This document shows positions 1 through 64,000 of a stretch of 64,000 nt of DNA, in pieces. The stretch comes from Minisyncoccota bacterium (lineage in GTDB: Bacteria > Patescibacteriota > Minisyncoccia > Phycocordibacterales > UBA9973). The stretch covers positions 11,282 through 75,281 of the forward strand of contig JBAYHW010000001.1 of the NCBI GenBank assembly GCA_041665925.1, read 5' to 3'. The number at the start of each line of letters is the position of its first letter. Within the stretch, counting starts at the first letter, position 1. The notes beneath the pieces were generated by a model, which ran no database searches, was not told the origin of the DNA, and saw only the letters and a list, made by a program, of their open reading frames with translations. The translations under genes were made by a program, and so were the position numbers.

Positions 1-24
1 AATTAACATACGCTCAAGAAAAAA

Positions 25-40
25 CCCCGAGAAACGGGGG
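25..40. terminator. GC hairpin (ccccg-agaaa-cgggg) flanked by an A-run and T-rich tract; bidirectional intrinsic terminator
   Basis: stem-loop followed by T-run on both strands. Confidence 0.45.
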
Positions 41-237
41 TTGCTTCTTAGGACTATCTCGGATGTATTACCATAGCTTATAGCTAAGTGGGTGTTAGAC
101 GTGTGTAACCAAGGCTACACTCGATCGAAACTCCCATAAATTAGTGTTCTAGGTAATAACCAGAAATAACCCTACTTAAACTATACACCTCCCAATTTTT
201 TCTGCAACATAGACAAAAAAATTTTATTGTTTCCGAA

Positions 238-837
238 TTATTTTGTATTTAAAACTACAATTTTTCTTTTTAGGCTCTCCAGAGATTTGAAATGTTCAGT
301 GTGAAAACCGAAATCTTGGGCTCCTTTTATATTTTTAATGTCATCATCTACAAAAAGTATCTCACTTTTCTGTATAGCATGTAATTCACTCCATATTTTT
401 GAGAAAAAGTTTGAACTAGGCTTCTGGTGACCCAAATTAGCAGAAGAATATGTTTTATCGAAGCTCTTAGCAAAACCTAATTTATCCAACATGTACTGAA
501 AACGATATTTTTCATTATTAGTCGCCAAAAAACACAGAACACCTTGATTCCGCAACTCTTGAATATATTGGATTAGATCCGCATCAAGCTCACTCTCTAG
601 CTTAAACCAATAATCTAACAAGGCGTCTACCCCCTTACTCCACCCCCACTCATTTAAATATGGGGCAACTGTTTCTTTTAGATCTTTATCGCCCACCAGG
701 CATTCCTGGAAAGGACCAACAAAAAATGGGAGTGTTTTTTCTAGTGAAATATCGTGCTTTTCTGCAAGTGTCTTACTAAACCTTCTCTTGGTGGGAATTA
801 AAACCCCATCAGCGTCAAATATAATAACCTTGATCAT
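238..837 (-). CDS. HAD-superfamily hydrolase (HAD-IA, beta-phosphoglucomutase-like)
   Basis: N-terminal motif I 'VIIFDADGVL' (DxDG); size and fold typical of HAD-IA. Confidence 0.6.
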   Translation of the reverse strand: MIKVIIFDADGVLIPTKRRFSKTLAEKHDISLEKTLPFFVGPFQECLVGDKDLKETVAPYLNEWGWSKGVDALLDYWFKLESELDADLIQYIQELRNQGVLCFLATNNEKYRFQYMLDKLGFAKSFDKTYSSANLGHQKPSSNFFSKIWSELHAIQKSEILFVDDDIKNIKGAQDFGFHTEHFKSLESLKRKIVVLNTK

Positions 838-841
838 AGAT

Positions 842-1462
842 TTATTTTACTCCAAATTTATCTTTAAAATAATTCACTTTAAAATCCCCAAAGTCAAAAA
901 TTTGATTATCGGTTTTATTTAATTCATCAATAAATTTAAAAAATCCTTCTTTGTCTATTACGTTCAATCCTAATTCCTGGCATACTTCTCTGATCTCATT
1001 TTCTACTTTGGCAAAATCCTCCTGGCCGTGGGCCATTTTTTCAGCCTCAAAATAATAATGTCCTCCGGGTGTTTTGACTAAAGCAAATTCAACATTTTTA
1101 TAATCGTAAACAATTGCGTCGCGTTTTGCCAGTGTGCCTTTCGTAAAACCAAGTTGACCAAATATCTCTACGAGAGTTTCGAATTCTCCTTCTTTTCCTT
1201 TGAACGAAAGCTCTCGCCTGCTCTCTGAGCCGCCCCAAGAGCCAAGCTTGACCACAACTTCCGGAATACCATTTGTTACACGTACTCTTATATCTTTTTG
1301 TCGATCACGAATTCCCTGTCCTTCCAGGAAAGTAGAGTAATCAATTAAAATACGATCTTTATTCTCTTTGAAAACAGCCTTTTCTTTAAAAAGATTTTTG
1401 GCGTTGTTGTATTTATCTTCGTTTAAAACACCCCTGACCTCCACCTCGATATCTTTGTTCAT
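842..1462 (-). CDS. CYTH-domain protein (CyaB/ThTPase-like), tentative
   Basis: N-terminal 'EVEVRG' resembling the CYTH ExExK signature; ~200 aa. Confidence 0.3.
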   Translation of the reverse strand: MNKDIEVEVRGVLNEDKYNNAKNLFKEKAVFKENKDRILIDYSTFLEGQGIRDRQKDIRVRVTNGIPEVVVKLGSWGGSESRRELSFKGKEGEFETLVEIFGQLGFTKGTLAKRDAIVYDYKNVEFALVKTPGGHYYFEAEKMAHGQEDFAKVENEIREVCQELGLNVIDKEGFFKFIDELNKTDNQIFDFGDFKVNYFKDKFGVK

Positions 1463-1483
1463 AAAATGTATATTAACATAAAA

Positions 1484-1500
1484 GCCCCCGTGAAGGGGCT
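1484..1500. terminator. intrinsic terminator hairpin (agcccc-gtgaa-ggggct) downstream of ndk
   Basis: GC stem plus T-tract on the minus strand immediately after the ndk stop. Confidence 0.55.
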
Positions 1501-1507
1501 TTGTTTT

Positions 1508-2092
1508 TTACTCGTCTACTCCGTAACGTTTGTAGTCATAGGTCTTACCTTCACCAAACCAGTGCTTGATTTCGTGTTCTGCTTCTTCTGGGGTCTCAGA
1601 ACAATGGATAATGTTTGCAACTGCTCGTTTCTCTTTGTTGGCAAGAACTGGAGAGTCTATTGAAAAATCACCTCGAATTGTACCAACTGCGGCACGATAT
1701 GGCAAAGTATCCCCCGCAAGTTTGCGAACAATATCTACCGCATGAGCCCCTTGGATAACCATTTTTACTAAAGGCGCTGTCTGCATATAAGCCACTAACC
1801 ATTTGCGAACTTCTGGGCCAACCTTTGAAGTATCGTCAGTGCCAAAGTCAGAAATCATGTCGTAACCGTATTTTTCGTAAGTAGACTTAGTTTTTTCTCC
1901 TAGGCGAGTGATCCATGCATCATCTTTTGGGTAGTGATTATGGATTTGGTCGTGAGTAGGTTGAAACATTTCAAGCGCAACAATCTTAAGATCGTGTTGT
2001 TCAAAACGCTTTAATACCTCGCCGACTAGACCCTTGCGCACGCCATCGGGTTTAACCATAACAAATGTCTGTTCTTCTTTTGGATGTTTCAT
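1508..2092 (-). CDS. ndk: nucleoside diphosphate kinase (with insertion)
   Basis: 'FVMVKPDGVRKGLVGEVLKRFE' and active-site 'NIIHCSE' (NIIHGSD-like). Confidence 0.8.
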   Translation of the reverse strand: MKHPKEEQTFVMVKPDGVRKGLVGEVLKRFEQHDLKIVALEMFQPTHDQIHNHYPKDDAWITRLGEKTKSTYEKYGYDMISDFGTDDTSKVGPEVRKWLVAYMQTAPLVKMVIQGAHAVDIVRKLAGDTLPYRAAVGTIRGDFSIDSPVLANKEKRAVANIIHCSETPEEAEHEIKHWFGEGKTYDYKRYGVDE

Positions 2093-2100
2093 AAATCTTT

Positions 2101-2439
2101 TTAATTAACTTGTAAATTTTTTCTAATTTCGTTTTTTATATCCTCTATATCCTTTGCCAATATCTGTCGGGCATATTCTATATCATGCTCAGCTTGTTTT
2201 TCATCCCCTGTTTCTCTCTTCCTTGCTTCAATTTTGACCAAGTTATCTTTATATTTTTGTAATACTGTATTAAAATCTCGCTCTATTTTCTTCAGAAGAC
2301 CCTCGAACCTCTTTTCAACCGCTTGAAGTGCTAGATGTTTTATTTCTGCCACAAAGTCAACAAGGTCATTAATAGTATCTTCTGGTTTATTCTTTAACGA
2401 AGGTCCGTTGTGTGCTTGGAATGCATCCTTATTTTTCAT
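2101..2439 (-). CDS. hypothetical coiled-coil protein
   Basis: charged heptad-like sequence, no recognisable motif. Confidence 0.3.
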   Translation of the reverse strand: MKNKDAFQAHNGPSLKNKPEDTINDLVDFVAEIKHLALQAVEKRFEGLLKKIERDFNTVLQKYKDNLVKIEARKRETGDEKQAEHDIEYARQILAKDIEDIKNEIRKNLQVN

Positions 2440-2494
2440 AACGTTTATTCTAGCAGAAAAAGCCTATTTTGCAAAATTCAAAAAAAAATTACGC

Positions 2495-5260
2495 TTATTC
2501 CATGCTCGTATATCTCGCCATGATTTCAGCTTCCACTTCGGCGCGGTCGCGACCATATTTTACATACGAAAGTTCTTTCAAGCTATCTACATTCTCCATA
2601 TTTCCTTTTTCTGGAGCGAGGGTATGCAAGTTAAAGGGTTTAGTTGGCTGGCCTTTGACTAGCATCGTCACATACGCATTATAGTTATCAAGTTTGGTTA
2701 TATCATGCGCAGTAAATTGTGGCTTAAATTTTGGTTCCAAGAATGTAGCGTCTTCTGTGCCCACACGGAACACAGCCATGGATCCGACGTTACCGAACAC
2801 GGCATTTTTAATATTTTCTTCCAACTGGGTAATGTACTGATGCGCAATATTGAGAGAGAGACGATATTTACGAGCCTCGGACAAAATAGAAGCGATAGAT
2901 TCTGTGGTCACGTTTTGGAATTCGTCAATGTAGAGATAGAAATCATTCATCGGCTTGCCGAACATGTCTACTCGGGAAAGTGCCGCCATTTGAATCTTCC
3001 CCACCAAAACAAGTCCAATCAAATTTGCATTTATGTCCCCGAGTCTACCTTTAGAAAGATTTACTAAAAGAATTTTCTTCTCGTCCATTATTTTTCTAAA
3101 ATTGAAAACAGAATTCTGCTGAAGCACCACCGGGCGCATAATGTCGTTTGAAATAAAGTTATCGAACTTGGAAGAAATATAAGGCACGAAGTTTGCAAGC
3201 GATTGGTCCCCTGTCGTCTGCTCTGCTGAAACCCAGAATTGTTTAATGATCGGATTCTTACATCTTGCAAGCTTCATATCTCGAAATTCTTTATCTCCCA
3301 AGACCCGAGTAATCTCAAGAAGCGTGGACCCAGACTCTGGGTCTTCCATAACCAGAAAGGCGCTATTTCTGAAGTATTGCTCAAACATCGCTCCGCCTCC
3401 GACTTTCATATCAAAAAGTTTATTAAAAATTCCCATCATTTCATTTACTACGAAAGTCTTCTGTTCTGGATATTTCGGATCATACTCTAGCATGTTGAGC
3501 CCCATAGGTCGCGCAGTATATGCTGGATCAAAATATATAACATCATCTATGCGCTCCTTTGGAATACGAGACAGGATAGTCTGGATGTCTGTGCCGTGTG
3601 GGTCTATATAACAGCAACCATCCCCATTCCTGATGTCCTGTGTAATCATATTGAGCATGATATTTGTCTTACCTGTTCCAGTCTGACCTATTACATACAT
3701 ATGTCGCATACGGTCCTCGCGAGCCATATGAATCTCTGTATCCCGACCTCTATAACTATTAACCCCGAGGATTATGCCTTCCTGCCCCATCTCAATAGGC
3801 GCCGGAGCGATGCCTGCTTTTGCTTCTTTCAATTGTGGCTGACTGCCTATGCCTACTGGAAAGTGAAAGACTGAAGAGAGTTCTTTCAGATTTAGCGGTA
3901 AGATTTTATCGTGTGAAAATGTGCGGTAAGAAAAATCATGGAAAAGCTTTTTTAGATCTCCTCCAGTCGCTTGTTCAAAAAGAAAAGAATTACTAGCCGC
4001 TTCAGAAAATTGGTTGAAAGAAGACTCTATTTCTTTCAAAATTGCCTCAGCACGTTCTTTCGTTTCCCCAGAAGCAATAATTCTAATATTGGCTTTCATA
4101 ATTGTGCTTTTTATTTTATTCCCTATTTTTTCTGCTGCACCTTCATCTACCGCCCGCCTACCTTTTATATATTTCTCTTTTTTATCTTCTTCGGTTTTTT
4201 CATGCCCGAAGATAAGGTCTTTTCCGGCTTTCAGAAAGGCTTTATTGAATTTATAGAAATTGTCCGCCGCATGTTTGACTGAGATGCCATCCTTGACGTC
4301 GTCTAAAATCAAATGAAATTCGTTGATAAACTTGTCTCCGGCTGGAGCAACAACAATCTGGATAGCCGCTCCTTCTCCTGAAGTTTTCAACTTAGAGAAA
4401 ACATTTAAAATTGGATTCATCGGGTCATGCTCGATGTTGTCGTAAGTTTTTATAGGTAAGACAGAACGTTGTGTAAAAGAAGCGTATGCGCCGACAGACC
4501 CTCCATTTTCGTTAAAAATATTATAGTCATCCGTAACTTCGCGAATCTTAGCATTATGGTAAAAAGCTAAAACTTGTTTTTCAAAAAGAGATAGGTGCTT
4601 GTTTGGAATAGCTGCATACACGACGACTTGATCGCTTTGATTTCCTAAAGCTACCTCAAGAACAAAGTAATTTTCTTTTTCGTTGTATTTCCCCTCTCCA
4701 ATAGACTGCATCCCAGCATAAAATTGCTCCATGGCTCCTATGAACTCTTTAAACCCTTTAGACTTATCTGCTTCATCTGTAGGAGGTGGAAGCGTAATTT
4801 CAAACAGAGTCATGTTGAGAGCTTTATAAACAGGTGTGCCTTCTTTAAAATCAAGCCCTATCTGACCAGTCTTCAAATATTGAATTAAAATACGGTGAAA
4901 GTCGTCTTCGATATGCGGACTCCCCATCGCTTGCACAACCGAGAGAGCGTTTCGGACACCTTTGGTTATCACGATACCCAGAAGCTCTTCCATGACGTTA
5001 TCGTGAGATTCGGGCTTAAGCGCGAGCACAATACCTTCAGCTTGTTGTTCTCCTATTACTCTATCTGGGTGAACCAGATTTTCAGCTGGTATTTTTTTAT
5101 ATTCACCTATGACATCGCGAGTAGCGTGCTCGCTTGCATGTTCTACGTGTCCGATTTTAATTAGTTGCTCTTCGCGAGCCTTCACGTGAGCACGTAAATA
5201 GTCTAGCTCCTCTTCTGGGCTTTTAAACTTCGGCATCTCTTTAAAGAATGTCGGGTTCAT
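2495..5260 (-). CDS. VirD4/TraG-like (AAA_10/DUF87-type) P-loop ATPase, ~480-aa unknown N-terminal region, no TM helices
   Basis: Walker A 'VIGQTGTGKTN', Walker B 'LYIDEFQN', coupling-protein-like 'HQYITQLEE..FGN'. Confidence 0.55.
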   Translation of the reverse strand: MNPTFFKEMPKFKSPEEELDYLRAHVKAREEQLIKIGHVEHASEHATRDVIGEYKKIPAENLVHPDRVIGEQQAEGIVLALKPESHDNVMEELLGIVITKGVRNALSVVQAMGSPHIEDDFHRILIQYLKTGQIGLDFKEGTPVYKALNMTLFEITLPPPTDEADKSKGFKEFIGAMEQFYAGMQSIGEGKYNEKENYFVLEVALGNQSDQVVVYAAIPNKHLSLFEKQVLAFYHNAKIREVTDDYNIFNENGGSVGAYASFTQRSVLPIKTYDNIEHDPMNPILNVFSKLKTSGEGAAIQIVVAPAGDKFINEFHLILDDVKDGISVKHAADNFYKFNKAFLKAGKDLIFGHEKTEEDKKEKYIKGRRAVDEGAAEKIGNKIKSTIMKANIRIIASGETKERAEAILKEIESSFNQFSEAASNSFLFEQATGGDLKKLFHDFSYRTFSHDKILPLNLKELSSVFHFPVGIGSQPQLKEAKAGIAPAPIEMGQEGIILGVNSYRGRDTEIHMAREDRMRHMYVIGQTGTGKTNIMLNMITQDIRNGDGCCYIDPHGTDIQTILSRIPKERIDDVIYFDPAYTARPMGLNMLEYDPKYPEQKTFVVNEMMGIFNKLFDMKVGGGAMFEQYFRNSAFLVMEDPESGSTLLEITRVLGDKEFRDMKLARCKNPIIKQFWVSAEQTTGDQSLANFVPYISSKFDNFISNDIMRPVVLQQNSVFNFRKIMDEKKILLVNLSKGRLGDINANLIGLVLVGKIQMAALSRVDMFGKPMNDFYLYIDEFQNVTTESIASILSEARKYRLSLNIAHQYITQLEENIKNAVFGNVGSMAVFRVGTEDATFLEPKFKPQFTAHDITKLDNYNAYVTMLVKGQPTKPFNLHTLAPEKGNMENVDSLKELSYVKYGRDRAEVEAEIMARYTSME

Positions 5261-5269
5261 TTGTTTAAA

Positions 5270-5280
5270 TTATAACACAG
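5270..5280 (-). promoter_or_regulatory. extended -10 'TGTGTTATAAT' 9 nt upstream of the ATPase ATG (near-leaderless)
   Basis: TGn-TATAAT match read on the minus strand. Confidence 0.4.
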
Positions 5281-5381
5281 GAAAAGAAAAGTATTAATTT
5301 TAGAGACTTGCGGAGGCTGTCGAGCCGAGCATGAATAAATTTTCAGCAGAAAATTATATGTGCTCTAAAATTGATATTTTT

Positions 5382-6158
5382 CTACACCTTGGTTAAAATC
5401 TCGGGTTCGCCGTCTGTAATTAAAATAGAATGTTCAAAATGTGCGCTACGCTTGCCGTCTGCTGTACGAATAGTGTACCCGTCATCATCTATGGTCACGT
5501 GTTTAGTCCCGAGGTTTAGCATCGGTTCTAGGGCGACAATCATCCCTGGCACCAGCTTCGCCCCCGTGCCCCTTTTACCGAAGTTTGGAATATATGGATC
5601 TTCATGAATCTCTCTGCCCACTCCATGCCCAGAGAGAACTTCCACAATGCCATATTTAACCCCTTTACGAGACCGCACGAAGCTCTCAATAGCATAACCG
5701 ATATCTCCTATGGTATTCCCCGCTCGCGCCGCATCGATGCCTACGTGCAGAGCTTCTTCGGTGGCTTCCATAAGTTTTAAATCTATTCCGCTCACTCGCC
5801 CGACGGGCACGGTCATAGCCATGTCAGTAAATAAATTTTTGTGTTTGACTCCGAGGTCTATCGAACAAATATCTCCCTCTTTTAAAATAAGATTTTTCTT
5901 TGGGATTCCGTGCACGACTTCATCGTTTACAGACACACAGAGCGTCGCAGGAAATGGTTTATCTGCTCCGTCTGGGCGATAATTTAAAAAAGCAGGAATA
6001 TCCCCCATTTCCCGAATTAGTTTCTCCGCATAAATATCTAAATCCTTTGTAGAAACGCCGGGGGCTACCATGTCTTTCACCTTATGAAGTACTGTCGCCA
6101 AGCGCTTCCCGCATTCACGGATTATTTCTATTTCTTCTGGGGTTTTTATTATTATCAT
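5382..6158 (-). CDS. map: methionine aminopeptidase type I
   Basis: typical MetAP-I sequence with metal-ligand Asp/His/Glu positions conserved. Confidence 0.85.
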   Translation of the reverse strand: MIIIKTPEEIEIIRECGKRLATVLHKVKDMVAPGVSTKDLDIYAEKLIREMGDIPAFLNYRPDGADKPFPATLCVSVNDEVVHGIPKKNLILKEGDICSIDLGVKHKNLFTDMAMTVPVGRVSGIDLKLMEATEEALHVGIDAARAGNTIGDIGYAIESFVRSRKGVKYGIVEVLSGHGVGREIHEDPYIPNFGKRGTGAKLVPGMIVALEPMLNLGTKHVTIDDDGYTIRTADGKRSAHFEHSILITDGEPEILTKV

Positions 6159-6268
6159 GATTTTAGATTTCTTGAGTATTAATTTTTGAAGGGGTTTCGA
6201 AGCTGACGAGCTGAGAATTTCAGGATTTTTTAAGCTTCAAAAAATCCGTACCAAAAAAAATTAATTAC

Positions 6269-6952
6269 TCAAGAAATTATTGTCCCGGCGAATTTTTCTC
6301 CAGCTAAACATTTTCTTAAATTATCAATAGGCTTGCCGTTCATAATAGACACTTCTATCCCGCCTTCTTCTGCTGCTTTCGACGCGATAGGATCAAATGG
6401 TGTACTCAAGCCTGCCGACGTCCATTCTTTCGGAATCAAATTTCTATAATCTGCCCAAGAAATGGTTTCCAGCTTTTTTGCATTCGGATTTATCTTTGGA
6501 TCAGAATCATATACGTGGTCTATGTTTGATAAGTTTATCACTTTTTTTGCTCCGACTGTTTTAGCTGCTAAAATTGCATCAAAGTCTGAGCTGTGACCTG
6601 GCTCCAGCGCTCCCCCAATTACAATTGGCTTATCTAAAGAAAAAGGCTTTGAGAGATCAACGATTACTTTACTGAAGGCTTGCCCACTGAAGACTACTCG
6701 TAACATTTCTGCGTTTAAATTATTCGTAGCAATTCCTATCCAATCTAAATCTTCTTTTGAAGCTGGGGTAACTTCGTTGGCTACGTTTTGATAATTCCTA
6801 CAAGTTTTTCCTCCACCCGTGATTATGACAAATTTTCTACCCTTCGCGACATGTTCAAGTATCAAACTTTTAAATTCTTTTAAAAAATTAATATCTATGC
6901 TGTCGGGAACAATCATAGAGCCCCCGAGTGAAATAATTATTGTTTCTTCCAT
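6269..6952 (-). CDS. pyrH: UMP kinase, archaeal-type (amino-acid kinase family)
   Basis: 'IIISLGGSMIVP...VIITGGG' AAK fold, ~225 aa. Confidence 0.6.
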   Translation of the reverse strand: MEETIIISLGGSMIVPDSIDINFLKEFKSLILEHVAKGRKFVIITGGGKTCRNYQNVANEVTPASKEDLDWIGIATNNLNAEMLRVVFSGQAFSKVIVDLSKPFSLDKPIVIGGALEPGHSSDFDAILAAKTVGAKKVINLSNIDHVYDSDPKINPNAKKLETISWADYRNLIPKEWTSAGLSTPFDPIASKAAEEGGIEVSIMNGKPIDNLRKCLAGEKFAGTIIS

Positions 6953-6953
6953 A

Positions 6954-7547
6954 TTAATATCCTAGAGCTTTAATAATATCGTTGTGAACATTTTCTATAG
7001 ACTGCTCACCGTTAATGGTATATACGGTATAGCCGTCCTTATCTTTAAAGTAATTCATCGCTGGCACGACTTTGTTCACATATTCATCGAATCTTTTGGC
7101 CAAACCTTCTTCTGTGTCATCGTGTCTACCGCGCAAAAGATTTCTTTTGGTGGCCTCATCCTTACTCAACTCTAGGTAGATTATTTTTATACTCTCACGC
7201 CCAATTTCTTTTATCTTACTCTCGAAAACTTTCGACTGAGAGACAGTCCTCGGGTATCCGTCAAAAAGACAGTGTTTGTCTGGCGACAGTTCCGTATCAA
7301 TTTTTTGCAGCACTAGCTGATTGGTCATCTCGTCTGGAATAAGCTGACCCCTATCTAACAACTCTTTTACTATGCGAGTATTTTCATCCTGAGCCGAAGA
7401 CTTAACTATATTCCTAAAAATTTCTCCAGTGCCCACATAAACCACTTCCTTGCCATCTTTGGCCTTTAAGTAGTCTATTAGGAGTTTAACCTGGGTTCCT
7501 TTGCCAGAACCTACTATTCCAAAAAATACAAAAGTCTGTGGTTGCAT
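6954..7547 (-). CDS. adk: adenylate kinase (start taken at internal Met 'MQPQTFVFFGIVGSGKGTQ')
   Basis: P-loop 'GIVGSGKGTQ', LID/AMP-binding regions; the ORF-track N-extension is unlikely. Confidence 0.8.
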   Translation of the reverse strand: MQPQTFVFFGIVGSGKGTQVKLLIDYLKAKDGKEVVYVGTGEIFRNIVKSSAQDENTRIVKELLDRGQLIPDEMTNQLVLQKIDTELSPDKHCLFDGYPRTVSQSKVFESKIKEIGRESIKIIYLELSKDEATKRNLLRGRHDDTEEGLAKRFDEYVNKVVPAMNYFKDKDGYTVYTINGEQSIENVHNDIIKALGY

Positions 7548-7569
7548 ATGTGTTATAATAGCATAAATT

Positions 7570-8139
7570 ATGAAGAAGGAAATCATCACCATAACTGGCA
7601 CTTTGGGCTCGGGAAAGTCAAGTACCGCCGACCTCGTGGCTCAAAAATTGGGCTTCGCTCGCTTTTCTTCCGGCGACTTTATGCGAAAGCTCGCAATAGA
7701 GATGGGCATCTCACTAAACGAGCTCAGTTTGAAAGCACAGGAAGACGACAGCATCGATGTAAAGATAGATGATGAAGTCAAAAAGGCCGGAGACCAAAAC
7801 AAAATAGTTATCGATTCCCGCTTGGCTTTTCATTGGATACCGGAATCTTTTAAAGTCTACTTGGACCTACCTCCGGAAATTGCAAAAGAACGAATTTTAA
7901 ATAATTTGAAAGAAAACGCCCTGCGCAAGCAAAGCGAAGACTCCTCTTCTCCGGAGGAAATACATGCAAAGATAGATGCGCGACTTGCTAGTGAGAGAAA
8001 AAGGTACAAAGATCTCTACGGCATAGAAAACCACACCGACAAAAGTAATTTCGACTTAGTCATCGACACAAACAAAAACAATCTCGAACAAGTTGTCGAA
8101 CTTGTGGTCTCCGAATATCGAAAGTGGCAAGAAAATTAA
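7570..8139 (+). CDS. cmk: cytidylate kinase-like nucleotide kinase
   Basis: 'ITITGTLGSGKSSTADLVAQKLG' P-loop NMP-kinase. Confidence 0.55.
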   Translation: MKKEIITITGTLGSGKSSTADLVAQKLGFARFSSGDFMRKLAIEMGISLNELSLKAQEDDSIDVKIDDEVKKAGDQNKIVIDSRLAFHWIPESFKVYLDLPPEIAKERILNNLKENALRKQSEDSSSPEEIHAKIDARLASERKRYKDLYGIENHTDKSNFDLVIDTNKNNLEQVVELVVSEYRKWQEN

Positions 8140-8145
8140 AAAAAT

Positions 8146-9030
8146 ATGCCAAAAGAAACATCCCCAAACATACGATCAATAGAGGGAAGAACTGGGAAAA
8201 GGAGAATTGCTTATCAGGAGGAATTCAGAAATTTACTTCGGGAGCATCCGGGTATTGTCCGAACGGCACAAAAACTTGCCAACCAAGCTATTGCTGAATA
8301 CAGTCCGCCTGAACTAAAAATGAAAAATGAGGAGGGTTATGTTCGAGAATTACAATATGACAAAGAAACAGGGCAATGGTTAAGACTAGTGGATGATGAA
8401 CTGTATGAAATAAAGAATGGTAAATTATTTTTCCCAGACCTAGACCCAGATGTAAAGCTGGGAGATTGGATTCCTATGGATTTTGGCCGAGGAACATTAC
8501 TTTACCCCGGAAAACCTATTATGGATGAAAGTAGCGGTTTAGTGGTATCAGTGTTAGGCAGGTCAAACAGAGAACTCTCTAATGATTTCACTATACGACG
8601 CGATAAATGTGATTATTTTACGATGACAATTGGGGATAAAACCTTTTTTGTAAAAAGAGCTTACGTAACCACCAACCCCGGCTGGAGCGAGTTTAAAAAT
8701 ACTATTTCCGCAAAAGAGGTACTGAAAGATCTTCCATTTGTAAAGGTTGCCGAGGCCCAATTGGGCTACCAGGATGAGAACGAAAGCTGGTATATTTCCA
8801 TGTGGGAGACTATAGAAAATGCTGGTTATGATTCTTATTCGACAACATTCCGCACGAAAGACTTAGTAGAAAAAGTCGATAAAATTCGGGATCGCCTCAG
8901 ATCTGTTTCATTAGATTATGACGTATCTGCTAATTTATTCTACAGTCCATTTACTGAAACTTTCATCCTAGTTGACGTAACGGGAACTGATCGTCTGGGT
9001 AACCCCATCTTAAAAAAATCTTCGGACTAG
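8146..9030 (+). CDS. hypothetical protein, 6 nt downstream of cmk (co-transcribed)
   Basis: 294-aa ORF, no recognisable motif. Confidence 0.3.
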   Translation: MPKETSPNIRSIEGRTGKRRIAYQEEFRNLLREHPGIVRTAQKLANQAIAEYSPPELKMKNEEGYVRELQYDKETGQWLRLVDDELYEIKNGKLFFPDLDPDVKLGDWIPMDFGRGTLLYPGKPIMDESSGLVVSVLGRSNRELSNDFTIRRDKCDYFTMTIGDKTFFVKRAYVTTNPGWSEFKNTISAKEVLKDLPFVKVAEAQLGYQDENESWYISMWETIENAGYDSYSTTFRTKDLVEKVDKIRDRLRSVSLDYDVSANLFYSPFTETFILVDVTGTDRLGNPILKKSSD

Positions 9031-9072
9031 CATGATGTTAGATCACTAAAAATTTCAAGCCCGATATACTTG

Positions 9073-10344
9073 TTAGTACTCTCGCATTGAAACTTGAGCA
9101 TCGACTTTTTTCATTAAGTCGAGGACTACGGAGACAACGATGAGCACAGATGTACCCCCTAAGGCTAGAGAGGCTATGCCGGTCATAGATTGCATAATTA
9201 GAGGCAACACGGCGATGAATCCAAGGAAAACAGCTCCAAGGAGAGTAATACGTGTCAAAACTTTAGAAATATATTCTGAGGTAGATGCACCTGGGCGAAT
9301 ACCTGGGATGAATGCCCCATTTTTCTGTAAGTTACTAGATAGCGCTTCGGGATCGAAAGTAACCGCTGTGTAAAAGTAAGTGAAAAGAAATACAAATAAA
9401 AAGTAGAGGATACCGTAGAGCAAGCTCGTCTGTGAAAACGAAAGCAAAACGCTAGAAATTTTTGCAAGAATAACATTAGAATATCGCGCCAAGAAAGTTC
9501 CAATCATTTGTGGGAAAAGCAAGATAGATAATGCAAAGATTATCGGAATAACTCCAGCCTGGTTTACGCGTAGGGGTATATAAGTAGACCCTCCACCATA
9601 CATCTTGGCTCCTCGCACACGCTTGGCATAAGTCACAGGTATAGGCCTCTCGGCTTCGGTCACAAGCACAATACCAGCTATAATCAAAACTCCAGCTACT
9701 GCAAACATCAAATAAAGTGGGATTTGAGAAACATCAAAGGTAAATGCGAGCTGACTTATGGTAGCTGGAAGTCTAGAAACGATACCCGCGAAGATGATAA
9801 GTGAGACTCCATTACCGATACCAAATTCAGAAACTAGCTCCCCTATCCACATGAGTAATACCGAGCCTGCGATAACGATAAATAGATTCGTAATCCGGTC
9901 AAAAGCAGTTAAATTTACTAAAATATTTTGCTGTTCCAAAATAAACAAAAGACTGAAACCTTGAATAGCTGCGAGCGGTACTGTCAGAAGTCGTCCATAT
10001 TGAGAAAATCTCTTTCTGCCGGCTTCTCCTTCTTCACTGTAGATTCTCTTTAGAGCTGGAACCATGATGGTCAAAAGTTGCATAATGATTGAGCCAGTGA
10101 TGTATGGCCCGACGCCGAGCATTATTATGGAAAGGTTAGAAAGTCCACCTCCCGAAAAAATATTTAAAATACCGAAAAACTGGTTATTGGTCAAAAACCT
10201 AGAAAGCTCTAAAGTATCTATACCAGGAATAGGGATAGCTGAAAGTAAACGAAATAAAACTAAGGCAAAAAGCACAAACAGCACTCTCTTGCGAAGGGTG
10301 ATATCTGTCCAGATTAATTTTATTTTACTCCAAAAATTTCCCAT
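9073..10344 (-). CDS. secY: preprotein translocase subunit SecY
   Basis: 10-TM SecY sequence, last gene of the spc operon. Confidence 0.9.
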   Translation of the reverse strand: MGNFWSKIKLIWTDITLRKRVLFVLFALVLFRLLSAIPIPGIDTLELSRFLTNNQFFGILNIFSGGGLSNLSIIMLGVGPYITGSIIMQLLTIMVPALKRIYSEEGEAGRKRFSQYGRLLTVPLAAIQGFSLLFILEQQNILVNLTAFDRITNLFIVIAGSVLLMWIGELVSEFGIGNGVSLIIFAGIVSRLPATISQLAFTFDVSQIPLYLMFAVAGVLIIAGIVLVTEAERPIPVTYAKRVRGAKMYGGGSTYIPLRVNQAGVIPIIFALSILLFPQMIGTFLARYSNVILAKISSVLLSFSQTSLLYGILYFLFVFLFTYFYTAVTFDPEALSSNLQKNGAFIPGIRPGASTSEYISKVLTRITLLGAVFLGFIAVLPLIMQSMTGIASLALGGTSVLIVVSVVLDLMKKVDAQVSMREY

Positions 10345-10357
10345 ATTTTTCTAACCC

Positions 10358-10660
10358 TTATTTTATTCTAATCTTCTTGCCTTTGATATTTAGACGTTTG
10401 CGAATCTCAGAAAATTTCTCTACTTTAGACGCAAGCTTATCTTTCTCGATAACTAGAACTTTTTGAATAGACTTGAACTGATATCCTCGATTCTTTGGCA
10501 ACTTCTTAATGATATCACGAAGTTCTGGGCGACGTTTATTCCCGGCACGAGCTGTCTGCCCCTTACCTCCACGACCAGAAGTCTTAGCGTGTTTACCGCC
10601 ACGGCCTACGATCCTGTCCTTTTTATTCTTATGTACTCTTTTTAGGTTATGTATTTGCAT
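10358..10660 (-). CDS. rplO: 50S ribosomal protein L15 (short, 100 aa)
   Basis: 'GRGGKHAKTSGRGGKGQTARAG' L15 N-terminal signature. Confidence 0.7.
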   Translation of the reverse strand: MQIHNLKRVHKNKKDRIVGRGGKHAKTSGRGGKGQTARAGNKRRPELRDIIKKLPKNRGYQFKSIQKVLVIEKDKLASKVEKFSEIRKRLNIKGKKIRIK

Positions 10661-10732
10661 CCCGGTACTAAAATTTTAATTTATAATCTTTATCTTTATG
10701 CCCCGTAATCAAAAATTTAGTACGGGACAGGT
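10661..10732 (-). repeat. 72-bp structured intergenic element, copy A (fills the rpsE-rplO spacer, ends at the rplO ATG)
   Basis: 68/72 identical to 35104..35175 in the same orientation relative to the flanking genes; internal hairpin CCCGTA/TACGGG. Confidence 0.6.
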
Positions 10733-10736
10733 ATAA

Positions 10737-11333
10737 TTACTTTTCTTGCTCGACTTCTGGCGCGATAACCTCTTTGTTGGCCACAACAATAGTTTCAGGA
10801 ATTATCTTTGTATACTTTGAAGACACTTGTGAGAGGGCAGACATTACAGCCTTGGCGTTGTTTAATTTGTTTTTACTATTAGATAATATTTTCCCAGTAA
10901 TATCTTTTACCCCAGAGAGCTTTACGATGTCGCGGACCACAGACCCGGCCACAAGCCCTCGGCCTTTGTTCGGCTTAAGCATCACGTATGAGCTTGAGAA
11001 TTTTGCGGAAAGTTCATGGGGAATAGACATGGTCTTAGTCAAATTTAGACGAATCATATTTTTCTTCGCATTTCGAAGGGCTTTATTTATAGCAAGCGCT
11101 GTATCTCCAGCTTTTCCTAAGCCTAGGCCGACACTTCCCTTTTTATCTCCCGCAACAAGCGCCACTGAGAAGGAAAATCGGCGTCCTCCAGCGACCACAC
11201 GAGTCACACGGCGAATGTTCAAAATCTTTTGGTCAAATTCCGGCTTGACTCTGTTGAAAGAGCCTCCGCCTCGGCGGCCAGAATTTCTTTTATCTCTATT
11301 ATTTCCTGTTGTGTTTGGTTTTGGTGTATCCAT
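10737..11333 (-). CDS. rpsE: 30S ribosomal protein S5 (N- and C-terminal extensions)
   Basis: 'RVTRVVAGGRRFSFSVALVAGDKKGSVGLGLGKA'. Confidence 0.9.
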   Translation of the reverse strand: MDTPKPNTTGNNRDKRNSGRRGGGSFNRVKPEFDQKILNIRRVTRVVAGGRRFSFSVALVAGDKKGSVGLGLGKAGDTALAINKALRNAKKNMIRLNLTKTMSIPHELSAKFSSSYVMLKPNKGRGLVAGSVVRDIVKLSGVKDITGKILSNSKNKLNNAKAVMSALSQVSSKYTKIIPETIVVANKEVIAPEVEQEK

Positions 11334-11340
11334 ATAATTA

Positions 11341-11703
11341 TTAAAATTCTAAACCTGCGGTTCTCGCTTCGTCCGCTACTAATTTGATACGTCCAGTATA
11401 TTTGAAGCCGTTGCGGTCAAAAACAACTTTCTTTATTTTAGCTTTTAAGCATTCAGCTGCAATAGCACGCCCAACTTCTTTTGCCCTCTCAGTCTTAGTT
11501 ATTTTCACGCCCGCCTTGCCTGACGCAAGTCGAGGCAGGTCACTCGCTTGTGCCAGAGTCTTCCCTGTAAGGTCATTGATAATCTGAGCATAGATAAATT
11601 TATTGGAACGAAAAACAGTCAGACGTGGACGCGCCTCTGTTCCTTTGATCTTGGTTCGGATCTTTTTCTTTAATCTTATTCTTTTGTCAGTTTTGTTTAT
11701 CAT
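11341..11703 (-). CDS. rplR: 50S ribosomal protein L18
   Basis: L18 motifs, operon position. Confidence 0.85.
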   Translation of the reverse strand: MINKTDKRIRLKKKIRTKIKGTEARPRLTVFRSNKFIYAQIINDLTGKTLAQASDLPRLASGKAGVKITKTERAKEVGRAIAAECLKAKIKKVVFDRNGFKYTGRIKLVADEARTAGLEF

Positions 11704-11711
11704 ATGTTGTT

Positions 11712-12245
11712 TTATACAGTTTTCTTACCCTGTTTGCGTCTGATAACTTCCCCTTCGTAACGCATACCTTTCCCTTTGTAAGGCTCAGGCTTCTTTAGCG
11801 CTCGAACAGCAGCAGTGAAACTTCCGACTAATTCTTTATCAATACCGGTAATCGTAATGTTGTTCTTTTCTGCTGTTGCGGTAATGCCTTCAGGAATTTT
11901 AACAATAACTGGATGAGAGAAACCAAGTGCAAAATGAAACTCTTTACCTTTGACTTCAGACTTAAACCCGACTCCTTCTAAGATTAATTTCTTCACATAA
12001 GGTGTCTCTACGCCTTTAATCATATTTTTAATATGAGAAGCATAAGTACCCCAGAGAGATTTAGAAAATTTATCGTTTCTTTTTATATTTAAAGTTATTG
12101 ATTTATCAGTCAAAGCTATGGTGATGTCATCACGAAAAGTTTTAGAAAGTGTACCCTTTGGGCCCACCACGGTGAAAATATTGCCATTGTTTGTGACTTT
12201 GACTCCTGCTGGTATTGAAATTTCTTGTTTTCCTATTCTACTCAT
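11712..12245 (-). CDS. rplF: 50S ribosomal protein L6
   Basis: L6 two-domain sequence, operon position. Confidence 0.9.
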   Translation of the reverse strand: MSRIGKQEISIPAGVKVTNNGNIFTVVGPKGTLSKTFRDDITIALTDKSITLNIKRNDKFSKSLWGTYASHIKNMIKGVETPYVKKLILEGVGFKSEVKGKEFHFALGFSHPVIVKIPEGITATAEKNNITITGIDKELVGSFTAAVRALKKPEPYKGKGMRYEGEVIRRKQGKKTV

Positions 12246-12251
12246 AAATTT

Positions 12252-12638
12252 TTACCAAATTCTAAATAAAGCCTCCCCTCCGACTTGTTCTTTGCGGGCT
12301 TCTTTCCCTGATAAAATTCCTTTTGGTGTTGAAAGTACTAGAAGTCCTGTGCCGTTTCTAACTGAATGAATATCTTTCATGCCGAAATATACCCGCCTAG
12401 ATTGTTTAGAAATTCTTTCCACTTCTGTAATTTTTGGTTTTTTATCTACATACACTAGAGCAACTTCTAAAACTGGCTGCCCTTTTTTTACTTTTTTGGA
12501 AACCTCAGACACATAACCAGCTTTCTTCAAGCATTCGCCGATAGCATTCTTCATCTTGGAATACGGAATTAAAACAGACTCCTTGCCTGCGAGGCTTCCG
12601 TTCTTCATTATTATTATCATGTTTGAAATTGAATCCAT
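12252..12638 (-). CDS. rpsH: 30S ribosomal protein S8
   Basis: S8 sequence, operon position. Confidence 0.9.
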   Translation of the reverse strand: MDSISNMIIIMKNGSLAGKESVLIPYSKMKNAIGECLKKAGYVSEVSKKVKKGQPVLEVALVYVDKKPKITEVERISKQSRRVYFGMKDIHSVRNGTGLLVLSTPKGILSGKEARKEQVGGEALFRIW

Positions 12639-12653
12639 ATGTTTATTTGAAAT

Positions 12654-12839
12654 TTACCAGCTTGATTTACGAACGCCTGGAAGCATTCCTTCGTTTGCTA
12701 ATTCGCGGAAACAGATACGGCAAATACCGAAGTCACGCATGAAAGCGTTCCCTCTCCCACAACGAAAACATCGATTTTTCGCTCGAGTGGAAAATTTAGG
12801 TTTCTTTTTGCTTCTTGCGATAACTGATGTTTTTGCCAT
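12654..12839 (-). CDS. rpsZ: 30S ribosomal protein S14 type Z (zinc-binding)
   Basis: 61 aa, '[23 protein letters not shown]'. Confidence 0.85.
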
Positions 12840-12844
12840 AAAAA

Positions 12845-12850
12845 ATTATA
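12845..12850 (-). promoter_or_regulatory. -10 TATAAT 5 nt upstream of the rpsZ ATG (leaderless-type); 10-bp palindrome GGAGCGCTCC at 12854..12863 lies in the spacer
   Basis: sequence match on the minus strand. Confidence 0.4.
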
Positions 12851-12996
12851 TCGGGAGCGCTCCGTTAATATCTCACTTTTTTTCTCCGAACCCTTATAAA
12901 ATAAGGCGTCGGAGGAGAAAAATGGATTAATCAGAGGGACATTCCCTTGCTATGATACTAGCAAATATAGACCAAATAGTCAAACGAGTCTATAAG

Positions 12997-13026
12997 TTAG
13001 AAATTCTTTGAGGGTTTTGGTATAAT
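12997..13026 (+). promoter_or_regulatory. tadA promoter: TTAGAA-N18-TATAAT, 6 nt before the ATG (leaderless-type)
   Basis: sigma70-like hexamers. Confidence 0.4.
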
Positions 13027-13032
13027 CACTAA

Positions 13033-13503
13033 ATGACAGATTCGAATATGGAAGTAAGTGATAGAGATATAATGTCTTTAGCTCTAAATGAAGCGATATC
13101 TGCTTTTGATAGGGGAGAGTGCCCCGTGGGTGCTGTCATAGTAAAAAATGGAATTATCATAGCAAAAACAAGCAATAGAGAAGAAGAGCTAAATGATCCT
13201 ACGGCTCACGCAGAAATTCTGGCACTAAGAGAAGCGGGTAAAATTCTCAATAAACACACTTTTCGTGACTGCGTAATCTATACAACCTTGTGGCCGTGCC
13301 CAATGTGCGCAAATGCTATGTTGAGAGCCAAAATTCCTAAAGTAATATGCGGAGCAAAATCTTTCAAATTCATCTACGAAGACACATTTAATCCCTCACA
13401 TGTGATTACAGAAGGACCAATTATGAATGATGAATGCAGGGATATCTTTGTTAAATGGGCAAAGAAAACAAACAGAGAGTTTATTTTAGAGGGTGATAGT
13501 TAA
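13033..13503 (+). CDS. tadA: tRNA-specific adenosine deaminase
   Basis: 'HAEILALREAG' and 'PCPMCANAM' CDA zinc motifs. Confidence 0.8.
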   Translation: MTDSNMEVSDRDIMSLALNEAISAFDRGECPVGAVIVKNGIIIAKTSNREEELNDPTAHAEILALREAGKILNKHTFRDCVIYTTLWPCPMCANAMLRAKIPKVICGAKSFKFIYEDTFNPSHVITEGPIMNDECRDIFVKWAKKTNREFILEGDS

Positions 13504-13512
13504 TAAACAAAA

Positions 13513-13530
13513 AATCCCCTTTCGGGGACT
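13513..13530. terminator. bidirectional intrinsic terminator (tcccc-tttc-gggga) between tadA and rplE
   Basis: GC hairpin with A-run upstream; reads as a strong T-tract for the minus-strand rplE transcript. Confidence 0.6.
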
Positions 13531-13542
13531 TTGGAGTAGGTT

Positions 13543-14109
13543 TTATTTCTTTTTATTGTCTTCTTCTTTTTTGAAAGGAATACCGAGGAGTTCGAAGAAG
13601 GCAGTACCTTCTTTTAAGTTTTTTGCAGTAGACACTAGGGTGATAGACATACCGAAAACATCGCGAATGTCTTCGTCAGCGGTTTCAGGGAAAATTGTGT
13701 GCTCTTTGATGCCGAGAGTAAGGTTACCGATATTGTCTACGGCTTTTCTGTTAATACCACGGAAGTCTTTCGTACGAGGAAGAGCTACGTTGATTAATTT
13801 TTCTAAGAAAGCAAACATCCTTTTACCACGAAGAGTAACCACAACCCCCACTGGGTCACCTTGGCGAATCTTGAAAGAAGAGATGGATTGCTTTGCTCCC
13901 CGGAGAGCCGTCTTCTGCCCGGTAATCTTGGCTAGTCTATCTGCCACAGCCTCATTTTTATTCTTATCTTTCTTGACCATTGTGCCTGTGCCTACATTCA
14001 GAACTACCTTCTCTAGTCTAGGAGACGCCATCATGTTTTTATAGTGAAAAACCTCTTTCATTTTTGAAAAGGCTTCTTTCTCTTTTTCTTTTACGGTTAA
14101 ATGTTTCAT
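13543..14109 (-). CDS. rplE: 50S ribosomal protein L5
   Basis: L5 sequence, operon position. Confidence 0.9.
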   Translation of the reverse strand: MKHLTVKEKEKEAFSKMKEVFHYKNMMASPRLEKVVLNVGTGTMVKKDKNKNEAVADRLAKITGQKTALRGAKQSISSFKIRQGDPVGVVVTLRGKRMFAFLEKLINVALPRTKDFRGINRKAVDNIGNLTLGIKEHTIFPETADEDIRDVFGMSITLVSTAKNLKEGTAFFELLGIPFKKEEDNKKK

Positions 14110-14128
14110 AATATATTTTTAAATTTAT

Positions 14129-14347
14129 CTATTCTGCTTTTTTAACATTGGAAGCATTGATAGGCATAGCCATGTTTATCATTGAGCCTTTCTCTCCAGA
14201 CTTCCTTGGGCGCTGGTGCTTTTTCATCATATTTAAACCTTCTACGATAACTTTATTATCTTTCGGCATCACGCGAACAACCTTGCCCTTTTTGCCTTTG
14301 TCTTTCCCAGCTATCAATATTACGTTGTCTCCTTTTTTGATTTTCAT
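14129..14347 (-). CDS. rplX: 50S ribosomal protein L24 (short form, 72 aa)
   Basis: 'KKGDNVILIAGKDKGKKGKVVRV...KVIVEGLNMMKKHQ' KOW domain. Confidence 0.75.
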   Translation of the reverse strand: MKIKKGDNVILIAGKDKGKKGKVVRVMPKDNKVIVEGLNMMKKHQRPRKSGEKGSMINMAMPINASNVKKAE

Positions 14348-14363
14348 ATTAATTTTATTTTTC

Positions 14364-14432
14364 TAATGTTTCGCCTTTTGTGATTTTTGAAGACCGTAGT
14401 AGGGCTAAAAAATTACAAAAGGCGAAACATTA
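14364..14432 (-). promoter_or_regulatory. perfect 18-bp inverted repeat (33-nt loop) in the rplN-rplX spacer
   Basis: TAATGTTTCGCCTTTTGT ... ACAAAAGGCGAAACATTA; rplX has no SD. Confidence 0.5.
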
Positions 14433-14439
14433 TTATACA

Positions 14440-14811
14440 TTATATAACCTCCTGCGCTAAAGAAATTATTTTCTGAAATCCTTTCTCGGCAAGCTCGCGG
14501 GGGATAGGTCCGAATACGCGTCCAGCCTTTGGATCCTTTTTGCCTTTTTCTAAAATAACCACAGCATTGTCGTCAAAACGAATATATGAACCATCTTTTC
14601 GTCTATAAGCTCCACGTGTACGAACGACGACAGCCTGATGTACGTCTTTCTTCTTCACCGCCTTTCGTGGGCTTGCAATTTTAACTGAGATGATGACTAT
14701 CTCGCCTAAAGTCGCATATCTCTTTTTTGAAGAGCCTAAAATTTTGAACACCTTTCCTACGGTGCCTCCGGCATTGTCTGTTATTTTTACTAAAGTTTCG
14801 TTTTGAATCAT
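14440..14811 (-). CDS. rplN: 50S ribosomal protein L14
   Basis: L14 sequence. Confidence 0.9.
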   Translation of the reverse strand: MIQNETLVKITDNAGGTVGKVFKILGSSKKRYATLGEIVIISVKIASPRKAVKKKDVHQAVVVRTRGAYRRKDGSYIRFDDNAVVILEKGKKDPKAGRVFGPIPRELAEKGFQKIISLAQEVI

Positions 14812-14815
14812 ATAT

Positions 14816-15076
14816 TTATTTTACTACTGTAAATCTTTTATCTTTGGAAATTGGTTTTGTTTCTCTGATAGAGACTTGATCTCCTACCTTAGAAGCATTG
14901 TTTTCATCGTGCGCTTTGTATTTCTTGCTAACTTTATAAAATTTTCCATAAAGTGGATGCTTGATAAAACGAGACACAGAAACGACGACAGTTTTGTTCA
15001 TCTTGTCTGACACGACTACACCTTTTAAAATGTTGCCTTTCTTGTCTGTATTTTCTTGTGTTGCTTTTTTGGCCAT
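14816..15076 (-). CDS. rpsQ: 30S ribosomal protein S17
   Basis: S17 OB-fold sequence. Confidence 0.85.
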
Positions 15077-15080
15077 ATAA

Positions 15081-15272
15081 TTATTTGTTATTCATCTGGG
15101 TTAAAACTCTTGCGATCTCCTTTTTTAAAGCTGACATTTCTTTTACATTTTTAGATCTAGAACCTTCAGCCTTAAAATGTATCGAGCGAACTTCTTCTCT
15201 TAAAGTAGCTAGCTTCTTTACTAGTTCCCCTTCTTTCATGTCTTTTAAATTTTCTTTTGTTTTCTTTGCCAT
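15081..15272 (-). CDS. rpmC: 50S ribosomal protein L29
   Basis: 63 aa helical protein, operon position. Confidence 0.75.
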
Positions 15273-15290
15273 ACTGTTTTTATTTGCAAA

Positions 15291-15719
15291 TTATTGCTTA
15301 TGCGCTCGGCTAACTATTCTCGTCTTAATCGGAAGCTTACTGCCAGCTTTACGTAATGCTTCGTGAGCTACATGCTCTTCTGCTCCGTCTACTTCGAATA
15401 TAATGCGTCCAGGTAAAACGTCAAAGCAGTATCCCTGTGGATCTCCCTTCCCCTTTCCCATGCCCACTTCAGCAGCTTTCGCGGTATAAGGTCGGTCTGG
15501 GAAAATACGTACCCAGTATTTACCAGTCTTGGTGAGCGTACGAGAAATCACTTTTCGGGCAGATTCAATCTGGTTGGACTTCACTCGGGCTTGAGATTCA
15601 GATTTTAAACCGTAAGAACCGAAGGAAAGTTTAATTCCGCGCGTGTCGGCAGAGCGAGACTTCGGATTGCTCCTCCCTGTTTGCCATTTTCTAAATTTTA
15701 CTTTTTTCGGAATTAACAT
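15291..15719 (-). CDS. rplP: 50S ribosomal protein L16
   Basis: L16 sequence. Confidence 0.9.
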   Translation of the reverse strand: MLIPKKVKFRKWQTGRSNPKSRSADTRGIKLSFGSYGLKSESQARVKSNQIESARKVISRTLTKTGKYWVRIFPDRPYTAKAAEVGMGKGKGDPQGYCFDVLPGRIIFEVDGAEEHVAHEALRKAGSKLPIKTRIVSRAHKQ

Positions 15720-15734
15720 AAATGCAATATAAAA

Positions 15735-16460
15735 TTAATCAATTTTTAAATTATCTTCTTTATCATTTTTCGGTGCAGTAGAATACGCAGTCTTGGTTGA
15801 CTTCTTGTCGGCAAAAATTTTACCACGGTAAATCCAGACTTTAATCCCGATAGTTCCGTAGGAAAGAATAGCCTTTTCTCTCTTGAAATCGATGTCCGCG
15901 CGGAAAGTCTGAAGTGGGATACTTCCCCTCTTAAGCTCTTCCGTACGAGCAATTTCTGCCCCACCCAAGCGGCCTCCGAGCACAACTCTCGCTCCTTCTA
16001 CGCCGTGGGCTTGCATAACCTTTTCAATGATTTGCTTGATAACTCGGCGATATGGTAGCCTTTTTTCTAGGCCTTCGGCAATCATATAAGCGACTATAGC
16101 TGCATCTGCTTCTGGATTTGAGACTTCCATAATTTCAAGTTTGAAATCTTCAGGTCGTGGAAGTTTCAAGTGATCCATCTTTTTCAAAATTTCTTCTTTT
16201 AGTTTTGTAGCTCCTTCACCGTTTCGGCCGATTATTAATCCTGGGCGTGAAGTCTTGATGATAAAACGAGTAGCTTTTCGGCTTCTTTCTATTTCAATAC
16301 TAGAAATATACATCCCACGCAATTTCTTTTCTAAATACTGACGAATAAGCACATCCCCTTTTAAATAAGTAACATATTTTTTAGGATCAGCAAACCAGCG
16401 AGACTTCCAGTCTCGGAGTATGATCAATCTATGTGCATATGGGTGAACAATTTTTGACAT
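15735..16460 (-). CDS. rpsC: 30S ribosomal protein S3
   Basis: KH + S3-C domains. Confidence 0.9.
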   Translation of the reverse strand: MSKIVHPYAHRLIILRDWKSRWFADPKKYVTYLKGDVLIRQYLEKKLRGMYISSIEIERSRKATRFIIKTSRPGLIIGRNGEGATKLKEEILKKMDHLKLPRPEDFKLEIMEVSNPEADAAIVAYMIAEGLEKRLPYRRVIKQIIEKVMQAHGVEGARVVLGGRLGGAEIARTEELKRGSIPLQTFRADIDFKREKAILSYGTIGIKVWIYRGKIFADKKSTKTAYSTAPKNDKEDNLKID

Positions 16461-16466
16461 ATAATT

Positions 16467-16850
16467 TTATTTTTTTGCTTTTTTAACTTTTACTCCTTTT
16501 GTTTCTTTGGTCTTTTTAATCTTGGCTACTTTTTCTGCTAAAAGGATGTTCAGGTGACTAGTGCGTTTGTTTATCCTGTGACCACTGCCCATGGCTGCTG
16601 GCATCATTCTCTTCATCGTAATACCTTTATCTACTCTAAGCTCTTTTATAAATAAATTCTCTACTTCTATGCCTTGCTGTTTCGCATTGGCTACGGCGGA
16701 CAGAAGAAGTTTCTTTATCGGTAATCCAGCACGCTTGGCTAAAAAATCTAATTCGGCAATAGCATCTCCTACATTCTTGCCTCGAATCAGCCCTGCGACT
16801 AAGCGAACTTTCCTCGGTGATTGTCTGTAATTTTTTAAAAATGCTTTCAT
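16467..16850 (-). CDS. rplV: 50S ribosomal protein L22
   Basis: L22 sequence. Confidence 0.85.
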   Translation of the reverse strand: MKAFLKNYRQSPRKVRLVAGLIRGKNVGDAIAELDFLAKRAGLPIKKLLLSAVANAKQQGIEVENLFIKELRVDKGITMKRMMPAAMGSGHRINKRTSHLNILLAEKVAKIKKTKETKGVKVKKAKK

Positions 16851-16861
16851 TTTATTTAAAA

Positions 16862-17209
16862 TTATTTCTTCTTAGCGTCATCGGCTGTAGCTGTTGCAGA
16901 TTTTGCTTGTGCAATTTCAGCTTCTTTTTTCTTCATTTCTAATTCTTTCTGCATCTTTCCTCCGTGTTTCATAAATTTCTTTGTTGGTGAAAATTCTCCA
17001 AGTCTGTGGCCCACCATATCTTCGGTGACGAGTACTTCTATGTGAGTCTTGCCGTTATAAACGCCGAAAGTAAAACCAAGCATCTCAGGAGATATCATAC
17101 AAGCGCGCTTCCAGGTCTTGACCATTGGTGTCTCAAGCGGATTTTTGCCAGCTATTTTTTTAAGTAGCCTTTCGTCAATATTTAATCCTTTTTTGATTGA
17201 TCTTGTCAT
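16862..17209 (-). CDS. rpsS: 30S ribosomal protein S19 (Lys/Ala-rich C-terminal extension)
   Basis: 'GKTHIEVLVTEDMVGHRLGEFSPTKKF'. Confidence 0.9.
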   Translation of the reverse strand: MTRSIKKGLNIDERLLKKIAGKNPLETPMVKTWKRACMISPEMLGFTFGVYNGKTHIEVLVTEDMVGHRLGEFSPTKKFMKHGGKMQKELEMKKKEAEIAQAKSATATADDAKKK

Positions 17210-17238
17210 AAAAAATAGCTCCTAACGAGCTTGGTTTT

Positions 17239-17266
17239 ATAATAGCAAATTTGGAAAATAAGTCAA
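17239..17266 (-). promoter_or_regulatory. rpsS promoter: TTGACT-N16-TATTAT, then SD AGGAG 9 nt before the ATG
   Basis: near-consensus sigma70 hexamers directly downstream of a terminator. Confidence 0.55.
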
Positions 17267-17268
17267 AT

Positions 17269-17335
17269 AAAAAGAAACGGGCCTCGATGTTGTCTCGAGG
17301 CCCGGGGTGGGAGGAGTTCAGGACCGCGCGGTCCT
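17269..17335 (-). terminator. double GC hairpin plus U-tract (AGGACCGCGCGGTCCT; GGGCCTCGA-n7-TCGAGGCCC-GUUUCUUUUU) ending the GC-island transcript
   Basis: 9-bp perfect GC stem followed by a T-run on the minus strand. Confidence 0.6.
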
Positions 17336-17364
17336 CAACTCTATCCCGGATGGTGCGGGGGGTC

Positions 17365-17529
17365 CTAGCGGGTATCGGAGCTGGACGCGGTGGAGCAGGC
17401 CATGTTGGCCTTGATCCGAGAGATGGACCGAGCGAACGGTGTCGCCTGGAACTTGTCCCTCGCGTGGGCCTCCTTGGCCTTTCTCGCGTTCTGCTCTTTG
17501 ATGGTTTCCCGAGAGGAGTGGTGGTTCAT
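17365..17529 (-). CDS. GC-rich 54-codon ORF with SD 'GAAGGGGG' 5 nt upstream (MNHHSSRETIKEQNARKAKEAHARDKFQATPFARSISRIKANMACSTASSSDTR); may instead be a structured RNA
   Basis: read from sequence; below the ORF-track cutoff; flanked by a terminator; ~65% GC in a 35% GC genome. Confidence 0.3.
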   Translation of the reverse strand: MNHHSSRETIKEQNARKAKEAHARDKFQATPFARSISRIKANMACSTASSSDTR

Positions 17530-17626
17530 GAAACCCCCTTCTTTCGTTTAGATCCGATTACTTACAGATCCGCTAAAACTATGCCACTTTTGGAAAATAA
17601 AGCAATAGAGTATGGGGAAAACAAAA

Positions 17627-17644
17627 AGCCCCCCTGCGGGGACT
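17627..17644. terminator. bidirectional intrinsic terminator (AAAAGCCCCCC-TGC-GGGGACTTTTTT) 20 nt after the rplB stop
   Basis: GC hairpin flanked by an A-run and T-run. Confidence 0.6.
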
Positions 17645-17665
17645 TTTTTAATTTTATTTATTTCT

Positions 17666-18505
17666 CTATTTGTTTTTTCCGGTCTTTCTGCGAGAGACGA
17701 TGAAGACGTTTGAATATTTCTTTGGTCCGCGAGTCTTTCTTCCACCTGTAACTTTACCCCACATAGTCTTCGGCCTCTTGGTTCCGCGTCCTTGTCTGCC
17801 TTCACCTCCTCCGTATGGATGGTCTACTGGGTTCATCGCTGTTCCGCGGACAGTCGGACGGATTCCTTTCCAGCGTGAACGTCCGGCCTTACCATAATTT
17901 TCCAAATGATGTTCTTCGTTTGATACAGTGCCGACAGATGCCCAGCAGTTTTCATTTATTTTACGAACTTCAGTAGAAGGCATTTTAAGGTTGGTGTATC
18001 CGTCAGCATTAGCCACTACTTGAGCAAATATTCCAGCTGAGCGCCCAATCTTCGCTCCGCCCATAGGCTTGATTTCAACGTTATAAACAAACGTTCCCAC
18101 AGGAATATTCTTTAATGGTAGTCTGTTACCTGCTGTAAGTGGAGCCTTTTCTGAAACTACAAATGAGTCCCCCATTTTTATAGATTTAGGAATGACTACA
18201 TACCTCTTCTCTCCATCCTTATATACAGCAAGTCCGATAAATGCACTTCGGTTTGGATCATATTCCACGGATTTTATTTTTGCAGGAATATCTTTTTTAT
18301 TATATAAAAAGTCCACATCTCGGTAAAGCCGTTTGTGCCCGGAGCCTTTGTGGCGCATAGTGATACGCCCAGCACTGTTTCTGCCGACAGAACGTCTAAA
18401 GCCATGAGTCAGAGACTTGGTCGGCGTAGATGTCGTGATGACTCCCCTGTAGCTCACATTGGTCATCTGTCTTCGTGATTTACTTGTAGGTTTATATGTT
18501 TTCAT
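17666..18505 (-). CDS. rplB: 50S ribosomal protein L2
   Basis: L2 sequence. Confidence 0.9.
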   Translation of the reverse strand: MKTYKPTSKSRRQMTNVSYRGVITTSTPTKSLTHGFRRSVGRNSAGRITMRHKGSGHKRLYRDVDFLYNKKDIPAKIKSVEYDPNRSAFIGLAVYKDGEKRYVVIPKSIKMGDSFVVSEKAPLTAGNRLPLKNIPVGTFVYNVEIKPMGGAKIGRSAGIFAQVVANADGYTNLKMPSTEVRKINENCWASVGTVSNEEHHLENYGKAGRSRWKGIRPTVRGTAMNPVDHPYGGGEGRQGRGTKRPKTMWGKVTGGRKTRGPKKYSNVFIVSRRKTGKNK

Positions 18506-18538
18506 GATTGATTTTTATATAAATTCTATATCTAGTGC

Positions 18539-18814
18539 CTAAATGAACTCTATCTTATCGCCTGGTTTTAGATATACTAATGCCTTTCTGCCACCGCCTC
18601 GTACTCCTTCCTTGCTTCTGCCCTGCATGACTGTCTTCCTTGGAATAGCTAAGACATTCACCTTTACTGGTTTAACTTTATAAAGAGCAAAAATGGCTTT
18701 CTTGATTTCAGTCTTGTTCGCTCCGTCGGTAATATCAAAAGTGTAAACATTCTGCTCAGCTGAAAAGGATGCTTTCTCTGTGACTCTTGGATTTTTAATA
18801 ATTTGCATACTCAT
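18539..18814 (-). CDS. rplW: 50S ribosomal protein L23
   Basis: L23 sequence. Confidence 0.85.
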   Translation of the reverse strand: MSMQIIKNPRVTEKASFSAEQNVYTFDITDGANKTEIKKAIFALYKVKPVKVNVLAIPRKTVMQGRSKEGVRGGGRKALVYLKPGDKIEFI

Positions 18815-18826
18815 AAAATATTTTAA

Positions 18827-19486
18827 TTAACCTCGTGACTCTAAAAATTTTACTGCTTCTGTCGGATTTTCTATTAAAAGATACTTGTGATTAAGCACAT
18901 CCATCGGGTTTAAATTCTTCAAGAAAACTATCTCAATCTGAGACAAATTTCTAAAGCTCTTTTCTGCCTTTTCGCCTCTTTCAAAGAGTGCTGTAAGAAT
19001 TCTTGGTTTGGTTGTTTTGGATAATACTTTAAATGAACCAGCTTTGATTAAATTGTTTAAAACTTCTTCAGCCTTTTTTGTCTTTATGTCTGCTAAAGCG
19101 AGAGAATCAACGAAAAGGATTTCCTCATCTTTCAACTTTTTAGACAAAACAGAGAAAAGAGCTTGTGCACGCATTTTCTTTGAAATTTTTCTCTTATAGT
19201 TCTTTTCTGCAAGTGGTCCATGAGTCACACCTCCACCAACCCAGATAGGGCTTCTAGAAGATCCATGACGAGCACGGCCTGTACCCTTTTGCTTCCAAGG
19301 CTTCTTACCTCCCCCGCGGACTTCACCTCGGCCTTTCGTATCTGCTGTTCCAGCACGCTTATTTGAGCGCATACTTTCTACGACTTGATGTACTAAGTCT
19401 GCGCGCCATTTCATGCCGAAAACTTTCTCTGGAAGAGTTATGGTGCCCGCAGATGTTCCTTTTTGATTGTAAATTTTTGTTTCCAT
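18827..19486 (-). CDS. rplD: 50S ribosomal protein L4
   Basis: L4 sequence. Confidence 0.85.
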   Translation of the reverse strand: METKIYNQKGTSAGTITLPEKVFGMKWRADLVHQVVESMRSNKRAGTADTKGRGEVRGGGKKPWKQKGTGRARHGSSRSPIWVGGGVTHGPLAEKNYKRKISKKMRAQALFSVLSKKLKDEEILFVDSLALADIKTKKAEEVLNNLIKAGSFKVLSKTTKPRILTALFERGEKAEKSFRNLSQIEIVFLKNLNPMDVLNHKYLLIENPTEAVKFLESRG

Positions 19487-19498
19487 ATTATCTCAAAA

Positions 19499-20113
19499 TT
19501 ATCTACTGACTATTTCCACTAAAGTTCCTTTTCGGCCGGCTATTGCTCCTTTGATAAGCATCAAGTTGTTTTCTTTATCTATGAAAACTACTTTTAAGTT
19601 TTTCTGGGTAATTTTATTAGAACCCATTCTACCTGCCATTCTCATTCCTTTCGGCACGTGAGTACGAAGTCCTCCACCGATACTTCCCGGTTCACGCTCA
19701 GAATGCTTCTGACCGTGAGTACGTGGACCGCCGTGAAAACCGTGTCTCTTCACAACACCTTGGAAACCTTTACCCTTGGAAACACTAGTAACCATTATTT
19801 TGTCGCCAGAAGCAAATGTGGACACATCTATCACATCTCCTTCTTTGACTTCACTCTTATCAGCTGGTTTTAATCTGAATTCTTTAAGAGTTTTATAGAA
19901 AGCGCCTTTCATAGCTCCAGCAGCTCCCTTAGTAACTCTTTCTTTTTTCTGTAGACCATATCCTACTTGCACAGAATCATACCCGTCTTTCTCTTTGGAG
20001 AAGATGCGGGTAACGGTACTTGGGGTGACAGAAACTATAGTCACCGGAGTGACCACGCCGTCTTCGGAAAAATACTCCGCCATATTTTCTTTTGTGCCAA
20101 GGATAAATTTCAT
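19499..20113 (-). CDS. rplC: 50S ribosomal protein L3
   Basis: L3 sequence. Confidence 0.9.
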   Translation of the reverse strand: MKFILGTKENMAEYFSEDGVVTPVTIVSVTPSTVTRIFSKEKDGYDSVQVGYGLQKKERVTKGAAGAMKGAFYKTLKEFRLKPADKSEVKEGDVIDVSTFASGDKIMVTSVSKGKGFQGVVKRHGFHGGPRTHGQKHSEREPGSIGGGLRTHVPKGMRMAGRMGSNKITQKNLKVVFIDKENNLMLIKGAIAGRKGTLVEIVSR

Positions 20114-20117
20114 ATTG

Positions 20118-20543
20118 TTACATCATCTTAACGTCAATATCTACTCCGGAAGGCAAGGTCAAATTCGTCAGAGCCTCCACGGTCTTTGCGTTTGGATTTA
20201 TAATATCAATCAGTCTTTTGTGTACTCTTATTTCAAATTGTTCTCGTGTGTTTTTGTAAATAAAAGCAGAACGATTGACTGTGTATTTTTTTATTTCAGT
20301 TGGAAGAGGTACAGGACCTACGATAACTGCATCGTACCGCATTGCGGTGTCCATAATTTGCTTAACAGAGGCATCCAAGATCTTGCTCTCGTAAGCACGA
20401 ACTCGAATACGTAATATAACCTTACCTTCAGCCCCACCTGCGCGAGTAGACTTATCTGTCTTCACTGAAGATTTAGCTTTTGGTGTTTTAGCTTTTGCTG
20501 TAACAGCTTTAGGCTTTTTTATTTTTGTCTCTGTTGTTGTCAT
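20118..20543 (-). CDS. rpsJ: 30S ribosomal protein S10 with ~40-aa Lys/Ala-rich N-terminal extension
   Basis: 'KVILRIRVRAYESKILDASVKQI...GPVPLPTE'. Confidence 0.85.
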   Translation of the reverse strand: MTTTETKIKKPKAVTAKAKTPKAKSSVKTDKSTRAGGAEGKVILRIRVRAYESKILDASVKQIMDTAMRYDAVIVGPVPLPTEIKKYTVNRSAFIYKNTREQFEIRVHKRLIDIINPNAKTVEALTNLTLPSGVDIDVKMM

Positions 20544-20565
20544 GGAACTAAAATTTTTAACTTAA

Positions 20566-21759
20566 TTACCCTAATATCTTTGTAACAACTCCGGCGCCGA
20601 CAGTCTTGCCTCCTTCGCGGATGGCAAATCTTTGAGATTCTTCAAGCGCGACTGGGGTAACTAATTTAACTGTAATCTTTACTGTGTCTCCTGGCATAAC
20701 CATTTCTGTCCCTTCAGCGAGAGTAACATCTCCAGTCACATCCGTAGTTCGGATATAGAACTGAGGCTTGTAACCCTTGAAGAATGGAGTGTGGCGTCCG
20801 CCTTCCTCTTTCTTCAAAACATAAATTTCAGCTGTAAAGTTGTCGTGAGGAGTAACTGTTCCTGGCTTTGAGAGCACTTGTCCGCGAGTAATGTCTTCTT
20901 TCTTAAGACCACGAAGAAGAATACCAGCGTTATCGCCAGCCATACCTTCTTGGAGGTTTTTGTTGAACATTTCGATTCCAGTAACTGTAGATTTCTGAGT
21001 AGGCTTGATTCCGACGATTTCTACGTCTTCACCAACTTTAACTACTCCTCTTTCTATTTTACCAGTAACCACTGTTCCTCGGCCTTCAATTGAGAATATA
21101 TCTTCAACGGGCATAAGGAAAGGCTTAGTAACATCACGTTCTGGGACTGGGATATAAGTATCAAGAGCATTTACAAGCTCCATAACTTTCTTCGCCCATT
21201 CATCGTCAGAAGACTTAGCTTCAAGAGCTTTAAGAGCAGAACCACGGATAACCGGAGCACCTGCGCCATCAAAGCCTTGTTTGGTTAGAAGTTCACGTAT
21301 TTCTTCTTCCACAAGGTCAATCATGTCTTTATCATCAACCATATCGCACTTGTTTAAGAAAACGATAATCTTTGGAACACCAACTTGTTTTGCAAGCAAA
21401 ACGTGTTCACGAGTCTGTGGCATTGCTCCATCTGTAGCAGCAACCACAAGCACAGCACCGTCCATCTGAGCGGCACCAGTAATCATGTTTTTGATGTAGT
21501 CAGCGTGTCCAGGAGCATCGATGTGCGCGTAGTGGCGAGCATCTGTAGCGTATTCGTTGTGAGAAATGTTAATAGTGATTCCACGAGCTTTTTCTTCAGG
21601 AGCGTTGTCGATTTGATCAACACCTCGAAGACGAACTGTCTTACCAGCCATATTTAACACGTGCAAAATTGCCGCGGTTAGTGTGGTCTTTCCGTGGTCA
21701 ACGTGACCAATTGTGCCGACATTAATGTGCGGCTTATCTCTCTTAAATTCTTCTGCCAT
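20566..21759 (-). CDS. tuf: elongation factor Tu
   Basis: '[14 protein letters not shown]', 'DAPGHADY', NKCD. Confidence 0.95.
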
Positions 21760-21865
21760 ATTTTTATTGATTAATAACCAAAACTCAGCATACGAGAACC
21801 AGTTGCTAAGGCTTAATTACTAACTAAATTACCTATTAATAATTGATAAATCAAAACAAAAACTG

Positions 21866-21889
21866 CAGAAAGTGCAGTTATTTAGATAA
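21866..21889. terminator. bidirectional terminator hairpin (AACTGCA-GAAAG-TGCAGTT)
   Basis: 7-bp stem, A-run upstream and T-run downstream. Confidence 0.45.
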
Positions 21890-21921
21890 TAGCAGATTCT
21901 AAACCATTGTCAAATAGAGTC

Positions 21922-22332
21922 TTAACGTTGACCTGCCTTATCTTTTTCAATCATTTCTTGAATGATATCTTCTATACTTCCTAGGGATTCCATCTTTTCT
22001 AAATACCTACTATTGTCCGATGCTTCAACCCTTTTTTGTAGGTTATCATCTCCGGCCCCAGACCATAAAACAAAAGGTGTATTTATAGAGTTAGCTCGAG
22101 TACCTTCAAGTACTTCTATTCCGTCCATTAAAGGCATATTGTTGTCGGAAAGAATAAGGTCAAATCTTTCTTTACTAAGAATTCTGTCGAGCAAATCTTT
22201 TCCATTGATTGCAGTTTCTACTTCATAAACCTCACTTAACATTGCAGCAACAGCCGTCAAAACACCTTCATCGTCATCCGCTAAAAGAATTTTTTTCTTG
22301 GGACCTCTCTCTATTTTTGAATTAAATTCCAT
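21922..22332 (-). CDS. stand-alone response-regulator receiver (CheY-like) domain protein
   Basis: 'ILLADDDEG...DLILSDNNMPLMDG' phospho-acceptor Asp context. Confidence 0.7.
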   Translation of the reverse strand: MEFNSKIERGPKKKILLADDDEGVLTAVAAMLSEVYEVETAINGKDLLDRILSKERFDLILSDNNMPLMDGIEVLEGTRANSINTPFVLWSGAGDDNLQKRVEASDNSRYLEKMESLGSIEDIIQEMIEKDKAGQR

Positions 22333-22382
22333 AAAAACAGCATATCACCTTTTAGTTAATTTCCTAATTTCTTCGCAAGGTT

Positions 22383-23918
22383 TTATTTTTTATTTTTCTT
22401 GCGTTCATGGGCACGACGTTCGCTTCTAGTCATATTTCGCAACTTTGCTTCTTCGGTGGCAACTTTTTTCTTGCGACGACGGAGGGCTTCGATTGCAAGC
22501 ATGGCTCCCCCAGCCACCACCCCAGGAACCCCTATTTTTAATATTGAATTTAATTTATCTTTTGGGGCATGGATAGATCCATACAATTCCTCTTCCGTTG
22601 CGTTAACAAAATCTTTCTGCGGGTTAGTGTTATGTAAAGCTATTATTTTGTCACATAAATCTGAGAGTAAATCCGGTCGATCGAGTAATTTATCAATCTG
22701 AGACAAAATTTGGTTAAATGTGTTTACAGAACCTACGGAAATTTCTATTCCGTAACTTTCGGGATTTTGGGAAATAATCCCCACCATGTGTCCGACAATC
22801 CATTTATAAAAATTGTTAATATGAATTTTATTACCAACCTCAATTCGCATATTGGCAAGAATACGGAAAAGCGATAATTTTTTATTAGGAGCGTACTTCA
22901 AGTCCCCCAGAACAGCATAAATTTCTTCGTTCGCAAGCCTATTATTCTGGTAGTTGTCATGTTCCGAAGCATTAGTTGTCCTTTTTAAAATTCTGAGTTT
23001 AGAATAATTGCCATGCGAAAGATCAAAAAGGTGCCTTGTTTCATGAGCCAAAATCTCAGCTCTAAACTCTTCTATGGTAGGTGGCGCTTCCATCCTTTCC
23101 ACAACTCCGACAAGAGCAACCTCTATAGCATCGTAGGAACTATTCGACCGCTCCAAGTCACCTTGGGTTATGTTTTTAATTCCTTCTTTTTTGTTTCCAG
23201 ACTGCCGAATCGCAGAAATCAAAGAAACTAGCCGTCCGGACAGTAACTCCTCAAATTCCTTTTTTATTCCAGGTTCATAGATAAGAATGTTACCGTTTTG
23301 ATTGGCGGCATTAGGTATGGAATTCTCTATTGCAGTAGATTGTCGGTCTAGATTAAGTGGACCTCGTACATAAACAATTCTACGTGATATCTTTTCGCCC
23401 CATTGATTTACTTCATCGTTCTCAACTTTTTCCACAGAAAGAAAATGTGAGATAATTTCCGTTTTGGTAAAATTGCCAGATTGCGGATCTTTGGTATACC
23501 AAAAATCTTGCATGCAAAGAATGGCATAAGGTTCTAGATAGTGTGATATTTTGGTGATAAAGACTTTATAAAAACTATCTTCCGAAAACTCAGTAAGCGA
23601 AGGGTCAATTTTTTTCAATTGTTCCCAGATTTGTATTTTTGCTTGATACAACTGATCAATGTGGCTTCCAAAAGAAGCGTGATACGTTCTTACCGCCCTG
23701 AGAAAATCTTCTATTTCAGGGGTAATGGGTTTGGGAGTTTCAGGATACTTTATTATCACCCTGTCCACAGATTCAAACATATAACCTATTAAATAATTAT
23801 CTGGTATCTTTACTGCTTCCTTGGACTCTTTGTCTTTTTGTATTTGAGGTTTGGATTCTACTCCCATAAAATTATTCTTTATATTTTCTAATCTCTTCGC
23901 AAAGTTTTTGCGCTTCAA
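22383..23918 (-). CDS. hypothetical protein with HExxH motif ('LAHETRHLFD') and C-terminal TM anchor plus basic tail; start probably at Met18 (23867)
   Basis: motif read from translation; no family recognised. Confidence 0.3.
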   Translation of the reverse strand: MKRKNFAKRLENIKNNFMGVESKPQIQKDKESKEAVKIPDNYLIGYMFESVDRVIIKYPETPKPITPEIEDFLRAVRTYHASFGSHIDQLYQAKIQIWEQLKKIDPSLTEFSEDSFYKVFITKISHYLEPYAILCMQDFWYTKDPQSGNFTKTEIISHFLSVEKVENDEVNQWGEKISRRIVYVRGPLNLDRQSTAIENSIPNAANQNGNILIYEPGIKKEFEELLSGRLVSLISAIRQSGNKKEGIKNITQGDLERSNSSYDAIEVALVGVVERMEAPPTIEEFRAEILAHETRHLFDLSHGNYSKLRILKRTTNASEHDNYQNNRLANEEIYAVLGDLKYAPNKKLSLFRILANMRIEVGNKIHINNFYKWIVGHMVGIISQNPESYGIEISVGSVNTFNQILSQIDKLLDRPDLLSDLCDKIIALHNTNPQKDFVNATEEELYGSIHAPKDKLNSILKIGVPGVVAGGAMLAIEALRRRKKKVATEEAKLRNMTRSERRAHERKKNKK

Positions 23919-24669
23919 GTTTTGGATTTTCGGAAAAAATTATCCCGCGAGAAGAATTGATGATAAGACCGAGACCTTCGCTGTTTAAGCCTGATTTCAT
24001 AACTGCTTCCAAATCCCCCCCCTGTGCGCCGATACCGGGCACAAGAAAAGTCATATCGCCTGTAATTTTTCTGATTTTCTTCATCTCTTCGGGATAAGTC
24101 CCACCGACGACGAGCATGCAGTTATTGTTTTTATTCCAAACTTCACTTACTCGTTCCGCCACAATTTGCCAAATTGGTTTTCCTTCAACTTCTAAATCCT
24201 GAAGCTCGCTCGCCCCCATATTAGAAGTGCGACAGAGAATAATAGAACCCTTATCTTTTCTCTCTAAAAAAGGATCAAGTGCTTCTTCGCCTAAATATGG
24301 ATGTAGAGTTATAGCATCAAAACCGAGCCAATCAAAAGCAGAAGTGACATAGCCATTATTTGTATTCCCAATATCCGCCCGCTTCGCATCAAGTATCGTA
24401 AAAATATCCGGATAACTTTTAATGATATGGTCCATAGTCATTTTTAATTCTTTTATTCCCTTGTCTCCTCTTGCCTCATAAAAAGCGCTGTTTAATTTAA
24501 AAGATGCTGAATATTCGTGCGTTTCTTCTATGACCCACTTATTAAACTCAAATTGTGGATGTTCTAATTCTTTAAATCTTCCGGGAATTTTTTCAAAATC
24601 AGAATCTAACCCTACGCAAAGTAGTGAATTTATTTTTTTAGCTCTTTGGTTGTATTTTTCTATCATCAT
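23872..24669 (-). CDS. pyrF: orotidine 5'-phosphate decarboxylase, type 2
   Basis: 'LLCVGLDSDFEKIP' type-2 PyrF N-terminus. Confidence 0.65.
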   Translation of the reverse strand: MMIEKYNQRAKKINSLLCVGLDSDFEKIPGRFKELEHPQFEFNKWVIEETHEYSASFKLNSAFYEARGDKGIKELKMTMDHIIKSYPDIFTILDAKRADIGNTNNGYVTSAFDWLGFDAITLHPYLGEEALDPFLERKDKGSIILCRTSNMGASELQDLEVEGKPIWQIVAERVSEVWNKNNNCMLVVGGTYPEEMKKIRKITGDMTFLVPGIGAQGGDLEAVMKSGLNSEGLGLIINSSRGIIFSENPKLEAQKLCEEIRKYKE

Positions 24670-25283
24670 CTATTTTCTAAAAATTTCTTCCCGTGACCAA
24701 ACTGTGTATTTATGGGCGCATTATTTTTACACATTGGGCAATCTTTCTCGTCATAAGTTTCAACTTCTAGCTCTCCGAGAGAATTGAACGGCACTCCAAA
24801 CAATTCACTGTTTACAACTTTTGGAGATTTATTAACCATTACAGACACAGCTAGAACATTTCCTCCAGCTTTCTTAACGCTTGTGATTACTTTTTGCACT
24901 GAGCCTCCGGTAGTCACCAAATCTTCCAATATTAAAACATTTTTACCGTTTACGTATTTATCATATCCCCTCGTAAAGACTTGATCTCCTTCAGGGGTTT
25001 TCTCAGTAAAAATTGCTAAAATTTCTTTCCCTTTTACTTTCGAAAGAGCATACGCTGTACCTTGCGCTAGAATAATCCCCCCGAGGGCCGGCGCCGCAAC
25101 AATGTCTACTTCTAAATCTTTATTTTTCTCGGCAAACATTTGGCAAACTTTCTCCACCTCAAGCGGGTGTGGAAATAATGCATCTTTAGTGATGTAAGTA
25201 TCGATGTGCTTCCCAGAAACACCAACAAAATGACTATCTGGTAAGATAGCCCCGACTTTTTTTAACATAGAAAGAATATCCAT
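24666..25283 (-). CDS. pyrE: orotate phosphoribosyltransferase
   Basis: PRTase motif 'VLILEDLVTTGGS'. Confidence 0.7.
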   Translation of the reverse strand: MDILSMLKKVGAILPDSHFVGVSGKHIDTYITKDALFPHPLEVEKVCQMFAEKNKDLEVDIVAAPALGGIILAQGTAYALSKVKGKEILAIFTEKTPEGDQVFTRGYDKYVNGKNVLILEDLVTTGGSVQKVITSVKKAGGNVLAVSVMVNKSPKVVNSELFGVPFNSLGELEVETYDEKDCPMCKNNAPINTQFGHGKKFLENR

Positions 25284-25287
25284 AATG

Positions 25288-26370
25288 TTATTCTAGCCTT
25301 TCTTTTGTCTCTTTAGCAAGATAAGGGTTCCACATGGCGCCCGTGGCTGACATCACAAAATCTGCCCCTGTTTTCTGATATTCCAAGAAATCATCTGCGG
25401 TAATTACACCTCCAACACCAATGATTTTAAAATCTGCGTCTATTTCTGTTCTCGCTTTCTTTAATTTCGTCACCATTTCGAGTCCTGCCCATTTGATAGA
25501 TGCTCCGCAAACTCCGGATTTAATTCTATTCGGCCCAGGTAAGGCTTGGTGCCCTTCTTTATCTACTATCTCTGCAGGAATAGTATTGATTGCCGAAACA
25601 GCCTGTGCATATTTTCCTGCAATTTCTGCGAGCTTTTTAACATCTTCATAATTTTTATAGTAGCCAACTTTTAAAATAAGTGGAGTGCCCCCTATTTCTT
25701 TTCTTATCGCCTCACAAACTTTTTCCGTCATATCTAAGTTATAACAAACGAGGCCTTCGTTGCCGATATTTGGACAAGATAAATTTGTTTCTAGAATTTT
25801 TACGCCTGTTTCTTTTGCTTGTCTCGCAGCCAATGCATAATCGGCAATAAATTCTTCTGCTGTTTGCCCTTCTCTCACGGTACCCATAAATCCTAAAACT
25901 AAAACTTGCCCCGGCTCTGCATAAGTCACTGCTTTTCGCACATCTTCTTGCCAAAGTTTTGCATCTCTTGAAGGCACACCGAAAGAATTAGTAATAGAAA
26001 TTGGCTCAGAATAATTTCTGTCTGCAATTAATTTACCCGATGCTTTTTCTAAAGTCAGATCACCCTCTATTTTTACAGAAAGAACATTTGGAAATGGATG
26101 ACATGGATACACCCCCGAGCGCACTGTTTTATATACACAAATATCAAAACCTTTATCGAATGCTCCTTTGCAAAAATTAGAATTAATTAATGGCCCCGAA
26201 GGAATTCCAAAAGGCGAATTTACTTTCACTCCCAGAAAATCATATTGCGGCTCCTTCGGTACGCCAGAGCCTTCTGCGCAGGCGACACCATCTGAAAAAG
26301 CTCCAAAGGGCCCTTCTTTAAAGTTGTCCTCATATGATTTTTCCGGGTCATAAAAAGGAGTTTGCAGCAT
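25288..26370 (-). CDS. pyrD: dihydroorotate dehydrogenase-family flavoenzyme (PyrD/PreA-like TIM barrel)
   Basis: 'IIGVGGVITADDFLEYQKTGADFV'; neighbours pyrE and pyrF. Confidence 0.55.
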   Translation of the reverse strand: MLQTPFYDPEKSYEDNFKEGPFGAFSDGVACAEGSGVPKEPQYDFLGVKVNSPFGIPSGPLINSNFCKGAFDKGFDICVYKTVRSGVYPCHPFPNVLSVKIEGDLTLEKASGKLIADRNYSEPISITNSFGVPSRDAKLWQEDVRKAVTYAEPGQVLVLGFMGTVREGQTAEEFIADYALAARQAKETGVKILETNLSCPNIGNEGLVCYNLDMTEKVCEAIRKEIGGTPLILKVGYYKNYEDVKKLAEIAGKYAQAVSAINTIPAEIVDKEGHQALPGPNRIKSGVCGASIKWAGLEMVTKLKKARTEIDADFKIIGVGGVITADDFLEYQKTGADFVMSATGAMWNPYLAKETKERLE

Positions 26371-26390
26371 ATTGATATATTAACAAAAAA

Positions 26391-26406
26391 CTGCCCTTTT
26401 GGGCAG
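26391..26406. terminator. intrinsic terminator (ctgccc-tttt-gggcag) after fusA
   Basis: GC hairpin with flanking A/T runs. Confidence 0.6.
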
Positions 26407-26411
26407 TTTTT

Positions 26412-28562
26412 TTATTTTCTAGCAGCTATGATAGTCTCAGCGACGTTGTTCGGCACGATGTCGTAGCGGAAGAATTCCATAGTGAATCCTGCTCGGCCTT
26501 CGGTCATTGAACGAAGCCCGGTCATGTATCCGAACATTTCGGATAGAGGCACAATAGCTTTAATAACTTTATTCATTCCTCGATCTTCCATCCCTTCTAT
26601 GAGTCCGCGTTTAGATGAAAGGTTACCAGTAACGTCTCCCATGAATTTATCTGGAGTAATGACCTCTACCTTCATCATTGGTTCCAGGATAACTGGATTA
26701 GCTCGACGGCATGCATCTTGGATGGCCATAGAAGCTGCAATTTTGAAAGCCATTTCGTTAGAGTCAACTTCGTGATAACTTCCATCCCAGAGATCTACTG
26801 AAACGTTAACCATTTTAAATCCAGCCAGAATTCCGCGATCCAATCCTTCCTTAAATCCTTTTTCGCAAGGAGCAATATATTCTTGCGGAATAACACCTCC
26901 TTTAATACTGTTAATAAATTCGAAACCTTCAGAGCGTTTTGTATTTTTTGGTAGGTCTTCGAGTTCTTCTTTAGTAAGCATTTCCATTGGCTTAACCTTA
27001 ATCTTAACGTGACCGTAGTTACCGCGTCCGCCAGACTGCTTGATGTATTTACCTTCGGCGTCAGAATTTCCAGTAATGGTTTCTCGATAAGCTACTTGTG
27101 GTTTACCTACGTTAGCCTCCACAGTAAATTCTCGCTTCATTCGATCTACGATAATTTCGAGGTGAAGTTCTCCCATGCCAGCAATAATTGTTTCCCCTGT
27201 TTCTTGGTCAGTTGTAACTTTAAAAGTAGGGTCTTCTTGAGCGAGACGGTTCAAAGCCATACCCATTTTTTCTTGGTCAGCTTTTGTCTTTGGTTCTATG
27301 CGAAGTTGAATAACTGGTTCAGGGAATACTATTCTGTTTAATTCAATAGGATTATTTTCATCACAAATAGTATCTGAAGTAATAGTATCCTTAAGTCCGA
27401 CGGCAGCAGCAATTTCTCCGGCGAAAACTTGTTTCACTTCTTCACGGTCGTTCGCATGCATACGCAAGATTCGGCCTATGCGTTCTTTATTGCGTGTTCG
27501 TGGATTGTAGACATAACTTCCAGCCATCAAACTTCCTGAATAAACACGGAAGAAAATAATTTGTCCGACGAATGGGTCAGTAGCCACTTTGAAGGCCAAT
27601 GCTGCGAATGGTTCTGCGTCAGAAGCGCTTCTTACTAATGGTTCATCTGTGTCTGGGTTAACTCCTGGAATAGGGGGAATGTCTGTAGGCGCTGGAAGAT
27701 AGTCCACGACAGCATCAAGCACAAGCTGAACGCCTTTGTTCTTAAGTGCTGAGCCAGCAAAAACTGGAAAAATTTCATTATTGATTACAGCCTTACGAAG
27801 AGTTCTTTTCAAAACATCAATATCGGGGATAACTCCTTCTAAGTATTCAGTCATCATCACTTCGTCAGTCTCCACTATTTTCTCTATAAGTTCTCCGTGG
27901 AATTTTTCTGCATCAGCTTTTAGATTTTCAGGAATTTCTTTTTCAATAACTTTATTGCCCATTTCTCCTTCGAAATAGTACGCCTTCATACGAAGCAAGT
28001 CTACGACTCCTTCGTGGTTTTCTTCTAGTCCGATGGGGATCTGCATACGGACTGCCTTTTTTGTAAGTCGGTCTAAAATAGTTGCATACGAATGCTCAAA
28101 AGATGCCCCCGTTCTATCTAATTTATTTATAAAGCATACTCGAGGAACTTTCGCTTCGTCGGCATAGCGCCAGTTAGTTTCAGATTGCGGTTCTACTCCA
28201 GCTACTCCGTCGAAAACTACAACGGCTCCGTCAAGCACACGAAGAGAGCGCTTCACTTCTACGGTGAAGTCTATGTGTCCAGGTGTATCGATAATATTAA
28301 AACGGTGTTTCTTAGCTTTGTCTTTCGGATCAGCATAAGTCGGAGTCCAGAAACAAGTGACCGCCGCAGAAGTAATAGTTATTCCTCGTTCTCGCTCCTG
28401 CTCCATCCAGTCCGTGGTAGTCTCTCCGTCGTGCACTTCTCCTATTTTGTGAGAAACTCCAGTATAAAAAAGCACACGCTCTGTTGTAGTCGTCTTTCCT
28501 GCATCAATATGCGCAATAATTCCAATATTTCTAACTTTTTCTAAAGGATAATCTCTTTCCAT
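26412..28562 (-). CDS. fusA: elongation factor G
   Basis: '[12 protein letters not shown]', 'DTPGHIDF', full EF-G domains. Confidence 0.95.
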
Positions 28563-28568
28563 AAAAAA

Positions 28569-29039
28569 TTACCAAGCAAAATGAGCGAAGGCTTTGTTGG
28601 CTTCAGCCATTTTGTGAGTATCTTCTTTCTTTTTAATAGCTGCACCTTCGTTCTTAGAAGCTGCAATAAGTTCATCAGCAAGTTTTAAATGCATTGGTTT
28701 ACCTTTCCCTCCTCGAGCGGCATCGCGAATCCAGCGCATAGCTAGTGCGAGTCTGCGTTCGGGGCGAACTTCAATAGGCACTTGGTAGTTTGCTCCTCCA
28801 ATTCTTTTAGAACGAACTTCGGTCATTGGACCAGCGTTACGAAGAGCTGTATCGAAAACTTCTAAAGGATTTGGATTCCCTGTTTTTTCTTTAATCACAT
28901 CAAAAGCTGCATACATTACCTTACGGGCAGTTTCTTTTTTCCCTGACCACATAATGTAATTAATAAACTTCTCTAATTTTTGAGAGTTATATACAAAGTC
29001 TGGATTTACTATATTTCTATTTTTTACTTTACGTCTCAT
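28569..29039 (-). CDS. rpsG: 30S ribosomal protein S7
   Basis: S7 sequence. Confidence 0.9.
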   Translation of the reverse strand: MRRKVKNRNIVNPDFVYNSQKLEKFINYIMWSGKKETARKVMYAAFDVIKEKTGNPNPLEVFDTALRNAGPMTEVRSKRIGGANYQVPIEVRPERRLALAMRWIRDAARGGKGKPMHLKLADELIAASKNEGAAIKKKEDTHKMAEANKAFAHFAW

Positions 29040-29057
29040 TTTATTTTTATTTTAAAA

Positions 29058-29483
29058 TTATTTCTTCGCGTCTTTTCTAGGTTTCTTGTTCCCATACAGG
29101 GATCGTCCTTGTCTCCTCTTCTCAACACCTTGTGTGTCTAGCACTCCACGAACGATGTGGTATCGCACTCCGATCAAGTCCTTCACGCGACCTCCACGAA
29201 GCATAACCACAGAGTGTTCTTGTAGATTGTGTCCTTCTCCAGGAATATAAGCGGTGACTTCCATGCCGTTCGTAAGACGTACGCGGGCGATTTTTCGGAG
29301 AGCAGAGTTTGGTTTCTTGGGGGTAGTGGTAGAGACTTTCACGCAAACTCCTCTTTTGAAAGGCGCTGGAAAATATACAGGTCTATTTTTCAAAACGTTA
29401 AAACCCTTCGCCAATGCAACGGTTTTGTGTTTAGAGTGAACTTTCACTCGGTTTTTCTTAATTAATTGGTTTATTGTTGGCAT
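29058..29483 (-). CDS. rpsL: 30S ribosomal protein S12 (start at '[10 protein letters not shown]')
   Basis: S12 N-terminus; the ORF-track N-extension is unlikely. Confidence 0.9.
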
Positions 29484-29562
29484 TAAATTGTTCGTTGTAT
29501 AAAACAAAAGAGTCCGAAGACTCATACGATAATGTACTATAAAGTCCTAAAAATTGCAAATA

Positions 29563-30210
29563 TTACAAAGGTAACCCAGTGAATAATTGAAAAGCAAAGG
29601 CTAATACTGGATATAGGTAGTCCGCAAAGAAAATTACAAAGACAAGAAGTAGAATAAGCGAATATTGTTCGTAGCTAAAAATTATCCTCGCTAAGGACTC
29701 CGGAAGAAAAGAGAAAAGTATCTTGGAGCCATCAAGCGGAGGAATGGGCACTAAGTTAAAAATCCCGAGAGCTAGATTTACTATGACTATGGCAGAAGTT
29801 ATAAAATAAAAATTATCGGGCAGAGCAAATCCAGAAGAAAAGCGGATAATCAGCCCGAAAACTAAAGCAATGAAGAAGTTAGCCAGGATACCCGCAGCTG
29901 CGACCCATACTGTCCCCCATTTCAAATTTCTCAAATTGTAGGGATTGTAAGGCACTGGCTTCGCCCAGCCGAAAAGAAATCCAGCGTGCGAGAAAATTAA
30001 AACTGCCGGTAAGAGAATTGAACCGAATAAGTCTAAATGCTTGATAGGATTTAGGGTAAGTCGCCCAGCATTACGAGCGGTGTCATCACCGAAATATTCC
30101 GCCATGAAACCATGCGAAACTTCGTGAATCACAATAGACATGATCAATATAGCTATATAAAAAATTGCGTCTGCCCCTTGCATAATGATGCTTCTAATGA
30201 TACCATACAA
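29563..30210 (-). CDS. site-2-protease-like M50 family membrane metalloprotease
   Basis: 'HEVSHG' within a TM helix, polytopic. Confidence 0.5.
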   Translation of the reverse strand: MYGIIRSIIMQGADAIFYIAILIMSIVIHEVSHGFMAEYFGDDTARNAGRLTLNPIKHLDLFGSILLPAVLIFSHAGFLFGWAKPVPYNPYNLRNLKWGTVWVAAAGILANFFIALVFGLIIRFSSGFALPDNFYFITSAIVIVNLALGIFNLVPIPPLDGSKILFSFLPESLARIIFSYEQYSLILLLVFVIFFADYLYPVLAFAFQLFTGLPL

Positions 30211-30215
30211 AAACT

Positions 30216-30467
30216 ATGAAGAAAGTGTGTGCAATAACAAAAAAGGGTTCAATCGTCGGAGGCGGGTACTCAAATCGTACTCGTGCGACTAAATTCAACC
30301 CGACTGGCAAGAAACGCAAATACCCAAATCTTCAAAAGAAGAAGCTTTTTATCCCTGAATTAAATAAATCCATAAACCTAGAAATCTCAGCTCGCGGAAT
30401 GCGCACCATGAAGAAACGAGGCGCTTACGCTACCCTCCTCAAAGCCGGACTTATACAAGCAAATTAA
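30216..30467 (+). CDS. rpmB: 50S ribosomal protein L28
   Basis: 'MKKVCAITKKG...NRTRATKF.PNLQKK...ISARGMRTMKK'. Confidence 0.7.
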   Translation: MKKVCAITKKGSIVGGGYSNRTRATKFNPTGKKRKYPNLQKKKLFIPELNKSINLEISARGMRTMKKRGAYATLLKAGLIQAN

Positions 30468-30471
30468 AAAA

Positions 30472-30488
30472 ATCCCCATTCAGGGGAT
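30472..30488. terminator. bidirectional terminator (atcccc-attca-ggggat)
   Basis: hairpin between convergent genes, A/T runs. Confidence 0.55.
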
Positions 30489-30491
30489 TTT

Positions 30492-31532
30492 TTAAAATCC
30501 TTTCATATCTATCCCTTTTTGTTTACATTTTTCAAGCAGAATATCTCTGAATTTTTTCCTTTTTGCTATGTTTTCGTAAATATTCTTTATTTCCTCAAGA
30601 GAAAATAATTCAATAATGGATCTAACTTTAGTGGTTAATTCATTACTATTAGATTGTTTTAATATTTCATTAACACCCCTCGATAGATAATTCCAAAAAT
30701 CTAGCTCCAAAACTACTCTTGCCAATAATTCTTCAGATAAAGACGCTTGTTTATTAAATCTAATCCTTCTAGCAGCCTCATCGTAAAATGAAAAAATCAA
30801 AGGATAAGTGGAAAAATCTTCTTCCGTGTCTTCTGGTGCAAGTTTCTTCATGGTGTGATAAACAGGTGTGTGGTTAGCCCCAAGAAAAAATAATATTTTT
30901 ACCTCGGGTTTTTTCCTTAAATCAGGATTAGCGTCTAAAAGTTCTCTAATTTTAACAGGCAATTGCTGTAACATGTAATTTTCTCTTCCATGACTAATAA
31001 CGCTAAGATTTTGCAGCCTTTGTTTTACATTTTCTTTTTTCCCCTCAAAATCTTTTATTTGAGAAAATTCTCTAACTGAAGTTGTGTTTAATAAATTCTG
31101 TACAATTACTAGTGGATTATTTATCTCCGTATCAATAAAAGTAATTTTCTTCCCAGCTCTTTCTAAAACCTTTATCATTTCTCTCAAAAAGAAAAACTTG
31201 CGGTCGGTTTTAAAATCTGAATATGCCTTTTCATGAGATTTTTCTAATTTTTCTGCGGACAACACACCTCCCGATAGTTGTCTCCAGGTATCTAAAGATT
31301 GTTGATCCCACCCAAACCCTTCGGGGATAAAAACATCTGCTTCTTTTATTTTTACTTTAACTTTATTTAAATCTCCTGGACTAAGGTGATGACCAAACAC
31401 AAAAGAAAATTTTAGCTCTGGATCCCCCTCCTTTTTCTCTTTTGCCCAAAGCTCTTGTAGGGAATTTAAAAATTCTATTTCTGTTTCACCTTTTGCCTCA
31501 AAACTAGAAAGCAGTTGTTTATCTTCGATCAT
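30492..31532 (-). CDS. hypothetical protein (346 aa)
   Basis: ORF only. Confidence 0.3.
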   Translation of the reverse strand: MIEDKQLLSSFEAKGETEIEFLNSLQELWAKEKKEGDPELKFSFVFGHHLSPGDLNKVKVKIKEADVFIPEGFGWDQQSLDTWRQLSGGVLSAEKLEKSHEKAYSDFKTDRKFFFLREMIKVLERAGKKITFIDTEINNPLVIVQNLLNTTSVREFSQIKDFEGKKENVKQRLQNLSVISHGRENYMLQQLPVKIRELLDANPDLRKKPEVKILFFLGANHTPVYHTMKKLAPEDTEEDFSTYPLIFSFYDEAARRIRFNKQASLSEELLARVVLELDFWNYLSRGVNEILKQSNSNELTTKVRSIIELFSLEEIKNIYENIAKRKKFRDILLEKCKQKGIDMKGF

Positions 31533-31594
31533 TTTGTAATTATATAAGAAATCAAAAAATCCACCAAGGTGAACTTTTGGTTATAAGAAATTGT

Positions 31595-32848
31595 TTATTG
31601 AGGTACGAAGGTAAGCGCTGTGCCTTTTTTGCCACTTCTGCCTGTTCGGCCGATGCGGTGCACATAGGTATCGTAGGTTTGCGGTACGTCAAAGTTGATG
31701 ACATGGGTAACGTCTGGAATATCAAGTCCCCGAGCAGCGACGTCTGTCGCAATGAGGATATTTATCTGATCTTTTTTAAATGAGTCTAAAATACGAATAC
31801 GTTCTCGGCTTCTTTTGTCGCCGTGAATACCACCAACTTTGAACCCAGCCCGAGCAAGTTCTTTCGTTAGTGTATCCACGCTGTGTTTCATCTCACGGAA
31901 TATGAGGACCTTATCCGATCCGTCTTTCTTCAAAATTTCATGAAGTCTTTCTAGCTGTTCGTCTTTCCCTCGATAACGCACGACATCTTGGTCAATATTT
32001 TTTGCAGTTTCACCTGAAATCACAGAAATAAAAACTGGTTTATTTAAATACTGCTCAGTAAGCTTTTTAATATCTGGAGAAAGTGTCGCCGAAAAGAAAA
32101 GTGTCTGCCTCCCCTCCTTTGGAGTTTTGCCAATTATAAAAACCATATCATCACGAAATCCCATATCAAGCATTCTGTCCGCTTCGTCTAGGACCACAGA
32201 GTGGCAATTAGACAAATCTACAACTTTTCTATCGATAAGGTCGCGTAGTCTACCTGGGGTTCCGATTATAAAAGATACTCCCATTTTTATTTCCCTAATT
32301 TGTTTCATTATCGGCAATCCCCCAACACATGAAACAGAAAACATCCCAAGTCCAAAGGCTAAGTTTTTGAAATCGCTTTCTATCTGAAGCGCTAGCTCGC
32401 GAGTCGGCGCCATTATGAGCACGGTTTCCTTTTTGTTCTGTCCTTTTGTTTTTGCAATTTTCTCAATAAGAGGCAGAAGGAATGCTGCTGTCTTTCCTGT
32501 GCCTGTGTTTGCCATACCGAAGACGTCAGTCCCAGCTAGGACGACGGGGATAGCTTGATCTTGAATAGGTCTAGGGTGCACATACCCAGTTCTCATTATA
32601 TTTGTTTGAATTTGCGCATTGAAAGGAAAGTCAGCGAATGTATGAGTTGCCACGTATGGCTTTTCTTCCACTTGAATTCCTTTCTTTACGAAACGAGAAA
32701 AATCTATTCGCTCACCGCGAGATCTTTTGCCCCCTCCGCTACTTCGTCTAAAAGTAGGTCGAGAATGATTAAATTTTCTTGCTCCTCCGAAACGAGAAGG
32801 CTTGTGTGCACCAAATTTCTTCGGAGCAGCCGAATGTGTTTTATACAT
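31595..32848 (-). CDS. DEAD-box ATP-dependent RNA helicase with basic N-terminal tail
   Basis: 'NTGTGKTAAF', 'VLDEADRMLDMGF', 'IATDVAARGLD', 'HRIGRTGR'. Confidence 0.85.
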   Translation of the reverse strand: MYKTHSAAPKKFGAHKPSRFGGARKFNHSRPTFRRSSGGGKRSRGERIDFSRFVKKGIQVEEKPYVATHTFADFPFNAQIQTNIMRTGYVHPRPIQDQAIPVVLAGTDVFGMANTGTGKTAAFLLPLIEKIAKTKGQNKKETVLIMAPTRELALQIESDFKNLAFGLGMFSVSCVGGLPIMKQIREIKMGVSFIIGTPGRLRDLIDRKVVDLSNCHSVVLDEADRMLDMGFRDDMVFIIGKTPKEGRQTLFFSATLSPDIKKLTEQYLNKPVFISVISGETAKNIDQDVVRYRGKDEQLERLHEILKKDGSDKVLIFREMKHSVDTLTKELARAGFKVGGIHGDKRSRERIRILDSFKKDQINILIATDVAARGLDIPDVTHVINFDVPQTYDTYVHRIGRTGRSGKKGTALTFVPQ

Positions 32849-32908
32849 AATGGGTCACTCCCAATATGTGATTAGAGAGAATGATATCTAAAGTATAGCA
32901 TTTTGAGC

Positions 32909-33706
32909 TTATTTTGTCAATGTTTGTAACGGTTTGATGATGCCTAAAATATGTTTATTGACTTTATCGGTGTTGCTGGAAATAAACTTTGTATTAACGT
33001 ATTCCCTTTCTCTTTTACCGGAAAAATCTATTATTTTGGCTCCAGCCTCCATGGCGATGAGTTTGCCTGCGGCAAAATCGTGCACCTCAACCCCGTCAGT
33101 GATTACCGTTTCAATTTTCCCTGAAGCAAGCATGCAATATTCAAACGCAGCGGACCAGTTGTGTAAAATCCGTTTATGATCCCCAATAATTAGGTTTTTC
33201 AAAAGTTGACCTATGTAAGGTCGACTCGTTGTATATCCACAGGTATATACAATATTTAATTTTTTTACATCTGTAATGTTGTTTACATTAATTATTTTTT
33301 TATTTAGATATGCTCCTTTCCCCTTCTCTGCAGTATAAAGCTGGTCCACTATTGGTAGATACACCACTCCGGCAACAGGTTCGTTTTTATATAGAAGACC
33401 AATAGAAACAGAAAAATGTGGCATTCCGAGGACGAAATTATTCGTGCCATCTAGTGGATCAATGATAATAGTGTAGTCGGACCCATTTTCAGTTCTACCA
33501 TCTTCTTCAGACTGAATATTGTATAGTGGTAAATATTTTCTTATTGTTGCAATAATGGCTTTTTCGGACCCAAGATCAGCTTTGGTTTGAAAATCACCTA
33601 TAGTTGATTTTTGAACCGTATCAAGAGTCTGCCCAAAATATTTTTTTAGAATTTCCCCTCCGGCGTGAGCAGCTTTTATTAAAATTTTTAAATCTTTATT
33701 GTGCAT
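32909..33706 (-). CDS. suhB: inositol monophosphatase family protein
   Basis: 'IIDPLDGTNNF' and 'WSAAFE' motifs. Confidence 0.75.
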   Translation of the reverse strand: MHNKDLKILIKAAHAGGEILKKYFGQTLDTVQKSTIGDFQTKADLGSEKAIIATIRKYLPLYNIQSEEDGRTENGSDYTIIIDPLDGTNNFVLGMPHFSVSIGLLYKNEPVAGVVYLPIVDQLYTAEKGKGAYLNKKIINVNNITDVKKLNIVYTCGYTTSRPYIGQLLKNLIIGDHKRILHNWSAAFEYCMLASGKIETVITDGVEVHDFAAGKLIAMEAGAKIIDFSGKREREYVNTKFISSNTDKVNKHILGIIKPLQTLTK

Positions 33707-33720
33707 TAAAGTTTTTTTAT

Positions 33721-34293
33721 TTAATCAAGCTGGTGCCCAATTATATTTTCTGGATCCTTTTTATTAAAGAGGACTTCGCTATTCTCTAAAAGATAAACAT
33801 TTTTAATCCCGGAAGAAATTATTTTTTCCCAACAATTTTTGCAACACCACCAATGCCCCCACATATATAGATCTGCTTCCTTGGGGTCATTCCCTTTTTC
33901 AATTGCATCATTAATAGCCCTAGACTCTCCGTGATTTTTCGGATGACAACCCTCACACAATTCATAACCTTCCCCTGTTGGAATATTTTGTCTGACCCTT
34001 TCGCATCCATGCTGTTCATGATAATTGCTGCCGTTGGCCCCGATCCCGATAACTTTCCCAGCTTTCACAATTATACTCGTGTTCGGCATTTCTTTATCTA
34101 GGGAATTAACTCGAGCATAATCTCTTGCTTGTGTCATATATAAATTTGAAAGTGGCACGTATAGGATTTCGCGCCCTTTTGGTATATATGGACTTGGATA
34201 TTTAGGATTTTTTTGCATATGTGTTCTGGGTTTCCATAAGAATTGATTTATTATATACTCTACTATATGACCACCTTCGACACAATCTATCAA
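33721..34293 (-). CDS. dCMP deaminase-like (CMP/dCMP deaminase zinc-binding); true start probably an internal Met (34218 or 34137)
   Basis: 'HGESRAINDAI' (HxE) and 'CCKNC' (C..C) zinc ligands. Confidence 0.6.
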   Translation of the reverse strand: MIDCVEGGHIVEYIINQFLWKPRTHMQKNPKYPSPYIPKGREILYVPLSNLYMTQARDYARVNSLDKEMPNTSIIVKAGKVIGIGANGSNYHEQHGCERVRQNIPTGEGYELCEGCHPKNHGESRAINDAIEKGNDPKEADLYMWGHWWCCKNCWEKIISSGIKNVYLLENSEVLFNKKDPENIIGHQLD

Positions 34294-35100
34294 AACATTA
34301 TTAAGAAAATAATGGATGAAGGCATAGAGGAGTTAAACGAACGCACGGGGCATAAGACCAAAGCTTTGCCTGGAGTTACATTTTCTTTTGATATAGAAAA
34401 GGATGGTTTCCCTGTTTTAACGCTCCGTAAACAACCCCTAAAATCCCCCATCGCTGAACAAGTCTGGTTTATCCAAGGAGAAAAAGATGCGACATTTCTG
34501 CGAAAATTTACAAAAATGTGGGACCCTTTTCTAGAAGAGGACGGCACACTGTCTTCGGCCTACGGCTGGCGCTGGCGACACCACTTCGGGCGTGATCAAT
34601 TGGGAAAAGCCATAGAACTTTTAGAGAAGGAGCCTAGCTCAAGACATGGAGTAGTTATAACTTGGGACCCTAGGGATGATGGCTATGGTGGAACTCCAAA
34701 GAAAAATGTTCCCTGCCCATACGCTTACACAATAAATATAATTGGTGGACGACTAAATATGCACAACATCGTGCGGTCAAACGACATGATACTTGGTTGC
34801 CCTTTTGACACTTTTGGTTTTGCGCTTTTGCAGTGCATGATTGCTGAACGGCTCGGTGTTCGTCCAGGAATTTATACTCATTCAATCTCCAACGCGCATA
34901 TTTATGACAATCACTATGAAGGAGCTAAGGAAATTATACAAAGAACTAATAATCATAAAAATATAGAGCTGCATTTACCGAAAGATGCATTTAAGAGAGC
35001 TGAGCAAAAAGACGAAGCCTTGGTAGGAGAAATCCTCGCAGATTTACAAGCTCAATACAATCCATTACCACCAATCGTAGGATTAGAAATAGCTTTATAA
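34243..35100 (+). CDS. thymidylate synthase (ThyA)-family enzyme with Asp at the Asn177-equivalent specificity site; candidate dCMP methylase/hydroxymethylase
   Basis: aligns to ThyA: 'RTGHKT', 'EQVWFIQGE', 'MWDPF', 'AYGWRW', catalytic Cys158 'VPCP', 'RSND', but 'LGCPFD' (codon 34807..34809) instead of 'LGLPFN'. Confidence 0.75.
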   Translation: MIYYILYYMTTFDTIYQNIIKKIMDEGIEELNERTGHKTKALPGVTFSFDIEKDGFPVLTLRKQPLKSPIAEQVWFIQGEKDATFLRKFTKMWDPFLEEDGTLSSAYGWRWRHHFGRDQLGKAIELLEKEPSSRHGVVITWDPRDDGYGGTPKKNVPCPYAYTINIIGGRLNMHNIVRSNDMILGCPFDTFGFALLQCMIAERLGVRPGIYTHSISNAHIYDNHYEGAKEIIQRTNNHKNIELHLPKDAFKRAEQKDEALVGEILADLQAQYNPLPPIVGLEIAL

Positions 35101-35103
35101 AAA

Positions 35104-35175
35104 ACCTGTCCCGTACTAAATTTTTGATTGCGGGGCATAAAGATAAAGATTATTAATTAAAATTTTAGTAATGGG
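35104..35175 (+). repeat. 72-bp structured intergenic element, copy B (thyA-folA spacer, ends at the folA ATG)
   Basis: 94% identical to 10661..10732. Confidence 0.6.
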
Positions 35176-35667
35176 ATGATTTCATTAATCGCAGCCATAG
35201 GGAAAAACAATGAACTCGGGAAGGGCAATACTTTGCTATGGTCAATGCCAGCAGATATGAAACATTTTATAGAAACTACTACGCTCCACGCCGTGGTAAT
35301 GGGAAGAAAAACTTTTGAATCCCTACCAGGCCCGCTCCCCAATCGCAGAAATATAGTCATCACGCGAGACTTAAATTATAAAAAGGAGGGGGTTGAAGTG
35401 GTTCATTCGCTCGCCGAAGCTTTAGACTTATTCCCAGATCAAAATGAGGAAATTTTTATGATTGGTGGAGCAGAAATATATAAACAAACTATGCCTATAG
35501 CCGACAAATTATATATTACCCACATTGATGCAGAAGAAAGTGCCGCAGATAGCTTTTTCCCAGAAATTATTCCAATAGTCTGGAACGAAGTCTCACACGA
35601 AGAACATAAAAAGGATGAGAAAAATCCTTTTAATTACACTTTTTCAGTTTATGAGAAATTTATCTAA
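35176..35667 (+). CDS. folA: dihydrofolate reductase
   Basis: 'ISLIAAIGKNNELGKGNTLLW...VVMGRKTFES'. Confidence 0.8.
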   Translation: MISLIAAIGKNNELGKGNTLLWSMPADMKHFIETTTLHAVVMGRKTFESLPGPLPNRRNIVITRDLNYKKEGVEVVHSLAEALDLFPDQNEEIFMIGGAEIYKQTMPIADKLYITHIDAEESAADSFFPEIIPIVWNEVSHEEHKKDEKNPFNYTFSVYEKFI

Positions 35668-35686
35668 GCAGATAGTAAAATCTTTT

Positions 35687-36892
35687 TTATTCAACTGGTA
35701 CGATTTCAATAGTCCCCACCCCTTTATCTGAATAATCTAATACTATATGTTTCCCATCAGGAAACCATCGTGGATTGAGAGCCGGCCCTTTTTCTATTCC
35801 TGTTTCTACTTTTTTATTTCCACTTCCGTCCGCGTTCACAACATAAATATCGGAAGCGGTAACGTTGTATCCATCTTCTTCGGTAATATAATAAGCAATT
35901 CGGGAACTATCAAAAGACCATGAAGGAAAACTACCCGAGGCTACTTGAATTTTATTGCTACCGTCAATATTCATAACCATAATTTTTTGTGGTCCTGACC
36001 AAAAAGAAGTATACACAACTTTCTTTTTATCAGGAGATAAAACTGGAAATACGCCATTATCGTTGTCTGGTATAAGTTGTTTCACAACCCCATTAAAAGT
36101 TATTGATTTAATCACACCATGACTAAGAGATTTATCCCGATATTCACCATATACCAACGCCATTTCATCACTACTTCTAATTACTTTTTTACCATTAATA
36201 TCCACAATCTTTAATTTATTGTCATCATTCTTATCAATATATGCAATTTCATTTATAGAAATCCATCGAGGAAATGCAACACGTTCACTATTTGGTGTAA
36301 GTTCTTTCGAATAATTACCGTCTTGATTCACCACCTTAAGAACGTGAGTAGTGCTGGAAAATTTTGTTTGCGTTGGAATTTCTTTTTGCGCAATATAAAA
36401 AACATATCTATCGTTGTAATGAGTATCGGTGATAGGAGACCACTCAAAACTATCGCCAGTTCCAATAAGATCATCTTTTATCAATTGTTTCATCTCAGTA
36501 CCATCAACATTGATAACCCATAAACCTTTTTCTTCTGGTTTTCCTTCGCCTCGTTTCCAAAAGACAATTTTAGAACCATCAGCTGAAACTTTGGGATAAA
36601 AATCCGGTGAAAATTGTTTAGAAATAAGACCAATGGCAACTTTTAAAATTTTGTCTGGTGTAGTAATTTTATCCAGGGATGTGGTAGTAATAGGAGGTGT
36701 GTCAATTTTATCCCCTTCTTGTACGTCATTTGGTGTCTGTGTCTGTTGTGTTTCAGAAGGGATTATTGATTTCTTGGATAAAACAAAATATCCGCCAATG
36801 GCTACTAGAGCAACAACCACTATTATTAAGCTGACATTTGTAAAACCTTTTTGATTGTTTTTCATAGTGTTATGATTATACCCCCCCCACAA
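35687..36892 (-). CDS. membrane-anchored TolB-like beta-propeller (PD40 repeats) protein
   Basis: N-terminal TM, repeated ~40-aa propeller-like segments. Confidence 0.4.
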   Translation of the reverse strand: MWGGYNHNTMKNNQKGFTNVSLIIVVVALVAIGGYFVLSKKSIIPSETQQTQTPNDVQEGDKIDTPPITTTSLDKITTPDKILKVAIGLISKQFSPDFYPKVSADGSKIVFWKRGEGKPEEKGLWVINVDGTEMKQLIKDDLIGTGDSFEWSPITDTHYNDRYVFYIAQKEIPTQTKFSSTTHVLKVVNQDGNYSKELTPNSERVAFPRWISINEIAYIDKNDDNKLKIVDINGKKVIRSSDEMALVYGEYRDKSLSHGVIKSITFNGVVKQLIPDNDNGVFPVLSPDKKKVVYTSFWSGPQKIMVMNIDGSNKIQVASGSFPSWSFDSSRIAYYITEEDGYNVTASDIYVVNADGSGNKKVETGIEKGPALNPRWFPDGKHIVLDYSDKGVGTIEIVPVE

Positions 36893-36925
36893 ACTTTTTA
36901 CAAATTAATAATGATTGCTTAGAAT

Positions 36926-37255
36926 CTAAGGATCTTCGTCTGTTCTCACTCGGATAAAAATATCCTTCCCGTCGGGAGACTTTTCTTTTTTATATTTTCT
37001 TTTTTTATTTATTTCAATTTTTCGAGTTAATTCTTTTTCTAAATCAAAACCAAGAATTTCTGCCATTCCAAGAAGGAATATTGCCACATCAGCAAATTCT
37101 TCTGCCACTCCATCTTGCCCTTTATTAAATTTAGAGAATGCTTCCGAGAGTTCTTCGTGAGCTCGGCAGAACTCCAGAGCCACATCGGTAGTATTGAACC
37201 CGTGTTCAAGCTTATTTCTCATTACCTCCTTCTGTAGTTCTTTTAAATCAACCAT
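36926..37255 (-). CDS. MazG-like nucleoside triphosphate pyrophosphohydrolase
   Basis: 'LQKEV..N...G' and 'EExADVAIFLLGMAEILGFDLE' MazG EExxE/D motif. Confidence 0.6.
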   Translation of the reverse strand: MVDLKELQKEVMRNKLEHGFNTTDVALEFCRAHEELSEAFSKFNKGQDGVAEEFADVAIFLLGMAEILGFDLEKELTRKIEINKKRKYKKEKSPDGKDIFIRVRTDEDP

Positions 37256-37265
37256 ATATTTGTAT

Positions 37266-37661
37266 TTAATTTTTAGTGATAATTTTTGTAATACCTAAAG
37301 TAGTTATCATTTTAGCACAAGCCTGACAAGGAGCTTTCTCGCAGTAAATCGTGGCTCCTTCAAGTGGTATCCCGAAACTTAAGGCTTGAGTTATGGCATT
37401 ATGTTCAGCATGGATAGTTCTGGCACAAGAATTTAAGTCTTGGTCACTTTTCACATCATGTCCTACCTCATCACAGTGTGGCAACCCAGAAACTGACCCT
37501 AGATACCCTGTAGATAAAATTCGATTGTTGATAGTAATGACACAACCTTTCCCGCCCCTATCACACGTCGCCCTAGCTCCTACTCCGTCTACTATACCTA
37601 AAAAATACTCATCCCACGAAGGCCTCGAACGCTTGGTTCCTTTTGTAACAACCTTTTTCAC
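37266..37661 (-). CDS. CMP/dCMP (cytidine) deaminase family protein
   Basis: 'HAEHNAI' and 'PCQACAKMI'. Confidence 0.65.
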   Translation of the reverse strand: MKKVVTKGTKRSRPSWDEYFLGIVDGVGARATCDRGGKGCVITINNRILSTGYLGSVSGLPHCDEVGHDVKSDQDLNSCARTIHAEHNAITQALSFGIPLEGATIYCEKAPCQACAKMITTLGITKIITKN

Positions 37662-37679
37662 CCCTTAAATATACTCCAA

Positions 37680-38780
37680 CTAATCTTTCTTTCCAAGCGC
37701 CTTTAATACTTTCAAATACATAGATTCAACTATTTTTCTTTGAGCGGACCCTGTGGTTACATAGTGGTCCAAGCCAGGCGCCGCGTTAATTTCAATAATA
37801 TAATATCTACAATCTTTAGAATTTTTAGTTATATCCCCTTTCGTGACCATTATATCTACCCCCGCAATACGTAACCCCATGTCTTTTGTAAGACTCATAG
37901 CAATTTTCTTAAAACTTGTATGTAAACTGTGTGTCACATCAACTGCATCACCCCCAGTAGAAAGGTTGGCATTATCTAATAAAAATATCTTTTGTCCTTT
38001 TGGTAAAACAGTATTAAAAGAACAACCCTGACTCTGTAGTTTGATTTTTATTCTCCTATCATTAAAATTTATTTTTGTATCCCGCCCACTCGATATAAAA
38101 TCTCGTTGCTTTTGTTTAAGAATAGCTAAGATAGAACGTTTCCCATCCCCCGTCACTGAAAGAGCAACCCGTTCGTAAGCAGAAATAATTTCTCCGTCCA
38201 AAACAACAACACGATAGTCCCTCCCTGGTAAATATTTTTCTAACAATGCGACTCTTTCTCCTTTAAATATTTCCAGTAAACCATTTTTAAGTTCTGTGGC
38301 GCTAGAAGCTAGACACACCCCCGAGCCCTGACTCTTGCTGTTGGGCTTAATAATAACAGGGTAACCTAATTTTTTTGCATATTTTTTTGCATATGAAATA
38401 TTTCGATTACTTTTTACTACTTTAGCCCAATCGTCTTTAAATATAGTTACCCCGGGAGCGACAGGGTATCCTCTTTTTTTCATAAAAAATTTTGCATAAT
38501 CTTTATCACGTGCGATATCCGAAGAAGCTATATGGTTCAAATCTAAAGAATACATTCGCAGAGATCTAACCACTCCATTTTTGTAAATTATTTGAGCTGC
38601 GATGCCCCACTCTGGCTCCACCATAGCCCTCGCGCCCACCTTAGGCGCAAGCTTAGTAACAAGTTCCGTTAAGTATGGCACCCCTGATTTTTTCAGGTTT
38701 TTAGTTTTTCTTTTCTTTTGCATTTTTGTTAAGGTGTAGACCAGTAAAAAGTGGTGCGTATATATCGTGTTGTGGATCAA
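37680..38780 (-). CDS. ATP-grasp family ligase (RimK/GshB-like); start likely at an internal Met (38723 or 38624)
   Basis: 'GYPVIIKPNSKSQGSGV' ATP-grasp core; the ORF-track start overlaps the upstream gene by 80 nt. Confidence 0.5.
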   Translation of the reverse strand: MIHNTIYTHHFLLVYTLTKMQKKRKTKNLKKSGVPYLTELVTKLAPKVGARAMVEPEWGIAAQIIYKNGVVRSLRMYSLDLNHIASSDIARDKDYAKFFMKKRGYPVAPGVTIFKDDWAKVVKSNRNISYAKKYAKKLGYPVIIKPNSKSQGSGVCLASSATELKNGLLEIFKGERVALLEKYLPGRDYRVVVLDGEIISAYERVALSVTGDGKRSILAILKQKQRDFISSGRDTKINFNDRRIKIKLQSQGCSFNTVLPKGQKIFLLDNANLSTGGDAVDVTHSLHTSFKKIAMSLTKDMGLRIAGVDIMVTKGDITKNSKDCRYYIIEINAAPGLDHYVTTGSAQRKIVESMYLKVLKALGKKD

Positions 38781-39429
38781 TCATTATTTCCCTTCGCTTA
38801 ACTTTGTTAGAAAAAATAACTGGAGCATCTGTTATAACAGCAAGCGGCTGTTGTTCGTCGCCTTCACCCATACACAAGACTGCAGTTGTGGCTAGGCTAT
38901 CTACAACATTTGTTTTTGATATTTTCATGATTCTCCCAAAAATATCTTTAGTGCCTACATAATTTCGTATACCATGGAAACCAGCAAATCCTAAAGCTAT
39001 TCCAAGGGCTCCAGCACGAAGAGGCATAAGCCTTGAATCAGTTATGACAACTCCGAGGTTTTTTAGTCGAAACTTTTGCATTATTTTTTTTCGCAAAAAT
39101 TCTGCATTTTTAAAACTATCTTTTGGTAGAAGAATTAATTTCCCTCCAGCATTGGATTCATCAATACCCGCAGAGGCTAGAACCATTCCATCTTTGATTG
39201 TCATCCAGACAACTTTGGTTTTAATGGTAAAATCACTCTCTTCTTTTATTAAATCTATTTTTTGTTTTTCATTTACAAATTCCGCCGTTCGGCCTTCAGC
39301 TAAAGCCACTATTTTTGAAGTAACAACTAAAACAGATTTCTCAGGGAGTTTTTTAACATATTTCAAAATAAAAGAGAGTAAATCTTCTCGCTCCTTAAAC
39401 ACTCTAGTTTTAATGGCTTTAATTTTCAT
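38701..39429 (-). CDS. CofE/FbiB-like (F420-0:gamma-glutamyl ligase family) protein
   Basis: 'VLVVTSKIVALAEGR' CofE-like N-terminal motif. Confidence 0.45.
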   Translation of the reverse strand: MKIKAIKTRVFKEREDLLSFILKYVKKLPEKSVLVVTSKIVALAEGRTAEFVNEKQKIDLIKEESDFTIKTKVVWMTIKDGMVLASAGIDESNAGGKLILLPKDSFKNAEFLRKKIMQKFRLKNLGVVITDSRLMPLRAGALGIALGFAGFHGIRNYVGTKDIFGRIMKISKTNVVDSLATTAVLCMGEGDEQQPLAVITDAPVIFSNKVKRREIMIDPQHDIYAPLFTGLHLNKNAKEKKN

Positions 39430-39952
39430 ATTTATATGATAGCAAAATTGTACCTTTTTGATTAAGTTTTTTGATTGATTCTAGGGAAAGTTTATATTTC
39501 TTGAATTTCTCACCTGTAAACATTGGTACCCCGTTAGTAAATACATAAGGCTCGATCGTAACCAAAAGCTCATCCAACATTTTATTCTCTAGGCAAAAAT
39601 TATAAGCCTTAGACCCACCTACTATTGCTACGTTTTTATAATTACTAGTTTCTAGAAATTTCTTTAAATTAAATTTTTTTGGATTGATAAAAGTCACTAT
39701 TCCTTCTTTTTTTACAGATTTTACCCTAGAGGTTAAAACAAATGTATTTCTTTTCTTTAATCTAGGGGAAGCTTGCTGGTATGTATTATATCCAGCAATA
39801 ACAGCATCTACTTTAGATAGTGCCTTTTGAAAATATCTCCAATCTTCTTTACTTGTCCAATCCGTTCCAGAGTTATTACTTTTCGCTATTCGCCCATCAA
39901 TACTAGCCGCCACAAAAGCCGTATATTTAACTTTCTGCTTTAACGTTGCCAT
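39419..39952 (-). CDS. RibD C-terminal domain / DHFR-fold reductase
   Basis: 'AFVAASIDGRIAK...DWRYFQKA...DAVIAGYNTY'. Confidence 0.5.
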   Translation of the reverse strand: MATLKQKVKYTAFVAASIDGRIAKSNNSGTDWTSKEDWRYFQKALSKVDAVIAGYNTYQQASPRLKKRNTFVLTSRVKSVKKEGIVTFINPKKFNLKKFLETSNYKNVAIVGGSKAYNFCLENKMLDELLVTIEPYVFTNGVPMFTGEKFKKYKLSLESIKKLNQKGTILLSYKYEN

Positions 39953-40598
39953 AGTTTCTTAAAACATGAATGCCTAAATATGAAAGTGGGGTGAAAAGAA
40001 ACCCCATGAAAACCTTATATATCCACCAAGCGACAATCATTAAAAACATGTCGTGCCATGAGTATCTACCAGTGCCCACAAAGGCTATAAGTATAAAAAT
40101 AGCACTGTCAAAAAATTGAGACCAAACATTTGAGAGGTTCGAACGAAGCCAAAACTTACTATCTCCAATTTTTCGTTTTAAGAAAAAGAAAGAGATCACG
40201 TCTTGATATTCAGCAATTATAAAAGCAGCAATAGAGGCGATAGAAAACCGCGCCGAGAGCCCGAAAATAATATCGAAGGATTCTGTCGCCCAAGAACTAT
40301 TCTTAGCCCAAGGAGCTATGCCAGAAATAAAAGAATAAAAAAGAAAAACAAGAATACTCAGAATCCCGGCAATAACAAAATTATTTGCCATTTTCTTGCC
40401 ATACACTTCCCCAATCACATCCGTCATGATAAAGACAATTGGAAAAGAAAAGACTGCCACCGAAAGATGAGTACCGAAAAGAAAAGGCATAGTCTTTATG
40501 CCTAATGTATTCGCTGCAAAAAGAGAAGTTATGTACAACGTCAAACAAATAAGAATTTTTGTATAATCCCTCTCAGTCAAGTTAGTAAGTATTTGCAT
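39927..40598 (-). CDS. YhhQ/VUT-family membrane protein (putative queuosine-precursor transporter)
   Basis: 'FPIVFIMTDVIGEVYGKKMA' DUF165 signature. Confidence 0.55.
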   Translation of the reverse strand: MQILTNLTERDYTKILICLTLYITSLFAANTLGIKTMPFLFGTHLSVAVFSFPIVFIMTDVIGEVYGKKMANNFVIAGILSILVFLFYSFISGIAPWAKNSSWATESFDIIFGLSARFSIASIAAFIIAEYQDVISFFFLKRKIGDSKFWLRSNLSNVWSQFFDSAIFILIAFVGTGRYSWHDMFLMIVAWWIYKVFMGFLFTPLSYLGIHVLRNYGNVKAES

Positions 40599-40610
40599 AC
40601 AGTTATTTTA

Positions 40611-41033
40611 CTATTTTACTTCGATGCCCATAGATCGAGCACTCCCAGCAATAATATTTATTGCGCCTTCGTCATCTTTTGAGTTCAAATCTTGCATTTT
40701 TTTCTTAGCTATTTCAAGTGCTTGCGCTCGAGTAATTTTCCCAGCCTTAGTGGCTACGTTCTTCCCAGAACCTTTCTCTATCCCAGCTGCTTTTAAAATA
40801 AGCCCAGTAACTGGAGGGGTTTTAACCACGAAATCATAACTTCGGTCTTCATAGACAGTAATAGAAACTCCGACTTTATCTCCAGCCATTTTAGCTGTAG
40901 CCGCGTTAAACTTGGTAACAAAGTCTCCGATGTTTATCCCGGCCTGCCCGAGCGCTGGTCCAAGTGGAGGAGCAGGAGTTGCTTTAGCCGCTTGTATTTG
41001 TAGTTTTATTTTCTTTGTAATTTTTTTTGCCAT
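40611..41033 (-). CDS. rplK: 50S ribosomal protein L11
   Basis: L11 sequence. Confidence 0.9.
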
Positions 41034-41051
41034 ACGAATATATAGATTAGC

Positions 41052-41597
41052 TTATATCTTCTTAACTTGCAAGAAGTCGAGCTCGACTGGGGTCTCGCGC
41101 CCAAACATTGAAACCAATACCTTTACCTTGCCTCGATCCTGATCTACAGAGTTCACTTTACCTTCAAGGTCTTTAAACGGTCCATCAGTGATAAGAATGC
41201 TTTCCCCCACAACCATATCGATGTTGTGCTTAAGTGTCCCTGAGTCCATTTTCTTAAATAAATAATCAACTTCTTCTTTTTTTAATGGAACTGGGTTTAC
41301 TCCTGCACCGACAAAGCCTGTCACTCGCGGAGTGTTGCGAACTACGTACCAAGAATCATCGGTCACTATCATGTCCACTAAAACATACCCAGGATAAATT
41401 TTTTCTTCTACTTCAGCGCGTTTACCTGCTTTAATTTTTACCTTCTTTTCAACTGGCACGATGACGTTAAAAATTTTATCATTCATCCCTAAAGAATCTA
41501 TGCGCTGTTTCAAATTACGAAGAACAACGTTCTCGTATCCAGCATAAGTGTGTATCGCATACCAATTTCTAGCTCCTTCTGTTTCTTGTTTAGACAT
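41052..41597 (-). CDS. nusG: transcription antiterminator NusG
   Basis: NGN + KOW, 'NWYAIHTYAGYENVV'. Confidence 0.9.
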   Translation of the reverse strand: MSKQETEGARNWYAIHTYAGYENVVLRNLKQRIDSLGMNDKIFNVIVPVEKKVKIKAGKRAEVEEKIYPGYVLVDMIVTDDSWYVVRNTPRVTGFVGAGVNPVPLKKEEVDYLFKKMDSGTLKHNIDMVVGESILITDGPFKDLEGKVNSVDQDRGKVKVLVSMFGRETPVELDFLQVKKI

Positions 41598-41613
41598 AAA
41601 ATAAAATTAAAAA

Positions 41614-41799
41614 CTAAAATCCGATTATCTTCTGTAACCCTTGAGCGAAAATAAAATCAAAAATACCCAAATAGTATGAGATAACTACAGATAAGATGAT
41701 GACTATCAGGGTATAGTACAAAGTCTGGTTACGGGACGGCCAAATGACGTGTTTTAGTTCTGTCTTTGTTTCTTTTAAATACTCAGTAAGTTTTGACAT
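41614..41799 (-). CDS. secE: preprotein translocase subunit SecE
   Basis: 61 aa, single TM, directly upstream of nusG. Confidence 0.7.
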   Translation of the reverse strand: MSKLTEYLKETKTELKHVIWPSRNQTLYYTLIVIILSVVISYYLGIFDFIFAQGLQKIIGF

Positions 41800-41893
41800 C
41801 CCATTAGAAAATTAAAATAATAAACTTTACATTTTACATACGTCCCTTGATTTTCTAACGGGACAAGTATTTTTACATAAAGGTTCTTAAAAA

Positions 41894-41909
41894 AGCCCCT
41901 CGCAGGGCT
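41894..41909. terminator. intrinsic terminator (agccc-ctcgca-gggct) after the SIMPL-domain gene
   Basis: hairpin plus T-run on the minus strand. Confidence 0.5.
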
Positions 41910-41965
41910 TCTTTAAATATACTCTTTTTACTCACAATAGTCAACCCAGCGAAAATAGGGTGATT

Positions 41966-42805
41966 TTACTTAATTTCGTAGACTATAACTACATCCGCGC
42001 TGATTGTATTTTCTCCTTTAGGAACCCTAGCTGGAGCAGGAGCAGCATTGATTGAAGCCTCCATCATGACAGATTTACCGTAATACATATCACCTGGATA
42101 CCCACCATCTTCATTGAAGCTTATAATCTTTCCTAATTTAACCCCCAAATCGTCTGCTAAAATTTCTGCTTTTTCCTGAGCATCATCAATTGCTTTCTTC
42201 CTTGCTTCCTTTTTTAGATCTTCTTCTTTATCAATAGCAAAATTTGGACCGTTCAAATCCGTAACCCCCAAATTCCCAAGACCTTGGGTAATTTTCCCAA
42301 CGTTATCAGTATCTCTAACTTTTACAGTAATGCTCTCGTAGGATTCATACCCAATTAAAACTTGTTTTCCACCACCACAATAATAAGGCATAGCAACTTT
42401 CACATCTCCTGCTCCTAGACTTTCTGCCGTAGCTTGTGGACACAATGCTTGTTTATATTCGTATTTTGGATTAAAAGACACATTAGCTGTTTTAATATCT
42501 TTATCTTCTATTTTATTTTCTTTCAAAAAATCCAAGGCTGATTTCTCTACTGCTGCGGCTGCTTCTTGTGCTATTTTTACTGTTTTACCTTCTTTGTGAA
42601 TTGTGAAGGATACAGTGGCAATATCGGGTACGGCAGAAACTTCTCCGTGCCCGGCTAAAGTTATGCTGCTACTTCCGTAATTATCCATCATGCTGTAAGA
42701 CTTAAACTCAGATAAAATCCTTACTGCATAAAAAACACAAAGAATAATAACTAATGCAAGGCCTGCTCTATAAAGATTTCTTTTTTGTTCGTTTGGTATT
42801 TCCAT
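41966..42805 (-). CDS. SIMPL/DUF541 domain protein with N-terminal TM
   Basis: 'ITLAGHGEVSAVPDIATVSF' SIMPL-like. Confidence 0.5.
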   Translation of the reverse strand: MEIPNEQKRNLYRAGLALVIILCVFYAVRILSEFKSYSMMDNYGSSSITLAGHGEVSAVPDIATVSFTIHKEGKTVKIAQEAAAAVEKSALDFLKENKIEDKDIKTANVSFNPKYEYKQALCPQATAESLGAGDVKVAMPYYCGGGKQVLIGYESYESITVKVRDTDNVGKITQGLGNLGVTDLNGPNFAIDKEEDLKKEARKKAIDDAQEKAEILADDLGVKLGKIISFNEDGGYPGDMYYGKSVMMEASINAAPAPARVPKGENTISADVVIVYEIK

Positions 42806-42812
42806 ATATTTA

Positions 42813-43268
42813 CTAATTAATTGCTAATAATTCAACTTCAAATATCAATGTTGAATTTGGTGGAATGACAGGTGGGCGCCCCGCTGCACCATAAGCATCT
42901 TCTGGTGCTATGGTAAGCGTCTTTTTATCTCCTACTTTCATACCAACTATTCCAGTATCCCAACCAGAGATGACTTGCCCTGCGCCTAGTGGGAAAATAA
43001 ATGGTTGCACATGGTTAAATTTTGGATCCACGTTTGAATCAAAAACTGTACCGTTTTCCAACCTTCCTGTGTAATTCATCGCAACCATATCCCCTACTTT
43101 TGCTACTTGCCCCGCAGAAGTTGTATCGTCTACTGCTGTGTTTGTGTTGTCGTTATTGTTTGGTGTCATGTTAACTTTGTTATTTATGCTGATAAAAATT
43201 AAAACCCCCACTAAAGCCAAGCAGATAATAACTGCTAAGACCGTATTCATGTTTTTATTATTTTCCAT
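42813..43268 (-). CDS. FKBP-type peptidyl-prolyl cis-trans isomerase (secreted)
   Basis: 'YTGRLENGTVFDSN...FPLGAGQVISGWDTGIVGMKVGDK'. Confidence 0.8.
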   Translation of the reverse strand: MENNKNMNTVLAVIICLALVGVLIFISINNKVNMTPNNNDNTNTAVDDTTSAGQVAKVGDMVAMNYTGRLENGTVFDSNVDPKFNHVQPFIFPLGAGQVISGWDTGIVGMKVGDKKTLTIAPEDAYGAAGRPPVIPPNSTLIFEVELLAIN

Positions 43269-43321
43269 AGTTAAAAATTTTATGAAATTATTAATAATCT
43301 TATTATAGCCCTTGTGTTATT

Positions 43322-44386
43322 TTACACAATATTGACTTCTGGGGTAAGTTCTAGGTTAAATTTTTCCTTTACTGAGGAAATAATTTGGCTGGCTAAATCC
43401 ACAATCTCTCTCCCGGTCGCCCCACCATAATTTACCAACACTAATGCTTGTCGTTCGTGCACCCCGACATTACCTATCCTATACCCTTTCCAGCTTATCC
43501 CGTTTGCGGGCCCACATTTTTCAATAAACCACCCAGCTGGTATTTTAATCACTACCTCATCCCTGCCCGCCAAAGCTTCAGCGTCGGCGGGTTCTTCAAA
43601 ATGTGGGATATCTGGATATTCTGTCTGCAATTTTTTAAACTCTACTTCAGATACGAAAATGTTTTTAAAAAAACTACCGGCATTGCCTATTATTTTAGGA
43701 TCTGGTAACTTACTGCGACGAATAGCGGCGACCGCATCACTGATATCTTTAACTCTTTTAACTTCAATTTTATTTTTCTCTAAATAATCTGCTAAAATTC
43801 TATAAGAAATATTTCTATTTTCTTTTTTGTTTAATCTGAGGGTTATTGCAAAAATAAAATATTGCCCTTTATTTTTATGCTTGAAAATACTTTCTCTATA
43901 ACCAAGTTCACATTCTTCTTTAGGGAAAATTCTCTTTTCTCCAGTTTCAATATTATATGCTTCGACATCTAAGAGTGTATTCTTGAGTTCTACCCCATAT
44001 GCTCCAATGTTTTGCATTGGGGCCGCACCCACAGTACCCGGAATCAAGGACAAGTTCTCAATCCCCCAAAGATCACGATCAACTGCGAATGTCACCATAT
44101 CGTGCCAGTTTTCCCCACCAAGAGCACGAACTTTTACGTTTTCAGAAGTCTCTTCTATGATTTCTATCCCTTTTAATTTATTTAAAATAACTATCCCGTC
44201 AAAGTCTTTTGTGAAAAGTACATTGCTTCCCCCGCCGAGAAACAATTTATTGTTTTTTTGAAATTCCGGCAAAATAAATAATTCTTTTATATCTTCTTCG
44301 GTGTTTATTTCAACAAAAAGTTTGGCTTTGGCTTGAATTCCAAAAGTGTTCAGTTTAGATAAGTTGTAATTTTTTTCTATTTTCAT
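43322..44386 (-). CDS. murB: UDP-N-acetylenolpyruvoylglucosamine reductase
   Basis: FAD-binding 'LGGGSNVLF', MurB C-terminal domain. Confidence 0.8.
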   Translation of the reverse strand: MKIEKNYNLSKLNTFGIQAKAKLFVEINTEEDIKELFILPEFQKNNKLFLGGGSNVLFTKDFDGIVILNKLKGIEIIEETSENVKVRALGGENWHDMVTFAVDRDLWGIENLSLIPGTVGAAPMQNIGAYGVELKNTLLDVEAYNIETGEKRIFPKEECELGYRESIFKHKNKGQYFIFAITLRLNKKENRNISYRILADYLEKNKIEVKRVKDISDAVAAIRRSKLPDPKIIGNAGSFFKNIFVSEVEFKKLQTEYPDIPHFEEPADAEALAGRDEVVIKIPAGWFIEKCGPANGISWKGYRIGNVGVHERQALVLVNYGGATGREIVDLASQIISSVKEKFNLELTPEVNIV

Positions 44387-44388
44387 TT

Positions 44389-45759
44389 TTAGCTAAAAAT
44401 GGCAATAATGGCTCCCACGCCGACTAAAGAAATTAAGAGAAATGCAAACCAGCCTATTATGTTGCTTATTCTTTTGTTTTTAAAAGCTCCCATTATTTCT
44501 CCATTCCCGCTTAGGTGAACTATAAAGAAAATCATAATGGGAGAAATTATCCCATTCAATACTGCTGAATATATAAGTGCCTTAATGGGATCTAACCCAA
44601 TAAAATTTAATATTATACCCAGCACCATAGCAATGATAATCACTCCGTAAAAAGACGTCGCTTGTTTTAATTTTCTATATAACCCCGTTTTCCATCCAAA
44701 AGATTCTGAAATTGCATAGGAAGCTGAGCCCGCAAGCACTGGAATGGCTAAAAACCCTGTGCCTAAAATCCCCAAAGCAAAAAGGAAAAACGCGAAGTCT
44801 CCAGCAAAGGGTCGTAGCGCTATAGCAGCATCAGCCGCTGTGGCTATGTTTGTAATACCACTCGCATAAAGTGTCGCAGCGCAAGCAGCAATAATAAAAA
44901 ACATAACGGCATTAGATACAAACATTCCTGACCAAACATCTATTCTCATTTCCTTAATATCTTCCTTGGTAGTGCTAGCTACGCGTACTGCAACTGTCTT
45001 TTCTCCATGCATAATTTGCTCTTCCACTTCTTGTGAAGTCTGCCAGAAAAATAAATATGGGGAAATAGTGGTCCCGAGAGCGGCACAGATGAGTATCATG
45101 ACATCTTTTGAAAAAGTAAATCTTGGCAAGACGGCATGTTGCAAAACTTCTCCCCAGTTGATATTTACCGAAAAAGCAGACACCACGTAAGCAAAAAGAA
45201 TAAATGTTAGATATTTTAAATATTTTGCATATTTTTTATAAGGAATAAAAATTTGCAGAGAAAGAGATAGCCCGGCAAAAATAATAATTAAAAAGGGAAA
45301 AGATAAAGCTGGCAGTATAAGCTGAGCCCCCTTAGCCATAGCGCCTAAGTCTGCGCCGATATTAAAAACGTTTGCAAAAAGAAGTAAGCTAGTACAAAAA
45401 TAAAGAATTTTTTTAGAATAATTTTTCCTAATATTGGCAGCGAGCCCCACCCCCGTAGAAAGCCCAATTCTCGCGCACATTTCTTGGATCACAACCATAA
45501 GTGGAAATGTGAGAATAGACATCCAAATTAAACCGAACCCTTGTGAAGCTCCCATTTGAGAATAAGTAGCTATTCCTGAAGGGTCATCATCTGCCGCTCC
45601 CGTGGTAAGTCCAGGACCGAGAGTCCTCCAGTATTTTGCAACAGCCTTGGTTGGTTCTTTGTTTGCCACACCTTGCTCAATTTCTCTCCCAGTCTCTATC
45701 CCTTTTTCTAAAATTTCTGCAGGTATGCTAAAAAATTTTTCCCATATAGTCTTTCTCAT
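44389..45759 (-). CDS. NRAMP-family divalent metal transporter
   Basis: 'GPGLTTGAADDDPSGIATYSQMGASQGFGLIW' (MntH-like). Confidence 0.7.
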   Translation of the reverse strand: MRKTIWEKFFSIPAEILEKGIETGREIEQGVANKEPTKAVAKYWRTLGPGLTTGAADDDPSGIATYSQMGASQGFGLIWMSILTFPLMVVIQEMCARIGLSTGVGLAANIRKNYSKKILYFCTSLLLFANVFNIGADLGAMAKGAQLILPALSFPFLIIIFAGLSLSLQIFIPYKKYAKYLKYLTFILFAYVVSAFSVNINWGEVLQHAVLPRFTFSKDVMILICAALGTTISPYLFFWQTSQEVEEQIMHGEKTVAVRVASTTKEDIKEMRIDVWSGMFVSNAVMFFIIAACAATLYASGITNIATAADAAIALRPFAGDFAFFLFALGILGTGFLAIPVLAGSASYAISESFGWKTGLYRKLKQATSFYGVIIIAMVLGIILNFIGLDPIKALIYSAVLNGIISPIMIFFIVHLSGNGEIMGAFKNKRISNIIGWFAFLLISLVGVGAIIAIFS

Positions 45760-46331
45760 GTTCTAAGTATATTAACTGTCCCATCATTATGCAATTTTAT
45801 AACTCGAGAAGGTAAACTAGTAATCTCACCTCCGTTTATATATAAATCTACAAAATTACCGAAGTAATTTTTGGCTTCATCAATATTTCTAGATGGATTG
45901 AGCCCTTCAGGATTCGCCGAAGGTGCAATTAAAGGACCAGTTTCTGTAAGCATTTTTCGTAAATCCTCTTCAGCTGGAACTCTAAAAGCAAGAGTATTTG
46001 TGCCTCTGTGCAAGTATGTGAATTTATCTTCATTACAATCTAATATTATACTGGTCGGCCGAAAATTCTCTGTATTGTTGAAGGACCAATATTCTTTAAT
46101 TTTTTTCTTTTGCTGGGTAGATAATTCTATAGAAAATTTCTGTAATTCTTCAACATCACTAATTAATATAATACAGGGCTTTTCTGGGGCTCTTTTTCGA
46201 ATGTTGTAAATACGACTAACTACGGATTCCTGAAGTGCACTACCGACAACGCCATATATGGTGTCGGTAGGCATTACCACCACCCCCTTGCCCTTAAACT
46301 TGTTTATTAAATTTACATCATTCCATATCAT
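45756..46331 (-). CDS. tsaC: L-threonylcarbamoyladenylate synthase (Sua5/YrdC family)
   Basis: 'VVVMPTDTIYGVVGSA'. Confidence 0.75.
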   Translation of the reverse strand: MIWNDVNLINKFKGKGVVVMPTDTIYGVVGSALQESVVSRIYNIRKRAPEKPCIILISDVEELQKFSIELSTQQKKKIKEYWSFNNTENFRPTSIILDCNEDKFTYLHRGTNTLAFRVPAEEDLRKMLTETGPLIAPSANPEGLNPSRNIDEAKNYFGNFVDLYINGGEITSLPSRVIKLHNDGTVNILRT

Positions 46332-46376
46332 AGAATTAATTCTTTACTTAGTGTATTATATAGACAAACAAAACAT

Positions 46377-46775
46377 ATGTATACATTTATAAAAAGGGTC
46401 ATAAAATTTTTCGATAAGTTGGAGGATAGAGTCCGAGGATTTTTGAGCCATTATCCTATTTTATATGCAATTTTAGGAGGGATAGGGGTTGTGCTTTTTT
46501 GGCGAGGAGTATGGCATATAGCCGATGAACTAAATCTTGGAAGTATTGCTTCGATGATTATAGGCTCTGTGGTATTACTTATAACTGGAGTGTTCGTCTC
46601 AGAATTCATCGGAAGTAAGATTATTATGTCTGGTATAGCTGGCGAGGAAAAAATAACAGAAAAAGAGGAGGAGAAGCTCGAAACAGAAGAAACTCAATTA
46701 AAAAGCCTACAAAACACCTTAAGTAGGCTAGAAAAAAAATTGGATCACATAGATTCTGAGATAGAGGAGAAGTAG
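46377..46775 (+). CDS. hypothetical membrane plus coiled-coil protein
   Basis: two TM segments, then a charged helix. Confidence 0.3.
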   Translation: MYTFIKRVIKFFDKLEDRVRGFLSHYPILYAILGGIGVVLFWRGVWHIADELNLGSIASMIIGSVVLLITGVFVSEFIGSKIIMSGIAGEEKITEKEEEKLETEETQLKSLQNTLSRLEKKLDHIDSEIEEK

Positions 46776-46799
46776 GGGGTTGCCAAGGTAGGTCTTGTC

Positions 46800-48188
46800 T
46801 TAAAAAATCTTATCCCATAAAACTATAAAACTAAAAATTCCAAAAAATATAAAAATAATTCCAATTATAATTTTCCGTATCCAAGTAGGACGGAAAACTT
46901 TAGGTAAACTTTTGTGATTAAGCCAAAAGACCAAGGCTAAATGCACGAACATTGCGAAGGCATTAATTACTGCACCAAGAACTATTAATGTTTTAGGTTC
47001 GTATATATTAAATAAAAATAAAATTATCCCAAAAATAATCTGCGCCCAAACAAAAGAATAATATATTTTTGAAAGATTAATTTTTCCCCTCTCTTGTCCG
47101 TGTAATTTTCTTATAGCTAAATTTTCTGCCATAATTCGAGAGGTGGAGTCCATTACACCCAACTGTGTCTGAAATAACATAATAGATACTACCACTAAAA
47201 ATAGGGTGCCGACAAAAGGAAAGACAATATTCCCAATAACGGCTCCTTCATTAATAACAAAATTAATTCCTTCGGTATTACCAGTTAAGCCGTGGGTTGT
47301 CGCGTAAGACAAAAGCATAAGAAAAATCATTGAAATTGCTCCTAAAAACCAAAACACAAAAGCGTGTTCAATGCTAATCAGTTTCCACCATTTTTTAAAA
47401 CGACTTATATCTTCGGGGGTCGCTGCACAATCTGTGCCATCAAGAATAATTTCCTGATCCTTTTCTTTAGAAAATAGACTAGCGATTTTCTGCGAATAAA
47501 CTCCCATACCATATCCTTTTTCTTTTATATAAATTGATTGAGTTAAATTTAAATTTCCTCCCGCTCCCGAATAAGCAAAAGCAGCCAAAAAGGTCGCAAT
47601 GCTAATACCTTCAGGTAAAAACCAAAATCCTTCCCCCTTCCCCATCATCCCTCTAAATAACATAATCCAATCTGCTTGGACAGCTAAAAAAACAGCCAAA
47701 AGAAAAATAAAAGGAACTCCAATAAGTATAATAATTTTTGTAATATGCTCCATCATCGCATAAACTGTTTTCCCCATACTCAAAACTAAACCAATAATTA
47801 ACAAAAATAAGATAGCGATCCATTTAAAGCTCTCAATGCCGAGCACGCTCGCCATGACTTTAGCTGACGCAGCGATAATTCCCGGCAAACCAAAACCAAT
47901 AAAAGTTGAAACAATGAACCAATACACTGCTGGCTTAAATAATTTATGTATACCCACAAAAACACTCTCCCCTTTTACAAGAGCATATCTCTCAATTTCC
48001 ATATTCATAAAATATTGGAAGGTAATCCCAAGAATAGCGCCCCAGGCAATACCTAAACCATAATTTGCAGCCAAATAAGGCCATAAAATCACTTCTCCAG
48101 ACCCAAGCCCAAGAGCCAAAATAATGAAACTCGGACCGATAAGTTTTTTTAGAGAAATAGGTTCTGGAAATAGTTTTGTTTCTTTCAT
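46800..48188 (-). CDS. NRAMP-superfamily-like membrane transporter (divergent)
   Basis: 'LIGPSFIILALGLGSGEVILWPYL' resembles the NRAMP N-terminal motif; 11-12 TMs. Confidence 0.45.
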   Translation of the reverse strand: MKETKLFPEPISLKKLIGPSFIILALGLGSGEVILWPYLAANYGLGIAWGAILGITFQYFMNMEIERYALVKGESVFVGIHKLFKPAVYWFIVSTFIGFGLPGIIAASAKVMASVLGIESFKWIAILFLLIIGLVLSMGKTVYAMMEHITKIIILIGVPFIFLLAVFLAVQADWIMLFRGMMGKGEGFWFLPEGISIATFLAAFAYSGAGGNLNLTQSIYIKEKGYGMGVYSQKIASLFSKEKDQEIILDGTDCAATPEDISRFKKWWKLISIEHAFVFWFLGAISMIFLMLLSYATTHGLTGNTEGINFVINEGAVIGNIVFPFVGTLFLVVVSIMLFQTQLGVMDSTSRIMAENLAIRKLHGQERGKINLSKIYYSFVWAQIIFGIILFLFNIYEPKTLIVLGAVINAFAMFVHLALVFWLNHKSLPKVFRPTWIRKIIIGIIFIFFGIFSFIVLWDKIF

Positions 48189-48278
48189 GATAATCGGTAT
48201 CCAAATTTTACCATATAGAGATTAGGAAATACAGAATAAATGAAAAACGTATATTTAAATATCTTCACCATAAACTTA

Positions 48279-49061
48279 TTATCTCATTACCTCTAACAAA
48301 TTTAAAAACGGATTTACTTCTTTTTGATTTTGTAAATACCACTCTGCGCGACTTGTTTTGTTTTTGCCCACTCGAATAGTTATCCCACCGCGACGTAGAG
48401 ACTTAAATGCATCTTCGTCTGTCTCACTGTCTCCAATATATATAGGAACTATGTTTTTTTGTAATTTCTTCTTTAAAATACGGAGGGCCTGTAAACAAGC
48501 AGTACCTTTGTTGATTTTTGTTTTAGGGCGAACTTCGAATGTTTTGTTGTCTAGCCTAACCTCAAGTAATCCCTCTTTTTGTATTTTGACTTCCATCCCC
48601 TTAAACCAAGATTTTAAAGACAGTACTTGCTTTTGCTTGACCATTCGGTAACCCAAGGCAATAGAGTATTTTTTATCTTCAAACACAATCCCTGGATATT
48701 TTTTAACATTTTCAATAAGCTCTTTTTTGATTTTTTGAATAGCTTTCCTCATGGGAGTAGTAATTCTCGAGTTTTTATATTTACCGTTTAGGTTGTGTTC
48801 CAACCCGTGATTCCCAACATATGGGATCCCTTTAATTCCGACTCTTTTTTGTATATCAGTTAATTTTCTGCCTGTAACTATGGTGATGGGCACATGTTTA
48901 ACAAGTTTCCTGAGTAGAACTTTTGTTTCCTTTGGTAAAAATGCCTTAGTCGGATTTTTTGCAAGTGGAGAAAGTGTCAAGTCAAAATCTAGAAATAAAA
49001 CTGGTGTGCTCGTCTTAAGCTTTTTTTTGATATGATAAATATTTTTGAAAACATATTTCAT
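48279..49061 (-). CDS. otsB: trehalose-6-phosphate phosphatase (HAD-IIB)
   Basis: 'LFLDFDLTLSP', 'GNHGLE'. Confidence 0.65.
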   Translation of the reverse strand: MKYVFKNIYHIKKKLKTSTPVLFLDFDLTLSPLAKNPTKAFLPKETKVLLRKLVKHVPITIVTGRKLTDIQKRVGIKGIPYVGNHGLEHNLNGKYKNSRITTPMRKAIQKIKKELIENVKKYPGIVFEDKKYSIALGYRMVKQKQVLSLKSWFKGMEVKIQKEGLLEVRLDNKTFEVRPKTKINKGTACLQALRILKKKLQKNIVPIYIGDSETDEDAFKSLRRGGITIRVGKNKTSRAEWYLQNQKEVNPFLNLLEVMR

Positions 49062-49062
49062 G

Positions 49063-51303
49063 TTAAATAAGACTATAGACCGCTTTGATGAATTCGGCAG
49101 ACCAACGATATATGTTGTAGTTCTTGATCGACTCTCTCATTTTTTTCATTCGGTTCTTTTGTTCAGAAAGTGGCATATTCAGTGCAAAATTAATAGCTTT
49201 AGATGTTTCTTCAGCGCTATATGGATTTACTACAAGTGCCCCCTTGATATCGCGCACAGCCCCGGTAAATCTGCTTAAAATCAGTACTCCTAGTTCATCA
49301 TCGCGAGCTGCAACATATTCTTTAGCCACAAGATTCATGCCGTCGTGCAGAGATGTAACCATGCAGACATCTGCTACCCTAAATAGAACCCCAAGCTCAT
49401 CGTGAGAATAGTGTTCTTTAACCAACACAATTGGTTCCCAGTTCTTTGTTTGAAATTTTGTATTAATACGCTCTGCTTCTTTGCTGACTTCTTCGCTAAA
49501 CTCTCTATATTTCGGTACGTTTTCACGACTCGGAGAAGCAATTTGAAGAAATGTAAAGTTTCCCTTGTAACTTGGATATGTGTCTAGAAAAAATTCCACA
49601 GCTTTGAAGCGTTCCAATAGCCCTTTGGTGTATTCCATGCGATCCACCCCAAGACCAATGTATTTGGAGCGTATGCCGAGTTTTTCGAGCTTCTTTTTAC
49701 CTTCACTATGGCTGTATTTTGTGTCGTTGCTACCACCAGAAAAATCTATACTTATGGGAAAAGATTTAACATAGCTTGTGTGTCCTTTGTAAGTTATCGA
49801 AAATTGTTCTAAGTCACTCAAAGATTCAAGCTCCTTGCTTACAGTATTTATAAAATTATTACAATATTGCTGGATATGAAATCCAATTATATCTGCTCCG
49901 AGCATGCCTTGTAATATCTCCTTTCGCCATGGACAAACACTAAAGGTTTCTGGTTCAGGCCAAGGAATATGCCAAAATATACCTATTTGTGCATCTGGCC
50001 TGCTTTTTTTTATCATCGCAGGCAGTAACGCAAGATGGTAATCCTGTATTAGAATTAGGGGATTTTGTATATTCTTCACCTCCTCAAGCACGCTTTTTGC
50101 AAAAACCCCATTAACTTTATTAAATTGCTCCCAGTCTTCTTGTCTGAAAATTGGTCTTGTGTGCACCATGTGGCATAGTGGCCAAAGAGCTTCACTAGAA
50201 AACCCTTGATAATATCCTTCTTCTTCTGCTTTTGAAAGCCACACCCTTTTAAGAGTGTATTTTGGTTCAAGCGGCGGGACTTGTATTTTCTGATCTTTGT
50301 CCACAGTCTCCTTGTCAGCATTTCCACTTCCCCAGGCAATCCATGTACCATTACACGCCTTCATGACTGCTTCAATTGCTGTAACTACACCACCAGCCGG
50401 CACCCTAAAATTAATTTTCCCTTTTGAAGTATAGTGTTCATAAGGTTCACGATTAGAGACTACAAAAATTGGCCTGTTTTTTAAAGAAGCTTTAATAAAT
50501 TCAGACAAGCGTTCTGAGGTCCAAGGACTATCAATTTTCTCTAGACGCATACGTGCCTCTTCCTGTGCAGAAACTCTCGCCTGAGATAGGCTCTTGCTCA
50601 TGTGGGTAATCTCCGTAGCAAGCGGAGAGAAAAAGGAATATTTATCTTTGTAGTTAAAATCTCCCTTGTTTTCGCCTGAACGTAATTTTTTTACCGATTC
50701 CACTAAACGAACAACCTGCTGTAATACAAAAAATCTCAGCACAAAAAAGATTGTGATGGAGAAAAGTATTATTTGTGTAAATAGTCGCAGTAAGCTATTT
50801 CTCCATATCTGAGCAATTCCTGTATCAATGTATCCGGCATTTTGCACAATCATCAATGCCCCCACAACACTATCACCATTATGTAGTGGGTCAATTCTTA
50901 CATATCTTTTTTCACCTTCTGCATCGAAAAAATCACTTTTTTTATTATTACCATCCATTACATCTGCAACTATCTGTGGGTTTTCTATTATACTTTTAGG
51001 TAATCCATCAGAACTTGCAATTAAAATCCCTTTATTGTCATAAAGAGCAAGACCAGCCAGACGTTCACGATTTGCAAATTTCTCTACAATTTTTTGTATA
51101 GAGTTATAGAAAGAAGATTGGGTGTTATTAGCATAATATGGTTCAACGGATTCCTTTAGGCTGTCCGATAAAAGAGAGGCCCGCTGTTCTAGGTTGGTTT
51201 GAAGTGTGGCCTCTTCTTGATTTACTTGTTTAAAGGTAAATCCTAGTGAAACCAAGCTTACCGCCAGAGCAACAATCCCTATAATGGCAAATATATACTT
51301 CAT
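49063..51303 (-). CDS. otsA: trehalose-6-phosphate synthase (GT20) fused to an N-terminal two-TM extracytoplasmic sensor-like domain and linker
   Basis: GT20 'IGIFWHIPWPEPETF', 'IGFHIQQYCNNF'; N-terminal 270 aa with TM-loop-TM. Confidence 0.75.
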   Translation of the reverse strand: MKYIFAIIGIVALAVSLVSLGFTFKQVNQEEATLQTNLEQRASLLSDSLKESVEPYYANNTQSSFYNSIQKIVEKFANRERLAGLALYDNKGILIASSDGLPKSIIENPQIVADVMDGNNKKSDFFDAEGEKRYVRIDPLHNGDSVVGALMIVQNAGYIDTGIAQIWRNSLLRLFTQIILFSITIFFVLRFFVLQQVVRLVESVKKLRSGENKGDFNYKDKYSFFSPLATEITHMSKSLSQARVSAQEEARMRLEKIDSPWTSERLSEFIKASLKNRPIFVVSNREPYEHYTSKGKINFRVPAGGVVTAIEAVMKACNGTWIAWGSGNADKETVDKDQKIQVPPLEPKYTLKRVWLSKAEEEGYYQGFSSEALWPLCHMVHTRPIFRQEDWEQFNKVNGVFAKSVLEEVKNIQNPLILIQDYHLALLPAMIKKSRPDAQIGIFWHIPWPEPETFSVCPWRKEILQGMLGADIIGFHIQQYCNNFINTVSKELESLSDLEQFSITYKGHTSYVKSFPISIDFSGGSNDTKYSHSEGKKKLEKLGIRSKYIGLGVDRMEYTKGLLERFKAVEFFLDTYPSYKGNFTFLQIASPSRENVPKYREFSEEVSKEAERINTKFQTKNWEPIVLVKEHYSHDELGVLFRVADVCMVTSLHDGMNLVAKEYVAARDDELGVLILSRFTGAVRDIKGALVVNPYSAEETSKAINFALNMPLSEQKNRMKKMRESIKNYNIYRWSAEFIKAVYSLI

Positions 51304-51365
51304 AAGTAAACTCTACCGAATATATATACACAGGTCAAGAAACTCAATACAAAAAATTCTTTTTT

Positions 51366-51439
51366 GGGTGCCTACAGGGATTCGAACCCTGACTAAGAGC
51401 TCCACAAGCTCTAGTGCTAACCATTACACCATAGGCACC
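51366..51439 (-). tRNA. tRNA-His (GTG), with encoded G-1 and C73
   Basis: cloverleaf GGTGCCTATGGTGTAATGGTTAGCAC..TTGTGGA..GGGTTCGAATCCCTGTAGGCACCC. Confidence 0.8.
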
Positions 51440-51477
51440 ATGTACTCTAATCTAACAGAAAAAGAAGCGCTTGCCAA

Positions 51478-54084
51478 TTAATTATGGCGAGCTTTTCTTC
51501 TCATTATGTATTTAGCCCCTTCTACTAGAAGAATATTTAAGATCAGCCAAAGTATAATTATAGGTGCTGAATACAAAGGTAGGGGAGAAAGCATAAATAT
51601 TTCTCGCATAAAAGGCAACCCCATGGTTAGCACTAAGAGCGCCACTCCCGCCAGTATACTCCAATTTAATTTTGTATTCGAAAAAATTTTATAAGAAAAA
51701 ATTGGTAAATGTAAACTGCGAAAAGAAAAAGCTATGACAAGTATATAAGAAGAAAAACAAACAAAAAATATTGACCTAACAACCGCCATGTCGAGACCGA
51801 CCTTCAGCATTACGTAATACAGAAGAAAAAGTAGTAACGAACTCAGCACCCCTATGCCAAACGTCAGCAATTTTACTTCCTTGGAGAAAATTAGCGTCAA
51901 TTCTTTTCCCTTAAATCGCTCTCCATCAATATCTTCATCAAAAGCAAAAGCTAGTGCTGGTAAAGACCCGGTAAAAAGATTAACCCATATAATCTGAAGT
52001 GCTGTCAGTGGTAATGGTAAATAAAAAATTAAACTTCCCCCAATTATAAATACCTCATCAAGCGAGTTCGACATAAGATACACAAATGTTTTCCGAATAT
52101 TTCCTAAAATTTTCCGTCCTTCATCTATTGCCAGACTTATCGTTTCAAAATTGTCATCGAGCAATACTAAATCTGCCGCACTCTTAGCCACATCACTGCC
52201 AGAACCTAGGGAAATTCCAATATCCATTGCCTTTAGGGCCGGTGCATCGTTCACCCCATCTCCAGTCATGGCCACCACCTCGCCTAGTTTTTGATAAAGT
52301 TGCCCAATGCGCAATTTATCTTCTGGGGTTACCCGAGCAAAAATTTTAATTTTTGGAATTATTGCTATTAATTCCGCATCAGAAAAAGTTCTCACATCTC
52401 CTCCGGTCAAGACTTCATCTTCTTTAACATGCCAATCCAAATCTTTCGCCACAGAAAACGCCGTCCCCACCAAATCGCCTGTAACTAAAACCATTTTTAT
52501 CCCATGAGACTCAATGTTTTTTATAGCCTTTGGAACCTCGGGCCTTATTGGATCAACAAACGTAAACATCCCTAAAAATTCTACACTTTCCACTTCTGAT
52601 AATGAAAATTCCTTTTTATTATGTTTCTTGTCCACCCTTCCTATTCCTATTATTCTCTTGCCTTCTCTACTTTCTTTTTCAATCCAATCTTCAATCTTCA
52701 AATATTCTTCTTTAGACAGATTGGATTTTTTTAAAAGAATATCCGGTGCGCCCATTAATATGTATGTTTTATCTTTTTCAGCAACTGAAAATTTATTAGT
52801 GGAATTAAATGGTAAAACCAAATGAGAAACAGAAGAAGATAAGAAGTGTAAAGGGACGTTGTGTGTACGACAGGCTTTCACAATATTAACTTCAAATGGT
52901 CGACCCTTAAAAGACCATTTCATTTTATCTTCGTTGGGGTTTTCTACAGACACATCCACATTAAGTAGCGCCAGCTCAAGAAGAGATTTCTGTTCATTTG
53001 AAAATCCTTCTTCTTTTAAAGAAACCCGCGCATTAAGAATGTGGTGTGTGCCATAAATACCGGTAAGACGCATATCGGCCAAAGTTAAGGTTCCCGTTTT
53101 GTCGGTCATAATTAAAGTGGTAGAACCGAGAGTTTCTGCGGCAGTAAGTTTCCTTACAACTCCTCTTTTTTGAGCTATTCGCAAAGACCCAATAGCTAAA
53201 ATTACAGTCAGAGCTATCGGCAATGATTCCGGCACAGCACCTACTGCTACTGCAGATGAGAGCAACAACATTTCAAAAAATGGTTCTCCTCGAAGGATCC
53301 CAAGAATAAGAATGCAAGCTACAACCACAACAACCACCAAGAATATAAGCCAGGCAAGTCTATCAACTCCTTTTTGAAGTGGGGTTTTGGTTTTATTCGT
53401 TTCCGAAACTATCCCCGCGATTTGTCCTATTTCGGTATCGTTACCCGTGGCACACACCACGGCAATAGCATACCCCTGCACCACAAGCGTTCCTGCGTGA
53501 GCAATATTTTTTCTTTCTGCCACGAGGGCACTGAGATTTACCGGCTCTTCATTCTTTTCAACTGGTAGTGCCTCTCCGGTAAGTATGGCTTCGTCTACTT
53601 GAAAATTATTAACAGATATTATTCTGGCATCAGCGGGAATACGAGCACCATAAGAGAGTTTTAAAACATCTCCAGGCACCACCATCTCAGAATCTATTTC
53701 TTGTTCTAATCCTCCACGAATTACTCTCGCCCTGTCCTTGATATAAGTTTTGAGTTTGTCGAGGGTGTTTTCTGCATTATATTCATGAAAAAATCCCAAG
53801 GCTACATTTAGTATAACCACAAACAACACCACCCACATATCCAACCATTCTTGAAGAATGGCAGTCAGCACCACTGAACCCAGAAGTAGAAATATTAAAG
53901 GACTTAAGAATTGTTTTAAAAATAAAATTACCGGATTGGTTTTACCCCTACCGTGAAAAACATTTTTCCCATATTTAGATAAGCGCGTTTCTGCTTCTTG
54001 GTCAGTAAGTCCTTGTGCCGACGTCTTTAATTGGTCAAATATTTCAGCGGAAGATAAAGACCATGATTGTTTTATGATTTGCAT
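51478..54084 (-). CDS. P-type cation-transporting ATPase (P2-type, Ca2+/Mg2+-like)
   Basis: 'DKTGTLT', 'TGDLVGTA', 'GDGVNDAPAL', 10 TMs. Confidence 0.85.
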   Translation of the reverse strand: MQIIKQSWSLSSAEIFDQLKTSAQGLTDQEAETRLSKYGKNVFHGRGKTNPVILFLKQFLSPLIFLLLGSVVLTAILQEWLDMWVVLFVVILNVALGFFHEYNAENTLDKLKTYIKDRARVIRGGLEQEIDSEMVVPGDVLKLSYGARIPADARIISVNNFQVDEAILTGEALPVEKNEEPVNLSALVAERKNIAHAGTLVVQGYAIAVVCATGNDTEIGQIAGIVSETNKTKTPLQKGVDRLAWLIFLVVVVVVACILILGILRGEPFFEMLLLSSAVAVGAVPESLPIALTVILAIGSLRIAQKRGVVRKLTAAETLGSTTLIMTDKTGTLTLADMRLTGIYGTHHILNARVSLKEEGFSNEQKSLLELALLNVDVSVENPNEDKMKWSFKGRPFEVNIVKACRTHNVPLHFLSSSVSHLVLPFNSTNKFSVAEKDKTYILMGAPDILLKKSNLSKEEYLKIEDWIEKESREGKRIIGIGRVDKKHNKKEFSLSEVESVEFLGMFTFVDPIRPEVPKAIKNIESHGIKMVLVTGDLVGTAFSVAKDLDWHVKEDEVLTGGDVRTFSDAELIAIIPKIKIFARVTPEDKLRIGQLYQKLGEVVAMTGDGVNDAPALKAMDIGISLGSGSDVAKSAADLVLLDDNFETISLAIDEGRKILGNIRKTFVYLMSNSLDEVFIIGGSLIFYLPLPLTALQIIWVNLFTGSLPALAFAFDEDIDGERFKGKELTLIFSKEVKLLTFGIGVLSSLLLFLLYYVMLKVGLDMAVVRSIFFVCFSSYILVIAFSFRSLHLPIFSYKIFSNTKLNWSILAGVALLVLTMGLPFMREIFMLSPLPLYSAPIIILWLILNILLVEGAKYIMRRKARHN

Positions 54085-54111
54085 TGATTGAATGCATTAT
54101 AGCAATATATC

Positions 54112-54498
54112 TCACTCTTTCAAATCAAGACAGACAGAATTTAAACAATATCTTTTTTTAGTTTCTGTGGGGCCATCATTAAACACGTGCCCGAGATGAG
54201 AGCCACAATTCGAGCAGGCAACTTCTGTTCGCTGCATTCCATGACTATTATCTTCAGTTTCTTTTACTGCTCTAGGAAGAGCTTTATCAAATGAAGGCCA
54301 GCCAGTCCCAGAATCAAACTTTGTGTCTGAAGGAAAAAGCATATTACCACAAACCACACAAGCATAAGTACCTTGACGCTTTTCGTGTAAATATTTCCCA
54401 CTCCCGGGTGACTCTGTTCCCTTCTCACGTAATACGTGATATTGCTCTGGCGTAAGTTTCTTTTTTAATTCTTCTTCATTTGGAGTATTCATATTCAT
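54112..54498 (-). CDS. msrB: peptide methionine-(R)-sulfoxide reductase MsrB
   Basis: CxxC pairs plus '[10 protein letters not shown]'. Confidence 0.85.
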
Positions 54499-54582
54499 GG
54501 TGCGCAGAGGGGGACTTGAACCCCCAAGGATTACTCCATACGAACCTCAATCGTACGCGTATACCAGTTCCGCCACCTGCGC
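54498..54582 (-). tRNA. tRNA-Leu (GAG), long variable arm
   Basis: GCGCAGGTGGCGGAACTGG...TTGAGGT...GGGGGTTCAAGTCCCCCTCTGCGCACCA. Confidence 0.8.
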
Positions 54583-55254
54583 ATAGTTTTTCTGTTGTTT
54601 CTTCTCAATTTGTAAAACTTTTTGTATTTTCAACTTTTTGCGAGACAAGCAAACAACTTTTTGATTGTAATACATTTTCTTGATAATTTCCAGCGCTTCT
54701 CTTTTTGCATATCTAAGACCATAAATCGAACCTTTAGTTTTTGACTTAGAAATATGACCTTTTATTCGTAATTTATTAAAAATTTCTTCACGAAGCCAAA
54801 AAATATGCTTTGAGCTGGCTGAGTTAAAAGTTAAATAAAACATATAACTAGATCGCCAACGTGGATCCCAATAAGAATAGAAGGATCCATCCCCGTCAAA
54901 ACTCCCACGCAAAAAATCAAAAAAATATTTATCTGGTATTGCTAGTCTCCCAATGGTTAATGATTTTTTAGGAGTCAATCCAATTGATAAAAGAAAATCA
55001 TAAAATATTCTATTTTTGAATTGAATTCTTAGACACCCATCCCCTTTACTGTTCCATTTATTACCTATAGTAAAATTCACATATAGGCATTTAGAAAAAT
55101 TTAACAACTGCTCCCTGTCTTTTGAAGTTAGGTCGATCAATAAGCCCCCATTTGAGAGATATCCATCTGTGGCAATTAAACCTACAGCATAAGCTAAGTT
55201 GGGTCTCCATTTTGTATCTATTATTTTTTTTGGTTGTGGTCCCCTCTTTCCCAT
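54547..55254 (-). CDS. LAGLIDADG homing endonuclease (two-motif, single-chain); last 12 codons overlap the tRNA-Leu 5' end
   Basis: '[14 protein letters not shown]' and '[11 protein letters not shown]'. Confidence 0.7.
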
Positions 55255-55310
55255 ACCTATATTATATCACCTCAAGGTGATAGCGTCTACCAATTATTAT
55301 TAAAACAAAA

Positions 55311-55328
55311 ACCCACTTTTGTGGGGTT
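55311..55328. terminator. intrinsic terminator (acccac-tttt-gtgggg) after rplS
   Basis: hairpin plus T-tract. Confidence 0.5.
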
Positions 55329-55346
55329 ATGTTTTTCTTTGTTTAT

Positions 55347-55757
55347 TTATTCTGTTACTTTTTCTTCTACCTCTGGAGTTTCGTTTTCTAACGTAACTGA
55401 ACGCATTTTTCGGCGAACATCTTTCACCGCCTTGGTGCGAATGTAGTAAAGTTTACTCCTGCGAGCTCGAGCTCTTTTTGTGATTTCAATTTTTCCTATC
55501 ATTGGAGAGTAAAGTGGGAAAATTCTTTCCACGCCCACACCAGAAGCTACCTTGCGAACTGTAAAAGTCGCACCTGCTTCTGTCCCGTGCTTACGAGCGA
55601 GAACAATTCCTTCAAAGGCCTGCAGACGATACTTGCCTTTTTCATCAAGAATCTTTGAAGATACGTTTATGGTGTCTCCTGCCTTGAAATCAAGCTTTTT
55701 TCGCTCCTCAAGATCTACTGGACTAAATTTAATTTTGTTGATTTTATTTCCTGCCAT
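55347..55757 (-). CDS. rplS: 50S ribosomal protein L19
   Basis: L19 sequence. Confidence 0.9.
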   Translation of the reverse strand: MAGNKINKIKFSPVDLEERKKLDFKAGDTINVSSKILDEKGKYRLQAFEGIVLARKHGTEAGATFTVRKVASGVGVERIFPLYSPMIGKIEITKRARARRSKLYYIRTKAVKDVRRKMRSVTLENETPEVEEKVTE

Positions 55758-55796
55758 AGTTGATTTAATCTAACATATAGAATGTTTTTTTGCAAT

Positions 55797-57500
55797 TTAT
55801 ATGAATTCCTGCTGATAACATTTGACACAATACACTATCTCCGGCCTCTCTGGCGCATAGGGAGTATAAATAGGAGCTTCGCATTTCGCGCAAGTTCTGT
55901 GATACATACCAGGTTTGTTTTCTCTGGCAAATCTTTCATTTTCTCGACATTTTGGACACTCGTGAGGAAGAGGTAAATTCATTTTACGCAAAAGTTCCAG
56001 TTCTCCTGGGATAATTTTATAACTACGTTTGCAGTTGATGCATTCAATAATTTCTTGCAAAATTGAATCTGTTGTCTCTTTAATTGTTTGAGGCAAAATT
56101 TCTGATTTTATTGTAGATGATACATTTGGATTCTCTGTATCATCCCAATCATACCCTTGCGATATTGCTTCTTCTCTAGTTTTTGGCAAAAATCGCATTG
56201 CGTTTGATTTATTATATGGAAAGTTGCCAAACCCCAAAGAAAAAAACTCTCCATAACTCCACACCCTACCTAATTTATCCACTAAGGGATTTTTCTTCAT
56301 ATCTTCTATAATATCTTTTTTTAATTTCTCATAATCTTCCTTTGAATATTGCTTATTTAAAATACAGTAATTTTTGTGTTTTAAATTCACGCAGCCAAAA
56401 TTATTTTTCCCAGAAATTGACCAATGAGAGTATTCTGTATTCAAGGCATCGGGAAAACTATGGGAAGTGAACTTGCAATTACTGGCTCCATCCCCTGTTT
56501 GTGAACACTCATATAAAAGTTCTGCTATATTCCCCCAGCCAGTATAATCCATACAGTCTTTGGATCCGTCCACTGTTATAAGTTGACACCATTTACAATT
56601 CTCTGCGCCATTTAAGATATAACACTCCTTAGAGTTCTTTGATGTATATACATACTCGCCCGTGACATTTAAATTAAAGGAGTGCCCATGATACTCGCGA
56701 TAAGGACGAGTAAGCCAAAACTTACTAGATTCTCTCTCAAACTTCTTGATCCCAGATGAAGTATCTAACCTCATTTCTTTTAATTTTTTCTCATATTCTT
56801 CTTTAGAATACTGAACATTAAAGATACAATGTTTTGCCCCACGTAAATTTACACACCCTATACAGTCAGTACAACCATAGCAATTACGAGAAAACCAAAC
56901 ATCCACACAATCGTCACATTCTTCAGAGAAGAAAACTCTATAGCCTCTAATAAAACTTCGGGACCCATAACATAATTCTGACTTCCAGCCTCGAATACAA
57001 TCTGAACTCCATTTCAGGGTATTTAAAATTGAAGAATAATATACATTTTCACAAAAATCTGCCCAGATAGTCATAAAACAGTTTTTGGAATACGCGATCG
57101 AATTTGAATATTCACAATTTTTTAAAGTAGTGTAAGTACTCTCCAGAGAAGAATACGGGGTTTTCGTCGCAAGTTCTTTTACTTGTTCTAAAAAAGACCT
57201 TGAGGGGTCATAGTCCATAGCGTACTCTGTACCGTCCCAATCATCCGCCCACCAACAAGGCTGACAATACACAGTCAATTCCTTTTCTGGTGAAAACATA
57301 GATAACATCTTTTTCTCACACTTATTACAATTACGCCAAAATGGAGACCAACTGTTATCGACAGATAGTCTCCTAGCCATCCGGCACTCTGGGCACCAGG
57401 TGGGCGGCGGGACGGAAATTTTTTCGTAATAATTAAAATCTTCAGGTTCTATCGTGAATTCTTTTTTGCAGCTCTGGCAAGATTTTGTTTTCGCTTCCAT
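55797..57500 (-). CDS. Cys/Trp-rich 567-aa protein with terminal zinc-ribbon-like modules and an internal duplicated module; function unknown
   Basis: N- and C-terminal 'CxxCK[KR]x[FY]xIxP..[FL]..[YL]..K[IM].[VL]P.P..CPxCR'; internal 'GCVNL[RK]..K[HN][CY]CI[FL]N[VK]QYSKE[ED]YEK' twice. Confidence 0.4.
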   Translation of the reverse strand: MEAKTKSCQSCKKEFTIEPEDFNYYEKISVPPPTWCPECRMARRLSVDNSWSPFWRNCNKCEKKMLSMFSPEKELTVYCQPCWWADDWDGTEYAMDYDPSRSFLEQVKELATKTPYSSLESTYTTLKNCEYSNSIAYSKNCFMTIWADFCENVYYSSILNTLKWSSDCIRGWKSELCYGSRSFIRGYRVFFSEECDDCVDVWFSRNCYGCTDCIGCVNLRGAKHCIFNVQYSKEEYEKKLKEMRLDTSSGIKKFERESSKFWLTRPYREYHGHSFNLNVTGEYVYTSKNSKECYILNGAENCKWCQLITVDGSKDCMDYTGWGNIAELLYECSQTGDGASNCKFTSHSFPDALNTEYSHWSISGKNNFGCVNLKHKNYCILNKQYSKEDYEKLKKDIIEDMKKNPLVDKLGRVWSYGEFFSLGFGNFPYNKSNAMRFLPKTREEAISQGYDWDDTENPNVSSTIKSEILPQTIKETTDSILQEIIECINCKRSYKIIPGELELLRKMNLPLPHECPKCRENERFARENKPGMYHRTCAKCEAPIYTPYAPERPEIVYCVKCYQQEFI

Positions 57501-57504
57501 GGTT

Positions 57505-58296
57505 TTATTTTACTATCTTTTCAAATTCTTTAGGAATCTTAGATTCTACTTTGACCACATTCCCTTTCAAATCTTTAAATTCAATAGATCTAGCATGGAG
57601 AGCCATACGTTTTAAGCCTTTTGGGCAAGGGTTGTCTGGGTTGTAGAGTTCATCACACACAACAGGATGATTTATGTATTTCATGTGCACCCGAATCTGG
57701 TGTGTTCGTCCTGTTTTCGGCCGAACTTCTACAAAGGTATATTTAATGGGTGGAGCCTCGTAAAATTTCTTATTCGTGCCGGAGCCCTTTAGGGTAAAGC
57801 GAGAAGAAATTTTACGAAGCGAACCTTCTTCAAATCTTTTTAAAACTCTATATTCAGTAATAGCCTCTCGCATTTCTCCACGTGCCCCGCGACCAGCTAA
57901 GTATCTGCGGAAATCTTTCGGGCTTCGTCCTATTGGTTTATTTATTACTCCTCTTTCGTTTTTTACATTCCCAGAAACAATAGCCACATATATTTTTCTA
58001 ATTTCTCTATTCTGGAATTGTTGTTTCAAAAATTGATAAGCTTTTTCATTTTTAGCTAAAACCAGAACTCCGGAAGTGTCTCTATCCAGGCGATGTACAA
58101 TACCTGGCTTTTTTATTTCTATTTTTCTATTTTTATATTCATAGACTTCGTCCTCCCCCACATTTTTCATTCTTGGATAATTTTTCAATATCCAGTCAGT
58201 AAGTGTTTTTTCTTTAGTTCGTCCATCGGCATGCACAGCAATACCTGACGGTTTGTCTATAACTAAAATATTAGAATCCTCATATAAGATTTTCAT
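57505..58296 (-). CDS. RluA-family pseudouridine synthase
   Basis: 'HRLDRDTSGVLVLAKN'. Confidence 0.8.
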   Translation of the reverse strand: MKILYEDSNILVIDKPSGIAVHADGRTKEKTLTDWILKNYPRMKNVGEDEVYEYKNRKIEIKKPGIVHRLDRDTSGVLVLAKNEKAYQFLKQQFQNREIRKIYVAIVSGNVKNERGVINKPIGRSPKDFRRYLAGRGARGEMREAITEYRVLKRFEEGSLRKISSRFTLKGSGTNKKFYEAPPIKYTFVEVRPKTGRTHQIRVHMKYINHPVVCDELYNPDNPCPKGLKRMALHARSIEFKDLKGNVVKVESKIPKEFEKIVK

Positions 58297-58329
58297 TTTG
58301 GTCGTAAATATTTTTCTGCTGAAAAATTT

Positions 58330-58355
58330 CGCGACCCGCTCCTCGCGCCGTCGCG
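58330..58355 (-). terminator. GC hairpin (CGCGAC-n14-GTCGCG) plus short U-tract downstream of the tRNA pair, tentative
   Basis: local GC-rich patch in an AT-rich spacer. Confidence 0.25.
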
Positions 58356-58383
58356 CTGCGGACTCACAAAACTTTCAGTTTTG

Positions 58384-58455
58384 TGCCCTTGGTAGGAATC
58401 GAACCTACATCAAGGCCTTAGAAGAGCCTCGTTCTATCCATTGAACTACAAGGGC
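58384..58455 (-). tRNA. tRNA-Arg (TCT)
   Basis: GCCCTTGTAGTTCAATGGATAGAAC..CTTCTAA..GGTTCGATTCCTACCAAGGGCA. Confidence 0.8.
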
Positions 58456-58480
58456 AATTACTAATAACGGATAGACTGTG

Positions 58481-58553
58481 TGCGCGGTAAGGGACTCGAA
58501 CCCCTGACCTTCCCGGTGTAAACGGGTTGCTCTACCAACTGAGCTAACCGCGC
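58481..58553 (-). tRNA. tRNA-Val (TAC)
   Basis: GCGCGGTTAGCTCAGTTGGTAGAGC..TTTACAC..GGGGTTCGAGTCCCTTACCGCGCA. Confidence 0.8.
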
Positions 58554-58577
58554 AAATACTTACTTAAAGTAGCACTT

Positions 58578-58886
58578 TTACAGCGAAGGGTCAACGACAG
58601 GAGCTGGAAAATTTAAAATTTGATTTGATTTTTTTTCTCTTTCGGAAAAATAATTTAAGATTTTTTCTAAACCATCTTTTTTTATTATCAGTGTTTTTCT
58701 ACTTTCATTGAGATTTAATATCGCACCTTCTTGGTTGGTTTGCTTGAAAAGTCGATAACCGAAAACACCCGACAATATAATAATGATCAAGGCTAGAGTA
58801 GTCGCAATTTTCCAGTAAAGATTTGCATTAAAAACAAATTCTTTTTTCGTAAAATGCTTTTCTTTTTTAAAAAGTTGTATTTTCAT
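58578..58886 (-). CDS. small membrane protein in the pilus cluster (hypothetical)
   Basis: one TM; position downstream of pilO-like. Confidence 0.3.
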   Translation of the reverse strand: MKIQLFKKEKHFTKKEFVFNANLYWKIATTLALIIIILSGVFGYRLFKQTNQEGAILNLNESRKTLIIKKDGLEKILNYFSEREKKSNQILNFPAPVVDPSL

Positions 58887-58889
58887 TTT

Positions 58890-59414
58890 TTATAAGACGA
58901 AACTTAAAAGTTGTATTCTAAAAACAGCTTCCCAGCTTACTCCCCCTTTTTCCTCCACACTATTTCTGCGAATATCTAATGACAGAAAATTGAGTTCATA
59001 GGGTGAATTCTCTAAAAGCATTAAAAATTTATAAAGCGAAGCAAAGCTCCCCGAAGCTTTCAGCCCCACCACAAGCCCCACCCCGGTAGATAGCATATCC
59101 ACTGAACTCACTTCTGCCTTAGCCCCCACCCTAGTTGCTAATTGTTCAATGGTATCTAGGAACGGCACCACATCAGAACTCTTGGCAAAGTGAGTATCTA
59201 GTAATGCTTTATCTGGGGCAATTCTTAGAAGCGTTTGGTCAAGTGTTCGTATTTCGTTACGCCTATCTGTTTCGGTTTGCCACGCAACTCTTCCTTCGTT
59301 GGCTTTTCGATTATTGTCATTGATTAATTTATAAAGCATTAAAAAAGCACTCAATACAATGATGAAAAATACCGCGGAAGTAATTAATGGAATTTTTTGA
59401 AAATTATTTTTCAT
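58890..59414 (-). CDS. pilO: type IV pilus assembly protein PilO-like
   Basis: N-terminal TM plus coiled coil, position after pilN. Confidence 0.45.
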   Translation of the reverse strand: MKNNFQKIPLITSAVFFIIVLSAFLMLYKLINDNNRKANEGRVAWQTETDRRNEIRTLDQTLLRIAPDKALLDTHFAKSSDVVPFLDTIEQLATRVGAKAEVSSVDMLSTGVGLVVGLKASGSFASLYKFLMLLENSPYELNFLSLDIRRNSVEEKGGVSWEAVFRIQLLSFVL

Positions 59415-59415
59415 A

Positions 59416-59958
59416 TTATGCTGGAACTATACTTAAATAAAATTGAATATCCGCGCCTTTTACGAAGTTAGATATCGGCAAATCAACACTTTTAAAGCTT
59501 GCGCTTTTTTCTAGTGCTTGTCGGAAAAGTAGTAAAACTTCACGCGAAGGAGCCGTCCCGGTAATCTTGATTTTTCTTCCTCCGGTAGGGCCTTGTTCAT
59601 AGAAAATTTGGGTCAATTTGATATCGGCCCGCTTCTCCAAAAGGATGGCATTAATAACCTGTGAAGATGGTATAAATTTATCTTTCCTGGCGTTTTCAAT
59701 TAAATCAATTTTATTATTGATGTCTTTGACAGCCAATAAGGATTGCTCGCCCAGAACTGGAAGCGGTTCATTTTTTTGATTTTCTAATTGCGTATCAACA
59801 AAAGTGTCATTAACAGAAGAAGAAAAATATGCAGGAAGTAAGGAGATAGCCGCCACTAAAATACAAAAATTTAGCACCCCTATAAACAGTACGAAGAGTC
59901 TGAGGTAGAAACCCCTCGTCATTTTTTTCTTTTCTTCTTTTGGAATTAAATTAATCAT
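59416..59958 (-). CDS. pilN: type IV pilus assembly protein PilN
   Basis: N-terminus 'MINLIPKEEKK' plus TM. Confidence 0.55.
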   Translation of the reverse strand: MINLIPKEEKKKMTRGFYLRLFVLFIGVLNFCILVAAISLLPAYFSSSVNDTFVDTQLENQKNEPLPVLGEQSLLAVKDINNKIDLIENARKDKFIPSSQVINAILLEKRADIKLTQIFYEQGPTGGRKIKITGTAPSREVLLLFRQALEKSASFKSVDLPISNFVKGADIQFYLSIVPA

Positions 59959-59970
59959 TAAAAAATTTTC

Positions 59971-61062
59971 TTAATTAGCCTGATCTCCCAAAGCAAGCCC
60001 TAGCGCCGTAGAAAATGCTAAGGCTTGACGAAAACTCATATCAGGAATATAGCTCCCGGTGTTTACTATGTTAACCCACACGTTTGCCATCTCTACTGGA
60101 ATCTTCATACTAACAGAAATGTAATCTGCCAATCCTATCAAATTTGAATCCCCACCACAGAAAATAATTTTTTGAATCAGTGGATTATTTTTTCCTTCTT
60201 CGTCTTTGTGCGTATTCCAGTATAAAAAGTGTTTAGATATCTCATCTCGCAAAACAGAAACACTGTTCAAAAGTATAGAGAATATCTCCTGGTTGGCGCT
60301 ATTGCGCTGAAGTCCATATTCGTGTTTCATTTTATCTGCTTCTTCAAAGCTAATATTAAAGCTTTTCTGTATAGCTTGGGTAAGCATTATTCCTCCCAGA
60401 TCCAAGGTGGAAGTAAACATAACAATCCCACCAGAAACAATAAAAATACCGGTGCGTTTTTTACCAAAATCTACAACCATGTAAGTTCCTTTATCCCCCG
60501 CCTGAACCACAGCCCGACAAGTCGCCTGAGCTTCTAATTCACAAGACTTAACTTCTAGGTCTGAATGCTTAAATATGAGTAAGTAATTTTCAATTATATT
60601 TTTTGTAATTGTAGCTACTTGAACTTCTATACTTTGAGCATCTTCTTTTACTAAATCATAGTCGAAAATTGCATCCTCAGCTTTTATCGGCACATGTTCT
60701 TCTAAAGCAAGCTCTATACCTTCGCGAACATTTTTTAGCCCTGCTTTTTCTAGTCGCAATTGAAACAAATATACCTGCTCCTCTGGTAAAGAAACTCTTA
60801 CAGATCTGACTCCTTCTTCTTTTCGCAAAAGAGTTAGAATCTCTTCCATCTTTTTGGAGTTTTTGATTTTCCCTGACTCAATAACTCCAGGGGGGATAAC
60901 CCGTTCCCCATGTCTACCAACCCTAATTCCGTTTTTGGTTGCAATAAGTTCTATAAATTTTAGTGATTCATCGGAAATATCCAAGCCGAATGAGGGTGCT
61001 GAAAAAAACTTAGGAGGAGGAAAAATCCTAAAAAAGAATTTATCGAAAGAATCCATCAACAT
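59971..61062 (-). CDS. pilM: type IV pilus assembly protein PilM (actin-like ATPase fold)
   Basis: 'FGLDISDESLKFIEL', 'IIFCGGDSNLIGL'. Confidence 0.7.
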   Translation of the reverse strand: MLMDSFDKFFFRIFPPPKFFSAPSFGLDISDESLKFIELIATKNGIRVGRHGERVIPPGVIESGKIKNSKKMEEILTLLRKEEGVRSVRVSLPEEQVYLFQLRLEKAGLKNVREGIELALEEHVPIKAEDAIFDYDLVKEDAQSIEVQVATITKNIIENYLLIFKHSDLEVKSCELEAQATCRAVVQAGDKGTYMVVDFGKKRTGIFIVSGGIVMFTSTLDLGGIMLTQAIQKSFNISFEEADKMKHEYGLQRNSANQEIFSILLNSVSVLRDEISKHFLYWNTHKDEEGKNNPLIQKIIFCGGDSNLIGLADYISVSMKIPVEMANVWVNIVNTGSYIPDMSFRQALAFSTALGLALGDQAN

Positions 61063-61078
61063 AGTAATATTATACCCT

Positions 61079-61408
61079 TTACTTAGCTACTGTGCCAATA
61101 GGAATTTCCATATTTGACTCAAGTAATGAAAATTTCCCGTCCTCGGTAGAAACTGCCATGATCATCCCGTTGCTTTCAATACCTTTAATGACTCTTGGTT
61201 CCAGGTTGGCGACAAACATACACTTCTTCCCTACCAATACAGAGCAATCCGGAAAATAAAGTGAAATACCAGAAACAATTGTCCTTGGGTTTTCTTCTCC
61301 TAAATCAACTGAAAGTTTTAAAAGCTTGTCGGTCTCCGGAACCTTTTCTGCCGACAATATTTTACCCACAACCATATTTATTTTTTTGAAATCTTCTATG
61401 CTAATCAT
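61079..61408 (-). CDS. tRNA-binding (EMAP/Trbp111/CsaA-like OB-fold) protein
   Basis: 'IEDFKKINMVVGKILSAEKVPETDKLLKLSVDLGEE'. Confidence 0.65.
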   Translation of the reverse strand: MISIEDFKKINMVVGKILSAEKVPETDKLLKLSVDLGEENPRTIVSGISLYFPDCSVLVGKKCMFVANLEPRVIKGIESNGMIMAVSTEDGKFSLLESNMEIPIGTVAK

Positions 61409-61844
61409 ATTTTTTATTTATTTTATCTAAATATCTTTGTAATATGAGTGCGGCGGCTGATGCATCTATTCTCCCTGATTTTATTTGTTTTAGTTTACTA
61501 TGTGACTGAGTTTGGTTTGATTCTTTTTTACCATTCGGTGAACGTCTAGCTTCTACAGAAGTTAGAAATTCTTTTTGTTTATGCACGGGTAGATTAAATT
61601 TCTCTTTTAATTCTAAAATAAATACTTCTATCCTCCCCGAGAGAACATTTAACTTCCCAGAGAAATCTACCGACTCACCGACCACAATTTCCGAAACATT
61701 TTCTTGTTTGATTATCTCGGCAATTCTTAAGAATGTCTTTGCATCGTTTAGAATAATTTCTTTCGGGAAGGCAAGAGTCCCATTTTCATCTGAAATTGCC
61801 ACTCCAATTCTCTTAGTACCGTAATCTATACCTAAAAATCTCAT
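61401..61844 (-). CDS. ruvX: Holliday junction resolvase-like RNase YqgF/RuvX
   Basis: 'FLGIDYGTKRIGVAISD'. Confidence 0.8.
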   Translation of the reverse strand: MRFLGIDYGTKRIGVAISDENGTLAFPKEIILNDAKTFLRIAEIIKQENVSEIVVGESVDFSGKLNVLSGRIEVFILELKEKFNLPVHKQKEFLTSVEARRSPNGKKESNQTQSHSKLKQIKSGRIDASAAALILQRYLDKINKKYD

Positions 61845-61898
61845 AAGAAAAGACTAGCATAAAAGATACTTTTTTGATAATATCCAAATGCAGAGAAA

Positions 61899-61983
61899 GG
61901 AGGTGTCGCATAGTGGTTTAGTGCACCTGTCTTGAAAACAGGAGTGCCGCAAGGCACCGTGAGTTCGAATCTCACCACCTCCG
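61899..61983 (+). tRNA. tRNA-Ser (TGA), long variable arm
   Basis: GGAGGTGTCGCATAGTGG...CTTGAAA...GTGAGTTCGAATCTCACCACCTCCG. Confidence 0.8.
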
Positions 61984-61994
61984 CAGAAAATAAA

Positions 61995-62010
61995 AACAGC
62001 TAACGCTGTT
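61995..62010. terminator. bidirectional terminator (aacagc-taac-gctgtt) after tRNA-Ser and the cyclase gene
   Basis: hairpin with flanking A/T runs. Confidence 0.5.
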
Positions 62011-62016
62011 TTTATT

Positions 62017-62643
62017 TTATCTTTCTATTAGAACTGCTCTGGCTGGAGCACCATCTATGTCTGTGAATTTTAATGGCAAACAAAACAATTCATATTCTTT
62101 TTCATCAGCTAATTTTAGATCTATCCCTTCAAGAATAGGGATATTTTTTGACAACAGTGAGGTATGCGCCCTGTGGTCCTTTCCCCCTCGCTGCTTGATA
62201 GACAGAGAATCAATTCCCACCAAAAGAGGTTGCAAGCTCGCAAGATAGTCCGCTGCGTCCCCATCCAAATACACAAAATCCTCATGAAATTGTTTAAGAC
62301 CACGAATTGAATTTTTAGTTTTTAATAAAATTCTTTCTCCATCTTTAATGTTTTTTTCTTTGAGCATTTCTTCGGTAATTGCTCCGCCAATAACAGTAGA
62401 CAAGTCTAAAACCCGACAAAGTCCCACGAAGTTTTCAAGTGGAATTTTATCCAAAGCTGGTCCACCGAGCACAGCATGCATTGGTGCATCTATATGTGTC
62501 CCTGTATGTGAGCCGAAAGTTATGGAAGAAAGCTGAGTTTCATATTCTGGTATGGCGTGATGAATACTAATAGAAAGAGGAACATTCCCAGGATATATTA
62601 CTGTCTCTCTGTTTAATGATAAAGATATGTCTATAATACGCAT
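62017..62643 (-). CDS. putative cyclase / kynurenine formamidase-like (PF04199) metal-dependent hydrolase
   Basis: 'GSHTGTHIDAPMHA'. Confidence 0.6.
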   Translation of the reverse strand: MRIIDISLSLNRETVIYPGNVPLSISIHHAIPEYETQLSSITFGSHTGTHIDAPMHAVLGGPALDKIPLENFVGLCRVLDLSTVIGGAITEEMLKEKNIKDGERILLKTKNSIRGLKQFHEDFVYLDGDAADYLASLQPLLVGIDSLSIKQRGGKDHRAHTSLLSKNIPILEGIDLKLADEKEYELFCLPLKFTDIDGAPARAVLIER

Positions 62644-62658
62644 AAGTTAATTGCTAAT

Positions 62659-63591
62659 TTATAAAACTTCAGGTTCATCATCTCCTCTTTTTACTGGATG
62701 CTGGCCAAACTCTCCACGCATGGTAGAGACAACCTTCCCTTGGTAGCTTGGTTTTGTTTGTGATTCAGCTCTGGAATCAAGAGATGCTTGGATAGCGGGC
62801 ATGGCTATGCCTTCTCGCACACCTGCTTCTACTGTCCACTTACCTTCTCCTGAAGCTGAAGCTTTCCCTGAAATTGCATTTAAATCTTTCCCATATTTTT
62901 TATACCCATCATGCATCCATGAAACCAGACTCGAAGTCACCACACTACCATGTGAATACACATTTGTAACTTTTTCTAAATCTAAATCATATTCTTTCGA
63001 GTGTCTTAATAAATCAAAACCTTCCGCAATGGATTGCATCATCCCGTATTCAATCCCGTTGTGAATCATTTTCACAAAATGTCCTGCTCCTGAGGGACCC
63101 ATGAGCCCGAAGCCACTTGGAAGACACGTATCATTGAAAAATCCAGTTCCCCCTAAACGATCGTACAATTCTTTTTTACCCCCCACCATCATGCAGGCCC
63201 CGTTAAGTGCCCCACCTGGCCCACCAGAAACTCCAATGTCTAAAAATTTTACGCCTCGTGCCTCAAGCTCTTCTGCTCGACGCTTGGAATCTTGATATGG
63301 AGAATTCCCCCCGTCAATAATCAAATCTCCTTTTTCTAAAAGTGGCACTAGTTCGTTTATCACTTCTTCTACAGCTTGGTGTGGAACCATGAGCCACACA
63401 GTTCGAGGCGTAGACAGCTTTGAAACAAGATCTTTAATGCTGATTGCTCCCATCGCCCCCTTAGTCATTACTTCTTTTACGCTTTCTTCTGTTCTGTTAT
63501 AAGCAACAATGTTCCAACCATGATCAAGCAACCTAAAAACCATATTTTTCCCCATTTTCCCGAGCCCAATGTATCCCAGTTCTTTTTTCAT
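62659..63591 (-). CDS. gnd: 6-phosphogluconate dehydrogenase (decarboxylating), short YqeC-like form
   Basis: 'LGYIGLGKMGKNMVFRL', 'GGKKELYD..'. Confidence 0.75.
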   Translation of the reverse strand: MKKELGYIGLGKMGKNMVFRLLDHGWNIVAYNRTEESVKEVMTKGAMGAISIKDLVSKLSTPRTVWLMVPHQAVEEVINELVPLLEKGDLIIDGGNSPYQDSKRRAEELEARGVKFLDIGVSGGPGGALNGACMMVGGKKELYDRLGGTGFFNDTCLPSGFGLMGPSGAGHFVKMIHNGIEYGMMQSIAEGFDLLRHSKEYDLDLEKVTNVYSHGSVVTSSLVSWMHDGYKKYGKDLNAISGKASASGEGKWTVEAGVREGIAMPAIQASLDSRAESQTKPSYQGKVVSTMRGEFGQHPVKRGDDEPEVL

Positions 63592-63616
63592 CCTTTTATT
63601 ATAGCAAAAATTCTAA

Positions 63617-64000
63617 TTATATAATTTCTGCACCAATTGAACCTTTTTTATAAATAGTAAGTGGTGTTTTTTCCCAAGCTTTTATCGTGTCGGTGACTAT
63701 TCTCCATTCTGCCATAATTTCAGCTGTAGTTATAAAGACTGTTTGGTCTCCAAGTATGCAGTCATTGAGTACCTTTTCATAAGCATCATACGGTACAACT
63801 TTGTCTGCAGAAATAGAAAAAGTTTTATGCTTACTTTTATCTTTAAAATAAACTTCCACCTGAACCAAGGCTTCGCTTAGTCCTTTACCTGCTTCCAACT
63901 CAAAAATAACTCCTTTCCATCTTTCTACCCCTATCTCTAGATTAATTCTAAAAAAAGTTTCAATTTGAGAATTTGGTTTAACGTTCGGCTCCTGTAGGTA
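63617..64000 (-). CDS. zwf: glucose-6-phosphate dehydrogenase, C-terminal part (gene continues beyond the window; the ORF-track start at 63898 is an internal TTG)
   Basis: 'PYDAYEKVLNDCILGDQTVFITTAEIMAEWRIV'; the reading frame stays open to 64000. Confidence 0.65.
   Translation of the reverse strand, partial: YLQEPNVKPNSQIETFFRINLEIGVERWKGVIFELEAGKGLSEALVQVEVYFKDKSKHKTFSISADKVVPYDAYEKVLNDCILGDQTVFITTAEIMAEWRIVTDTIKAWEKTPLTIYKKGSIGAEII

Follow-up and report, generated by a model that had tools for sequence, protein, structure and literature searches.

To our knowledge, all cells make dTMP from dUMP, by way of either ThyA or ThyX. ThyA-fold enzymes that act on dCMP have been described from phages. 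T4 has a pyrophosphatase of its own, the dCTPase gp56, that provides dCMP from dCTP. Hydroxymethylases are recognized by an Asp or Glu three residues before the catalytic Cys, where thymidylate synthases (TSs) have a Leu (PMC6400193), and the activity of the T4 dCMP hydroxymethylase (dCH) is abolished by the exchange D145N. The enzyme of phage Xp12 has been shown to make 5mdC, and for phage modules it has been proposed that dT nucleotides stem from deaminated 5-methyl-dC nucleotides (bioRxiv 10.1101/2024.12.05.627091). In phage metagenomes, 70% of the deaminases on cytosine-modified contigs adjoin a TS, compared to 6% of those on unmodified contigs, and most of the TS homologs that are adjacent to a deaminase are predicted to act on dCMP (bioRxiv 10.1101/2024.12.05.627091). 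In the laboratory, the exchanges N177D in E. coli TS and N229D in L. casei TS switch the enzyme from dUMP to dCMP, with 5-methyl-dCMP as the product (PMC8670742). Changes of the H147P and Q165V type are associated with cytosine-modified phage DNA.

The window, i.e. the whole 64,000-nucleotide stretch of DNA analyzed here, contains an ORF for a full-length ThyA-fold enzyme (Pfam Thymidylat_synt, PF00303, 191.7 bits, E 1.8e-56, residues 15-257; Table 1). Its AlphaFold (AF2) model (pLDDT 91.7) matches E. coli TS along the entire chain, with TM 0.83-0.87, in agreement with the preliminary description of this DNA, which had aligned the ORF to ThyA from end to end. Instead of Asn177, which in dUMP synthases reads the O4/N3-H of uracil, the protein has Asp181, and His147 and Gln165, which belong to the network around Asn177 and the pyrimidine O4, have Pro151 and Val169 as their counterparts (277-residue numbering, from the ATG at 34267). 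These three exchanges had been pointed out before, and they hold in the HMMER and MAFFT alignments and in the codons, which read directly as GAC for the Asp and TGC for the catalytic Cys. Additional substitutions relative to E. coli ThyA are R127 to H127, L143 to N147 and W83 to F88. An error of register that would hide an Asn at the specificity site, a concern raised at the time, is ruled out: in the HMMER alignment with TSs of solved structure, RSNDMILGCPFD stands opposite RSADIFLGVPFN and PCP opposite PCH, a MAFFT alignment with E. coli ThyA, T4 dCH and the Xp12 enzyme has the identical register, and the superposition of the AlphaFold model on E. coli TS agrees with both. The catalytic Cys, Glu58, Tyr94, Arg166, Ser167, Asp169, His207 and Tyr209 are conserved in this protein as well as in 80/80 loci, and the C-terminal tail (G-L-E-I-A-L) is TS-like.

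The start of the gene has to be corrected. It had been placed at a TTG (34243), the beginning of the mechanical ORF. As the homologs are all 277 residues long and the ATG at 34267 is preceded, at a distance of 7 nt, by a conserved -10 box, this ATG is almost certainly the true start. When 75 intergenic regions were compared, the majority had a TATAAT-like box 6-8 nt before the ATG of the TS gene, a spacing that would imply a leaderless or near-leaderless transcript.

Table 1. Features of the locus, with positions in the window.
Feature	Position	Strand	Basis
DEAM_A, atypical zinc deaminase, dCMP-deaminase fold, 165 aa	33721..34218	-	PF00383, AF2, linkage
Divergent intergenic region, 48 bp, with -10-like TATACT box (34254..34259)	34219..34266	.	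comparison of 75 intergenic regions
Asp-type ThyA-fold enzyme, 277 aa, predicted dCMP 5-methyltransferase	34267..35100	+	Pfam, alignments, AF2, Xp12-group relatives
N-V-P-C-P motif: Asn147, catalytic Cys150 (34714..34716), Pro151 (E. coli His147)	34705..34719	+	sequence, alignment
GAC codon of Asp181, at the E. coli ThyA Asn177 position (pyrimidine-specificity residue)	34807..34809	+	sequence, alignments
Dihydrofolate reductase FolA, 163 aa	35176..35667	+	DHFR_1 200 bits, full length
MazG-like all-alpha nucleoside-triphosphate pyrophosphohydrolase, 109 aa	36926..37255	-	PF12643, phrog_3301
DEAM_B, ComEB/phage-type dCMP deaminase, 131 aa	37266..37661	-	PF00383, phrog_174

The Asp at position 177 (E. 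coli numbering) is shared by 120/120 close homologs and by all 80 species-level loci of Paceibacteria/Parcubacteria, where it is encoded by GAT in 53 cases and by GAC in 27. Pro occupies the H147 position in 77 of these 80 loci, Val, Ile or Leu are found at the Q165 position, and Asn stands three residues before the catalytic Cys in every one of them. An Asn at position 177 is only a single transition away from an Asp codon, yet it occurs in none of 200 sequences (58-100% identity). Judged by these alignments, Asp at 177 is an invariant family trait under purifying selection. The preliminary description had named a common occurrence of the same Asp in bona fide TSs of related lineages as a point against its interpretation. 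This applies only formally, since the Asp is lineage-wide. We read the distribution of the Asp as a sign that the whole lineage is unusual, and not that the residue is meaningless.

The relatives of the protein point in the same direction. Of the 150 best-scoring cluster representatives in a phmmer search, nearly all are of the Asp type, and by this single scoring method the first Asn-type representative reaches 149 bits, compared to 171 bits for the representative nearest to Xp12. In blastp, the TS-gene product scores 182 bits (35% identity) with the Xp12 enzyme, 114 bits (30%) with E. coli ThyA and only 34 bits with T4 dCH, and the Xp12 group provides its best phage matches. A neighbor-joining tree and the phmmer ranking agree that it is nearer to the dCMP methylase than to the dUMP synthases. 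On sequence comparison, the family is nested in a large Asp-type clade together with the Xp12 dCMP methyltransferase and the T4 dCMP hydroxymethylase. With the Xp12 enzyme it has an entire signature in common, consisting of D181, P151, the KNVPCP motif, Phe at the W83 position and the TS-like C-terminal tail.

The neighboring genes add to this picture. The preliminary description had placed a dCMP deaminase immediately upstream of the TS gene. The adjacency is correct, but the gene (DEAM_A) is on the opposite strand, in divergent orientation, and its product is atypical for the family, with only 40 bits against PF00383. A PDB sequence search with DEAM_A gave no match at E<0.1, and BLASTP against the Xp12 deaminase found no significant similarity (E 0.81). 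Its AF2 model (pLDDT 89) has the PBCV-1 dCMP/dCTP deaminase as top fold match, and also matches the dCMP deaminases of T4, S-TIM5 and human. Among its 1045 homologs, all named ones are from CPR; H96-x-E98 (H96-G-E98), C126 and C129, plus H67/C72/C88/C91, are invariant. Downstream, the canonical folA that had been reported to follow the TS gene is indeed found. Beyond it, the MazG-like gene is preceded on its own strand, at a distance of 10 bp, by the second deaminase gene, DEAM_B. DEAM_B scores 65.7 bits against PF00383 and 111.7 bits against phrog_174, resembles the Xp12 deaminase (27% identity, E 4e-12), and occurs close to the cluster in just 4/80 loci. The MazG-like protein matches PF12643 (30 bits) and the phrog_3301 pyrophosphatase (50.6 bits); it has only weak matches in a PDB sequence search and no similarity to the PRA-PH of Xp12. 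A Pfam search of ten large ORFs of the window brought up no further nucleotide-metabolism genes.

Much of this arrangement is conserved. In 77/80 loci, DEAM_A directly adjoins the TS gene in divergent orientation, and in 71-75 of the 80 a DHFR gene follows downstream at a distance of up to 3 kb from the TS gene. The same cluster includes dTMP kinase in 44/80 and SHMT in 46/80 loci, which speaks for thymidylate as the end product, and in about 23 loci the extended cluster contains a canonical Dut of the trimeric type that has all five motifs. A pyrophosphatase slot follows downstream of the TS gene: among the 63 loci with at least 3 kb of downstream sequence, it is occupied by a MazG-like protein in 27 and by a Dcd-like protein in 35, and in no case by both. 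The Dcd-like proteins have Pro in place of the catalytic Glu138 and Asp in place of His121 in 44/44 cases. Without the deaminase Glu, they cannot make dUTP from dCTP, so their presence is ruled out as proof that dUMP is fed from dCTP via dUTP. They may have an archaeal-type dUTPase role, though a canonical Dut is also present. In a tblastn search against phages, the Dcd-like protein retrieved archaeal-virus Dcd/dUTPases, which add nothing on this point.

Two natural fusions connect the presumed partners physically. One joins a deaminase to an Asp-type TS (P0137) and is itself adjoined by a Glu-less Dcd-like gene; a search with this fusion retrieved only itself and one partial relative. The other joins a PRA-PH to an Asp-type TS (P0161). 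Across the bacterial class, the cluster occupies a core position on the chromosome beside ribosomal-protein, EF-G and SecY genes, and the setting of the Asp-type TS is conserved in at least 163 species of this class. DEAM_A-like and TS genes, 53-69% identical to the present one, are also found on three phage-like contigs (L087-L089). When the ThyX of T. maritima and the ThyA of E. coli were used as tblastn queries against the window and 86 loci, which cover 1.4 Mb of cluster neighborhoods, no second TS was detected.

Together, these data suggest a model in which methylation comes first and deamination second. We consider it probable, though well short of certain, that the TS-fold gene encodes a reductive methyltransferase that acts on dCMP, and that Paceibacteria (CPR) make thymidylate in a housekeeping pathway from dCTP via dCMP and 5-methyl-dCMP. 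We infer the substrates of the individual steps as follows. A nucleoside-triphosphate pyrophosphatase would convert dCTP to dCMP. Here, this would be the MazG-like protein, which is predicted either to catalyze this reaction or to return 5-methyl-dCTP to the monophosphate; in other Paceibacteria, the Glu-less Dcd-like protein with dUTPase fold would take its place. The Asp-type enzyme would then use Cys150 and methylene-THF to turn dCMP into 5-methyl-dCMP, with dihydrofolate as the second product, and DHFR (plus SHMT in relatives) would regenerate the methylene-THF. Such a reductive methyl transfer with formation of DHF fits the conservation of DHFR beside the TS gene. The divergently encoded DEAM_A is predicted to deaminate 5-methyl-dCMP to dTMP, which would finally be phosphorylated by dTMP kinase. 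The preliminary description had left the choice between such a route to dTMP and the synthesis of modified dC nucleotides for DNA. The first is better supported, by the presence of DEAM_A in 77/80 loci and of dTMP kinase, SHMT and DHFR in the cluster of the relatives, and the second less so.

The model competes with the more conventional idea that the enzyme is an ordinary TS, which we regard as rather unlikely, but as the alternative to be taken most seriously. dUMP would then be methylated despite the Asp, the deaminase and Dut would supply the dUMP, DHFR, SHMT and Tmk would complete the classical cycle, and Asp, Pro and Val would be a peculiarity that the lineage inherited from an Asp-type ancestor. 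Each of the neighbors fits this textbook pathway, including the canonical Dut of about 23 loci and the ComEB-like deaminase within the window. These two make dUMP, and the dCMP route leaves it without an obvious sink, should the TS be unable to use it. The protein retains the C-terminal tail and every catalytic residue that TS chemistry requires, and a protonated Asp can in principle form a hydrogen bond to uracil. The protein also passes the cut-off of the NCBIfam thymidylate synthase model TIGR03284 (128.9 vs 108.35); however, it is far below the cut-off of all of the more specific PRK01827 ThyA equivalogs (e.g. 152 vs 327). Moreover, an ordinary TS would be better served by Asn, which is absent from the 200 sequences, and the co-varying H147P and Q165V are the very changes tied to cytosine-modified phage DNA, in a family that lies inside an Asp clade with dCMP-modifying enzymes. 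A supply of dUMP from Dut or from the Dcd-like protein would make the deaminase dispensable, yet it is retained almost throughout, and the Dcd-like neighbor, without its deaminase Glu, does not provide dUTP from dCTP. Two further points count against the dCMP route, namely the dissimilarity in sequence between DEAM_A and the Xp12 deaminase, and the action of the single characterized phage partner deaminase on 5-methyl-dCTP and not on the monophosphate (bioRxiv 10.1101/2024.12.05.627091). CPR papers name the gene thyA and treat it as such. In the literature we found no dCMP-methylase route to thymidylate for CPR or other cells; proposed for Xp12-like phages, the dCMP-first order appears to be undescribed for cellular organisms.

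Another reading, which we think quite improbable, is that the module supplies 5-methyl-dCTP, that genomic C is largely or wholly 5-methylcytosine, and that part of the pool is deaminated to T. The combination of pyrophosphatase, Asp-type TS, deaminase and DHFR is also found in Xp12, in whose DNA 5mC takes the place of every C. DEAM_B is similar to the deaminase of that phage, and the phage-like contigs with DEAM_A-like and TS genes would fit as well. However, the cluster is linked to dTMP kinase and not to a promiscuous dNMP kinase, whereas the promiscuous dNMP kinase gp1 of T4 was co-expressed in order to route 5mdCMP into the dNTP pool and DNA of E. coli (bioRxiv 10.1101/2024.12.05.627091). 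The core chromosomal position of the cluster throughout the class, beside genes for ribosomal proteins, EF-G and SecY, also argues against this reading, no dCTP-exclusion system is seen beyond one small pyrophosphatase, and base modification cannot be read from sequence data. Its boldest form, according to which the Paceibacteria as a class replace most or all C by 5-methylcytosine through a chromosomal Xp12-like pathway and draw thymidylate from the same 5-methyl-dC pool, seems very improbable to us; if true, it would provide the first cellular organism with wholesale pre-replicative base substitution. Finally, a T4 gp42-like dCMP hydroxymethylase with 5-hydroxymethyl-dCMP as product, the second of the two activities originally considered (the first was the methylase, which has the Xp12 enzyme as its closest characterized relative), is hardly credible and rejected on the published signature, since, despite the Asp specificity residue and RSND motif in common with T4 dCH, the residue at -3 of the Cys is Asn147 and not Asp or Glu (the D145N change that inactivates T4 dCH), the TS-type tail is present, the W83 position has Phe and not Val, the match to T4 dCH is much weaker than that to Xp12, and the conserved DHFR would be pointless for an enzyme that releases THF and not DHF.

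If methylation of dCMP does precede deamination, then a bacterial class of considerable size obtains its dTMP from dCMP by way of 5-methyl-dCMP, in an order of steps that until now has been proposed for a few phages alone, and cells have a third thymidylate route. Thousands of "thymidylate synthase" and "deoxycytidylate deaminase" annotations, which CPR metabolic reconstructions accept at face value, would need to be revised. The model would also point to an exchange of a nucleotide-modification module from phage to cell (or from cell to phage), provide novel deaminases and pyrophosphatases with specificity for 5-methyl-dC, similar in kind to those that now serve methylome sequencing, and raise the question of how, or whether, the cells exclude 5-methyl-dCTP from their DNA.

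Compared to the known systems, the locus is a mixture. With the ThyA-FolA cycle (EC 2.1.1.45, DHFR, SHMT) it shares the fold, the catalytic residues, the tail, the thyA-folA order and the predicted DHF; it differs in six substitutions (Asn177 to Asp, His147 to Pro, Gln165 to Val, Arg127 to His, Leu143 to Asn and Trp83 to Phe), in the near-obligate deaminase neighbor and in the predicted substrate, dCMP. The engineered N177D and N229D enzymes have the same Asn to Asp change, but they are laboratory point mutants of dUMP enzymes, whereas the present family is natural, deeply diverged and equipped with further co-adapted changes. T4 gp42 has the Asp and the RSND motif as well, but with Asp145 at -3 and without the C-terminal tail it releases THF and hydroxymethylates its substrate. 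The 5mC-selective phage deaminases are like DEAM_A in the dCMP-deaminase fold, the H-x-E...C-x-x-C motif and the location beside an Asp-type TS; in sequence, DEAM_B but not DEAM_A has a significant match to the Xp12 deaminase. The closest parallel is the Xp12 module (gene order PRA-PH, TS, deaminase, DHFR), along with the related modules from phage metagenomes (bioRxiv 10.1101/2024.12.05.627091), not only in the active-site signature, but also in the linkage of a reductive methylase with DHFR, a deaminase in cis and a nucleoside-triphosphate pyrophosphatase. The TS homologs are, however, only 35% identical, DEAM_A belongs to a CPR-restricted family, and the pyrophosphatase is MazG-like (PF12643) or Dcd-like instead of PRA-PH. 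The present cluster is cellular and chromosomal, occurs in at least 163 species and is linked to Tmk and SHMT, and where the phage replaces C by 5mC in its DNA, the end product here is likely dTMP.

HMMER alignment to solved thymidylate synthases places RSNDMILGCPFD of the flagged ThyA-fold protein (TS) opposite RSADIFLGVPFN, and VPCPY opposite PPCH; MAFFT gives the same register with E. coli ThyA, the enzyme of Xanthomonas phage Xp12 and phage T4 dCMP hydroxymethylase (T4 dCH, sequence verified as identical to PDB 1B49). Relative to E. coli, the protein carries Asn177→Asp181, His147→Pro151 and Gln165→Val169, together with Arg127→His, Leu143→Asn147 and Trp83→Phe88; the catalytic Cys is retained, as are Glu58, Tyr94, Arg166, Ser167, Asp169, His207 and Tyr209 according to the alignment. 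The AlphaFold model of the protein (pLDDT 91.7) can be superposed on E. coli TS across about 280 columns, at TM 0.83-0.87. By all three comparisons the residue assignments of the preliminary description are correct, and the alignments, codon reading and model confirm its observation of an Asp-bearing ThyA homolog. Its gene map needed correction, among other points at the TS start, which we moved to ATG 34267, because the 120 closest homologs are all about 277 aa long with the N-terminus MTTFD, and because a -10-like box lies 7 nt upstream. TATAAT-like boxes, frequently TGTATAAT or TGTATACT, stand 6-8 nt 5' of the start codon in most lineages among 75 related intergenic regions, and such proximity implies a TS mRNA that would be leaderless or nearly so.

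The window appears to be chromosomal DNA of a Nomurabacteria/Paceibacterota (CPR) bacterium. Ribosomal-protein, EF-G, MurB and type IV pilus genes lie on it together with five tRNAs, the named TS homologs come from Nomurabacteria/Paceibacterota-type MAGs, and DEAM_A, the atypical deaminase beside TS, has a 100% identical counterpart that carries the annotation 'MAG: deaminase [Candidatus Paceibacterota bacterium]'. Asp at position 177 is a family trait of these CPR enzymes. It is present in 120/120 close homologs and in all 80 loci taken, one genome per species, from a narrow pattern scan that found 163 species overall. The 80 loci range from 58 to 91% identity, and Nomura-, Vogel-, Taylor-, Kaiser-, Adler- and Doudnabacteria are represented among them. 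As Asp is encoded by GAT in 53 of them and by GAC in 27, it has been kept through synonymous turnover, even though Asn is one transition away.

The family also groups with cytosine-type enzymes. When 1.84 billion cluster representatives were searched exhaustively with phmmer, the best 150 matches were almost all Asp-type, mostly with Pro at 147, and the first Asn-type sequences (C-H-Q...F-N) appeared at 149 bits. A rough neighbour-joining tree places the CPR family within a large Asp clade that includes the Xp12 group and has T4 dCH branching at its base, whereas canonical TS falls outside. In an annotated phage collection the best matches were Xp12 and its relatives; by blastp Xp12 scores 182 bits (35%), E. 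coli ThyA 114 bits (30%) and T4 dCH 34 bits. In phage metagenomes, residues 177 and 147 best discriminate cytosine-modified from unmodified contigs (PMC8670742), and the Xp12 homolog and 5/7 tested metagenomic Asp-type homologs produce 5mdC in vivo (bioRxiv 10.1101/2024.12.05.627091). Five cluster representatives (P0266, P0267, P0231, P0235, P0254) have Asp177 in an otherwise canonical TS (Arg127, His or Cys at 147, Gln165, Phe176); they have the appearance of independent, recent changes from Asn to Asp that arose outside the main Asp clade.

The neighbourhood was compared across the same 80 species loci. DEAM_A lies directly upstream of TS, in divergent orientation, in 77/80 loci (two of the misses are contig ends), and DHFR is nearby in 71-75; SHMT (46/80), dTMP kinase (44/80) and a canonical trimeric Dut with all five motifs (about 23/80) share the neighbourhood. 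DEAM_A matches PF00383 weakly (40 bits) and had no match in a sequence search of the PDB. All named members among its 1045 homologs are from CPR bacteria; the catalytic zinc site H-G-E ... C-x-x-C is invariant, and H67, C72, C88 and C91 probably form a second one. The fold nearest to its AlphaFold model (pLDDT 89) is the PBCV-1 bifunctional dCMP/dCTP deaminase, followed by the T4, cyanophage S-TIM5 and human dCMP deaminases, from which we predict a mononucleotide deaminase of a distinct family.

Features of the thymidylate cluster, of the rest of the window and of related loci
Feature	Position	Strand	Remark
DEAM_A	33721..34218	-	
TS ORF	34243..35100		mechanical limits; Pfam Thymidylat_synt 191.7 bits
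TS -10-like box	34254..34259		
TS catalytic Cys codon	34714..34716		
TS Asp181 codon	34807..34809		GAC
PD40/beta-propeller protein	35687..36892	-	N-terminal membrane anchor; between DHFR and MazG-like gene
MazG-like gene and DEAM_B	36926..37661	-	10 bp apart
DEAM_B (ComEB/Xp12-like deaminase)	37266..37661	-	
RimK-like ATP-grasp ligase	37680..38780	-	
CofE-like protein	38701..39429	-	F420-0:gamma-glutamyl ligase family
Large ORF	2495..5260	-	921 aa; no Pfam match at E<1e-5
Large ORF	22383..23918	-	511 aa; no Pfam match at E<1e-5
Large ORF	46800..48188	-	462 aa; no Pfam match at E<1e-5
Large ORF	55797..57500	-	567 aa; no Pfam match at E<1e-5
Dcd-like gene	L082:5852-6487	+	related locus; absent from window
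Dcd-like gene	L051:10850-11482		related locus; absent from window
Dcd-like gene	L167:9335-9973	-	related locus; absent from window
142-aa protein	L021:9033-9461	-	related locus; absent from window

Among 63 loci with at least 3 kb downstream of TS, a slot near DHFR holds a MazG-like pyrophosphatase in 27 (the window among them) and a Dcd-like protein in 35, never both; one locus has neither. The Dcd-like protein scores above the NCBIfam dCTP-deaminase cut-off, but a deaminase is ruled out, since in every one of the 44 sequences Pro replaces the catalytic Glu138 and Asp replaces His121. They retain the triphosphate-binding Arg/Ser residues and Asp128. The annotation is likely wrong; most simply, they would be dUTPase-fold dNTP pyrophosphatases interchangeable in function with the MazG-like enzyme. 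Natural fusions link the components further, joining Asp-type TS to a dCMP-family deaminase (P0137, probably located in a phage and adjoining a Dcd-like gene that likewise shows Glu→Pro) and to a PRA-PH pyrophosphatase (P0161); another, P0148, carries an HNH endonuclease domain.

DEAM_B and the MazG-like gene look like a two-gene operon; as DEAM_B is near the cluster in only 4/80 loci, it is an accessory of the window's sub-lineage. DHFR and MazG-like genes adjoin each other in most relatives, unlike in the window. The RimK-like and CofE-like genes, also beside the cluster in 15-18/80 related loci, could together polyglutamylate folate in a non-canonical way, in organisms dependent on salvaged folate. 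Just past the deaminase, about 22 loci encode a 142-aa protein with no match in Pfam or NCBIfam, which by eye resembles nucleoside 2-deoxyribosyltransferase/DNPH1.

Taken together, the conserved parts are most economically read as a route dCTP → dCMP → 5-methyl-dCMP → dTMP → dTDP, a reading we consider reasonably probable and all of whose substrates we infer. The MazG-like or Glu-less Dcd-like enzyme would convert dCTP to dCMP, the Asp-type TS would methylate it, with folate recycled by DHFR and SHMT, DEAM_A would deaminate 5-methyl-dCMP to dTMP, and Tmk would yield dTDP. No ThyX or Asn-type ThyA was present in 1.4 Mb of sequence centred on the thymidylate cluster. The main rival, a conventional dUMP synthase, can draw on the dUMP made by Dut and, in the window, by the ComEB-like deaminase. 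However, Asp has never reverted, the residues around it are co-adapted, the family belongs to the Asp clade, and DEAM_A is kept even in loci that would have a different supply of dUMP; we therefore regard this rival as unlikely. Wholesale 5mC in DNA, as in Xp12, where it stands in place of all C (bioRxiv 10.1101/2024.12.05.627091), is decidedly improbable here.

The preliminary description had also offered a hydroxymethylase. The study of the T4 dCH ternary complex gives three marks of such enzymes: Asp or Glu at position -3 from the catalytic Cys (T4 dCH D145N is inactive), absence of the C-terminal tail of TS, and replacement of Trp83 by Val (PMC6400193). The CPR enzymes have none of them: Asn occupies -3 in 80/80 loci, within a KNVPCP motif that, like Phe at 83, they share with Xp12, and the tail G-L-x-I-[AV]-L is similar to that of E. 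coli. We have removed this option as very improbable; with the conserved downstream DHFR, the same features point to reductive methyl transfer giving DHF. The Asp clade, the co-adapted residues and the conserved deaminase and DHFR largely support the cytosine-type interpretation proposed earlier.

Counterparts exist in phages. Three phage-like IMG/VR contigs (L087:5616-6834, L088, L089:1173-3056) encode an Asp-type TS 53-69% identical to that of the window, alongside a RecE-type exonuclease, an RNA ligase and an exonuclease subunit of DNA polymerase; two of the three have a DEAM_A-like gene beside TS, two have a MazG-like gene, and none of the three has DHFR. The TS/DEAM_A-like pair therefore appears to move between these bacteria and their phages, and the contigs are probably phages of CPR bacteria sharing the module with their hosts. 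In Xp12 the gene order is PRA-PH protein, TS, deaminase, DHFR, and the first three are common to 17-20/22 Xp12-like viral contigs. For Xp12-like phages these steps have been proposed in the same order, though the one characterised enzyme deaminates at the triphosphate level (bioRxiv 10.1101/2024.12.05.627091). In CPR studies the gene goes by the name thyA, and the library we could search held no description of a cellular version of the dCMP-methylation pathway. Enzymes of this type have been described before, in phages; what is new is that one appears to provide a bacterial class with its housekeeping route to thymidylate, a role open to direct test.

Follow-up and report, generated by a model that had tools for sequence, protein, structure and literature searches.

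T4 SegB is a free-standing phage homing endonuclease of the GIY-YIG family that is encoded in a tRNA cluster, co-converts neighbouring tRNA markers and is preferentially inherited. Integrative elements in tRNA genes employ integrases, duplicate the 3′ part of the tRNA, contain many genes, and carry a replacement tRNA segment. In the Patescibacteria, also known as CPR, LAGLIDADG genes are described in insertion sequences and group I introns of rRNA genes (Tsurumaki et al., J Bacteriol 2024, PMC11270868); a term search of that paper returned no mention of tRNA. Patescibacteria tRNA group I introns are reported in a second paper to carry endonucleases only rarely, those found being HNH enzymes, and LAGLIDADG genes in tRNA introns are given there only for cyanobacterial tRNA-Arg (mSystems 2026, PMC13011429). 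Neither the tRNA-Leu(GAG) isoacceptor nor an arrangement with an ORF before a tRNA was found by term search of that paper. Full-text literature searching yielded nothing closer to a free-standing LAGLIDADG gene before tRNA-Leu(GAG).

In the present study we describe an ORF in a 64,000-nucleotide stretch of a Minisyncoccota bacterium contig (JBAYHW010000001.1), here called the window. We consider, with a probability of about 0.78, that it is a functional, free-standing LAGLIDADG homing endonuclease gene (HEG) in a site-specific mobile cassette of the class Paceibacteria (Patescibacteria/CPR). Such a cassette has three parts: a putative promoter from a tRNA-Leu(GAG) fragment, the endonuclease ORF, and a complete tRNA-Leu(GAG) directly after it. 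It is found at a single locus, immediately 5′ of tRNA-Leu(GAG), in most cases with rplS upstream.

On the minus strand of the window the order is rplS, terminator, 235-aa ORF, tRNA-Leu(GAG), and msrB (Table 1). A sequence-only reading of this DNA had placed a two-motif LAGLIDADG ORF between rplS and tRNA-Leu on the same strand and had taken the tRNA to be otherwise intact. Both points were confirmed, and ARAGORN and Rfam identified a complete, uninterrupted tRNA-Leu(GAG) after the ORF. Occupied or empty, the site has rplS upstream in nearly all loci compared, and most related loci have an equivalent hairpin and T run after rplS. The ORF is embedded in no intron or intein, having its own putative promoter and start codon and no host protein around it, and no group I intron or other Rfam family was detected in 50000-60000 at E <= 1. 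The promoter scan also returned a weak candidate for a separate promoter of the tRNA, located inside the ORF 3′ end (54692..54664, 9/12 matches).

Table 1. Features of the cassette and its neighbours in the window, in minus-strand order.
Feature	Position	Strand	Evidence or remark
rplS (ribosomal protein L19)	55347..55757	minus	Pfam Ribosomal_L19, E 5e-32; usual upstream neighbour of the site
rplS intrinsic terminator	55302..55325	minus	terminator scan: stem CCCAC/GTGGG (55325-55312) and T run
tRNA-fragment block AATTGGTAGACGCTATCACCTTGAGGTG	55268..55295	minus	matches positions 13-40 of E-type tRNA-Leu(GAG)
Putative promoter built from the tRNA-fragment block	55261..55289	minus	promoter scan: -35 TAGACG, 17-nt spacer, extended -10 TG-A-TATAAT
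LAGLIDADG ORF, 235 aa, ATG start	54547..55254	minus	free-standing, between rplS and tRNA-Leu(GAG)
LAGLIDADG motif 1	residues 20-33, nt 55156-55197	minus	catalytic D30
LAGLIDADG motif 2 (LRGSFDGDG)	residues 115-125, nt 54880-54912	minus	catalytic D122
ORF tail/tRNA overlap	54547..54582	minus	11 sense codons and UGA = tRNA positions 1-36
tRNA-Leu(GAG), encoded CCA, 'type A' allele	54498..54582	minus	ARAGORN; Rfam tRNA 50.7 bits
msrB	54112-54498	minus	downstream of tRNA-Leu(GAG)

The assignment of the protein to the LAGLIDADG family agrees with Pfam, where LAGLIDADG_3 matched at a marginal 24.0 bits (cutoff 22.5); no matching model was found in NCBIfam. A phmmer search of PDB sequences identified I-Tsp061I (2dch) at E 7e-6. 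The AF2 model of the protein (pLDDT 82, pTM 0.80) contains two alpha-beta-beta-alpha-beta-beta-alpha halves with helices and strands in the expected order, as in a pseudo-dimeric fold. Foldseek matched this model to I-Tsp061I at E 1.5e-10 and, more weakly, to I-AniI, I-SceI, I-DmoI and intein endonucleases, and the top 50 matches all have the LAGLIDADG fold (homing endonucleases, engineered variants, homing endonuclease-containing inteins, the bI3 maturase, and WhiA). We base the assignment on the Pfam score, the sequence match to 2dch and the AF2 and Foldseek matches together, and the predicted fold is clear despite the near-threshold Pfam score. Conservation of the catalytic acidic residues, a point that the sequence-only reading had singled out, extends to both motifs: D30 and D122 are invariant in 23 homologues and are kept at 97% or more across 73 loci. 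The window ORF contains all family-invariant residues and is full length, with no frameshift. The protein also starts with a conserved arm, MGKRGPxPK, which is basic and rich in Gly and Pro, and its C-terminal helix, CLSRKRLKIEKAL..QQKKY, is long and basic.

A protein database contains 3,529 relatives (>3,500 protein clusters), almost all of which are labelled 'hypothetical'. The best 120 of the 3,529 are 69-91% identical and 207-238 aa long (nearly all 223-229 aa), and where named they belong to Paceibacterota, Nomurabacteria or Parcubacteria. In one-per-species genomes, relatives are encoded in at least 380 Paceibacteria species, and the family is old and widespread in this class. A phage origin finds no close relatives among IMG/VR viral contigs, where relatives of the protein occur only at <=38% identity. 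Among 80 loci chosen by endonuclease presence, 77-78 have the ORF followed by a same-strand tRNA-Leu(GAG) and preceded by rplS. One locus, L080, has a tRNA-Val upstream in place of rplS and keeps the promoter block, the ORF and tRNA-Leu, which indicates that the tie is to the tRNA and not to rplS. A fixed, vertically inherited rplS-HEG-tRNA synteny, as expected of a domesticated gene, was considered and rejected; it reflected selection bias and was overturned by a sample based on rplS.

For this second sample, metagenome loci were selected by rplS alone, to avoid endonuclease-based selection. It comprised 48 clean empty loci (∼79%), 9 occupied loci (∼15%), and 4 loci with footprints, and the empty arrangement that the sequence-only reading had suggested looking for, rplS directly followed by tRNA-Leu, is present in most relatives. 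In a clean empty locus there is no ORF: rplS and the tRNA are 2-164 nt apart (554 nt in one case), frequently with a terminator, a TGnTATAAT promoter or both between them. The nearest rplS neighbours of the window (L095, L091, L082, and L137; 91-94% identical) are all empty. At empty sites a similar extended -10 stands 7-9 nt before tRNA +1, so that the ORF stands where promoter and tRNA would otherwise adjoin; at least 7 empty loci have another element, of 76 nt, in this position. The footprint loci (L143, L145, L152, and L153) retain the last 10-33 codons of the ORF (...CLSRKRLKIVKMLAIVGEQL*) directly before the tRNA. Codons ∼26-186 are missing from L152, leaving traces of the N-terminus and residues 187-220, and only the last 10-14 codons are left in L153, L143, and L145. 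The upstream tRNA-fragment block is retained in L152 and L153. The coexistence of empty, intact and decayed forms at one site is the signature of the homing endonuclease gene cycle. That the gene is mobile, as the sequence-only reading had supposed, is upheld by the empty sites, the footprints and a phylogeny in conflict with that of rplS. A near-identical pair of empty and occupied loci was sought and the best had ∼76% DNA identity, too little to place the insertion boundaries to the nucleotide. The window rplS protein had an exact match in the window's own contig alone.

The tRNA-Leu(GAG) genes at empty and occupied sites differ. Most empty sites have a uniform allele, here called E-type (GACGTACTACCTTGAGGTGGTAGC). 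In the rplS-selected sample it was found in 30 of 48 clean empty loci and in 0 of 12 occupied or footprint loci (Fisher p = 1.2e-4), and among all occupied loci it was found in 2 of 86 (L003 and L004). Occupied loci contain a wide range of other well-formed tRNA-Leu(GAG) genes, the similarity of which is unrelated to that of rplS. The window tRNA is a 'type A' allele that is foreign to its rplS neighbourhood. A second contig from the same sample as the window, L161, is 86% identical to the window at the DNA level over 3 kb, and the homology between the two ends exactly at the tRNA 3′ end. These patterns indicate that the resident tRNA allele is replaced when the ORF arrives, and the window tRNA-Leu(GAG) is most likely part of the mobile cassette. 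A classification of the tRNAs into two types (A and B) proved too simple, as clustering gave a continuum in which the E-type is the sole sharply defined class. When the endonuclease was compared with the tRNA by quarters, the overall correlation of similarities was absent (rho about 0), and in close genomes the C-terminal quarter was weakly correlated with the tRNA (rho 0.34); this test neither proves nor excludes that the two travel together. The E-type tRNAs of L003 and L004 do not fit a simple model in which the E-type is the target and the linked tRNA is immune.

Endonuclease similarities among loci conflict with those of rplS, and the trees disagree. The rplS genes are 99% identical in L051/L054 and in L012/L030/L033, with endonucleases that are 64% and 73-75% identical, respectively. 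In L015/L038, rplS is 55% identical and the endonuclease 83%, and such discordant pairs range over 50-55% identity in rplS with 80-83% in the endonuclease. From rplS across the spacer to nt 170 of the ORF, L012 and L033 have 95-100% identity; the value drops to 80-85%, then to 47-70% from the ORF 3′ third to the tRNA 3′ end, and is 98% afterwards; the HEG dS of this pair is 0.68 and the rplS dS 0.10. Judging from such alignments, recombination tracts in close genomes take in the ORF's 3′ part together with the tRNA. The nearest relatives also differ from one quarter of the protein to the next, which points to intragenic recombination. All sequences are metagenome assemblies, and some of the mosaics could be assembly chimeras.

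Purifying selection acts on the ORF, its overlapped form included. dN/dS is 0.06-0.13, similar to rplS, with the exception of L012/L033, the mosaic pair (0.27). For the window and L161 the value is 0.12 over 224 codons, which argues that the overlapped form is not a pseudogene. For the same pair, dS is 0.44 in the ORF, 1.23 in rplS, and 1.08 in the upstream zinc-finger gene, and the lower value in the ORF suggests that the cassette is younger than the genomes carrying it. A recent invasion, one of the interpretations offered in the sequence-only reading, holds in part: the family itself is old and widespread in Paceibacteria, and the dS of 0.44 in the window against 1.1-1.2 in the flanks fits a fairly recent transfer.

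The sequence upstream of the ORF contains a block that is clearly tRNA-derived. In 62 of 77 occupied loci the region before the ATG has the form AATT[A/G]GTAGACGCTAT..CCTTGAGGTGATATAAT-N6-ATG. The window block matches positions 13-40 of the E-type consensus, from the D-loop to the 3′ side of the anticodon loop, at 24 of 28 positions with one gap. Local alignment of the block gave a mean score of 15.4, compared with 6.0 for shuffles; in 71 of 77 loci the block resembles the E-type more closely than it does the tRNA of the same locus, and clean empty sites are without it. In the window, the promoter scan found a -35 of TAGACG, a 17-nt spacer and an extended -10, TGATATAAT, with 10/12 matches including TG. 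In 53 of 77 loci exactly 6 nt separate the -10 hexamer from the ATG, a spacing at which transcription is expected to start on the A of the ATG, so that the mRNA is probably leaderless.

The ORF usually ends very close to the tRNA. With corrected ORF ends, the stop codon lies 0-12 nt before tRNA +1 in most of 78 loci (mode 1 nt), and the ORF overlaps the tRNA in 12 of the 78, by 15, 21-22, 35-36 or 44 nt. In the window the conserved QQKxY motif closes with a Tyr codon directly followed by G1 of the tRNA; the usual stop and spacer are absent, and the reading frame runs on to a UGA made up of U33-G34-A35 in the anticodon loop. As this UGA is present in every GAG anticodon loop, an ORF entering the tRNA in the right frame always stops there. 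The overlap of 36 nt is as the sequence-only reading had given it, and comprises 11 sense codons and the stop instead of 12 codons. It is a minority variant of a very tight junction and not, as that reading had put it, a fusion of the HEG to a tRNA: no functional fusion is involved, given the 0-12 nt that normally separate the two and the 12 of 78 loci that overlap. L161 has the same ORF tail and an identical junction (P0001/L161), which argues against an assembly artefact. Overlaps in other lineages are independent of that in the window and their ORFs are otherwise intact. The overlap appears to arise via a lost stop codon.

A mechanism compatible with these observations can be outlined. Where the HEG is missing, the enzyme would cut the resident E-type tRNA-Leu(GAG), either within the gene or at its 5′ edge, and repair of the break from an occupied allele would copy in the block, the ORF and the donor tRNA, the latter restoring an intact, presumably uncleavable tRNA-Leu gene. 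With the retained fragment reaching no further than tRNA position 40, the founding break was probably in the anticodon arm of an E-type gene. ORF and tRNA are probably co-transcribed from the tRNA-derived promoter, as a leaderless mRNA-tRNA precursor that RNase P would separate. In the window lineage, translation would run 33 nt into the tRNA, to the anticodon-loop UGA, and cleavage by RNase P would take off the final 11 codons together with the stop codon, leaving a non-stop mRNA. Full-length protein would then come from the unprocessed precursor alone, a plausible brake on endonuclease expression. In its fullest form this becomes a 'tRNA-gene replacement drive', which cuts the resident tRNA-Leu(GAG) in the anticodon arm, installs its own cleavage-resistant allele, and keeps a fragment of its target as promoter and possibly as autorepression operator; we put this forward tentatively and regard it as doubtful in its entirety.

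Of the interpretations listed in the sequence-only reading, a tRNA-directed endonuclease is the best reading, but the exact target may be placed differently. The enzyme could recognize the junction of promoter and +1 and not the tRNA body, the change of tRNA being passive co-conversion and the block a scar of an unrelated rearrangement that was kept as a good promoter. The ORF lies exactly between the TGnTATAAT -10 and tRNA +1, where an empty site has a slot of only 7-9 nt, the 76-nt element uses the same slot in at least 7 empty loci, and two occupied loci (L003 and L004) have E-type tRNAs, all of which would fit such a target. This placement is possible but unlikely on balance: the block is clearly a piece of an E-type tRNA that stops at position 40, for which an origin other than a break within a tRNA gene is difficult to see, and ORF and E-type allele hardly ever share a locus. 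An endonuclease borne by a group I intron of the tRNA, or by an intein, can be given next to no credence. Group I introns are frequent in Patescibacteria tRNA genes (PMC11270868, PMC13011429), and the closest solved structure is from an rRNA intron, but there is no Rfam family in 50000-60000 at E <= 1, the downstream tRNA is complete and uninterrupted, and the ORF, with no host protein around it, begins at a start codon of its own just behind a putative promoter.

The remaining alternatives concern what the gene does for its host. A domesticated enzyme was likewise among the earlier suggestions; such a LAGLIDADG protein might be a DNA- or RNA-binding factor that controls the adjacent tRNA-Leu or assists in its maturation, inherited vertically with loss in some lineages. 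Protein identity of 55-91% across a whole bacterial class and a dN/dS of about 0.1, as low as that of rplS, would accord with it, since very high protein conservation would fit a host-beneficial role too; so would the invariant linkage to one tRNA gene and the conserved upstream block that resembles a binding site derived from that tRNA. Yet ∼79% of rplS-selected relatives do without the ORF and have a compact promoter-tRNA arrangement, deletion footprints exist, the phylogeny is incongruent with rplS and accompanied by local recombination tracts, and synonymous divergence between the window and L161 is below that of the flanking genes. Both catalytic Asp residues are kept, unlike in WhiA-type proteins, and Pfam and Rfam gave no HTH domain and no intron partner. 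We therefore regard domestication as improbable, given the patchy presence, footprints and incongruent phylogeny. It is highly improbable that the window copy is a decaying relic, a formerly mobile gene whose lost stop and read-through signal that pseudogenisation has begun. It is true that the normal stop and spacer are missing, RNase P processing would be expected to give a non-stop mRNA, and degenerate copies occur at other loci. The ORF is nevertheless full length, without frameshift and with all family-invariant residues present; its overlapped form persists in L161 with a dN/dS of 0.12 over 224 codons; and independent overlaps occur in about 12 of 78 loci with ORFs otherwise intact. A functional, mobile HEG is thus the reading that we retain.

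The findings add a large bacterial family of free-standing LAGLIDADG proteins, >3,500 clusters that were previously unannotated, and define a natural pair of empty and occupied sites. They suggest that homing endonucleases of Patescibacteria, whose genomes are reduced, make use of a tRNA gene from a position outside the RNA, and not only of introns in rRNA and tRNA genes. For annotation, an ORF-tRNA overlap of this kind is neither a fusion nor a gene-calling error. Swapping of tRNA alleles can mislead inference based on tRNAs or synteny and may account for odd tRNA-Leu diversity. If the replacement drive is true, repeated rounds of competing cassettes would produce the unusually high, phylogeny-independent diversity that tRNA-Leu(GAG) stems show in Paceibacteria, and an abutting or overlapping tRNA would let RNase P processing throttle endonuclease expression. 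The enzymes are compact (about 225 aa) and have a candidate target region, making them potential meganuclease scaffolds.

Compared with the endonucleases of CPR rRNA genes (PMC11270868), the window ORF has in common the enzyme family, the host phylum and apparent target-specific homing into conserved RNA genes. Those endonucleases lie inside 16S/23S rRNA genes, often in introns, whereas the window ORF is free-standing, has its own putative promoter, and is located outside the mature RNA at a tRNA gene, together with a replacement gene copy. With the tRNA-intron endonucleases (PMC13011429) it shares a tRNA gene as the home of an HEG and the involvement of Patescibacteria. They reside within self-splicing introns in the anticodon loop; the window ORF has no ribozyme and precedes an intact tRNA-Leu(GAG). 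I-Tsp061I, I-DmoI, I-SceI, and I-AniI resemble the protein in the predicted two-domain fold with one acidic residue per motif, but are 13-22% identical to it, and the N-terminal arm and C-terminal helix are its own. WhiA and the LAGLIDADG maturases also have the LAGLIDADG fold (Foldseek matches 3hyi and 2ab5). WhiA has lost the catalytic residues and gained an HTH domain, and the maturases are intron-bound, in contrast to a protein that keeps both Asp residues and shows mobility by presence and absence.

By analogy of function, the nearest counterparts appear to be phage endonucleases of the T4 SegB type and integrative elements that rebuild tRNA genes. Like T4 SegB, the cassette has a free-standing gene, a patchy distribution among relatives, and what seems to be co-conversion of neighbouring tRNA markers; SegB differs in its GIY-YIG family and its phage genome, and is not known to have a tRNA-derived promoter. 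As in the tRNA integrative elements, the presumed target is a tRNA gene, an intact tRNA would be restored, and a leftover tRNA fragment marks the site. In the window cassette these features are combined with a LAGLIDADG nuclease and proposed homologous repair, a leftover fragment that is 5′-internal, and a cargo of a single ORF.

L161 is a close relative of the window with the same ORF-tRNA junction, and the homology of the two ends exactly at the 3' end of tRNA-Leu(GAG) (window 54498; L161 3757 onward). Beyond this point (51478-54498) the window carries msrB and a P-type ATPase gene, followed by tRNA-His, and L161 carries DAO-like and other genes instead. In many empty loci, which lack the endonuclease ORF, tRNA-His lies 4-150 nt from tRNA-Leu. 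The 3' flank of tRNA-Leu is a synteny breakpoint, and it is possibly an insertion hotspot. At window 54498, tRNA-Leu and msrB share one nucleotide: the A that closes the tRNA's encoded CCA also opens the msrB ATG, and coding sequence thus overlaps both ends of the tRNA.

At the related locus L080, tRNA-Val occupies the place of rplS, and this arrangement indicates that the tie of the cassette (promoter block, endonuclease ORF and tRNA-Leu) is to the tRNA, not to rplS. Upstream of rplS, relatives keep the 567-aa Cys-rich protein (55-69% identity), and its gene is tandemly duplicated in some of them (L001, L022). Treble-clef zinc-finger matches were found at both ends of this protein, both under Pfam cutoffs. 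Several MAGs with this Paceibacteria-type locus (L001, L005, L080, and others) have Burkholderiales, Gammaproteobacteria or Saccharibacteria in their titles, and are probably mislabelled or contaminated bins.

The slot between the promoter and the first nucleotide (+1) of tRNA-Leu, used elsewhere by the endonuclease gene, holds a conserved element of ∼76 nt in some loci. Its consensus is GCCCCCGATCGCC...GGATTGGGGGCAAA..CAAAG.AGTTTG.TTT, with a predicted folding energy of -31 kcal/mol (z = -3.8). The element matched no Rfam family; one possibility is an undescribed small RNA, another a miniature insertion.

Coordinates and composition of the features described
Feature	Location	Strand	Details
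msrB	window 54112-54498	minus	
567-aa Cys-rich protein gene	window 55797-57500	minus	
Cassette without rplS	L080 3871-4733		tRNA-Val, promoter block, endonuclease, tRNA-Leu(GAG)
∼76-nt element	L087, L103, L108, L116, L134, L136		between promoter and tRNA-Leu +1; diverged copy in L098
∼76-nt element, example	L116, in spacer		104 nt upstream of the tRNA start (3043)
N-terminal arm MGKRGPxPK	window ORF residues 1-12		G5, P6, P8 invariant; low pLDDT
Basic C-terminal helix	window ORF residues 200-224		L203, R205, K206 invariant; C202 nearly; QQ..Y

Conservation of the endonuclease reaches beyond the LAGLIDADG core into an N-terminal arm and a basic C-terminal helix, which may provide extra DNA contacts.

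Follow-up and report, generated by a model that had tools for sequence, protein, structure and literature searches.

The described proteins that come closest to the one analyzed here are zinc-finger proteins, cysteine-ladder solenoids and the zinc domains of certain ATPases and chaperones. In LIM domains, which serve as adaptors for binding proteins, two tandem fingers are separated by a 2-residue spacer and coordinated by C2HC and C4/C3H/C3D ligands. The Cys-ladder beta-helix of insect antifreeze proteins is built from 12-residue TCTxSxxCxxAx repeats with cross-core disulfides, and the N-terminal zinc-binding domain of ClpX and the Cys-rich domain of DnaJ are C4 zinc modules through which adaptors or substrates are brought to an ATPase or chaperone. 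Small CxxC-x17-CxxC proteins of Methanosarcina bind zinc, as measured by ICP-MS (PMC12704099). The Patescibacteria, for the most part uncultured, have very small genomes and account for much of the diversity of bacteria. They carry about two orphan VirD4-like genes per genome, only 148 of 5,713 of which lie near virB4, and exaptation has been suggested as possible (PMC12102498).

Here, we analyze a protein encoded between rplS and rluA, as first described, in a window of 64,000 nt (the whole stretch of DNA under study). We refer to the product of this window ORF as X and to its relatives, Patescibacteria proteins of about 550–600 aa, as the X family. X is identical to MFA6520062.1 (WCT44_00445), a "hypothetical protein" of Candidatus Paceibacterota, and members of the family are annotated as "hypothetical" or named just after the zinc finger. 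Our literature search (Pfam and TIGR names, treble clef, Cys-rich and zinc-ribbon paralogs in Patescibacteria, Parcubacteria or Paceibacteria) found no work on the family.

Domain Architecture of Protein X

The Cys/Trp-rich character of the 567-aa ORF, pointed out in the preliminary description, is pronounced: X contains 36 Cys (6.35%) and 16 Trp (2.8%), compared with means of 0.81% and 1.03% in the long ORFs of the window, and the chance of at least 36 Cys is ~2e-20 (Poisson). The sequence has no signal peptide or membrane segment and is slightly acidic overall, the C-terminal module being the only clearly basic part. There are 13 CxxC motifs, and those of the N-terminal end (8/11, 36/39, 58/61 and 79/82) are mirrored at the C-terminal end (487/490, 515/518, 537/540 and 558/561). 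Residues 8–83 and 487–562 form a gap-free alignment of 76 residues (z = 22.8 relative to shuffled sequences) and match at the family level with a probability of 99.8% (hhalign, E 1.2e-29); judged from sequence, the two end modules are homologous to each other, as their common Cys-pair architecture had suggested. The duplication reported for the middle of the protein proved longer than the stretch originally quoted (215–239/369–393), which is the end of a repeat in which residues ~124–243 match ~274–397 (z 14.5; 99.9%, E 6e-36 by hhalign at the family level). As a control, comparison of the N-terminal module with the first middle repeat gave an hhalign probability of 0.45%. A family profile search found no second copy of X within the window.

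The AF2 model of X (pLDDT 88.2, pTM 0.89; 135 sequences) places the parts in the order zinc module, beta-solenoid, helical hairpin, beta-solenoid, small acidic domain and zinc module (table 1). A Foldseek search of the PDB gave nothing at E < 0.2, and PDB sequence searches with X alone or with the family profile returned LIM-like noise only. The linker (pLDDT 92–98) contains seven invariant or near-invariant residues (D86, W88, D98, F103, Q106, L110 and P115); in the acidic small domain, which has a family median net charge of -6, G417, F419, Y429, N430, A434, G449 and W452 are conserved. The C-terminal module is basic (family median net charge +5), with E500 and R519 invariant.

Table 1. Coordinates of X, its predicted parts and neighboring features in the window
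Feature	Position	Strand	Remarks
T4CP-like ORF	2495-5260		921 aa, fingerless, ~50 kb from X; the only one in the window
Terminator-like hairpin followed by T-run	55312..55325	(-)	just after rplS; consensus scan only
rplS, ribosomal protein L19	55347-55757	(-)	39 nt downstream of X; PF01245 E 5e-32
ORF X	55797..57500	(-)	ATG start, 567 aa plus stop codon
C-terminal zinc module (predicted)	55800..56051	(-)	residues 484-567
Helix 387-403 and acidic small domain (405-483)	56052..56342	(-)	pLDDT 89-97
Beta-solenoid 2 and cap (predicted)	56343..56705	(-)	residues 266-386; homologous to solenoid 1
Helical hairpin separating the solenoids	56706..56804	(-)	residues 233-265; helices 233-243 and 248-262 (AF2)
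Beta-solenoid 1 and conserved C-terminal cap (predicted)	56805..57125	(-)	residues 126-232
Conserved linker	57126..57248	(-)	residues 85-125; motif WW.D.WD...Y..DYD..R.F..Q..EL; helix 103-113
N-terminal zinc module (predicted)	57249..57491	(-)	residues 4-84
RluA-subfamily pseudouridine synthase gene, most like RluD	57505-58296	(-)	4 nt upstream of X

The end modules had been described as zinc-ribbon-like; they are indeed duplicated Cys modules, and each is, according to the model, a pair of C4 treble-clef fingers. The first finger of the N-terminal module (C8, C11, C36 and C39) is zf_Tbcl-like and the second (C58-x2-C61-x17-C79-x2-C82) is zf_Tbcl_2-like, with the CxxC-x17-CxxC pattern; in the C-terminal module, C487, C490, C515 and C518 form the first finger and C537-x2-C540-x17-C558-x2-C561, again CxxC-x17-CxxC, the second. 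In the AF2 model, C8/C11 lie between strands 4–7 and 14–17 and C36/C39 start a helix at 37–46 (pLDDT ~95), and the C-terminal module repeats this arrangement with C487/C490 and with C515/C518 starting helix 516–525. Both end modules are thus predicted to have the hallmark of a treble clef, a knuckle that holds the first pair and a helix that begins at the second, and since each module would hold two treble-clef C4 sites, four structural zinc ions are predicted per molecule. The multi-zinc nature proposed earlier for X is well supported by the motif, the predicted treble-clef secondary structure and the published zinc binding of CxxC-x17-CxxC proteins (PMC12704099).

That no known family had been recognized also stands: searches of Pfam, NCBIfam, PADLOC and the PDB give only sub-threshold, "probable treble clef" matches. 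Against X itself, PF13451 (zf_Tbcl) scores 19.9 bits (E 7.4e-4, residues 4–44; gathering cut-off 24 bits), PF23477 (zf_Tbcl_2) 22.5 bits (residues 532–564; cut-off 27 bits) and TIGR04272 18.9 bits (residues 532–564; cut-off 36 bits). Among 69 family members, zf_Tbcl and zf_Tbcl_2 match 19 and 30, respectively, at E < 0.01 (best zf_Tbcl match, E 8.5e-8), and PF23477 is precomputed on many homologues that are 64–81% identical to X and PF13451 on some relatives. Roughly 40% of paralogs lack three of the Cys of the second N-terminal finger, and a 40-aa finger query of a large protein database returned one small protein. No domain model covers the core of the family.

In the model, the 20 central cysteines are not arranged as ligand sets; they face the interior of two homologous solenoids, each ~110 residues long. 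The ladder period in X is exactly 3 residues, with all twelve Cys of solenoid 1 on this register, and we found no match to a described repeat that keeps an exact 3-residue core register over ~100 residues. Hexapep models of Pfam, which detect [LIV]-[GAED]-x2-[STAV]-x repeats, have no match in X, and a hexapeptide left-handed beta-helix was rejected on this ground and on the strict 3-residue period. The CxxCxxCxxC at 207–216 is conserved in 81–96% of sequences and C370 and C379 in 88–96%; at most ladder positions, Cys occurs in just 30–60% of family members and is replaced in paralogs by Ser, Val, Ala, Leu, Ile, Thr or Gly. At most positions the main alternatives do not include His, Asp or Glu, H225 (24 of 135) being the only clear exception, and most ladder Cys are gone from solenoid 2 of X. 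Each solenoid ends in a cap, with the motif GCVNLRG..HCIFN.QYSKEEY in solenoid 1 and FGCVNLKHKNYCILNKQYSKEDY in solenoid 2 (N382 and Y385 invariant); the family motif is GC.NL....YCI.NKQYSKEEY. The double beta-solenoid, together with the very large tandem paralog family and the links to VirD4-like ATPases and GNAT proteins described below, was absent from the preliminary description.

Distribution and Genomic Setting of the X Family

At a 50% identity threshold, the X family splits into no fewer than 4,249 clusters, and it is seen almost only in Patescibacteria, in keeping with the lineage specificity first suggested for X. One GNAT-fusion cluster is labelled Bdellovibrionales and has neighbors (Ser/Thr kinases, an ECF sigma factor) that do not look like those of CPR genomes; the family may not be strictly confined to Patescibacteria. 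Cluster representatives matching at E <= 1e-30 number 1,667, and the 150 matches listed are mostly full-length; X itself matches the family profile full-length and collinearly (715.7 bits, profile positions 2–553). A tblastn search of phage genomes with X found no match, viral contigs gave a single marginal family match at a contig end, and PHROGs searched with X alone gave E 0.01 at best.

Paralogs often stand in tandem arrays of up to 5–6 divergent copies; one small genome has 7 or more of them, and they can occupy >1% of a genome below 1 Mb. Sequence comparison indicates that X is a slowly evolving core member of this paralog family: the 120 closest homologues are 64–92% identical and nearly all exactly 567 aa long. 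Among orthologs, solenoid 1 is the most conserved part (entropy 0.63), whereas in paralogs the bodies of the solenoids rank with the most variable regions (entropy 2.45–2.65), the hairpin between them is the most variable segment (entropy 3.03), and caps and fingers are conserved (entropy 1.7–2.0). X evolves about as slowly as its ribosomal-protein neighbor, which, together with the share of the genome given to its paralogs, makes it likely to be important to Patescibacteria biology.

The rluA-X-rplS order is kept in loci L001–L009 and also in L060, despite an X identity of just 40% there. In the sequence cluster to which the window protein belongs, 10 of 19 members have this context. Identities at the shared loci are 61–70% for X, 55–71% for RluA and 66–84% for L19. 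A consensus scan of the minus strand finds no terminator-like site between the three co-oriented genes, which therefore look like a single transcription unit. The genes upstream, which resemble pilMN, are also syntenic, the flanks of X contain no mobile-element or toxin genes, and an Rfam scan returned five tRNAs and nothing else. The upstream synthase is identified by PF00849 (E 1e-32) and TIGR00005 (210.8 bits vs a cut-off of 192.7); it covers TIGR00005 positions 73–215 and its match to the RluD model starts at 85, leaving the N-terminal part of both models uncovered. An S4 domain is likewise absent from RluA and TruC of E. coli, so the missing part of the synthase does not call for a partner supplied in trans.

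Most paralogs lie near VirD4-like ATPases, dnaK/dnaJ or cutA and not near translation genes; cutA1 (divalent-ion tolerance) adjoins them in about 10 loci. Fusions of the GNAT::X type are present in 9 or more clusters, and one such fusion lies within an iscS-mnmA-miaB-rnc-der gene cluster; and a separate GNAT gene converges on X beside pnp-rpsO; an IMPase/CysQ-like::X fusion adjoins a SpoU methylase. A der/rnc/mnmA neighborhood was rejected as a general rule for GNAT::X fusions, as it is not conserved at two other fusion loci, and the der/rnc setting is thus a single case. The GNAT and IMPase/CysQ-like fusions and the separate GNAT gene offer anecdotal support for X partnering an RNA- or protein-modifying enzyme.

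Candidate Functions of X

We hypothesize, tentatively and as one possibility among several, that X serves as a soluble scaffold or adaptor in the cytoplasm and that this copy acts on the translation apparatus. The translation role is suggested by the conserved position of the gene between those of a pseudouridine synthase and a ribosomal protein, although this order could simply have been inherited, with no functional link between the genes. The zinc modules and solenoid caps, conserved across all paralogs, would dock a common partner. This may be one of the VirD4-like ATPases that bear a finger, or else nucleic acid, bound by way of two Arg-rich helices (CRxxRRxxxRN and CRxxxRxxR); nucleic-acid binding had been proposed from the sequence. 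The solenoid faces, frozen within an orthologous group but differing between paralogs, would in turn choose specific targets. For the window protein, the target would most likely belong to the translation apparatus. The RluD-like synthase encoded next door could receive rRNA, tRNA or a ribosomal particle from X, or X could instead take part in large-subunit maturation.

A somewhat doubtful alternative is that the family consists of adaptors, regulators or translocated substrates of orphan VirD4/TraD-like ATPases, either because the shared CxxC-x17-CxxC finger docks or because both proteins bind the same DNA or RNA, with X being a diverged member that works with the 921-aa T4CP-like protein encoded elsewhere in the window. 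Such ORFs number 38, in 28 of the 83 X loci (725 kb in total), although these loci come from related genomes and the counts are not independent events. The linkage extends over >10 paralog clusters and to a distant 1.37-Mb genome (L092); a strong zf_Tbcl_2 finger closes 9 of the 38 ATPases (49–52 bits in the two scanned), and the order dnaK-T(zf)-X-X-T-dnaJ (T, T4CP-like ATPase) recurs. The published numbers of orphan ATPases, their rarity near virB4 and the suggested exaptation also fit. However, of 152 full-length X genes just 19 lie immediately next to such an ATPase, neither X nor its conserved subfamily is adjacent to one, the ATPase in the window is fingerless, and a secreted effector is unlikely for a protein as conserved as its ribosomal neighbor. 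A bolder reading, which we consider unlikely, would make the family an undescribed class in which a period-3 Cys-ladder beta-solenoid with double treble-clef ends serves as an exchangeable subunit that confers specificity on a machine peculiar to Patescibacteria and built around the orphan VirD4-like ATPases, the rluA-X-rplS copy being a CPR-specific ribosome- or RNA-maturation factor that replaces ones absent from reduced genomes.

The large, divergent arrays could also belong to a diversifying conflict or host-interaction system, active in phage defence or as effectors against a host bacterium, and variable solenoid surfaces and linkage to secretion-type ATPases agree with this; it is nevertheless distinctly unlikely, given that PADLOC models find no match in X, that viral contigs and phage genomes are all but devoid of the family, that X carries no export or membrane signals, that its flanks are free of mobile-element and toxin genes, and that its subfamily is of fixed length and under strong purifying selection. 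We think it very unlikely that X is a self-assembling cytoskeletal or filament-forming beta-solenoid (bactofilin- or curli-like) with zinc modules as end caps or attachment points: each solenoid is followed by a conserved cap and then helices, and folded zinc modules close both ends of the protein, which argues against open-ended stacking, and a pTM of 0.89 indicates a compact monomer. Most improbable of the readings considered is a metal-storage, Fe-S or redox protein whose ladder holds a metal or cluster chain or cycles between thiol and disulfide. The sheer number of Cys, the conserved CxxCxxCxxC and C370/C379, the proximity of cutA1 and the scores of small phage [CxxCxx]n proteins against the X profile favor it; yet ladder Cys are freely exchanged for small or aliphatic residues in paralogs, potential ligands seldom take their place and solenoid 2 has lost most of them. 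We rejected an Fe-S, redox or metallothionein reading on account of this substitution pattern, and Fer4-type, other ferredoxin, thioredoxin and metallothionein models in Pfam and NCBIfam have no match at E <= 10; the redox function once suggested thus finds no support.

The analysis yields three directly testable leads: structurally, the four predicted zinc sites together with a Cys-lined solenoid of a new kind; genomically, the conserved operon link of X to an RluD-like synthase and L19, and the strong link of paralogs to orphan VirD4-like ATPases, the role of which in Patescibacteria was recently flagged as unexplained (PMC12102498). If the adaptor model is true, it would explain the substrates of the orphan ATPases and provide a case of one scaffold diversified for many targets.

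Comparison with Described Systems

The nearest domain models, PF13451, PF23477 and TIGR04272, share with both end modules of X the Cys spacing, including the exact 17-residue gap, and the knuckle plus helix that is predicted in X; they describe isolated domains of 37–48 aa, whereas X has a pair of fingers twice, bracketing a 400-aa core without a model. LIM domains likewise join two consecutive zinc fingers into one module, and the second LIM finger of CRP1, CRP2 and PINCH aligns with the family profile without significance (E 0.013–0.6). Unlike LIM, X has an 18-residue spacer and eight ligands that are all Cys, which places it outside the LIM class.

Curli CsgA, the ryegrass ice-binding protein, hexapeptide enzymes and insect antifreeze beta-helices, all narrow beta-solenoids, have no sequence relationship to X, and X differs from them in being, by prediction, cytoplasmic and capped by zinc modules. 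It does not belong to the insect antifreeze type (IPR016133), the AFP Pfam model having no match, or to the 4Fe-4S ferredoxins, which have invariant ligand sets of the CxxCxxCxxxCP type: no Fer4 model matches, the ladder Cys are replaced in paralogs, and only residues 207–216 resemble CxxCxxCxxC. The phage [CxxCxx]n proteins, among them CP21_192 of a Campylobacter phage and NVP1238B_69 of a Vibrio phage, align with the X profile over 67–106 residues in the same 3-residue register, and 45 of 69 family members match phrog_15341 (best E 2.8e-10); because the scores carry a large composition bias, these matches may reflect the repeat pattern rather than common descent. These phage proteins are near-pure Cys repeats of 125–142 aa and, unlike X, have neither zinc modules nor caps.

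ClpX and DnaJ have no sequence or fold match to X, and the ATPases near X are of the FtsK/HerA/VirD4 class, not AAA+ Clp. The likeness would be one of function: X paralogs adjoin finger-bearing ATPases of hexameric type, also between dnaK and dnaJ, and may stand to them as the zinc modules of ClpX and DnaJ stand to their own ATPase or chaperone.

Architecture of the X protein

The X reading frame begins with an ATG that lies only three codons after an in-frame stop, shares its start site with its homologues and encodes 567 residues identical to MFA6520062.1, a "hypothetical protein" of Candidatus Paceibacterota. The protein contains 36 Cys and 16 Trp, which make up 6.35% and 2.8% of its residues, whereas the window's long ORFs average 0.81% Cys and 1.03% Trp (Poisson P of at least 36 Cys ~2e-20); this bears out the Cys/Trp-rich frame at 55797-57500 reported in a preliminary description of the sequence. 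The Cys-pair architecture which that description saw at both ends is also real: the N-terminal CxxC pairs (8/11, 36/39, 58/61, 79/82) are mirrored by C-terminal pairs (487/490, 515/518, 537/540, 558/561). A gap-free alignment of 76 residues relates the two modules (z 22.8 versus shuffles), and the family-level comparison agrees (hhalign 99.8%, E 1.2e-29). The central duplication proves longer than quoted, spanning ~120 residues per side (z 14.5; hhalign 99.9%, E 6e-36), with residues 215-239 and 369-393 as its conserved end; as a control, the N module against the first middle repeat reached an hhalign value of only 0.45%. Likewise, the absence of a recognisable family agrees with our searches, in which no curated family accounts for X: PADLOC and PDB sequence searches were empty, and the Pfam and NCBIfam matches all fell below cut-off (zf_Tbcl on residues 4-44, 19.9 bits against 24; zf_Tbcl_2 on residues 532-564, 22.5 bits against 27; TIGR04272, "CxxC-x17-CxxC").

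Because 30 of 69 diverse relatives match zf_Tbcl_2 and 19 match zf_Tbcl, each end module represents a zf_Tbcl plus zf_Tbcl_2 pair. According to the AlphaFold model, every finger has its first Cys pair between two short strands and its second at a helix start, which is the treble-clef arrangement. This model, together with the zinc binding demonstrated by ICP-MS for small Methanosarcina proteins that carry a CxxC-x17-CxxC domain (PMC12704099), leads us to predict four structural zinc ions in X. Three of the four Cys of the second N-terminal finger (alignment positions C61, C79 and C82) are gone in ~40% of the family, being 59-60% conserved versus 90-100% in the other fingers, so this finger, intact in the window protein, is dispensable in many paralogs. 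Charge differs along the protein: across the family the median is +5 for the basic C-terminal zinc module and -6 for the acidic small domain, with the N module close to neutral.

AF2 prediction with 42 close homologues (pLDDT 67.6) left the middle of X unresolved; once distant paralogs were included, for 135 sequences in all, pLDDT rose to 88.2 and pTM was 0.89, and every segment reached at least 50. In the AF2 prediction, residues ~126-232 and 266-386 form two beta-solenoids with single-residue beta bridges at every third residue, each followed by helices, and residues 405-483 form a small, well-predicted acidic domain. The Cys frequency in solenoid 1 repeats very strongly at exactly 3 residues (power 1.35 versus 0.37, the 99th percentile of shuffles), and all 12 Cys from 129 to 225 share one register. 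At these ladder positions, Cys alternates across the family with Ser, Val, Ala, Leu, Ile, Thr and Gly, and His, Asp and Glu are not among the main alternatives at most of them (position 225 is the one clear exception, with His in 24 of 135); solenoid 2 of the window protein has lost most ladder Cys. This register, alternation and loss argue that most central Cys form a core ladder rather than ligand sets. Possible exceptions to this core-ladder reading are C207-x2-C210-x2-C213-x2-C216 (81-96% conserved), C370 (96%) and C379 (88%).

Genomic setting and extent of the family

X does lie between rplS and rluA, as the preliminary description had it, in a same-strand unit whose short gaps contain no terminator-like site in a consensus scan. 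The conserved neighbourhood proposed there as a check is found: the order rluA-X-rplS is kept in 10 of 19 members of the window protein's sequence cluster. Loci L001-L009 share it, as does L060, whose X has no more than 40% identity. Since identities to the window proteins in rluA-X-rplS loci are 61-70% for X, 55-71% for RluA and 66-84% for L19, X evolves about as slowly as its housekeeping neighbours. The upstream synthase is nearest RluD, and its match begins at position 73 of TIGR00005 (85 of the RluD model); the N-terminal part of these models, which in RluD and RluC contains the S4 RNA-binding domain, is not covered. An S4 domain is also missing from two E. coli enzymes, RluA and TruC. 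The PilM-like block upstream of rluA is syntenic with the unit in L001, L004, L006 and L008, and its three small ORFs have no Pfam match.

Features of the window and of related loci (window positions unless a locus is named)
Feature	Position	Strand	Remark
X	55797-57500	-	567 aa
RluA-subfamily pseudouridine synthase gene	4 nt upstream of X	-	
rplS (L19)	39 nt downstream of X	-	
Terminator-like site	55325-55312		after rplS; consensus scan only
LAGLIDADG-like free-standing ORF	54547-55254	-	235 aa, between rplS and tRNA-Leu(GAG); PF14528 E 4.7e-5, no NCBIfam match; last 36 nt overlap 5' part of tRNA-Leu gene
tRNA-Leu(GAG)	54498-54582	-	
tRNA-Arg, tRNA-Val	58383-58553	-	beside PilM-like block
PilM-like gene and three small downstream ORFs	58578-61062	-	ORFs of 180, 174 and 102 aa
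VirD4/TraD-like ATPase	2495-5260	-	921 aa; N-terminal extension ~480 aa, no zinc finger
Finger-bearing VirD4-like ATPase	L036:7994-9685		directly upstream of X paralog
Finger-bearing VirD4-like ATPase	L069:1865-3997		directly upstream of X paralog
Campylobacter phage CP21_192	L096:2920-3345		[CxxCxx]n protein
Vibrio phage NVP1238B_69	L097:2914-3288		[CxxCxx]n protein, annotated "insect antifreeze protein"

X belongs to an uncharacterised family that is both large and conserved. A word-indexed protein search yielded over 6,383 relatives; its top 120 share 64-92% identity and are almost all exactly 567 aa long. An exhaustive profile search, clustered at 50% identity, gave 4,249 representatives, 1,667 of them with E <= 1e-30, and most of the 150 listed span the full length (~550-600 aa). 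Scanning one genome per GTDB species confirmed 577 stretches, and almost all of the best 80 carry a Patescibacteria label (Nomura-, Jorgensen-, Giovannoni-, Staskawicz-, Lipton-, Niyogi- and Sungiibacteria, Paceibacteria, Minisyncoccia); a second search with a divergent member extends to Gracilibacteria and Peregrinibacteria. Literature searches turned up no account of the family, and its architecture, built from known fold classes, is described nowhere that we could find. The family is strongly amplified: in 83 loci, 88 of 152 full-length X genes are directly beside another, arrays reach 5-6 copies and one genome carries at least seven over three contigs. The window holds one copy and no second.

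The commonest neighbour of the paralogs is a TrwB/TraD/VirD4-like ATPase (PF10412, PF02534, DUF87), with 38 genes in 28 of the 83 loci (725 kb in total), linked to more than 10 paralog clusters and seen again in a distant 1.37-Mb genome. A survey of Patescibacteria counted 5,713 such homologues in 2,918 genomes, ~2 per genome, with only 148 near virB4, and its authors raised possible exaptation (PMC12102498). Set against that background, 38 genes per 725 kb is roughly a 10-25-fold enrichment, counted over related genomes rather than independent events. Of these 38 ATPases, nine carry a CxxC-x17-CxxC finger at the C-terminus (consensus C..CGK.T.VPF.P..GRPVYC..C; two were scanned and reach 49-52 bits), and finger-bearing ATPases stand directly upstream of X paralogs at the two tabulated loci and seven more. 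The order dnaK-T(zf)-X-X-T-dnaJ, where T is the ATPase and T(zf) its finger-bearing form, recurs in L068, L069, L079, L074-L076, L030, L034, L015 and L045, where the ATPase and X genes interrupt what is usually an intact dnaK-dnaJ chaperone operon; a second recurrent order is T-cutA-cytidylyltransferase-X-X. The window's own ATPase, 50 kb from X, is of the orphan T4CP kind that adjoins X paralogs elsewhere.

Fusions also occur. GNAT acetyltransferase::X (GNAT::X) N-terminal fusions of 725-734 aa fall in at least nine clusters (55-62% identity; P0203, P0285-P0292; L088, L094, L095), some with degenerate fingers (CEISGS replacing CxxC in P0203) and one labelled Bdellovibrionales, and a single IMPase/CysQ-like::X fusion has 832 aa (P0299, L090). 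One GNAT::X gene follows iscS-mnmA-miaB-rnc-der, a neighbourhood absent from two other fusion loci examined, and in another genome a stand-alone GNAT is convergent with X next to pnp-rpsO. In L091 and L093 (Peregrinibacteria/Gracilibacteria-like branch), TrmB-type HTH regulator genes recurrently adjoin X-sized genes.

A possible adaptor role and its rivals

When orthologs of the window protein are compared, conservation peaks in solenoid 1 and the two caps (entropy 0.63-0.65); between paralogs, variation is greatest in the solenoid bodies and in the hairpin that separates them (2.45-3.03), and caps and fingers remain conserved (1.7-2.0). This pattern would be expected if fingers and caps serve all members and solenoid faces provide paralog-specific recognition. 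We tentatively propose that X is a four-zinc-stabilised cytoplasmic adaptor, in which the conserved finger modules would dock a common ligand (nucleic acid via Arg-rich helices, or a finger-bearing ATPase) and the solenoid faces would choose a specific target. The rluA-X-rplS copy may thus act on the translation apparatus, for instance by bringing RNA or a ribosomal particle to the RluD-like enzyme. A partnership of the family with the orphan VirD4-like ATPases, in which it would serve as adaptor or substrate, is the main rival and somewhat less probable; at family level the two readings are compatible.

Other explanations are less likely than an ATPase partnership. The tandem diversification of the family would suit a conflict or effector system, yet the window subfamily is strongly conserved, X is absent from phages and defence models and it carries no signal peptide, so we consider this role improbable. 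A self-assembling filament, against which the capped and compact model speaks, is a little more doubtful again. Lowest we place metal storage or redox chemistry, given the substitution of Cys at ladder positions. The preliminary suggestion of a multi-zinc nucleic-acid-binding protein or a redox protein is partly supported: the multi-zinc half accords with the treble-clef model and its four predicted sites, and the redox half is disfavoured by the replacement of ladder Cys by Ser, Val, Ala and Leu.

Comparison with known systems

The X fingers are of the same kind as zf_Tbcl and zf_Tbcl_2, yet the window protein scores under the cut-offs of both. A LIM identity for the end modules was rejected, as were hexapeptide, pentapeptide and insect-AFP repeat identities for the solenoids. 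PHROG 15341 is matched by 45 of the 69 family members (best E 2.8e-10) and probably corresponds to small phage [CxxCxx]n proteins, almost pure repeats of 125-142 aa with ~30 Cys; neither these nor the X solenoid has a Pfam model. The phage proteins align with X in the same 3-residue register; the scores carry a large composition bias, and we treat these proteins not as proven homologues but as the nearest sequence analogue of the X solenoid.
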